Below, piece after piece: positions 1 to 64,000 of a DNA stretch of 64,000 bases. This DNA comes from Heteronotia binoei (lineage: Eukaryota). Location of the stretch: the NCBI RefSeq assembly GCF_032191835.1, contig NC_083237.1:24986001-25050000 (forward strand), read 5' to 3'. How positions within the stretch are numbered: the stretch's first letter is position 1; each line of letters opens with the position of its first letter. The translations under genes and the position numbers were made by a program. The notes beneath the pieces are model-generated. The model was not told the DNA's origin and searched no databases. It saw only the letters and a list, made by a program, of their open reading frames with translations.

Positions 1-318
1 CAACGTTCCAGAGCCAAGCAGAACAGAATATTTTTATCCGACCGTCCAGTTGTTTTGAAGGGGAACTGAACATGATGTGTCCTCTTTATGTCAAGACTGG
101 ACAACAGAATAAGTTTCCTTCCCTTCAGAGCTAGAAAAAAGTCCCTAATGACTCAAAGGAAGCAGCTGCTAGACAGTATACGAATGTGCGTGTATGACAG
201 AAAGAGTGATTGTGTCTCTTTTGGGATTGGGAGGTTGGGGGGAGATGGGAATGTGATTCTTTGGAAAGATCATGGATCCTAAGGAGTTAATTGCTGAGAA
301 GTTAAAAGGTTAATTCTG

Positions 319-620
319 AAAGGAAAAAGGAAAGGTCCCCTGTGCAAGCACCAGTCATTTTCAACTCTGGGGTGATGTTGCTTTCACAATGTTTTCACGG
401 CAGACTTTTTATGGGGTGGTTTGCCATTGCCTTCCCCAGTCTTTTACACTCCCCCCCCCCCCCCCCAGCAAGCTGGGTACTCATTTTACCGACCTCAGAA
501 GAATGGAAGGCTGAGTCAACCTTGGGCCAGCTACCTGAATCCAACTTCCACCACAATCGAACTCAGGTCGTGAGCAGAGAGTTCAGACCATAGTACTGCA
601 GTACTGCTGCTTTACCACAG
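319..620 (-). mobile_element. Sauria-type SINE
   Basis: Reverse complement of the copies at 30878 and 43535. It shares the GGGGAAGGCAATGGCAAACCAC core and an ACCTTT/CCTTT-type tail. Confidence 0.8.
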
Positions 621-847
621 GGACTAAAACATGGGGTCTAAAAAGCCCTTCCTGAAAAAGAGACAGCCCTGTTCTTCCAATCCTTTCTGAAATGTGAAGG
701 GATTACTAAATGGGGAGAAAAATGCAGTTTGCACAAGCTCTGGGGGGTAGGGCTGCCTACCTCCAGGTGGACCCTGGAGATCTCCTTGGATTACAGCTGA
801 TCTCCAGGCTACTGAAATCGGGACAGGGTAAAAGCTGGAATCGCCCG

Positions 848-2010
848 GAATGGGCATAAAACAATGTAGACTGTCACAAAAAACACTGGGATACATCACA
901 GACACTCGAGAACAATATTCTAGAACAGAAAAAGTGGAACTCACACGTCCTTATTACTCCATTCCAGACCAAAATGCCACCAGGACACCCCAGGACAGGC
1001 CAGAATGGGCATCAAACAACCTGGGCTGCCACAAAAAACATGGGCATGCATCACAGACACTCAAGAACAATATTCTAGAACAGAAAAAGTGGAACCCACA
1101 TGTCCTTATTACTCCATTCCAGACCAAAATGCCACCAGGACACCCCAGAACAGGCTGGAATGGGCATCAAACAACCTGGGCTGCCACAAAAAACATGGGC
1201 ATGCATCACAGACACTCAAGAACAATATGGGCCAAAATGCCTCCAGAATACCCCAGAACAGGCTGGAATGGGCATCAAACAACCTGGGCTGTCACAAAAA
1301 ACACTGGCATGCATCACAGACACTCGAGAACAATATTCTAGAACAGAAAAAGAGGAACTCACACATCATTATTACCCTGTTCCGGGCCAAAATGCCTCCA
1401 GAACACCCCAGAACGGGCATCAAACAACCTAGGCTGCCACAAAAAAACACTGAGATGTATCACAGACACTAAAGAACAGTATTCCAGAACAGAAAAAGCA
1501 GAACTCACAGGTCCTTATTACCCCATTCCGGGTCAAAATGCCTCCAGAACACCCCGGAACAGGATTAAACAACCTGGGCTGCCACAAAAAACACGGCCAT
1601 GCATCACAGACACTCGAGAACAATATTCTAGAACAGAAAATGCAGAACTCACTCATCCTTATTACCTTGTTCCGGGCCAAAAGGCCTCCAGAACTCCACG
1701 GAACATGCTTTAAACAATTAACGGAATAACATTTTGGAAATACAAATGCAAAAATGTCATTCTGTTATTTTCCTGTTCCAGCCAAAATGACTCCAAACTG
1801 GCTGGAATGAACATTTAACAAAAAAAGCTTAGCACCAACAAACATGGGATTCATTGAAGGCGCTTCAGAACGTTTTAGAAATCCAAATGCAGAAATACTG
1901 TGTACTTATTAACCTGTTGCAAGTTAAAATGCTTCTATAAATATTGTGTATTCATTTCCTCTTTCCAGGCCAAAATCTCTCTGGAACAGGCCAGAAAAAT
2001 TATTAAACAA
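848..2010 (+). repeat. Left-arm tandem array of ~155-bp units, decaying inward
   Basis: Unit anchors AATGGGCATCAAACAAC-like at ~850, 1005, 1160, 1268, 1413, 1559 and 1703, with degenerate copies near 1806 and 1995. Confidence 0.9.
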
Positions 2011-2689
2011 CAGTTCCTGCAAGTTCCTTAGGTAGAGCTAGGAGCATGGAGAGATAGGAGTATAGGTTTTTACAGATATGAGGGATGTCTTGGTTTGTGG
2101 AAAAAGCTGAAAAGTAGATTTAAAAATGCAAATCATGTGCCACAGCATAGCCAACATATAGATTCCAGCAAGGGGATTTCAAACAACTGAGAAGCAGAGA
2201 TGGTTTGCCATTGCTATACTATGCCACTTTCTGTCCCATCCAAACTAGCCATCAATGTTTAGGAGGCTGAAGTTGGTTCCTTATTCGCAGATCCTTATTC
2301 ATTCCTTATTCGTGAATTCAACCAAAAACACTGAAGAGAGTTTGAAAGCTCTGAACCACAAAATAAGCTCTGGACCCCCATATATCAAACACTCCCTTGT
2401 TCAGGAGATTCTGCCCTTTTAGAAGACAAGTCCTGCCTCATGGTCCAATCAGCGGTTCTCGTGCCAGCTGCTCCAAAACAAGGTGCCCCCAGGACACTCA
2501 AACAGACAGACACTGGGGACAGGCTGTACCCCAAAACAATGTTTGGACCACCCCAAGTGACACATCCCCACACTCAGGACACTGTCCCCTGCAAGAAGAC
2601 ATGCAGTGCTGCCCAGTCCAAACAATGGTTCCGGTCCCACATGAGCATTTGGCCTGGAACACAATATTTTTGTGTCTGGATTTCCAGAA

Positions 2690-3530
2690 TAGTATTCTAT
2701 CGTGCAGTTAACACATCTCAGTTTGTCAGAGTACTATTATTTTTCTAATGCCTGTTCAACCCTGTTCTGGAGGCATTTTGGCCCAAAATGTGCTAATAAA
2801 GACCTGTGAGTTCTGTTTTTTTCTGTTGTAGAATATTGTTCTGGAGTGTCTGCGATGCATCCCAGTGTTTTTTGTGGCAGCCTAGGTTGTTTGATGCCCG
2901 TTCCGACTGTTCTGGGGTGTTCCAGAGGCATTTTGGCCCAGAACAGGCTAATAGAGACGTGTGAGTTCCACTTTTTCTTTTCTACAATGCTGTGCTCGAG
3001 TGACTGTGAGTCATCCCGGTGTCTTTTGTGGCAGCCTAGGTTGTTTGATGCCTGTTCCTGCCTGTTCCATGGAGTTCTGGAGGCCTTTTGGCCCGGAACG
3101 GGGTAATAAGGACGTGTGAGTTCCGCTTTTTCTGTTCTAGAATATTGTTCTCGAGTGTCTGTGATGCATGCCAGTGTTTTTTGTGACAGTCTACGTTGTT
3201 TTATGCCCGTTCCGGCATGTTCTGGGTGTTCCAGAGGCATTTTGGCCTGGAATGGGGTAATAAAGACGTGAGTTCCACTTTTTCTGTTCTAGAATATTGT
3301 TCTTAAGTGTCTGTGATGCATCCCAGTGTTTTTCGTGGCAGCCCAGGTTGTTTTATGCCCGTTCCGGTGTGTTCTGGGTGTTCCAGAGGCATTTTGGCCT
3401 AGAATGGGGTAATAAGGACATGTGAGTTCCGCTTGATCTGTTCTAGAATATTGTTCTCGAGTGCCTGTGATCCATCCCAGTGTTTTTTGTGACAGTCTAC
3501 TTTGTTTTATGCCCATTCTGGGCTGCTCCA
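2690..3530 (-). repeat. Right-arm tandem array of about six ~154-bp units, inverted relative to the left arm
   Basis: Reverse-complement unit anchors at ~3515, 3361, 3209, 3054, 2900 and 2753. Confidence 0.9.
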
Positions 3531-4199
3531 GCCCGATCCGGCTTTTACCCTGTCCCACTGAAATTGGTTCCCGTGGCGAAAATGGCTGCCATCAAGAGCA
3601 GCAAACTATGGCATCCCTCTGAGATTCCTCCCCTCACCCTGCCCTTCCCAAACTCCACCCCGACATATACTAGAGATTCCAAACCAGGAGTTGGCAACTG
3701 TACCTGGGGGTTACTCCTTTCCCGTTCCTATTTCCAGGTGAGTCAAACAGGCATCAATCAAGCGTCTATTATTTCTAGTCTGGGTCAGTTTCATTTTGAG
3801 ATCACAGAGGGTAAAGGGCCGACGTACTACATCATGTCTAAAAGAAGCCCGAACAATTACCCTTTCTCCCTCAGGCCCAACGGGGGAATAGAATGGAAGA
3901 ATATCGTAATTTTTTCTCGCTAATCGTTCCCCATACGAGAGTCGTCCCATCCCTACAAAGCTTGGGGAACAAGAGATAAAAGCCATACATCCTTGTCCCA
4001 GTATTGCTCCCTTTACGTTACGATTTGAGAAAGCAAAGGCGCTTATTGTGGATGCATGGAAGCAGCCTGAGAGGCGGAAAGTGAAAAAAAGAGCAGACTC
4101 CAGCCTTCTTTATTTATGACAACCTGCAAATGTTAATTAGATAGCAAACATCTGGATCTGCTGGAGAGATTAGGCCATAAACCCCGCTCTTTCCCTTCC

Positions 4200-4400
4200 C
4201 CCGGAGAAAATGATTTCAGCTTGCAAATATTTAAAAAGGCGCTACAAGACAAAGACGAAGGGAGGTAGACACCCAGCGGTACTTTGAAGGCATTTATTCT
4301 GCATGAGGGTTCGTGAGGCAGGGAGCCGCTATAAAACTACAATTCCCAGAATTCTGTGTGCTTGCCGGACCAGTGGAAAATGGCCGCTTTTAGCAGTAAG
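4200..4400 (+). promoter_or_regulatory. NDUFA3 promoter with ZNF143/THAP11-type and YY1-type motifs
   Basis: ACTACAATTCCCAGAAT at 4336-4352. AAAATGGCCGC at 4377-4387 overlaps the start codon. CpG density is locally raised. Confidence 0.6.
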
Positions 4401-7185
4401 TATGGTAATAGTTGCGGTGCGTTTGCTTGGGGAGAAAATGGTCATTTGTGCTTACGTTAGGGCACTTAGGGGGATTCCCCCCCACCCTTGCAAAAGGCAG
4501 CATGGACTACGAATGGATTACAGATGTAGTAGTAAGTTGTTTCTAGCGGGTGGAATGAAATGCCAAGAGCGGAACATCGACAAATGACCTTTGGTCAGTG
4601 GAGAAGGGATGCTGGACTTGTGAGAGTGGAGAACATATATGATTGTTGAGTTTTGATGAACATCCAGTCCTCCGGATGCTTTTCCCCGAGAACATCAGCT
4701 TTGTTTCCATGAGATCCTTGACTCTGTTGTGGTTTAGAAAACCTTTCCAACGTCATGCTCCTATTTTGCTCATTAACTCTGTGAGATTGCTGCTTCTGAT
4801 ACTATTATGTCCATTTTACAGATATGAAAAGGGGGGTGGTTATGGGCAAACATTGATTTTGCTTGAGGCGATCCAAAGTCAAAATGTTTTGAGCATCTAG
4901 GGCCCCTGGTTCCCAGCACCCCGTCACGGCACATTAACCATAAAATGTGATGATCCCCTACCCCGCCATCTAGTCAAGCCTCAACAGATTAGCCCAGGAG
5001 TGCCCAAACTTGCTTAACATAAGAGCCATATGAAATACACATCAGATGTTTGAGAGCCACAAGACATTAATGTCGTAGGTAGGTAGGAAAATAGATGGGG
5101 AGGGAGAGGTGGAAAGAAAGCAATTTTAAATGCATTCTCCAAGCTGCTGCCTGGCTTGGAGAAGTGATTTAAAGAGACAAATGACTTCTCCAAGCTGCCT
5201 GATGGGTGGTGGGGGCTTTAAGAGCCATACAATATATGTGGAAGAGCCACATGTGGCTCCCGAGCCAGTTTGGCCACCCCTGCATTAGCCTCATAAAGCA
5301 ACATTATAGTGCTTCACTGGAAGAGTGACGCTGCTTTCCTACTAGGTTGTTCCAGATGACTCTGTGTAGATGAGGCAAGTAACTAAGGGAAGATCAGAGT
5401 AAAACCTGTCTTTTAAACATCGTCTTTCCTGGGTTTCTGTAGCTCTCCATTTGCTGCTGCTGTTATGCATTGGACTCTGGTAGTCCTTTGAAATAGAACC
5501 AGCTATTTAAAACCATTCTGTTAATTATGCATGTTTCTGGTTACTTCCACAGAAATTGGTGCATTCCTGAAGAATGCCTGGGCCAAGGAACCTGTTATTG
5601 TGGTCTCTTTTGCCATTGGCATTGTAGGTAAGTGGGGCTTACCCATTTATCTCAGAAACCCTTACTGAAAACTCCCCTCCTTACAGCACATTCTCAGTGG
5701 TTATTAGACATGACTTCTAGATAAAACATCCAAGTTCAGAGACATTGAACCTCAGAATGCTAGTTGTGGGAGACAACAGTGAGGGGAAAGCTATTGGGCT
5801 GATCCAGATGCATCTTTGGTCTGATGCAACAGGGCTGTTTTTGTTTTGCTTAGCATGGGATATGTTCTTCATGCCTTGTTGACCCACATCTTTATTCTTC
5901 CTTTCCCTATTTCAGCTTTGACAATGCCCTTTGTCAGCCCCTACACGAAGTACAGCGCCATGATCAATAAGGCTATGCCGTACGTATATCCAGGTATAAT
6001 CACCAATCTGTAATACCTGCTCTTTTCTGGTGCAATTTCTGTTTTTATAGGGAGAAAAGAAGCTATGTGAGTGTTTGACCTTGGTCTCTGTTGTGGGAAA
6101 GCTGAAAATGTAGGTGGAATATAAATATTTCAAGCAGTTTGGATATTTTTTTTTTTTTGCCATCAATGAGGTAAAAAGCTGTGAAGATAGATTCCCATGT
6201 GAGTTCCAGCTGCTTGAAAATAGGTGCACTCATGTAATTTTCTTTGAGTGGTTGGAGACAGTTACATGAATGGCAGATCTGCATAGTATGCCTCAGAAAT
6301 ACAGTTCATTTTCCCCTGAAAGAACCCAGAGTTGCCGGAGTCTTATTAAAACTGATTCCAGAGAACCTTAAAGAAAACAAGATGAAATCCGACAGACAAA
6401 AACAAAACACCGATCTGTTATCTTAAAATATCCCCCTAGAACTTCGCCAGTTTGTGAGTGTTTCTAGAAAACTACTGGGGGGGTGGAGATCTTAATTTCT
6501 GGAAAGCCTGTCCATAGTTTGGGAGCCACCACCATGAAGCCAGGGCAGTGGTCAATTTCCCCTGCTCATGAAGGACTTGCTTTGCTGACTGGGGTTACCA
6601 GGTACTTCCCAGCATAATAAACTCTTTTTTGTAAAAGCAGAGCCAGTTTGGTGTAGTGGTTAAGTGTGCGGACTCTTATCTGGGAGAACCGGGTTTGATT
6701 CCTCACTCCTCCACACACCTGCTGGAATGGCCTTGGGTCAGCCATAACTCTGGCAGAGGTTGTCCTTGAAAGGGTATCTGCTGTGAGAATCCTCTCAGCC
6801 CCACCCACCTCACAGGGTGTTGTGGGGGAGGAAGATAAAGGAAATTGTGAGCTACTCTGAGTGGAGGGCGGAATATAAATCCAGTGTCGTTGTCCAGTGT
6901 CATAAATGAGTGACGGCTAGGCACATTGAACAGCAGCTGGGAGACACAGTGTAGGAAGCTGCTCACAGATGCCCCTTTGGGCCTGTGGTTAAATCTGTGT
7001 GTGCGCTCCCTTCCTGGAAATAGTTTGCCTCATCGAAACTGAATATGTACCATTGTGCTTGATTCTCATTTCGCCTCCCTCCTTTCTCCACAGTGCCAAT
7101 TCGGGATAATGGAAACATGCCTGATATTCCCTGCCATCCTTGTGACAAGGAAGGCCCAAGCCTCGAATGGCTGAAGAAGTTCTGA
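4380..7185 (+). CDS. NDUFA3: NADH:ubiquinone oxidoreductase subunit A3 (complex I B9), 86 aa, 4 coding exons
   Basis: Exons 4380-4395, 5553-5627, 5916-5993, 7094-7185, all GT-AG, total 261 nt. Translation [86 protein letters not shown] matches the NDUFA3 family. Confidence 0.97.
4995..5282. mobile_element. hAT (Charlie/Buster-like) MITE
   Basis: TIRs CAGGAGTGCCCAAACT and AGTTTGGCCACCCCTG. The 8-bp TSD is GATTAGCC (4987-4994) / CATTAGCC (5283-5290). Relatives lie at 41416 and 60753. Confidence 0.8.
6638..6895 (+). mobile_element. tRNA-derived SINE, family A (AGAGCCAGTTTGGTGTAGTGG head)
   Basis: A-box-like TGGTGTAGTGG and B-box-like GGTTTGATTCC. At least seven similar copies occur in the window. 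Confidence 0.85.
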
Positions 7186-7282
7186 GACCTCACAAAAGGC
7201 ATACTGAAGGGTCCACCAAACTCAACTGGCACCACATTACTACCTGCTGTTTTCTTCTAGATGTGCATCACTTCCAGAGTGT

Positions 7283-7288
7283 AATAAA
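7283..7288 (+). terminator. Probable NDUFA3 polyadenylation signal
   Basis: AATAAA 98 nt after the stop codon. Confidence 0.65.
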
Positions 7289-8295
7289 ACTGCTGTTAAC
7301 TTGAAAGACAGTTTTGTGGAGTTTTTTAGGGAGCTTCTCCTTGATGGGAGAAACAGACTTTCTGAACTCCCCAGAGCGTGACTGGGTCAATGCGGTTCAG
7401 GTTTCATAGCTTCCTCCCTCAAGGTGTGCTTGGGAATTATACTTTTGCTGAGAAGGAGTTAAGAAGCCTCCTGTAATCCTCACAAAACAGCTGTAGTTGA
7501 ACTTCTCTGGGCAAATCACTAGCACCTCCACGGCTCTTTCAAAGTCGTTTAGTAGGGAAAATATTTTCTGTTGATACCTGATGCTCACACAGCATTCCTC
7601 ATTCAGGGCTACATTTTCCAAAGCTTTTTCATTTAAAGATTAAAATTTAAAAAGCCAAGTTTGTAGTGCTTACAGCTACAACAGTTAACTGGAACATGCA
7701 TAGCACTGCCAAGGTAGGATTTTTGAGTACCTTGTACAGCTCAAATGATTCTAGTCACTTTTAAAACAGTATGCAGGAGCCATGGGTGGGTTGCCTCAGT
7801 AGACCTCAGTTGTCTCTCATCTTCCAGTCACAGAAGACTCACAGTGTGAGGAGACTTAGCACTTCTGTGGGTGGGCTCGACTATCTCCCCACTTCACTCT
7901 GCCAACATGGAAGACTTAGGAATGTTAACTACTAAATATACATCCCTTCCTCTTGTCTGATATTAAGCTGTACATCAGAAACAGAATCCATTCACATTTT
8001 AATATATACTGGCTTGAATAATTCTATTACACATTGACTGTCGAGTTTTATCATTTCACAAAATGTAGTGCAGTTGACTGTTAGTCTAGAGTTTCCCTAA
8101 GCAACACTGGCTCAGTTCTGATCAGGTAAAAGTTGCATGGTCCATTTTTCTGTCCCTTAAAAATGAAGAGATGCACACTTACAGGATCTTCATGGGAGAA
8201 CAGAGTACTCTTAATCTAGGAAAAGGTGATTGAAGTGCAGGTATATAAAAATCTCCCCTTGAGGTTTGGCAAGGGAGCCATTGAGAGATCCAGCT

Positions 8296-11200
8296 TCAGT
8301 CAAAATCAGAACAAGCTCCAGGACTAGAGAACTTGGGATAATGAAGTAACTTGTCCTGAGGACTAGACTGCTGCCACGTAGGTGCTAAGACATCCTCTTG
8401 CTCACAGTGGAAATCCTCTTCAGTCTTTATCTGTGGTTACAACAAAACCAAACAGTTATTTGAAACATTCTCAGCCCAAAGATAGAACTGGCAACACTTG
8501 TGTGGGTACCATATTGGGGAAAAGCCACAGGTGTTATGATACAGCCATGTGGCTCCCAAGCCACTGAGTATCACAGGGCTAGAGATTTGCTTTAAAGCCA
8601 GAATCAGCCACTGTGCTGCTGATGTCTATGCTATACAAAAGAAGAAGAGAAGAAGACGACATTGGATTTATATCCCGCCCTCCACTCCAAAGAGTCTCAG
8701 AGCGGCTCACAATCTCCTTTGCCTTCCTCCCCCACAACAAACACCCTGTGAGGTGGGTGGGGCTGGAGAGGGCTCTCCCAGCAGCTGCCCTTTCAAGGAC
8801 AACCTCTGCCAGAGCTATGGCTGACCCAAGGCCATGCTAGCAGGTGCAAGTGGAGGAGTGGGGAATCAAACCCAGTTCTCCCAGATAAGAGTCCGCACAC
8901 TTAACCACTACACCAAACTGGCTCTCCAGAGTCTGTGACTGGCTGCCATGACATTAGGATACATTCCTGAAACATCACCTGGGAAGCCAGGGCAATATGG
9001 CCATCTGTCAAGATTAGCTGTGAAAGCTCCAATACCTGAGTTGGGAATTCTTCCATGGGAAGTAAGGCTGGTGCTGCTCGCCGCAACCTTGCTTCCTTTT
9101 CCTCTCGCACATGGCGCCGGCGCTTCTTACTGGTTGGCCCCTCAGTAGGTGAGGGACTCTCAGTTTCTTGGGTAGTTAAAGGCCCTGGAAGGCGCTTAGG
9201 GGTCTCTTTCTCAGGAGGTTCATTTTCTGTGTTGCCTGGTGTGGAGGCATCCATGCTGTGGTTTCCTTCATCCTAAAAAGAGAACAACTGAGCTAGAATT
9301 CTCAATTCTCACTCTTCTTTTCGTCTATAATAAGCTGCAGTGAAGGGAATTTGCTTGATTTCTTAAAATACAGGGTACAACTATAGGGGGAGCAGTCAAG
9401 TTAATCAGGGAAGTTTCCCATAGAGAGATGTAAGTTCAGAGCAACAGGCCACAAACCACTTTGAGCAGCTGGTGTTGAAAATTAGGGGTAGGAAGCAGTT
9501 ATGGAGGACTACAAGGGATACAGGTAGGAAGGTGGAGCCTGTAGGAAGAAGGGTGGTCAATCTGGGGAGGCCACAAGAAGATCCCTTGGCCAATATGGGA
9601 TACTGAGTTTTCAAAGTGGTCAGTGGTCCAAGAACTGGCAGTGTATTTCTTCTGTACCCTCTGCCATTTAAAATTTGGTCTTTTGCATCTTAAAGCAAAT
9701 ATTTCTTACCTCCAGAACTATATCAAGGTGGCCCTGCCTATAGTCATCACCATAGGAGTCCAGCACTCTCATGAGAGACCTGAATTGAAGAAAAAGCCTG
9801 TAAGGAAATCATCCTCAGGAAATGACATCAACACCCACTTTCTTCTAGTGAGAGGCTACGAACAGCAAGTCCTGACCTATTTGCTCACCTCCTTTCCTGT
9901 TTGAGCCTCAGTGTTATTCTCTGGACCTGATGCAGCCGATTTAACATCCTCTCATTCACCTGTAATCATCAGTAGAGTTCACAGGGAAACATAAGAATTG
10001 TATTTATTTTTTAAAATTATGAGACCATTTTACTCCCAGATAACCTGGAGCCAAGAAGAAGAACAATAAAATCAACACAAAATAACACAATTCTATGAGG
10101 AACAGAATTAGAACTACAGGAAGGAGGAGATTGGATTTATACCCCGCCTTTCACTTGGAGTCTCAGAGTGGCTTACAATCTTCTTTCCCCTCCTCTCCTG
10201 ACAACAGAAACCCTGTTAGGCAGGTGGGGCTGAGAGAGCTCTTTGAGAGTGCAGCTCTGAGAGAACTGTGACTGATCGAAGGTCACTCAGCAAGTACATG
10301 TGGAGGAGTGGGGAATCAAACCCATATTAGAGTCCGCGCTCTCAACCACGATACCAAACTGGTAGCAAATCATAAGATCCAACAAGTAATTGCAATTATT
10401 CAGGACAACCATGAAGCAATTAGCTCAAGAAACCATGGGCTCTTCTAAAGCACTCTGGTTTTACAAGCCCTCCAAATCTGCAAGAGGTGTACATCTTTCA
10501 GAAGTATATTCCACAGCATGGGAGTTTGTTCCAGCCTTCCTTCCACCAAATTCTAATTAAAAAAACATTGGCACAAAACAGTTTAAAAATAAATTCAACC
10601 AAAAAAAATCCTAGCATTATACAAATTAAGCACAGTAAATAAAATATTCACAAATATGAACAAATGAAGCAAACCATCTAGCCCAGTACTGTTGTCTATC
10701 CTGATGGGCAGCAGCTTTCTAAGATTTCAGGAAGGAAAGATCTTTCTCCCCGGAACATCTACCAGAGACTCCAAGGACTAAGCCTGGGAACTTCTGCATG
10801 TAAAACATCTGCTCCACTACTGATCCACAGCCACATCCCCCAAAGCATCGTACAGATATCTTTTCTTTTTATTCGCTGAATTCATAGTAATTGATTTCCA
10901 TGTGCTTTTAGTAACTACACTTAAATTATTTATGTTATTTACAGTCTGCCATTAGAGCCAAAAATGAAGCACAACTTACAGATGCATATTAATTACACCA
11001 AGTGGTATGTGACACTTGTTTCTCAATGCCAATTCTACATGTACACTGTAAACATCTACTGTGATTTAAAAAAAAAAAAATATCCCAGCTGGGTAGTTTT
11101 TATTTTCTGTCAAATCATAGCAAACTATGAAAGCACTATAGAGTCACCATAAGGCAAGAGAGTTCAGATCTGCCTTTATGTAGCACCCCAGGACTTCCTT

Positions 11201-11603
11201 GGAGTCTCCCATCCAAAATCCTAACCAGGGCAGAACCTGCTTACCTTCCGAGATAAGCCTAGTATGGGCTATTCAGGTCAGTTCGAGTCACCAGCTGGAT
11301 TTTGCTGAGTCTGTTTAGTTTACTGTTGTAAACCACTGTGATTTTGGTAGGGTGAGCTAGAAAATTTAAAATAAGTACCTGCTCTAATTCCTTACAGTGC
11401 CGAGCAAGTGCCTGGCATTTACGTCGTGTCATTTCCTGCTGCCGCAACACTCCTTCCTCTTCCTCCTCCTCCTGCAGCCCTCCATCAGCAAATTCCACTT
11501 CTGTCTCTAGCTCACTCTCAAGAATATTACCACCAAAAAGAGGGGGAAGTGCCAGTTCTGAGCCAGGAGGCACTGAGAATTCTTCAAATCCTACACCCGC
11601 CAT
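8296..11603 (-). CDS. TFPT: TCF3 fusion partner (INO80 complex subunit F), 245 aa from the first visible ATG
   Basis: Minus-strand exons 11603-11379, 9959-9889, 9779-9710, 9272-9036, 8430-8296, all GT-AG, total 738 nt. Motifs [53 protein letters not shown] and IKTEEDF match TFPT. An acceptor at 11610-11608 implies an unlocated upstream exon. Confidence 0.95.
8636..8927 (-). mobile_element. tRNA-derived SINE, family A
   Basis: Near full-length reverse complement of the 6638 copy, with a (TTC)n-like tail. Confidence 0.85.
10120..10362 (-). mobile_element. tRNA-derived SINE, family A
   Basis: Same head and body as the 8636 copy, more diverged. Confidence 0.8.
11150..11283 (-). mobile_element. 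5S rRNA-derived SINE, degenerate
   Basis: The reverse complement resembles the 5S-like head at 28577 (GGTTAGGATTTTGGATGGGAGACT). Confidence 0.6.
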
Positions 11604-12097
11604 GCTCCTGAGCAGGGAAAGTAAAGGGAAAAGAAAGTGGCATATTGACTCGTGATGGTAACCTATCCATTATTCCACTGCTTCCCCCTCCAAAATGAAT
11701 GCCTAATGGCAAGAAACAGTTTATTCAAACACATTTCCCAGTCCCTCTCCATACCACACTGAACAGAGTAAACAAAAAGAAAGGACTGTAATACAGTAAT
11801 CAACAAACAGAGCAGCCAGTTTAGCATTTCACTACAAGGGATTTTTAAAAAAATTACCACTACTGAAATATATTTCTCCCAATATCCTTCCATACATGTA
11901 CATATGCTATACATTTGTAAAACTGTTGTCAAATACTCAGATTTTCAAATTTCTGTGCACAGTAGGAACATTTTTTTTAAATGAATCCACTAAATTTTTG
12001 AAATCTAGTTTCTAATAAAAGTGTGTAATCTCAGCCAAAGAGGTTCCATCTGTAGAAAAAGAAATTATGTAGTATCTCACTAATTTGAACCCAGAAT

Positions 12098-12459
12098 AAA
12101 GTTAGAGTCCAATGGCACCTTTAGGACCAACAAAGTTTTATTCAAGTTATGAGCTTTCACATGCCCACGCATTTCCTCAGATACACAGCAATGGAAGATA
12201 ACCATTCAAAGTTACAAACAAAGGCTGAACAACAAATTAACTTGTAACATGATGCAAATTAGCATGTAACGTGATGAAGATATTTTAAGATATGTGGAGG
12301 CAAAACAGGAACAAGCTAAGTTCATAGGGTCATGTATCTGAAGAGGTGTGTATGCACACAAAAGTTCATACCTTGAATAAAACTTTGTTGGTCCTAAAGG
12401 TACCACTAGACTCTAACTTGTTCTATTGCTTCAGACCAACACGGCTGCCCACCTGGATC
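12098..12459 (+). mobile_element. Penelope-like retroelement remnant with inverted termini and two hammerhead-like motifs
   Basis: Exact 12-bp TSD TGAACCCAGAAT (12086-12097, 12460-12471). Inverted arms of ~85 bp at 12100-12184 and 12334-12418. The terminus pattern CTGAAGA...AAAGCTCATAC...AATAAA...TTGGTC...AAGGTGC is typical of sauropsid Penelope ends. Confidence 0.75.
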
Positions 12460-12499
12460 TGAACCCAGAATGATGTACAAACTGTCGTAGCCTTGGTTT

Positions 12500-13820
12500 T
12501 AAACTTTTTTGCAATCCCGATAGATACAATATACAATTTCGGAATCAGAAAGAACTGAATTGAGTGTCTCGGTCCCAGTTAAAGACCCAACTGAAAATGG
12601 CTGTGAATACTCGGCTCTCGTTTTGGACAGTCTCCAAGAGAAGAGCTGGACAAGATCCAAGGGCGTCTCTGACTGCTCCCCACGCACCAAACCCACCTAA
12701 AGATCACCTTTGCCAACGTCCACGACTCTTCCAAAGGATGCAAGAAAGTAATTCGTCGCACGTTGATTACGTACCAAAATCCACAGCAACCGTGCTAAAT
12801 TCTTCAAACACAAGCTAATGAGGGGCGGGGCCACGAAAAGGAAAATGTCGCACTCCGATGGCGCCCAGCTTCCAGCGCGAAAATTCTCCCGAGCTCGCCA
12901 ATAACCTAAACACGGGGGCGGGGCCTATTCGGTCGCCTCACTGAAAGTGGCTAGAGCAGTTGTGAAAGGAAGCTGGTGCCCGCGCGACAGAGGAACGTCG
13001 CGTCATCTCGCGTTCGCCGAGTATGCAAAATATAGAATTTTGTACTGTTTGAAACTCCGATAAAAACTGAAATTCGATACAGGCCACGGCTTCGTATGGA
13101 CGACTAATGTGGCGCTCTAGGTCTTGGTTTTGTCTATGGTGAAATCTCTCTATACTTTCCATTGGAAAAAAGCCATTTCCGTTTTAGATCGGAAGTGCGG
13201 ATTAGGTTGGCTGTGGTAACTCGCCGGCGTTCAGGCCTGGATAGTTGTCAAAAGTTCGTCGTAGAATAAAACGGAAGTCGAGGCTTTCATGAGGCAGCGC
13301 TCGGGGCAGCTGTCTGGGCGGGGCGGGGCCTGTGTGTGCTGATGCATAATATCTAAATAATAATAAATTCTAAAAATCTCGGCGGGGCGGGGCCACTCGT
13401 CAGTTCTACAAATCTATCAGAACAGTTACTGCTTCTCACTGAACGTAGCTACATGCGGTCCCACATCCAGTGCAAAATATACCATTGAAATAAATAAGGG
13501 TAGAGCGGTCTATTTGTGACCTGACGTAAAAGTGGATACCGGAAGTGATTCTCCACAGTCTATTTTGTTACCGTTGCGGGACTACAGGCGCTTTCTGATG
13601 ACGGCGTAGAGTGACGGATTGCTGAGCGTATGGTGCACGTATTGTGGGACTGGAAGAGAGAAATTAGGTGTAGGAAAAGGAGAAGGCCAAAGGCTGTTGC
13701 CAGAGGTGCAGAAGAAGCAGGAATCTAAACTGGAAAGGAGGAGATTCTGACGCAAGTGAAGGCGGCGGCTCGTGTTTGGGTGTGTGCTTGCTCGGTGTGC
13801 GCTCAGAAGGAGGGATGTCG
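12500..13820. promoter_or_regulatory. CpG-rich bidirectional promoter between TFPT and PRPF31
   Basis: Head-to-head genes. GC boxes at ~12822, 12915, 13316 and 13381. ETS motif CCGGAAGTG at 13539-13547 and CRE half-site TGACGT at 13522-13527. CpG density is high. Confidence 0.75.
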
Positions 13821-14295
13821 TACTGGAAGAAATTTGTTTGGTCCCCAGAATGCTTTTTAAAGAAGGGTGGGAGAGAGATATGATGGGTTGGTAGATGCAC
13901 AGAGCTCTTGTTGTGGATGTAAAACAAGTAATACTCGATGCTGGTTGGCTGAGTGAGCTAGGTTGGAAAAATAATTGACATGGAGCTTGCTTACTGGATT
14001 TCAGCAGAAAGAGGTAGCACTGGTGGAAAAAGAGGTTCCTTTAGGGCTGAGTATTAAATGAGAAAAAGATAAGCTCTTTGGGAACTGTAGAGGAACTGGA
14101 TGGGATTTAGCAGTTGAGGAATCTGCTGCATCAGTGTGTAGTATTACTAGATGTGCTACTTTCTGGGGATTTCTTGGGCACTGCTGCTGTCTGCAGGAGT
14201 ACACAACAGTTGGAATTGCCGGATCAAACAAGGGCTGGATACACAAGGAAGTTTTCCCGTTCTATTGTTCATTCTCTTTTGCAGATTGATCCACC

Positions 14296-17200
14296 ATGTC
14301 TTTAGCAGATGAGCTTCTGGCTGACCTTGAAGAGGCAGCTGAGGAAGAGGAAGGAAGCTTTGCAGATGAGGAGGATGAGCCTGCCATTGAGGATGTCCAA
14401 GAGGAGATGCAAATGGATCTGGCAACTGATTCAGTCAAGAGTATTGCCAAGCTTTGGGACAGCAAGATGGTAAGAGAAAAAAGCCCGTTTTGGTGTAGCT
14501 CAGCATTGCCCAGCTTGATGTTTATGGTGGGGGAGATGGTTCTGTGCAGCTGAGTTGCTAAATGCGGCATGATGGTCTCCATCTATACCAAAGAACAATC
14601 CACAGTTTATTGCTGAGTATTGTATTGTTAAAAAGAATTTGAAAAATCCATGCGTCTAACTCAGTGTAACATCAAGGATTACAATATGACAAAAGCATTT
14701 CAGTCAAAGCTTACGTTATATGCCTTCAGAGCAAAAATTCAATGTACAGAAGTCCTACTTCTCAGTATGCAGAGGATAATGTGCAAATAGCTTCGCTAGC
14801 CTTTTTTTTGTGATAAATTATCTGACATTTATTTGTCTACAAAGTTCCCATTGTCTGTTCACCTAGTAAGTCCTGCACCTGATTCCAACCTGACCATTTT
14901 CCATCAAAATTAAATAAAGCAGTTATTTCATGAACAAACATCAGCCTCTCATGTGCCATTATCAAACCAGGACCAAAATAAGGAGTATAGTCTTTCCCTT
15001 CAGTTCCCTAGGCTGGGTCAGCATCTCATAACATACATTTAAATGACTGGGTGGGACAGTGAGAGTAAAACAAGGAAAAGGGGAAAAAAGGGTTGCTCAG
15101 CAAGAAAGACGATAAAGAGGGTGATCTAAAATAAGGAACGGTTTTGAGGTTTGTTTTAGTCAATTATCTCTGTCTTAGAGGTTAAAATACATAGAAGAAC
15201 TTGATTGGGGGTTAACTTAGCAGCTGGTCTCAAAGTATGATTAACAGCTTTTGGCATGTCCTCTTTGCAGTTTGCTGAAATCATGGTAAAGATTGAGGAA
15301 TACATCAGCAAACAGCCCAAAGCATCAGAAGGTAATGAAACACCCCTGGTTCATCTTATTTTTTAAAGAGAACTGCGTGCAGCCCCTCCCCCCATTTCTT
15401 CAGTGTGGTGGCATCTGCTGCGGCTCTCCTTCACTCTGCAATATAAAGTACACACACTTAGCTTTAAATACCCCATATGGTTGCTTATTTTGTTGTTTTT
15501 TCTCCTTCCTAGTTCTAGGCCCAGTTGAGGCTGCTCCTGAATATAGAGTCATTGTGGATGCCAACAATCTTACAGTGGAGATTGAGAATGAGTTGAGTGA
15601 GTGCAGGGTCTTATTGCCTGCTTTTGTGGGGGGAGGGGGAAGAACAGTAGAGTATGTTGAGTATTATACCTGCTGTTGTTCAGTGATATATGGCTAGCAG
15701 ATTGAGAGAGAGACTGGGTACAGTAGCAAGGGAGTGCAGTTGAGTAAGTAGAAGAGTTTAAGATGGGGAAGGGTTCATTTTTATTTATACTTCTGTTTTG
15801 TTTCTCCATTTTATCTTTACAACAATGATCCTGTGAGGAAGGGTAGGCTGAGAGAGACAAAGGGGTGGGCTACTGAGATCACACAGTGAGTTTCAAAGAC
15901 AGAATAAGGAGTAAAACCTCATTGTCCCAGATATCCTACTCTGATCTTCTAACCACTACACCATTCTGGCTCTCTCTATGTGAGCCTAGTGCCTCAGATC
16001 AGTTTTGATGGAAGCTTTTGCTTTGCCAGGAAATCTTGTCTATGCTGGCCAATTTGTGAAGGGGTTTATTTCCTAACAGGATGCATGGGCTGGTATTTTC
16101 CTAGTGACTTGCTTTTGTTCTCTGGAATGTAAATATATCCTTGGTTGCTTTCTGTTTTGATGGGTCTCTTTTTGCCATTTCTCTCCAGACATTATTCACA
16201 AATTTATCCGGGATAAATACTCTAAGCGATTCCCAGAACTGGAATCCCTTGTTCCTAATGCTTTGGATTATATCCGAACTGTCAAGGTATTGGCTGTTTT
16301 GAAATATATGAAGTCTATCTAGGCTGTCTTGAAGAAGCTGGGGCTTCATGTGGGTAAATCATGTGCCCCACTTCTGGGTCATGCCTCCTTCCTTCTTTAC
16401 AAAAGCTTAATCCAAAATTTCAAACCAGAATTCTTCAGGGGGAGGTCCAAGAGTTAAGTTTTGGTTGTAGTACATTTGCAGTATTTCCTAACCTAATATG
16501 TTCAGAGATCTTCAGTTTTAAGAAGTCCCTTTATTTATTCTTAAGATGTCTGTTGCTTGCAGGAACTGGGCAACAGCTTGGATAAATGCAAGAACAATGA
16601 AAACCTTCAACAGATCCTCACCAATGCTACCATTATGGTGGTTAGTGTCACAGCATCCACTACCCAAGGGTAAGAGGGGAATCTGAAGAACCCAAGCAAG
16701 CATTTGGGAGGTGAATGTGATGTGGCCTAAACTGATATGAAACAGAATAAGTGGAGAATAACAGAATTGTAAAGTAGGAGGAGTTTAGTGTCTGGGACAG
16801 GAGTGTTAACTTGAGTCCCTGCTGAGCTGTGAAAGCTCAAATGGTGGCTTTTTTCAAAAGTGTTCTGTGCATAGTTGATTTGTATACTTTTTTAGTCCAT
16901 GCAAGAAAGGGAAAAGGAGACTAAAAATGTAAGATTGGTCTTTCATAGTATATTTTGGGGGCAAATAGTAATGTGAGCTACACTGTACCTGGAAATCTAT
17001 GAATATTGCTGCTACCCCACCATGGATACAGAGGTATGCTTTCTTTCAAAAAGGAAGACTTGCAAGCCTTCAGAAGTATTTCAAGTACAGACATTTCATT
17101 CTCCAAGCCCCTTCCTGATACCTCTCCAGGTTGGGTTCCCCTATCCCTTTGTTCATTCTCTCATTTTGTAACGCATTTACCAAATAATGAAGAAATTGCT

Positions 17201-20200
17201 CCCAGTAATAGTTGTTGCTAATAATTGTGACTTTTGGAGTTAGATGTATATTCTTGTCCAAATGCACACAAATTTTGGGAGGAGGCATAACACAGGTAGA
17301 AGGTGAGATGGTTAACTGAGAGGAAAGCACAGCAGATATAACACACTGCAGACTTACACTTTGTAGAATTTAACAGGCAAAAATCACTGTGTGCTTCAAG
17401 GGTATAGAACAAATTGGTTGGATGCTAATTGAAGGGGTATTAGGTTGCAGTCTGATTAGAAGTGAAGTGTGTGTGTACTGGGCTGAGGCCATCTTTTGCT
17501 GCTCTTCTAGAGGCTTCCAGTGTGAATGTTCTGAACTCATGAGAAGCAGCTGCCAGGGTCTGTAATGGTAGCCTAGAGTACTTCTTTTTTGGGGGGGGGG
17601 GTGTTCTTAAAAGTTGATAAGGAGACTGAAAAAATCACAATGTCAATTCTAGTTAGAGCTTTTTTTAAAAAAACTTGCTGTCTCCTACAGGGAGCTGAAG
17701 CACAATGGCCGAATAGCTGGCCTTGAACATTGCCTTTCTCTCCCCACAGGCAACAGTTAACAGAAGAAGAACTGGAGCGCATTGAGGAGGCCTGTGACAT
17801 GGCCCTGGAGCTGAATCAGTCCAAGCATCGCATCTATGAGTATGTGGAATCCCGCATGTCCTTCATTGCGCCCAACCTGTCCATCATTGTGGGGGCCTCC
17901 ACTGCTGCAAAAATTATGGGTGAGACTCCAGAAGAGTTGGCTTTCATTAGATATGTGTGAATTTAGCATGTGTTGGGGACGGAATGGAGCTAATCCCTTG
18001 TGTGAAACCTTAGGTGCTTTCCCACATGCTGACTAATGTGCTTTCACTTCATTTTCAGTGCAGTTTAGTGATGGTTCACAAGTGGGTTTTTCTGTTTCAC
18101 ACAGTCAGATCTAGTTGCAAAGCGGTTTCTTGTGTTTCCCTTGTTCAGGAGAAATGAAGTGTGAAGTTCTCCAAGGGGGATGTGAAACAGTTCTTCAAAA
18201 AGTTTTTTCCCACCCCAGAATGTGGGAGGGTCTTTTCTTCACAATGAACCTGGCCATTAGCTTAGGTTAAGGTCCTCTTTTGGGTGCTCAAGATTATTCA
18301 TTAGGGCAGGGGTCCCCAGCCTTTTCAAGGCTGCAGGAACATTTGAAATTTAGAGGGGGAGTAGTATGTGCCACCCCAAATTGCTGCTACAGGAGGTGCA
18401 GCAGAATGGAACAATCCCTCCTTATGCCTCCTGGGATGATGGAAATCTGAATGGGAAATGGAACTATATGTGGAATAAGGAAACCCCAGGCACTTAACAG
18501 TTCTCCTGATTAAAAACCATTTGAATAAGGGGAGCCAGTAATATGCCTTACCTTAAAATGGTCCCACCTACTTCATAAAAAGCTTGGGAGATGCCTTGAT
18601 GCTCGTGGGCACCAAATTGGAAAACCCTGGTTTAGAAGAAGGCATTTGCAATAGAATTTTGTCTCTGTTGGAGGGAAATGCCAGGAGTGGCTGATCTAAA
18701 AACTGAAACCAACTTGGCCTCTTTGTCTTGGCTTGCTCATCCTCTATTTTCTTTGCTTACCAAGGTATCGCTGGTGGCCTGACAAACCTCTCCAAGATGC
18801 CCGCCTGTAACATCATGCTTCTGGGAGCCCAAAGGAAGACCCTCTCTGGATTTTCCAGCACTTCTGTCCTCCCTCATACTGGCTACATCTACCATAGTGA
18901 CATTGTACAGTCGTTGCCTCCAGTATGTGCTGTCTCATAGCCCCCACACCCTGCCCAGTTGGTTTGTTAGCATGTGACCTTCTTCACAGAAATTAACAAG
19001 GCAGCCTTTGGTTTAATTCTCCCATTGCAGGATTTGCGGAGGAAGGCTGCTCGCTTGGTGGCTGCAAAATGCACACTGGCGGCACGTGTGGACAGCTTTC
19101 ACGAAAGCCCAGAGGGGAAGGTAAGGACTATTGCATGCAGAAGGCAGAGGGCAGCTGGGAAATTGAAAAATGTACAGGTATAATTGAGGTACAATTGTGT
19201 CTCACAATAAGAATGTTAGAAGAATACTGGGAGCCGAAATTCACTCATTCTTTTAGAACAAAGGGGCTAGGATGGAATTGTCAGATCCAGGACCATGGGG
19301 AGAAGAGGATTTGTGGTGAGGGTCTCAGGCAGGGGTGGAGAGTGAGTTGTTAAAGCTGGGTAGGGCCAAGGAGCTGCAGTTCCTGACCCCTTCAGGGGTG
19401 GAAGACTGTGGGATGGGATGGGCAGAGGTGAGGTTCATTCCTGTAATCCAAACAACTCCTCTTCCCCCCCCCCCCAATTTCCATTACAATGCAGGTTGGT
19501 TATGACCTCAAGGAGGAGATTGAAAGAAAATTTGACAAGTGGCAGGAACCCCCTCCTGTTAAACAAGTGAAACCACTTCCTGCACCTTTGGATGGACAAA
19601 GGAAGAAGCGTGGAGGCCGAAGGTATGAGTGGAACAGGAAATAGCTTGAAGGGAAGAGCTGACAGATTTGGGACAGTTAAGGAAATGAAGCAGGATGGAA
19701 TGTTGGGCATAAGTGTGAGGAAGGGAGATGTACATTTTTATTTGGCTTTCATAAAGTCTAGCATTTGTCACATTGGCTTTTATCTGTTCCTGGATGCTTG
19801 CCATTCATCTTGCTGATCTTGAACATTAGGTTTTCTTAGATCTCAAATAATTACAGACATTTAGTTATTACACTGAATACAATTCAGGCATCAAAATCTG
19901 AAGCCTTATTTCTCTCTTCACTGAATACAAGGGTCCCTAAGGGCCAATGTGGTGCCATACTAAAATCCAGGAGACCCAGGTTCAAACTCCCACTCTACCT
20001 TGGGCTAGTCACAAACACTCGGCCTAACCTACCTCACAAGGTTGTTGTGAGGATAAATGGAAAAGAGGTAAGGTCCCTGTTGAGAGAAAAGATGGGATGT
20101 AAATGGCGGGATGCAGATGAAGTAACAAAGTTGTGGGATCAAGCTAGTGGAAGACTCAGCTGTCTTCCACTAGCCTCACCTTGTGCTCCTTCGAAAGGCT

Positions 20201-22864
20201 TCCTGGCAGACAGACATAACCAGTTGTTGGCATAACAGAAAAAAACAACTCCAAAGGAATTTCAAAATGGGACATGCAAAACTTAGCTAAGAAAAGTGGG
20301 GCAAGGTATTTCCCTACCTGACTCCATTTTTAATTTCTTTCTCATTCACTGCTAGGTTACCTTGTTAACTTCCAGGTTTTTCTTTTGGGTTCATAAAATG
20401 CCTGCTTTATACTTTCAGGTATCGTAAGATGAAAGAGCGTCTGGGCTTGACAGAAATACGTAAGCAGGCAAACCGGATGAGCTTTGGAGAAGTAAGACAT
20501 ATCTTATGTCTTGTCTTCATGTGAAACTTCTTGGCTAGTTTTGTGGAATGGATGGTAGCTTAATCTTTGGCAAAATGAGGAGGAGGAAGCAGTTTCATTT
20601 GTGCCCAGGACAGATGATGTTTCACAGTCATGTTATGTAAGGAATGCTCTTCTGCCTTAGAAGATGAATGTGCTTTTGCTGTGTGCAGGTCCATTGTGCC
20701 TAAGTGATGGTTACATATTTGTACAATTGATGCACATAACTGTAAACAAGTAGGCTTCCCACTTTTTCTTCACAGAAGCATGTCGGGGAAAATACATAAA
20801 GAGTGTTTAGAGGATTAATTTTATTTATTAACAATTTTAAGAGTTGGTGTTTCCTGCAGTTCTGAGGTGCTTAACTATAACCAAACCAAGTGCAAGAGGG
20901 CCCCCTTCTGCCTTATGATTTTGTCTGCAGTCCTTTCATTCTTGTCAGATTGCATACCTAGTGATGGAATGTCTTCTAGAAAAAAAGCAGAATCCACAAG
21001 GAAATCCAAAGAAGTCTGTCCCTATTTGAGTTCTAATACATTTGGTATCAAGCTATACTGGTCCTCAAAGCACTTACAGTCTTTCACAATATATGTGTGG
21101 AGGGATATCTCCAGGAGAGGAGAAAAAACATTGGTTTGCTTTGTTCACCCACCCCCTTTTCTCTGGCTGGTCTTTCATTACATGTATTTTTAAGACTAAC
21201 CTCTTGTCATCTTGGCTTTCTACCTTGTTTTTAAAAATGCCATGTATACCCAACTCCTTCCTCACCTTCTCTTTCCCTCCCTTTACCAGATTGAAGAAGA
21301 TGCTTACCAGGAAGACCTTGGGTTTAGCCTGGGCCACCTGGGCAAATCAGGCAGTGGCCGTGTCCGACAGACACAAGTCAATGAAGCTACAAAGGCGCGG
21401 ATCTCAAAGACTTTGCAGGTTAGGAAGCAGGGATTGGATGAAGGAATTTCAGGCACTGCCAGTCCTATCTTGGTGATATTCTCTGTAGTTGTGTGGGTAT
21501 TGTTGATACTTGAGATAGCATTACTCTTGCGCACACAGGACCACATCAACTTCTATACTAACTGCAGTGTTGAGTAAGGTCCCATCTTACCTGTGGCACA
21601 ATTATGTGGCATTTCTCTGTCCTGTTTTTGCTTTGTACTCCTCAAGGTCTCTCAGTGCAAGATACTCCACATGAGGCTGACCTTGAAGACTGTTCAGATG
21701 CTTCAGTTTGACATGATTGGGCATCTTTTTTTTGGCAACATTCACTGCTTAGTTTGATAGTGGGTGTGCAGAGTTGAATGCAACTAGATTGTTTGTGCAG
21801 AGCCTGAGAAGTGTTCCTTTTAATGTTAAAACAAAGCTTGTCTGTGACTTAAGACTGAATATACTGGAGTGATGAGGAATCTGTGGAGAGATGCAACAAA
21901 CACCTCTTGAGCTATTTGAACAGCTTGTTCACCCCAGAATTGGCTACCTTCTCAGCTTTAGCTTCACTCTTCACTGCACCCTTGCAAAAGCCCCTGACAT
22001 CTTCCTTTTTTGCATTTGTCTTCCTACCCAGCGTACACTCCAAAAGCAGAGTATGGTGTATGGAGGGAAGTCGACCATCCGGGACCGCTCCTCGGGTACT
22101 GCCTCCAGTGTGGCCTTCACTCCACTGCAGGTAAACCCTGTGATTGGGCTCATGTGTGTTGCCTTTTAAGCACTGGTAACAGAGGCTATGCTCCTTCAGG
22201 GGATGAGGAGATAGGAAGATCTAGGCTGTTGGCTGTTGATTGTGGGTGGCAGCATGTGCAGCACTCATGGGCACAGGAGAAGAAAAAAATCACCTTACAG
22301 AAGGCATGGACAGTGGAACTCACTGTCTTACAATTATGAATTATCATGATCTGCTTTGTGGCTTTTGGTGTTGGTTGAGGGAGAGGGGCTGTGGCTCAGT
22401 GGTAGAGCATCTCCTTGGCATGCAGAAGGTCCTGGGTTCAGTACCCTGGATTTCCAGTTAAAATGATCTGGCAGTAAGTGCTATGAAAACTGCTACATGA
22501 GACCCTAGACTATCAATCTGAGTAGACAGTATTGACTTTTAACGGGCCAAGGGTCTGATTCAGTGTAAGGCAGCTTTATGTGTGTGATGCTGAAGAGATG
22601 ACAGCCTCAGGCTCTCTTGCTTTGCTGAGATATATCGTGCAAGCATTTGATGCCTGTCCAGGAATGTGCAAGTTATGGGCTGCATGAACTTCCCCTTGGA
22701 CTCTGATTTTTCTCTCTCTGTCTGCCCTCCTCCAGGGTTTGGAGATCGTGAACCCACAAGCAGCTGAAAAGAAAGTCGCTGAAGCCAACCAAAAGTATTT
22801 CTCCAGCATGGCTGAGTTCTTAAAGGTGAAGAGTGAGAAGAGTGGAATCATGTCGACCTCCTAA
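14296..22864 (+). CDS. PRPF31: Pre-mRNA processing factor 31 (U4/U6 snRNP protein), 499 aa, 13 coding exons
   Basis: Exons 14296-14469, 15271-15331, 15513-15596, 16189-16286, 16563-16669, 17750-17919, 18765-18922, 19031-19120, 19495-19622, 20419-20491, 21290-21418, 22032-22130, 22736-22864, total 1500 nt, open. It starts MSLADELLADLEE in Kozak CCACCATG. It contains the NOSIC and Nop domains and the NLS-like RKKRGGRR, and ends ...KSEKSGIMSTS. Confidence 0.99.
22381..22590 (+). mobile_element. SINE with a tRNA-Ala-like head, family B
   Basis: GGGGCTGTGGCTCAGTGGTAGAGCATCT...GGTTCA...TCCA followed by a shared non-tRNA body. Relatives lie at 39570 and 41081. Confidence 0.75.
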
Positions 22865-25049
22865 TCTTCTCTTCCTCCTGGCATGGATGCTGCTTCTCTT
22901 AATTTGCATAAAACAGATTCAGGTGGAAGGGTTCTGTATGCAGGAGGCGGGCCTTTCCTCATGGACTGACAAAGACTGGGGAGTTCTGAAGAAACGGGTG
23001 TCACCTCAGGATATCATGGGCCAAGTCCTCTTCATTATTTTTTTTCTTTTTTCACCAAAAGAATCTCTGTAGAGAACTTCCTGCTCTTGTTGCAGCTGTC
23101 TGTTGCGTAATAGAGAGCATAGCCCCAGGTCTCATTCCCAATCAGGTTGATACAGTGTGAGCTTTTTTTTTTTTTTAAGAGGCTTGGAAGGGCTAACTTA
23201 AGGTAGCAGCTGAGAAATGATTATACCCTCTGTCACTTTTGATCCTCCTATGTTAGACTTCCACTGGGGGAATCTAGAATTTTCCTTTTCTTGAAAACAT
23301 TTCTATATCCTGGAGGATGAGGCCTGTGTCAGAGGAAATAAATTGAACAAGATGACTCTGGAGTGATGTTTAATCCCTTTGCTTGTTCAGTTGGGAGCCT
23401 CCAGCAATTGCTCCTTCACCTACTCCTGCCACTTGCTGCCAAAAGGAATCTTCTGATTGGTGTTGAATATACATCTCCATGTAGAAGTAGCTTTGTTTGC
23501 CCTGCATTTGGAGGGGAGGTGGGAACCCTGCTGGGACTTGGCAGATTATGATGAGTTACTGCATTGAATAAGGACACCAAACTAGTGAAGTAACTTGTAT
23601 AGAGAAATCTGAACAGCACTGAATTGTTCCAGATAGCCCCATATGCATACAGATATACACAGGGTCCCCTCAAATATGCAAGAATGAATAGCTCTTCAGT
23701 AGATCAGAAGTGGTGCGGAAGAATTGGAAGATAACTGAATTGTGGCTCTCCCTGTACAATGCCTAAGCAAGAGACCACATTTTCATAGTGTTTTACCTGG
23801 TATTGTGGATGGGGAGAGAACAGATGCTACAAACTGTGGTTACCTGTTTTTTACAAGGAGGATGTCTGGCCTAAAAAAATTGCTTTCTATTTAGATTTGT
23901 ATAGTCTAAGTTCAGGGACTCCTGGCAAGAAAGCAGCAGCTGAGTTTGTAGAGTGTATTTAAACAGCTGTAACATCAAATTTTATTTGTCTCAATGTGTG
24001 AATTTTTTTAAAAAAGAAAAATAGAAATAGAACTCCATTTGAACCTGTTTGTAATCCAGTTCTTTTGTCCAGGTGGTGGGGGTGGGCACTGGGCAAAACT
24101 AAGGGAATTCTCCAGATTTATCCTGTGATTTGTGTAGTTTTGTGACCTGAAAGCTTATTTGGCACTATAAACATCTTACCCTTTGCCCAGAACTTTACCT
24201 TTCTGAATTGGGACACAGAAATTAAAATGGGAGGGAGGGGGAGTTTTGATTTCTAGCCAGCCGACCAGTATATCTAGAAATAGATATACAATGGCTTTGT
24301 GCAGCTGTTATGTGCTGCTGCTATAGTATAGTTCTATAATTAGTTCCTGGGTGTTTTGGTCATGTTTCCTTCTGTGTCTCTTCCTAAACCACCAATCAAT
24401 ACAAAGTGTTCGGCTGTCCTGAGGCTATGACAGCAGTCCCTTAGAGCCCAGTCTTTGAGAAGATTGGCCATCATGCTTAGAGGTGTAGATTTTCCAAAGG
24501 GTGGTGCAGTGGGACAGGCCAGGGGCATGGAGGCAGGGGAAGATGGTTCATTTTGCCACTTAGGTGGCTCTTGGGTGGTGTTTACTGCCTGTGAAATGTA
24601 TTGCACCATAAGTCAGCAAGTCTTTGTAACTTTATCTCTGGTCTTTTGTCTGCATCCTCATCTATGGCCTACTAGGTTGGGAAAGGGACAACTGGTCCCA
24701 ACAATAAGCAATGGGAAGATTCTTTATTTCTTTGCTCAAATGTGGACAGGTTAGGAAATCTGTGTGTGTTATGTGTGGGTCAAGTTACCTTCGTTTTCGT
24801 CACCTGCGAAGAGTTCTTGCAAGAGAAATGTATTATTGTACAAACAACTGAAAACATCACCTACCTGCTCTCTAGGGGTGCTGGAGGGTTACTCTTCTTG
24901 AGTAAAGGGAAGTTGTTCCAGCCTGTCAGCTATGGACACTGTTGCACAACAGGCCGGGTCATGTTAAATGTATGTGAACTATTTTGATGGTGGCAAATTA
25001 CAAGTTTATAATAATAAGGCTTGATTGGGACAAGCAGCAGTCCGGATTG

Positions 25050-25800
25050 AGAGTACTGCTGTTGGAGGCAGGTCATTTCTTCCCTTTTCATTGGCTGTTG
25101 TCAACGTAAGTAGCAAGTTCCATGGGCCAATTAAATGCCTTAGAAGCTATCGTCTGTTTCCTCCGCCCCCTTCCCTTCCTCCACTACCCCGCCCCAAAGA
25201 CTCCCAGCCAATAAAAGAGAAGGGGTTTTTTTGGGACAATATGGTAATCCAATGGGAAAGCAACATGTGAAAGCTCGCTCGCTTTCTTACAAAGGGGAGG
25301 CCACAGCCGTTTCCGGAGCTGTATCCACGCCCTTTTCAAAGGAGCAACCAATTATTAAAGTCGTTAGGTTGAGTGATGGAAGTGAAATCCAGTAACACTT
25401 GGCTTGCTCAGGAGGCCTTGCGTAGCGAAAAAGCCAATTATCGAAGGGAATTGTTTGATGGGCACGTCTAATGTCCATTCGCTGATCCACTTTGTCACAA
25501 AGCCCACCCCATCAGCTTGTTTTTCGCGGACTTGGAGGCGTGGTTCTTCTGAATACATCCGCACCTACTTAGCCAATCAATACACGGAGAGGCTTTGACG
25601 GACATCTCCCTTGGACAAATAGGCCTTATCCATCCCTATAAGTGACAGCTGCGGCCGCGCAGCGTCGTCCCGCCCCTGTTTCCCTCCTCCGTCCCCCTTC
25701 ACCAGCATCCAATCGTAACCGAAGTTGTGTTGAGCGGCGGGTGGCTAAACCCATAATTTCTGGGGAGAGGCGGGACTATAGGAACGAGAGGGGGGGAGGG
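25050..25800 (+). promoter_or_regulatory. CNOT3 promoter (CpG-rich, multiple CCAAT boxes)
   Basis: CCAAT/ATTGG at ~25090, 25208, 25348, 25434, 25573 and 25709. YY1-type GCCGCCATCTT lies just downstream at 25802-25812. Confidence 0.7.
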
Positions 25801-25901
25801 TGCCGCCATCTTGGATGCCGCGGAGCCCGAAAGAGGGGGGGAGAGGGAAAGAGAGAGAGGGAAAGAGAGAGAGAGAGAGACCCGGACACCCGGAGCCGCC
25901 G
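25775..25901 (+). other. CNOT3: Probable non-coding exon 1 of CNOT3 containing a GA-rich microsatellite
   Basis: Strong donor CCG|GTGAGA at 25901/25902 within the CpG island, with no other gene before CNOT3. The 5' boundary is uncertain. Confidence 0.65.
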
Positions 25902-28576
25902 GTGAGAGAGCGAGAAGGGGCGGGGCAAAGCCCTAGGGGCGGGGCCTAGGCGTACCTGCGGGAACTCCGTAGGGAGTGTGGCCAAAGGGGGTCTATAGGG
26001 GTTCTGTGGGGTGGGGGCTCTGTAGGGGAGGAGGTTTCTATAGGCGCCAGTGGGGGGATCTGTAGGCCAAAAGAGGCTATATAAGGATCTGGATGTTTCG
26101 TGGTGCAATTATGTGAACTAGCTATAAAAGGAGACGTGAGAACGCGACCCCATAGGAGGAACCGGCATCTATAGGGTGAGGTGGGAGTGGGACCATATGT
26201 ATACGGAGGACGGCGGGAACCGGGGGCGGGGAGGATAGTGGTAGAAGGGAACCCTTGACGTTATATAGGGCCACGAGTGGAGGGGGGGGGGCTGTCAATG
26301 CTGAGATTCTGTAAGAAATGTGGACATGTACTTTTCTCATCTCATAGCTTAGGGGCTATCAGGGGCCTGCGAGCCTCTGTGCTAAACGACTATACGGAAG
26401 TTAACAGTCTGCAAAGAACTTCTCATGTGAAAGCCACCATCTTTCCTATGGGGCATGCAAGACTTGGTTGTGGGTGCATGCTGGGAGTTCTATAGGAACT
26501 CTGTGCCAGAGGGTTTCCAGTAGACTGTTGCAAGTGGGACGTCCTCTCTTAACTAGGATCGACAAGCTGCTTCAGGGTGACACCAGTCTGTAGTACTGAA
26601 GGACTCTCTGTGGCTCTCTCTGCAAGTTATCTAAATAACACACAGTAAAACACACTTACTGCTTATTTCCCCTTCTTGATTCTGCTTTTGCTAGTCAGGG
26701 CTATGGACAGAGACCTGGCAGTAGACACCCTTTCTCTGTTTACAAGAAATCTTCTGGGCTTTTGCAATTTCAGCAGACATTGCCCCCACACACACATTTT
26801 ACAACCGGTATTTGCAGTCCTAACAGATAGACACTTGCTCTTTTCCCCACCTCAGAACTGAAAGCTGAGATTGTCAGGATGCTGAATTTTGTACTCATTA
26901 CCAATGTCTTCATCGAATACACACAGTGACAGGATTCTGTATGATCTTTATTTCAATCATCTCAGCAGCACGGTACAGTTAGAACAGGGCCAGAACAGTC
27001 TCAGCAGTATGGTAATCCAGCTGCTTAAAAATGCCGGTGCCTGAACATCTTTTCCAGAGTGTGATGTAAAAACCGGGGCTCATAGGATAATAGGAGAATC
27101 TGAAATAAAAGTGCCAGCCTTGCAAGGTGGGTCATATCAATAATGCCTAGGTGATGGTAGACATGGTCAGCCCCAGTGTGATGCCTCTCAGTTCAGGACT
27201 CTGCAGCAAGTTTAAGTCTTGTAGAGTAGAGTGCTTCACGTTTTGGTTCCAGGTTCCCTCACTACCACTTCAGTGGATTTCAGGCAGTGGGCCTATGGAT
27301 GACCTCTGTGAGAGTCGTTGCAGGCTAGAATAGCCTGGTATGGATGGATGAAAAGAAATCTGGCTCTGTAGAAGGCAGCTTTTGTAAATTCTGTTATTGC
27401 CATTTTTCAGAAAGGGTATAGAGGCCAACAGAGAGATTCTCTGTGACCCTGCATTGAGGCAGCTACTCAAATGCAGTTTGAATTCCCAAGTTTCCTGGGA
27501 CAATATTACAATATTCTAATGATGAGGCAGTCCCTAGAATACATGACACTTGAAAGCAGAACGTTACCAAAAGATAAAATCAAGAGATATGTTAATCTTA
27601 GGTGGTGTGGTGACCACATTCCCTTTTATGTTGTTGTTTCTTGTTTCTTTTTGTTTTTGAAGTATAAAATCCAGATATTTTTCATCAGAGCAGCACTACT
27701 GCTGCCACAAAATTGCTTTTCCTCAACACTTGACACTGTAGTGTGCAGTTGCTGAGGAAACGTGATTTTCCTATAATGAGTACCAGGTCAATTGCTATTG
27801 TGACTGCATTGTGGAAGCTCGTTGTTTATGTGCCATGGGGCCAACCTATGGGACAGTATCCATGCCATCATTTGAGATGAAAAATGTAAATTCCTCCCTT
27901 CCGTGCTATTGTGTTAGAGGCCTATTTAGCTATAGAATTTTTTTTAAAACCCAATTTTTAAAGCCTGTGCAGCTTCTTGGTGTATCGCCAATGTATAGCA
28001 GCTCCCACTGAAACCAAACATAAAAGAAGCTAATATAGGCAAGACCGTTCCTTTCTGTACAGAAAAGCATCCTGTCCCCCATAGCTTACCTCACTTTTCC
28101 TATTTTTGTAGGTGTTTTTGGTTTGCTGCTGTCAGTGTCCTTGCCCCCAAATATTGAGAGCAGGAACTCTTTTAATTTAATCTTTTTGATATCATTTGTT
28201 TGATATTTATCAGATGTCACCTGCAGTTGAGAGAAGATGTCTGGCCAGGCTGTTGCCTCAAGCTAAGTTGTCCCCACCAAAGGGTCACACAACAGTGGGG
28301 CTCCAGTGCTGGTAGGCTGGTCGCACGCTGAAATGTGTCAGGCTAACCAGGGCCCAGCAAATAGGAGAGAACAGCAGTACCCCAGCCTGTGGGTCCTGAT
28401 CCAAGAATGGGTCATGACGCATGTGAATGTTGTCCTGGGCTTTTGCAGGTTCACAGATTCGTTCCTGTGCTGTTTTTGTTCTTGTCCTTTTTTAACATAG
28501 AACCACGGGGCTTAGAGCACTATGTGGGGCAGGGAAGAGGAGCAAGAGTTGATTTCCTCATCCCTGTTGTTATTTA

Positions 28577-28781
28577 GCCCTAACCTGAGTAGGCCAGGCT
28601 AGCCTGATCTCATCAGATCTCAGAAAGTAAGCAGGGTTGGCTCTGGTTAGTACTGGGATGGGAGACCTTCAAGGAATACCAGGGTTGTGATGCAGAGGCA
28701 GGCAATGGGAAACCACCTCTGTTAGTCTCTTGCCCTGAAAACCCTATGGGGTTGTCTTAAGTCTGCTGCAACCTGATGGCA
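28577..28781 (+). mobile_element. 5S rRNA-derived SINE (5S-Sauria-like)
   Basis: GCCTGATCTCATCAGATCTCAGAAAGTAAGCAGGGTTGGCTCTGGTTAGTACTGGGATGGGAGACC resembles vertebrate 5S including the internal promoter region. It is followed by a GGCAATGGGAAACCAC tail shared with Sauria SINEs. Confidence 0.8.
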
Positions 28782-29563
28782 AGAACAAACAAAAAAAATA
28801 TTAAAAATTATTGTCAGAATTTGCACATGGCAGCTTGCGGCTGGATACCTTAAAATCAGTACTGTGTTTCCTGGTAGACTTCTTGCAGCTCCTCTATAGC
28901 AAGTCCCCATTCCATGTGTATCCCATGTTGTGGGGACTCCAGAGTGCTATGAGGGAGAATTGTGCAAAAGAATCACCAGTAGTTTGCTTTGCAAGGATTA
29001 AGTGGATGAGCTGTGGGATGACTGGTTAGAGCTGTAAATTATCTCATAATTGTGAGTCTGTTAATTGTCAGCAGAATGTTATTGAAGCCACCATAAACAA
29101 CTCCACTCCTGGGCCATGTTTTCAAGACAACCCACAGCAGCCACAGGGCACTGGGGCTGTTCTTGAAGGGTGCCGGACTGGAAGCAAGTCTCATCAAATG
29201 AAACTGGACATGCTTCTGGGTAAACAAGCATTGGATTGTCTGCTCTACAGATGCCTCTCTTCCCCTAGCAGTCTGGTGACATCCCCTCTAGCAAACCCCC
29301 CAAATAATTCCAGATATTCGTTTTGCAGCAAGATTGGTGGCTGGGAGCCTCTAGATCTGTTTTTAGGTAACCAGAGAACGGGAATAGAGAGAATATTCTC
29401 TCTCCAAACTTGGCTCATCCTATGAAATCGTGGCTCAGGACAGTCAAAACAAAATGTTTCTAGTTACATTGCATTGTTAGCCTGTAGAATTTTTATTGCC
29501 ACAAAATATAGGGGTGGAAACAATGTGAGAAGAGACTTTAAAAATCAAACTAAGTTTTGGAAG

Positions 29564-29798
29564 ACAAATCCAGGTGGGCAGCCATGTCGGTCTGAAGCAA
29601 TAGAACAAAGTTGGAGTCTGTTGGCACCTTTCAGACCAACAAAATTTTGGGAATGTTAAGCTTTCATGTGCTGAAAGCGCACTTCATTGGACAAAAGTAT
29701 GGGATGGAATTAGCAGTCCTACATATATAGAATTAGCGAATTAGTATGCAAAATCTTGAAAATGTTTTTAGCAGGTGCTGCTGGACTCCAACTTTGTT
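29564..29798 (-). mobile_element. Penelope-like remnant with inverted termini
   Basis: 14-bp TSD CTAAGTTTTGGAAG (29550-29563, 29799-29812). Same terminus as 12098-12459 in the opposite orientation. Confidence 0.7.
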
Positions 29799-30877
29799 CT
29801 AAGTTTTGGAAGGTAATCTTATCATTCACATCTATTACTTCTTCATAGCAACTATTTGTTTTAATATTTGGACCTGAGGAGCAATGGTTTGTGCTAACTT
29901 CTTGGCATCATGATTTGTTCTTTTTTTCCTGAGAATTTAGCCAAGATTTGACTTCTGCTTGGAGTATTTGGTTTTTCCATTCATTCTTTTAAAAAAAGTT
30001 CTTTGTGCTGGATCAGGTCCAGCCATTCTTGCACACACACTCCTTAATCAGTGGTTGAATGCTGTGCAAAAATAGGTTTCTTCCCTTGCTCTGCCTGGAT
30101 TCCTCTCTGTGATTGTAGACAGTCATACTTCTCAAGGTGTTCTTTCCACTATTTACCAAGACACACTGCCGTTCAGGCTGCGCATACTAAGTCTTTTCTC
30201 TCTTCCAAAACAATGAAGGAAAAGATGAAATTTTGCATCAAAATGCCAGGAGCTGGGCTTGGAAGAAGGGTGGGGGGGAGAAAGAAATGATACGTTTAAA
30301 ATCAATTTTTAATTCATGGGGTTGGATCTCACAGACAGAATGGGAGTCAGTTTTCACAGCTTCTCCCCTCTTGCTGCAAACCTCTGACCCCTCCATGCTG
30401 TTCCCGGGGGTCCCTCATCCTTGAGGAGTAGCATGGGTGGGGACATTTTGGGCTGCATTGGGAGGGGGGAGGCAAAAGAAGTCATGCTCTGCTAACTGAA
30501 ACATAATCTCGATCCAAGCCACAAGTTAAACTGTAAATGCTGTACAAACCTATACCACCGACCTCTGATAACTGAACCTGTGGCCCATTTTGATGGAGCA
30601 CATTTCATGCCAGCCACTGTTGGGCCAATCCCTTGTTTCTTCTTTTAAGATTCTGGTTTTGGACATCTGCACCAAGGCTCAACAGTTCAGATAATTGACC
30701 AAGCCTAACTTGCTCACCTGTGTAGTAGAAGCTACAATGTAGTTGCAAACGGAGATGTTTTAATTGCTATAGCAACCATTTAGTATGCTGGCTTCTTCCA
30801 GTAGCAGAAAGTTAGTGACCAGATTTAAATCAGCCCTTGTGGTTGGTGATTTTTATCAGTCCCTCCCTGGCCATGTA

Positions 30878-31130
30878 CAGAGCCCCGTGGCACAGAGTGT
30901 TAAAGCTGCAGTACTGCAGACCTAAGTTCGATCCCAGTGGAAACTGATTTCAGGTAGCCGGCTCAGGTTTTCCATCCTTCCGAGGTCAGTAAAATGAGTA
31001 CCCAGCTTTGCTGAGGGGAAAGTGTAAATGACTGGGGAAGGCAATGGCAAACCACCCCATAAAAAGTCTGTGAAAGCAAAGTCACCCCAGAGTCGGAAAC
31101 GACTGGTGCTTGCACAGGGGACCTTTCCTT
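30878..31130 (+). mobile_element. Sauria-type SINE with a 17-bp TSD
   Basis: TSD CC(C/T)TCCCTGGCCATGTA at 30861-30877 and 31131-31147. Confidence 0.85.
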
Positions 31131-32344
31131 CCTTCCCTGGCCATGTATAAGGCAGGCCCAGTTTGCAGAGAAGCCTATCAGTGTCTACCAAGTTATCCTG
31201 TGACTTCCCAAAAGCATGCCAGAGACTTCTTTAAAGAGAAGTGGCAGACTTGCATCTCAGAAAAGTGGGAATGTGTTGGGTGTTCTTGACAAAACAGGAC
31301 AATAGCAGAGCCTTACCAGGCCCAGCCACACTACATATTAACCTATTAGGTGCTCAAAAACATATTCTGGGATTCTTTGCAACAAGCAAAGTGTCAAACT
31401 GATCTAGAAGAGGTTCTGGATAATAGAAATTTTGAAAATCAGTAGGCTGGTATTTTGAACAGATGGTGGTAAAACAGTAGTTCTGCTATAGTCAGAGAAT
31501 CAAAACTTGCCAAATAAGTTCACCCAAAGACTCACAACAAAGCCCTTGGAAGGGATCTGTTCGTTTACAGTTGTCTTGCAAAAAGCTCAGGAATTCTGCT
31601 ATCCAAGCCATAGAGACTGGGGGAGCGATCCATGTTCCCATTTGCTTAGCAATGAGGAAAAGGCCTCACTAAGAGTTGGTGTTGATAGTTGGGAGTGGGG
31701 GGGTTGTGCCTGATGATGCTTTAGTCTAGCCTGGGTCGGGACCAGAAGAAAGTGGGCCAGGCCTGCTCCTGTGCTGTAAAACAAGGAACTTGATGTGCAG
31801 AAGTCAGGACTGTTTTTAGCTGCTTCATGTCTACAGGCAAAAAGTCCCTGTTAAAGACATTGTAGCTGGGTTTTTTGTTTTGTTTTTTACAGTACTGAAG
31901 TCTAGCTCTCTTTCTCTGGGCAGCTCTTTTCCTGTCCACCTTCCTCCCTAGCTTCCTGCAGAATAACAGAGTTTTAATTTTGCTCCATAGCAGATGGAGA
32001 ATGAATAGGGTATATTTAAAAGGTGTGAGCACTGATTTCAGGCGAGACAGTTGTCTGCTTACTGGAGAGGAACTCTTTGATCTTAGTGGAATTTACTTGT
32101 GACTAACTGACGTTGGATCGGGCTGCGTGTGTTTCAAAGGCAGCTCTAGGCCCAAGTCTCTTGCTTGTTAAAATGGGCATCAGGAGTTTGTATCCAGGTC
32201 CACAGTTGCCTTTTTGGGCCTTTCTTTCTCGTATGTGTGTGTGTGTACCTAGAAGTCATGGTGACCTCAAGTGACTGACCCCTACTAGAGGCCTGGAGGA
32301 TATTCAGAAAAGTGGCTGCATAAAGCCTGCCCCTGTTCTCCTGA

Positions 32345-32453
32345 CTGCTGGTATTCTAAGAAGGTCTCCCATCCAAGTACTTGCCAGAGTCGACCCTGCT
32401 CAGCTTCTGAGATCTGACAAGATCGGGTTTGCTTGGGCTATCCGGGTCAGGGC
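32345..32453 (-). mobile_element. 5S rRNA-derived SINE head
   Basis: The reverse complement contains CCCGATCTTGTCAGATCTCAGAAGCTGAGCAGGGTCGA...GTACTTGGATGGGAGACC. Confidence 0.75.
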
Positions 32454-35264
32454 GTCTTTGGGGTCCTTTCTGAAGAGAGGGTTATTTGTACTGAAGAGGG
32501 CCAGCTTGGAGGTGTGGACCCCTGACTACCTTGGGAGGGACAAATGGCTGCATAGGGTCTTATCAATGGAGAACAGATACATTGGACCACCAAGCCCCAC
32601 CCCACCCCCAGCCCGCCTCTCAAAGGAAGGCACAAAACAGGCAAGTAGAAAAGGATCAGGGGCCCAGCAGGAGGTGGAATCTTTGGGAAGAGAAGCGAGT
32701 TCTAGCAATTTGGGTTGCACTGACAGCAGAATTCAGTCCCAAGGCAGTACAATGGACTGGGCTGCATCAGACGAACAAGGAATGCATTTTTAAATGTATG
32801 TCTATATAAAACAACTCTCCCTCCCCCATTCCCTGAAGGTAGAAAACCAGCAAAGCAAAGAACAGGCTGAAGTAGAACTTTTCCCCATGGAAATAATTTT
32901 CTGTTTTTACAAAAGTAGGCAAATTTTTGTTTTTAAAAAAAAAAACCTTGGAGGAATATCCCTAAATTATATCACACACACCACCTGCTGCTCTAATGAC
33001 ACTTATAGGGGGTCCCTCAAGAGGAGGAGCCAGATACTCAGTGCTCCAGCTCTTGTCATTTATGCAGAGGGTCCAGCTCTCAAACATTACCTCTCTCATG
33101 AGGTCTCTCTGAGACAGCAGGGTTGGTGGTGATCTCGACAGTGCCGGGTTAGACGGCCAGTGATCTTCATGCAGTAGAATGCAGCTTGAGATGTTCACAG
33201 CTCGGTCCCATCTTCTGCCTCATATTGCTTCCTGGTAGGAAAAAAAAATGCACACCAAAATTTAGTTCTATTTCTGCTCAAATCCACAAGACTTCTGAGT
33301 TTTCAAAGAAGGGAACAGAAGCTGGGGGGAGAGCCGAGAAGATTGCAGAACTCTGGGCCACTAGGCTGAGCTAGTAGACATTTACGCTGGCTCATCTTCC
33401 CGGGAATAGCAGTGTAAATAGTTTGTGGTGTCTCCCCAGCCTGATCAAAAAAACTTTTTTTCCATCCAGTTTGCAAGCATGCTCACCTGGATATGATTTT
33501 TTAAAAAAATCATCTCCCAAAAGTTAATGGGCAAAGGCTAGAGATTGGTCAGGCTGCCACCTTTTTTTAAATAGAAAAACTCCTGTACCTTTAACAGCTG
33601 CAGACAAGAAAACAAGTAATTGAGACAGGCTCTTGATATGAATGTAACAATGAAGAAAGCTTTACCTGTTGGATTTCTGCTTAAGATGAGACTGTTAAAG
33701 GGGGAGATGTGGCCAGACCAGCAGTCACATTGGGAAGCCAGAGGTTATGTTACCTTGATACCCGCTCTTCAGCATCAGTTGCTCTGGGCTGCAGCTTTGG
33801 GTACCAGGGTACTTCCACAGCTGGTTCTCTGGGTGCCTAGCATGCCTTCTGCTATGACTGGCTGCTGGGTGGGGGAGAAGGAAGGTGAGGCTCTTCCTCT
33901 TGCTAGTCATGTGTTTTCCTCACCTGCACAGGAACCTGGCTGGAGAGAAGCAGAGAGCAAGCACCCAGGGGCCACTAGGTAAGTTGCAGGCCTTACATTG
34001 CTTTCTTTGGAAGGCTCTGGGCTCCGCCGCTTAAAGCAACACAGCTAAATAACAGAGTCTGGAAAGACAGACACCCCTTTCCCCACCCTGAAGCTTCCCT
34101 CCTCCCTATCCAGGTTGCAAATACACCTGGGAGAGGCTTCCCAATGAAGGTGCAAGGAAGACTCTTTGCGTTTCAACTTTGGCAACTAGTTTTTACTCCA
34201 CACCCCCAATGAATCAGCAAAATACACCCACCAAGACTTACCCCCAAGCTGTTTTGAGTTGTGAACGGTCCCAGTTTGGCCCATGCAAACTAATCACAGC
34301 AACAGGCAGGCCAAATTTAAATGGGAGTTCAGGCTTGCTCAGCCACCAGAGAAGGAGCCGGGGAGCCATTGCTTAGGGGCACCAGCCCCAGTTGAGCCCA
34401 CTCCCTGAGTCATTGGGAAGGGAAGCGCTGATTGGGCAGAGTCAACAAATCAGTTTTCCTCCTCCTTTTTGGTATTAAAGTAGAGGCCCTCCCCCACTTG
34501 CAAGGCCTGGGGCAAGGGATGGTGCCATAGAACACGACTTAAGTGCCCTGTAACAAGTTTACTGCCTCAAAGGGATCCTAGAGGTGATGGCAGGTGAGTG
34601 GGCATAACCCCTCCACTAAAGCCACCCCAAGCTAGGATAACCACTTTTTAACTCAAATATAGCTGCTGGAATTGCCTATCCTGGCATATACAATAAAGGG
34701 TTACCTTTACCTGCTGAACTTCTGCCTGTTGCACAGTTGAGTGGAGTCCTGCCAGAAACAAACGCTGCCATCTTTAAATTGTGACTGTCCTAGCTTCTGT
34801 GTGGCTGAGACCCCGTGTATTGTGGCAGTTAGAATGCTGGGCCAAGGAGTCCTGGATTCAAATCCCCGCTCAGCCATTGGAGCTCGGGGGCTGGTTTTGT
34901 GGGATAGAAATTGCGGTAGGCTGGAGTACCTACTCAAAGCATCCCCATCCCCAGTCCTTCTGGATGCCACCTCTTCCTGTACATGAACAGACGGCCAGTG
35001 TTATCATCATGTGTGCAACAGGCAGAATTCCACCAGGGATGTTGCTTCCGGCACACCAGTGTGGAGGTAGAGGAAGTCTTGCTCACAGTTGCTCATGGCA
35101 GCAAGCCTCACTCTGCACGTTTGGTTTTTTGAAATGCCCCTCCTGCTGCCTCACCCCTGTGTTCCTTGCTTCCCTCCCACTGGGGGGCGCCTTTTCACCT
35201 GACCTCACTTCCTAACCTGTATCTCTTGCTTGCTCTCCTTGAAAGAATCAACGCTCTATAAAGT

Positions 35265-35285
35265 ATGAAGAGAGCCCCTCTATAG
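35265..35285 (+). other. Short upstream ORF (MKRAPL*) in the CNOT3 leader exon
   Basis: ATG AAG AGA GCC CCT CTA TAG, followed by an in-frame TGA. It ends 10 nt before the main ATG at 35296. Confidence 0.7.
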
Positions 35286-35295
35286 TGAAGGAAAC

Positions 35296-54482
<19,187 letters not shown>

Positions 54483-55647
54483 TGCCCTGGGGCCAGCAGG
54501 GGGTGCCAAGCCTTCCTTCCTGAAATAACTGCAGTGCGCAAGGAGCAGCGGCCAAGGGAGAGAGACCAACCAGTCCCCCATCTCACCCCACTTCCCCCCA
54601 CCCCCATCCCAGAACACAACCTGGGGGGCATGGGGGTGAGCCGCACGTTAAAAAAAAATTGCATGCACGTTTTAAAGTGACCGCGGGACGGAGGAGGGGC
54701 GGCGGCAGTGGCAGGATTCTCTTCTGCCTTTCCCTTATTCTCTTCAGCCTACAATGCATACGAAGAGGTCAGAAAAATTGGGGGAGGGGGATGGTTTTCC
54801 CCTGCGTGCACCAGCTTGGGCTGAGAGAATGGAGATTAAAAAAAACACAATTCCTCCCCAATCTCCATTTTTTTTTCTCCTGGGGTGCATGTCCCAAATT
54901 AGATCATTTATGCCCTTTTCTATTGCAGCAAATATGAAATAGACCCCTCCCCACCACCTCTCTGTGCCAATTTGATCCCATATGTGCATGATATGGAGGG
55001 TGCAGGGCCCTGTGAAGGGTAACTTAAAAGTTGGAAGTGTTGGGAGCCGTGTAGGAAAGCTCCCTTCCAGCCATGCCAACTTGTCGCTGCTGAAAATTGG
55101 AAAGAGGTAAAAGGATAAAACGGCACTCAGCACCACGAGTTCTTAAGGACTGGCACCTTCTGTGAACAACTTTGCTTCCTTAAGTAGTGATGGAGGAGCG
55201 GGGACATATTGTCCCTCTGCCCTCATCCTACCTTGGTGTGGAAGAACTCTGTACATTTCTGGGTTTGAGGAATCCTCTAAATTCATTTCCTTCACTGCCG
55301 CTCTGTCTTAAGGAGTCCCCCAGTGCTGCTTGTCTACTCCCCCCAGTATTCCCAACTTTGTTACCCCCCCCCCCCAAAAAAAACTGGTTATCTGAGCTCA
55401 TGATGTCATCCACTACTTCTCCTAAAGAGGCACCCTCCCTCCTTGATTACTTGCAATTTATTCCTGATTGGAGGGGGAAAGACTGGGGGGGGGGGGAGAG
55501 AGAAGGGAAGGAAGAGCAGGGGGAGGGGGAAGACAGCTGCGTTCACTCCCATCTCTCATCCACCCCCCCTGAACTGGAGCACCCCGCCCATGCCGCTGTT
55601 TAAGATATTTTTTCGTAAGCCTATTTTCGTTTTGGAAAATATTTATG

Positions 55648-55653
55648 AATAAA
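55648..55653 (+). terminator. Probable CNOT3 polyadenylation signal
   Basis: AATAAA ~1.17 kb after the stop, followed by GT/T-rich sequence. Confidence 0.65.
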
Positions 55654-55711
55654 TAGTTTTATATGAGTGTTCTTCTCTTGCAGAGAAACGGGAGACCAAA
55701 AAGAAAAAAAC

Positions 55712-55731
55712 TGTGTGTGTGTGTGTGTGTG
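55712..55731. repeat. (TG)n microsatellite
   Basis: About ten TG units are directly visible. Confidence 0.9.
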
Positions 55732-57659
55732 CGCATGGGTTGAGGGGGAGACAAAGATGATAAAAGAATCCTAACTCAGTAACCTTTCCTTCTCCCACCT
55801 ATCCCCTTGCATGTTAAAGAGGTAAGAGCTGTGGTTGACTGATATAGACACCAGAATCGGCTTAACACCCAGCCTGAATTTGCAGGAGAAACTGAAAGCT
55901 ACCGTTGGCGTTGCTGTAGGACTCAGCATCATGGTAGTGAAAAAAATTATATCTTTTGCAGTGATGCCAAGAGTGGAAAACCAGTTTTTACACTGGAAGT
56001 GATGGTATGTATTACTCTAGGTTTTTGCTACCCAAATGGCTTTGACTTAATGTTGCAGGTTGACCTGGTGCAGCCTACACAGAGGGTCCTCTTTGCCCTT
56101 CATTGTCCAACTAAAACATTCTCCATATCAGTTTGCAAACACTCTGCTGTGCCAGGAAAAGCTGAAGGCGCACAAGCTTAGTACTATCTTGTCACTTCTT
56201 CCCTCAGATTAGCAACAGTCAAATAAGCCCCCCATGCCTTTTTCAGCTGCCACTGCCTACATTTGCCAAACCATCTATTTGTAACAACCAGGAGTAGACA
56301 CTTATTGGGTACCGGTTTGGTATTCTCTTCAGATTAGGGTAAGCAAAACTTAGTAGGATAAGACAGGTACAGGCTCCTAAGCAGTGGTTACTATCTGGAT
56401 GCTGTGACCTCAATACATGGATGATCTGCACTCGAGAGCAGCTGGGGGAAGGGATCTAATAGTCAATTATGACAGGGAAGAACACCTGGTGGAGAGAAGT
56501 GGAAGTGCCCAAGGTGGGGATACCAGTAGCCTGCTGGTTCTTCTGTCTGCAGCAGTACCAAGAAGGGGACAGTGGCTCTAACAGCTTTTAGCTATACCAC
56601 TTCCAGCTTCTAGTGATGAGGGTTGTGAGATTACAGGTCTAAACAAGTTCTGTCTCTCCTCTCCCCCAGTGAAGGAAGCTTTTATTTAAGAAGAAGCACT
56701 GGCATTTCACTTCGTTGTAGGAAAAGGTGGCATTTCTGCACATTAGTCTTCCCAGCCCAGGACTGACTAGCCCTGCTTTCCATTCAGTGCAGCTGATACC
56801 TGTTTGTAAGGCTGGCAAGCAGGGAATGGGATCAGGTCTGTTCCCTCCTGTTATCAACTGATGAAGTCAAATGGTGACAAAAGATCTCCTCCCCCCATCA
56901 AGACTTACATTCAGGCCCTTACCAATTTTTTTTAAACTAAATTATGTATGTTGCAAGCCTTGGTTCTTCCTCTCTCACCTTGGCTATGGTTGGAACTACA
57001 TTAATTTGCTAGATTTCAGCAGAGAGGTCCTTCCTTCTGCCTCCTGCCTAGTTACCAGCTGGGAGTGGCTGCAGTAGGCATTAGCAGCTTCAGAGCTTGC
57101 CTCTGTATTGCATGAGCCAGCAGTGCTACCGCTTAGGCCCAAGGTTTTATAGAAACAAAAGACACTGGAGGCTGTGTCTTTCCTTTGCACAAGGAAATCT
57201 TAAAAGTAAGTTGTGCTGTTTTATAATTATGCTTCAGGTACCCCCACAGTTAAACTGATATGGGTTTTGTCTTTTATAGTCAGAATTAAGGGTAGACATA
57301 CAAAACCTGAAACCCGCCAAGAACTTCACTATCTACCTGTTCTTGTGGTGGCACACTGGTACTAAAAACTGGTTTCTGGCAGCTGTAGCGTAGCCCATTT
57401 ACGAAGATGTTCTGACACACAAACTGGCTGTGGTATGAACCTCATTACTAGTCTTTTTTCAGCCCTCTGAAGTTTCTAAAGCTGCTGTCCATAGCAGAAG
57501 GTGAACAGATGTTAGCTGTCCGCCCCACCTCAGGCAATCTTGGATGATGAAAAAAGCTGCTTCCTTCAGCCTCCCAGAGCAGAAGACGGCACTAACAGGT
57601 CTCCTCAGGGCTGCTGCCAGCTGGCTAATACCGATACTACTGCACAAGCAGGGCTTCTC

Positions 57660-60600
57660 TCACTGTGGCTCCCAGACCCTCTTCCTTGCCAGCTGTGGGT
57701 GGAACTGAGAGTTGTAGCCACGTTTCCTTTCATCTACTTCCTCCTCGGCTTCCCTGGGAAGCAGTTTTCCTGCTTTCTGAGCCAGAAGAACCTCTGCCCG
57801 GGCTCGTTCTGTCTGCTCCCGACGCAGCCGCTCCTGCCGTAGCTTCTCCAGAGTGGAGGAGGAGGAGGATAGAGAAGAAGGTCTGTAGAAGAAGTGGGAG
57901 AGGCGGTTAGAAGTCAAAGCCCACACTGGATGTAGAGAAGTTCCCCAATCCTTGCCACCCATAACAGTCAGGAAGAAGGCAGAAAACAGTACAAGTTGTG
58001 TTCGCTTGATATGTTTTTAAGTATTGGTGGTCAGTGATGTGTTTTCCACAACTGGCGGCTTCAACAGCATGCAGAAGCATGCATGGCTGTAGCACAGTTT
58101 TTACCACTGATATGAACCCAAACCACAATTAGTTCCACTTTGAGAGTGAATTTAACAGCTCTGGATATTACAGGAAAGTGTAAGGGAAAAAATGGTAACA
58201 CCCCTCCCCCCACTTCTTCCTGGCCAGTCCGCATAGCAGTGGACTATGGGGAAGTGGTCCTGACAGTTTCCTGCCAGCCAATATCCGGGATCCCTGCCAC
58301 CTCCTGCTTTTAGCAGAGGAGCAAGAACTCCTTTCATTCTTTGACAATCTCTGGCCCTGTTTTTGGGAGTAGAACGCAGATGCAACACAAAGCATCCAGT
58401 TACTTGTTTTTGTTTTTATCAATGCCCCTTTTTGAGGAGAGGATTTTGTCCTCAAGTGCTTTTTTCAGAGAAATATCTTCTTTAGAGCCATTTAGGCCTG
58501 TTCATACACTACTGTGTTTGGAGGAAAGACTCTCTTAGGTGCATTACCTAAATCTCCTTCTACAGGCTGGTTTGGTGCTGGTGGGAAGGGAAGCATCCAG
58601 CCCTTTCCATGTGCCCTCTAAACAAGCAAATACTATTGAATATACCAGCAGCACATACCCCCCTCTGCTTTCCTTTTGTTTCTGCTCCGCTTTCCCTTTC
58701 TTTCCTTCCTTCTGGGAGCTCTTCTTTTTGTGCAGATGCCTTTCCATTTCAACCAGAGGGTCCAGCTTCCCTTTCAGCTTCACATCCTTGGCAACAGCCT
58801 CACTGCGTTCTGGGGGTTTTTGGTACCAAGGCTGACTAGTCTGGGCCTCTGCTGCGCTCTGGCCCAAGTAAGTGAGGATCCCCAAAGCCTTTTCCCGTCG
58901 CTCCTGCAGAGAATCAAGAACAACCAGCTGTAAGAGAGCCAGTTTGGTGTAGTGGTTAAGTGTGCGGATTCTTATCTGGGAGAACCTGGTTTGATTCCCC
59001 ACTCCTCCACTTGCAGCTGCTGGAATGGCCTTGGGTCAGCCATAGCTCACGTAGGAGTTGTCCTTAAAAGGGCAGCAGCTCTAAGAGCTCTCTCAGCCCC
59101 ACCTTACCTCATAGGGGTGGAGGTAAAGGAGGTTGTGACCTCTCTGAGATTCAGAGTATAGGATGGGATATAAATCCAATAGCATCATCATCTTACCTCT
59201 CAACATATGCTAAAGTGTTACACACGAACTATTTGTATAGCTTCAGAATGTACTTTCATCTCACTCTGCCCTTAACCAAGCTCAGAGAAGGTTCCAGTAG
59301 ACTTTCATCCAGGTATTTATCACCTCTACCACTTGCTATGCTACAGTATTTCAAAATCATTCTCCTTCGGGTTCCTTATAGCCTCAGATTAAGCAGGAAG
59401 ATCTTAATTGGAGTTAACCACTCAGCTTCTACTGAAAGGTGAATGGAAAATTCTAGCTTCCCCAGCCAGTACTATGAAAAGCTGGTTAAATGGGTACCAA
59501 ATTTACATCGCAATCTCTGCAGCTCGCCCTATAAAATGATGAAACGTACCCTAGTCTGGAGTTAATAAACTGGTTAAATCTAGAATAAACCACAAAGGTC
59601 TACATGTGCTTATTCTTAGAGAAGAGCATAAAGAACACTGAAGTCTGAACTAAGCAAAACAGTGAAGGGCTCCAAACTTTGTATATTCAAAGGATATACA
59701 TATAGAGTATTATGTTAAAAGCCCTGTTTTCTCCTCTCTGCTGCCCAGATCACCTCAACTCCAAGCAATTTCCATGTTTGGACCACTGGGTAGTGCTACT
59801 TGGCTAGGCCCTGAGCGCTCTTGGCTACTGAGCTAGTAGCGGCAGGGAACAAAGCTTGCTTGATCCTGCTTCTCTCTTGCCCCCCTTACCTTCTCTTGCC
59901 GCTTCTCCTCCTCATGTTCTTTGTTTCCAACCTCTTGCAATTCATGGAAAAAGTTGATGTGTTGCGAGGGCCCTTCTGAGCCAGGGGACAGAAGGTCTGA
60001 GCTGCTGCTGTCGCTTCCTGGGACTGACAAGCGTGCTTTCTTACGCAAGAATTCAGTCCGAGCCTACAAGGAAGAGGAGGAAAGATGGTTCTAAAGGAGC
60101 AATTGGGTTTTTTGCCTGTAGTGCCCCCTCTCCATCTCCAGTTACTTCTGCAAAATATGAGCCTCATCAAAAACTCCCAAGGAAACTCAGCAGTCATAGA
60201 ATAAGAAGACAAGTCTTGTGGATTAAAATCTGGTTAATTAACAGGAAACAGAGTGAGTATAAATGGACAGTTTTCACAGTGGAGGGTGGTAAGTGGGGTA
60301 CTGCAGGGCTCTACTAGATCTGGTGCTTTTTAACCTGTTCCTTAATGATTTAGAGTTGGCAGTAAGCAGTGAAGTAGCTAAGTTTGCAGATGGCACTGCT
60401 CAGGGTGGTGAGAACCAGGGAGGAATGAGTACTACAGAGGGATCTGTAGAGTCTGGGCAAATGGACATCAATGTGACAAATGAGTTGCAACATGTGCAAG
60501 TCAAACTAGTGCACACGAGTTAAAGGCAAATGCTATGCTGGGGATTACTAGGAAGGGGGTTGAAAACAAATCAGCAAGTACCATAATGCCTCTGTATAAA

Positions 60601-62317
60601 TCTATGGTTTGGCTTCATTTGTAATACTGTGTGCAGTTCTGGTCACTGCACTTCAAAAAAGATATTACAGCACTGGAAAAGGTGCAGAAAAGGGCAACTA
60701 AAATTATTATGAGAATGGAACACCTCGTATGAAGAAAAAAAAGTGATGAGGGCAAGGGTGGCCACATGTGACTCTTTCACACATACTGTGTGGCTCTTAA
60801 AACCACCACCACCTCATTGGCTGGCTAGGAGAAGTAATTTCTCTCTTTCAATCACTTCACCAAGCCAGCTGGTGGCTTGGAGAATGTATTTAAAGCTAAA
60901 GTTGCTTTTTTCCCACTTCTCCCTCCCTCCACCCATTTATTTGTCTTCCTGCCTGTCTTACAGCTCTCAAACATCTGACGTTCATGTCTTGTGGCTCTCA
61001 AACATCTGACATTTATTCCATGTGGCTCTTACGTTAAGCAAGTTTGGCCATCCCTGGATTAGGGCTTTTAACTTGAAGAAACAGTGACTAAGGGGTAATA
61101 TGATAGAGGTTTCCAAAATTATGCATGGGATACAGAAGGTAGAGAAAGAAGTACTTTTCTGTCTCACAGTACAAGAACTCATGGACATTCAGTGAAATTA
61201 ATAAACAGTAGGCTTAGAATAGATAACCTAAAGAATAATTAACACATGGAATTCACTGCTGCAGGAAGTGGTAGCGGCGGCTATAAGTACAGCTTCAAGA
61301 GAAGATTAGATAAACATATGGAGCAGAGGTCCCTCAGTACAGCAGATGGAACACTGCATCTGGGCCAGTGAGGCTCTGTATTCAAATGCTTTGGGGGCAA
61401 CAGTGGGAGGGCTTCTGGAGTTCTCCCCCCTCCCCACTGGACCTGTGTTTTGGCCACTGTCCGACACACAGTGCACTAGATGAGCCATTGCCCTGATCCA
61501 ACATGGCTTCTCTTATGCTCAGTTGCCTTTTCCTTCTTCTGCTTCTCTTACACCTTACAAGGAGGGAAAGAAGAGAAGGGGAAGCAGCTAGGCTCCTTAA
61601 TATCTTGATATCTTGTTAGTATCTCCAGCTAACAAACCTTAAGTAGCAATGCTACTTGAAAAGTAGCAAATGGACCGTCCCTGGAGCCCCTCAAAATCAA
61701 CATGTTTAGATTCACCTGTGGATGTGGGGGGAAATCCACAAGAACTGCTGTCAGAATAATATGTTCTTGTTTTAAGGTTCCCCAAGATTCAAACTAGCTG
61801 CCCCAAATCTCAGTTTAGGCATGAAATTCACAAGGTAGCCTTGGCTAGTTACGTGGCAGAACTGTTGTAACTAAGTTACCCAATCTACATTTTTATTTTA
61901 TTTGACTTCATTTTACCGCACTTTTCTTCCCCAATGAGCACCCAAAAGGGCTTATATCGTTCTACTCTCGTATCTACCACTTTCGGCTCTCTAGAAGAAC
62001 ATCAGCCTTTAAATCGGGAATTAAACGGAGGCAGTCTTTCACACTTCCGTTACGACGATGGTTCAGCCTAGACAGGATGTTTTTTCCCTTTAACCTGTGG
62101 GAAATAAACGCATGCGCAACAGTTATTGCCTGCGGCCGTGCATAAATACTAAGCAGACAGCGCATGCGGGGTAAGGACTACTCGCCTCCTGTTCAGCAAG
62201 CAGGACTCGGGCTTCCCGCTTTTGCCGCTCGGCTTCGGCCTCCGCTTCGTCCCGCCGCACTCGGGCGACGTTGTCCTTGTTCCTCACATGCCACGACTTC
62301 TTCGGAAGGATATTCAT
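57660..62317 (-). CDS. LENG1: Leukocyte receptor cluster member 1, 257 aa, 4 coding exons
   Basis: Minus-strand exons 62317-62186, 60063-59890, 58903-58659, 57882-57660, total 774 nt, open. Motifs are [54 protein letters not shown] and [11 protein letters not shown]. Intron 1 uses a GC donor. Confidence 0.95.
58933..59195 (+). mobile_element. tRNA-derived SINE, family A
   Basis: Same head and body as the 6638 copy. It abuts the LENG1 exon 3 acceptor region. Confidence 0.85.
60260..61520 (+). mobile_element. Degenerate CR1 LINE fragment (RT to 3' UTR) split by a MITE
   Basis: A frameshifted RT motif SGVLQG...[24 protein letters not shown], and a downstream CR1 tail containing ACATGGAATTCACTGC. 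Confidence 0.8.
60753..61056. mobile_element. hAT (Charlie/Buster-like) MITE inserted in CR1
   Basis: TIRs CAAGGGTGGCCA and TGGCCATCCCTG. The 8-bp TSD is GATGAGGG (60745-60752) / GATTAGGG (61057-61064). Confidence 0.8.
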
Positions 62318-62490
62318 AGCTGCTTTAATTTCGGAGTCCCACTCCGCTTCCTCTCAACTTCCGCTTCCGCAATAGCTTTCGCTTCTCCAATTGGCTGCGA
62401 CTTGTCTCCGTTTTCCGATTGGAGGGGGGTGGGACAAAGGCGGTCGTGACGTCCTACAAACTCACGGGGTGTTCTGATTGGTTGGGGATC
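62050..62490 (-). promoter_or_regulatory. LENG1 promoter / CpG island
   Basis: ETS ACTTCCG at 62357-62363, CCAATTGG at 62387-62394, further ATTGG boxes at ~62418 and 62477, CRE-like GTGACGTC at 62446-62453, and NRF1-like CGCATGCGCA at 62109-62118. Confidence 0.7.
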
Positions 62491-63852
62491 ATTTCACCCT
62501 TTTGTGTTGACTGCTGCAGAACCGTCTCCATACTGATTAATGAGATGGGCAAATTTTTTGAAATATTTTGGTGAAGGTCAGATTGCTGTGGTGCTTGGCT
62601 CGTGCATCATATCTTTACTAATAGAACAGGTAACGTTAGTATTAATAAACCCAGTATAACATTTTAAAAATTCTCTTTTATCTAAGCGGGGATGGCTCAT
62701 TCTGTAATTTGGGAATCATGTAGAAGAGAGATTTTGATCAGCGCCCTGATGCTAGATGTGAGTGACACCTAGTAAAATTACGTGCAGGTCTGACAGGGAA
62801 AAATCTTAACTCAGAGTTAGGCTTTTGCGGTCTAATATAAAGACTGTCAAATGTTCTGCAACTTCACACAATAATTAGTATTACTGACTGTATAAATAAC
62901 ATTTTATTTTCTACAGTGGTTGAAAGTGCTTCAGTACATTCAGTGAGCCTTATCACAACAACCTTAAAGTTCGACTGGTGGTATTCCCATGTTACATACT
63001 GGTGGAGCTCAGGCTGCTGAGAGATAGCTTACAGGGGCTTTGAACAAAGAAGAAACTTCAAATGCAGGCATTCCAAACCCAAGTCTAATTTGAAACCCCT
63101 CCCCCCCCATATCAAACAGCCCAAAGCATGTTTACTTTTAAATTTATGAGTTAATTTTTATGCCAAGCTCAAGGCAGCATTCTCCATTTTATCCTCACAA
63201 CCACCCTGTTAGGTAGGTTCATCTGATAGAAAATTACTGCCCCAAGGTCAGTCAGCCTGTTTCATGATGGCAATTTTAAGCTGGGTGTACATCAGTCTGG
63301 CTTTCTCTTTACTTTGAAATAAACTCCAGAGAATTAGACTTGAAATTTTACACAATAGAGTCACATTTTAACAAATGTTCTTAATTCACAATTGATGTAG
63401 AAATATTTGCATAATGTGTTTTTAGAAGTAACTTATTCAAATTTACCTTTTAATGCAAAAAACCCTGACTTTTTACCCACATCCTATATTCCCTTATGGA
63501 AATGCAAATTCCCCTTAAAATTCTGATATTTCATAATATTTTAAATCAGAATGTCAAAAGTTTGCATTGCAGTTCATTTTACAGTTCTTTAAAGTTTAGT
63601 ACAGACGTTGGTCTCAAGAGTCAGATGCAAGAATTCTTATGCTTCCCTCATGAGAAGGCAAAAAATGCATTATTGCAGAGCAGTTTCAACTGGATTGATA
63701 ACTGTTGCAAAATAACTTAAGAATAAAAGGCTGCAGCATCCAGAAGCAGAACTGGAGGGCATGAGTTGGCAGAATCAATACAGTAAAAATCAATGGTATC
63801 CAACAGTTCCTTCTGGTAAGGAGAATATATATCTTGTCATCGTTCTTCTGCT

Positions 63853-63906
63853 TCATTGGCTCAACTCGGAGATCTGCTTCACTAAGAAAAGCTTGTCCTG
63901 ACCCTC
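63853..63906 (-). CDS. TMC4: Last coding exon of a TMC-family channel gene, probably TMC4; the gene continues beyond the window
   Basis: Acceptor ...TTATTGTATTCAG at 63907 is followed by EGQDKLFLVKQISELSQ*, resembling the TMC C-terminal E-x-x-D/N-K-x-F-L motif. TMC4 is the same-strand neighbour of LENG1 in the conserved gene order. Confidence 0.7.
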   Translation of the reverse strand, partial: EGQDKLFLVKQISELSQ

Positions 63907-64000
63907 CTGAATACAATAAAAAGAGAAAACAGCTGGAAAGAAATGACCTGTACATTTCATTTTTCCTGCTATTCCATATCAGGCTAGTGGGACCAAATGT

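Follow-up and report, generated by a model that had tools for sequence, protein, structure and literature searches.

The window analysed here, a stretch of 64,000 nucleotides (64 kb) from the gecko Heteronotia binoei, contains parts of the genes TFPT, PRPF31 and CNOT3, in an order that matches human 19q13.42. The coding features are as follows.

11262-11603, minus strand: open reading frame of the first coding exon of TFPT (relatives search).
~14296 (14296-14553), plus strand: start of PRPF31 (Pfam).
38507-39019 and 40700-41047, plus strand: exons of CNOT3 (Pfam).

TFPT and PRPF31 stand head to head, ~2.7 kb apart, and it is beyond the 3' side of TFPT that the foldback element described in the following is located, at 820-3556 of the window (2737 bp). 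The closest relatives of TFPT come from contigs that are 1-1.7 kb long and are followed by one from a rattlesnake, which is too distant for an intergenic comparison; none of these contigs was suited to a search for an orthologous empty site. An open reading frame of 147 aa that extends from the right arm of the element into the flank (3480-3923, plus strand) was considered as an NDUFA3-like exon, which would have made the element intronic, but Pfam gave no match and a PDB search only returned artefactual repeat-protein matches, and the candidate was therefore rejected. From left to right, the element and its immediate surroundings are composed of the following parts.

749-819, no strand: left half of an interrupted palindromic, MITE-like host repeat (empty site aligned to uninterrupted copies).
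811-819, plus strand: left copy of the target-site duplication (TSD), ACTGAAATC (direct reading; host-repeat alignment).
820-835, plus strand: left terminus, GGGACAGGGTAAAAGC (pattern match, inverted to the right terminus).
845-1708, plus strand: left arm with six tandem units of ~155 bp, L1-L6 (TRF periods 155, 108 and 146; nhmmer unit map; unit alignment).
845-999, 1000-1154, 1155-1262, 1263-1417, 1418-1563 and 1564-1708, plus strand: the individual left-arm units (nhmmer, unit alignment).
1709-1996, plus strand: two to three degenerate inner left-arm units (weak nhmmer matches at 1727-1795, 1802-1935 and 1951-1996; alignment).
1997-2644, no strand: middle domain of ~650 bp, non-repetitive and non-coding (similarity, ORF and Rfam searches).
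2645-2751, minus strand: faint degenerate inner right-arm unit (nhmmer 2705-2645, E 0.16; short inverted matches to 1774-1789 and 1963-1979).
2752-3520, minus strand: right arm with five tandem units of ~154 bp, R5-R1 (TRF period 154, 5.0 copies; nhmmer).
3520-3368, 3367-3216, 3215-3061, 3060-2906 and 2905-2752, minus strand: the individual right-arm units (nhmmer).
3541-3556, minus strand: right terminus, the exact reverse complement of GGGACAGGGTAAAAGC (pattern match).
3557-3565, plus strand: right copy of the TSD, ACTGAAATT (direct reading; host-repeat alignment).
3566-3706, no strand: right half of the interrupted host repeat (empty site aligned to uninterrupted copies).

The sequence that the element interrupts belongs to an older family of palindromic, MITE-like repeats, which are ~215 bp long and have ends of the type TAGGGTTGCCAACCTCCAGG ... 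CCTGGAGTTGGCA, and the window contains three diverged copies of this family: the one that served as the target and two others at 44348-44563 and 45378-45591. We reconstructed the empty site by joining 720-819 to 3566-3730, with one copy of the TSD kept, and this joined sequence aligns without any gap across the junction to both uninterrupted copies (nhmmer E 1.9e-20 for 44348-44563, E 1.1e-12 for 45378-45591). In the multiple alignment, both 9-mers that flank the element occupy the identical nine columns of the two uninterrupted copies, and therefore one target stretch has been duplicated by a precise insertion. The element is a real insertion with a TSD in an older repeat, and the 9-bp flanking duplication that had been claimed in a first-pass annotation of this DNA is thereby confirmed, with the qualification that its two copies are identical at eight of nine positions and that an 8-bp reading is possible. 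The same annotation had named a local inverted duplication of a satellite as the finding that would overturn its interpretation. Such a duplication of a 155-bp satellite array, without any mobile element, could account for arms that are satellite-like arrays and for the fact that no second copy of the element was found in the 64-kb window, but it is at odds with the sharp boundaries marked by perfect inverted 16-mers and with the position in an otherwise continuous host repeat. As a local duplication would not yield a nine-base duplication at the edges of an insertion into a continuous host repeat, this explanation is largely refuted and for practical purposes ruled out; we consider it highly improbable.

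The only mismatch between ACTGAAATC and ACTGAAATT is at the last base, which is C on the left and T on the right and precedes a G, i.e., a CpG/TpG position. The TSD length, as read from this one imperfect pair, is 9 bp, possibly 8: from this copy it is also possible that the TSD is the perfect 8-bp repeat ACTGAAAT and that the extra C on the left belongs to the element. If C819 were indeed the first base of the element, the latter could be a foldback-shaped non-autonomous member of another superfamily that generates 8-bp TSDs (P-like as Galileo, hAT, Zisupton, or an unnamed one). The TSDs of Galileo are 7 bp, which counts against a Galileo-like P element, and for hAT, where an 8-bp TSD beside YARNG-type termini would be expected, there is no frame in which CAG/TAG ends would be flanked by matching repeats of 8 bp. 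An 8-bp TSD would also leave the two termini unequal by one base, and as 33% of the CpG positions within the element have decayed, one transition after insertion easily explains the C/T difference. In favour of such an origin, an independent evolution of the foldback structure in different lineages is possible (PMC4079207); with the points just listed, we regard an origin from an 8-bp superfamily as improbable.

The termini themselves are a perfect 16-bp inverted pair that starts with GGG (GGGACAGGG), and GGGACAGGGTAAAAGC has just two matches in the 64-kb window when up to three mismatches are allowed, which are the two ends of the element. Immediately inside, at position 17, the left and right ends differ by a CpG-type transition, and a comparison of 820-864 with 3500-3556 showed that the right end carries 10 extra bases (GCCGGATCGG) just inside the 16-bp terminus, which resemble a small duplication of the GCTGGA motif that follows. 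Further inward, most of the element consists of inverted arms that are built of tandem sub-repeats, as is the structural hallmark of foldback elements. Of the 2737 bp, the left arm takes up ~1.18 kb and the right arm ~0.8-0.9 kb, Tandem Repeats Finder reports arrays in both of them (848-1694 with periods of 155/146 bp and 2763-3525 with a period of 154 bp), and an inverted-repeat scan pairs these arrays in many registers. The individual units were mapped with an nhmmer profile that was built from three left-arm units. The clear units of the left arm are 78-94% identical to each other in pairwise comparison (unit alignment, identity matrix); L3 (1155-1262) has an internal deletion of 47 bp, and the first 10-11 nt are absent from L5 and L6. 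The inner left-arm units at 1709-1996 share 54-70% identity with the clear units, with a decay that increases inward.

The two arms also match each other as a whole. Starting at the tips, the segment 820-1708 aligns collinearly with the reverse complement of 2752-3556 through five units, with 639 matches and 99 mismatches, corresponding to 86.6% identity over 738 nt. When the arm units were paired in all 120 possible permutations, the in-register pairing ranked eighth by mean identity, which is a weak sign that the arms are mirror copies rather than independently grown arrays. With DNA energy parameters, the single-strand fold of the whole element has a minimum free energy of -808.8 kcal/mol, and in this fold 691 of the 889 left-arm bases (77.7%) pair with the right arm, the outermost pair being formed by bases 1 and 2737. 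One strand of the element is thus predicted to be capable of forming one long hairpin—a foldback in the literal sense. We are highly confident that 820-3556 is the insertion of a foldback-type transposon. The earlier description of perfect, G-initiated 16-bp inverted termini holds exactly for 820-835 and 3541-3556, and the arms of ~155-bp tandem units in opposite orientations, which had been described along with them, were recovered by TRF, by nhmmer and by the collinear alignment of the arms.

As to the age of this copy, the deviation of the units from their consensus amounts to 7.9% outside CpG sites and to 33% at CpG sites, and the arms are now ~13% diverged from each other. Because of this arm divergence and the decay of CpG sites, the copy is judged from its sequence to be old and probably immobile, with the reservation that part of the heterogeneity among units may be older than the insertion. 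Nothing suggests a function of 820-3556 or its use by the host, and we see in it an old inert insertion.

The middle domain (1997-2644) resembles neither the unit nor any other part of the 64-kb window. No Pfam match was obtained for the open reading frames of the element, including those of the middle domain and the long frames in the arms, and an Rfam search of the element gave no match either. These long arm frames result from the chance openness of all three frames on the top strand of the unit, and they are not genes. A unique centre of ~0.7 kb without transposase had been proposed before; the lack of a transposase stands in so far as Pfam found none, whereas the size has to be corrected, as degenerate units intrude into this region and leave ~650 bp free of units. 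Remnants of a transposase were also not detected outside the element: among the 72 open frames of at least 100 aa that lie elsewhere in the 64-kb window, Pfam recognized exons of PRPF31 and CNOT3 only.

With an insertion, modular arms and no coding capacity, the previously suggested reading as a non-autonomous element is sustained, and the question is which superfamily mobilized it. The suggestion had been MULE- or Merlin-like, and the features that bear on this part of the suggestion are TSD length and architecture only. Of the cut-and-paste superfamilies of eukaryotes, those suggested by a TSD of 9 bp are Mutator, broadly defined, and Merlin, and elements with a foldback layout are familiar from insects and nematodes. 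By analogy with described families, the most likely superfamily would be Mutator in this wide definition (MULE / Rehavkus / Drosophila FB type), an assignment that is drawn solely from the 9-bp TSD together with the long tandem-repeat TIRs. Mutator-type elements have TSDs of ~9 bp (8-11), which agrees with the 9 bp found here at 8/9 identity, again with 8 bp as a possible reading. Where a foldback layout and a 9-bp TSD occur together, they have mostly been linked to elements of the Mutator type (PMC4079207), and precedents exist for an assignment on such grounds: Tm1, a Mutator/Foldback family, is defined by its 9-bp TSD and composite tandem-repeat TIRs (PMC3169594), and Tetris was placed in Mutator by its TSD and its tandem-repeat TIRs, without a transposase (PMC4079207). 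Rehavkus elements combine TSDs of 9 bp with long TIRs that contain subterminal tandem repeats (PMC6446971; bioRxiv 10.1101/2024.12.02.626372), and the gecko element has both features. What speaks against the Mutator reading is that a broad survey obtained no convincing vertebrate MULE transposase and posed this absence as an open question (PMC6446971), and that foldback architecture arose in other superfamilies as well, Galileo being a P element (PMC3573991, PMC3688188).

Of these systems, Tm1 of root-knot nematodes resembles the gecko element in its composite tandem-repeat TIRs of variable length, its mostly 9-bp TSDs, its many non-coding, MITE-like members and the non-identity of the arms within one element (mean of 93% for Tm1), but the Tm1 repeats are 13-15 bp long and not ~155 bp, the Tm1 ends carry asymmetric 7-bp motifs instead of identical 16-bp ends, and the Tm1 transposase is known and the host is a nematode, whereas the gecko family is known here from one non-coding copy (PMC3169594). 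In Rehavkus of beetles and annelids, including the satellite-bearing copies of Tribolium, the likeness extends to a variable number of satellite-sized tandem repeats in the long inverted termini (PMC6446971; bioRxiv 10.1101/2024.12.02.626372). However, the defining feature of Rehavkus is its PHD-finger transposase, and its reported hosts are all arthropods or annelids, in contrast to the vertebrate host and the non-coding copy described here (PMC6446971). Tetris of Drosophila virilis and the classical Drosophila FB elements share with the gecko element an outer terminal domain, tandem repeats in the TIRs, a variable non-coding middle and TSDs of 8-10 bp, and for Tetris, too, no autonomous copy was found and the superfamily was inferred from the TSD (PMC4079207). 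There is no sequence relationship to either of them, the Tetris unit is ~220 bp long as compared to ~155 bp, and the hosts are insects.

The main competitor within the 9-bp range is Merlin, of which the gecko element could be a non-autonomous member that acquired long tandem-repeat arms. Merlin elements have a conserved terminal 5'-GG and TSDs of 8 or 9 bp, and several families contain internal tandem repeats, including one with a 163-bp unit (PMC8101967); the gecko element starts with GGG (GGGACAGGG termini), and its TSD can be read as 8 or 9 bp. The reported TIRs of Merlin, however, measure 24-462 bp, which is a range of known members and no strict rule, as compared to arms that are collinear over at least 738 nt, and a foldback architecture is untypical of Merlin (PMC8101967). 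As mentioned, foldback elements with 9-bp TSDs have mostly been Mutator-type (PMC4079207), and a comparison of 23 vertebrates did not detect Merlin in the green anole (PMC4350176). We therefore consider a Merlin origin unlikely, albeit less so than an origin from an 8-bp superfamily. Taken as a whole, the statement that 820-3556 is a dead, non-autonomous, foldback-type cut-and-paste DNA transposon (class II, TIR) whose partner is of the Mutator type is one that we favour with moderate confidence.

In a Mutator-type system, the DDE transposase that moved the element would have acted in trans and would be encoded by an autonomous relative at another place in the genome. This transposase would recognise the termini and probably also motifs that are repeated in every subterminal unit, and its cuts in the target would be staggered by 9 bp. 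At 991-999, 1146-1154 and 1254-1262, the last nine bases of the unit are CAGGACAGG or CAGAACAGG and resemble the terminus GGGACAGGG. While only a resemblance, this would fit subterminal repeats that derive from the terminus and provide extra transposase-binding sites, as has been proposed for Tetris and shown for Galileo (PMC4079207). Whether a complete system exists in the gecko is a more speculative matter: that its genome harbors a family of Mutator/Rehavkus-type foldbacks with a present or recent autonomous, transposase-encoding member, of which 820-3556 would be a worn copy, is a tentative proposal to which we give somewhat less than even chances.

Insect foldback elements whose repeats are of satellite size have been documented to give rise to new satellite DNA and to inversions. 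A foldback design in a gecko extends this insect-type architecture to amniotes, and if the family is of the Mutator type and has its own transposase, this bears directly on whether vertebrates have MULEs. An autonomous Mutator/Rehavkus-type member, if it truly exists, would represent a genuine MULE-type lineage in an amniote, and the gecko family would then also be a vehicle that spreads a 155-bp proto-satellite through the genome. That such a family is uncommon in amniote repeat catalogues and may be undescribed, as initially supposed, is in line with the literature: full-text searches of papers returned no published report of foldback elements in geckos or other reptiles. The gecko family may already be catalogued in Dfam or Repbase. 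A large survey of squamate repeats does not mention Mutator or Merlin (PMC6050309), and in the 23-vertebrate comparison human is the only species with a MuDR entry, while Merlin entries are confined to stickleback, zebrafish, Xenopus and human (PMC4350176).

Searches with parts of the element reached beyond the window. The spurious 163-aa open reading frame of the arm was compared with open reading frames on public contigs, where none of the 29 candidates with shared words was significant, and a 32-nt motif of the unit gave 0 matches in metagenomes. The 20-nt terminus was found on six unrelated metagenome contigs (L001-L006), which were rejected as relatives and attributed to chance, as their similarity to the element is confined to this exact 20-mer. 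Three of these contigs (L003, L005 and L006) also match one another in a second short stretch and are likely to contain one and the same microbial gene.
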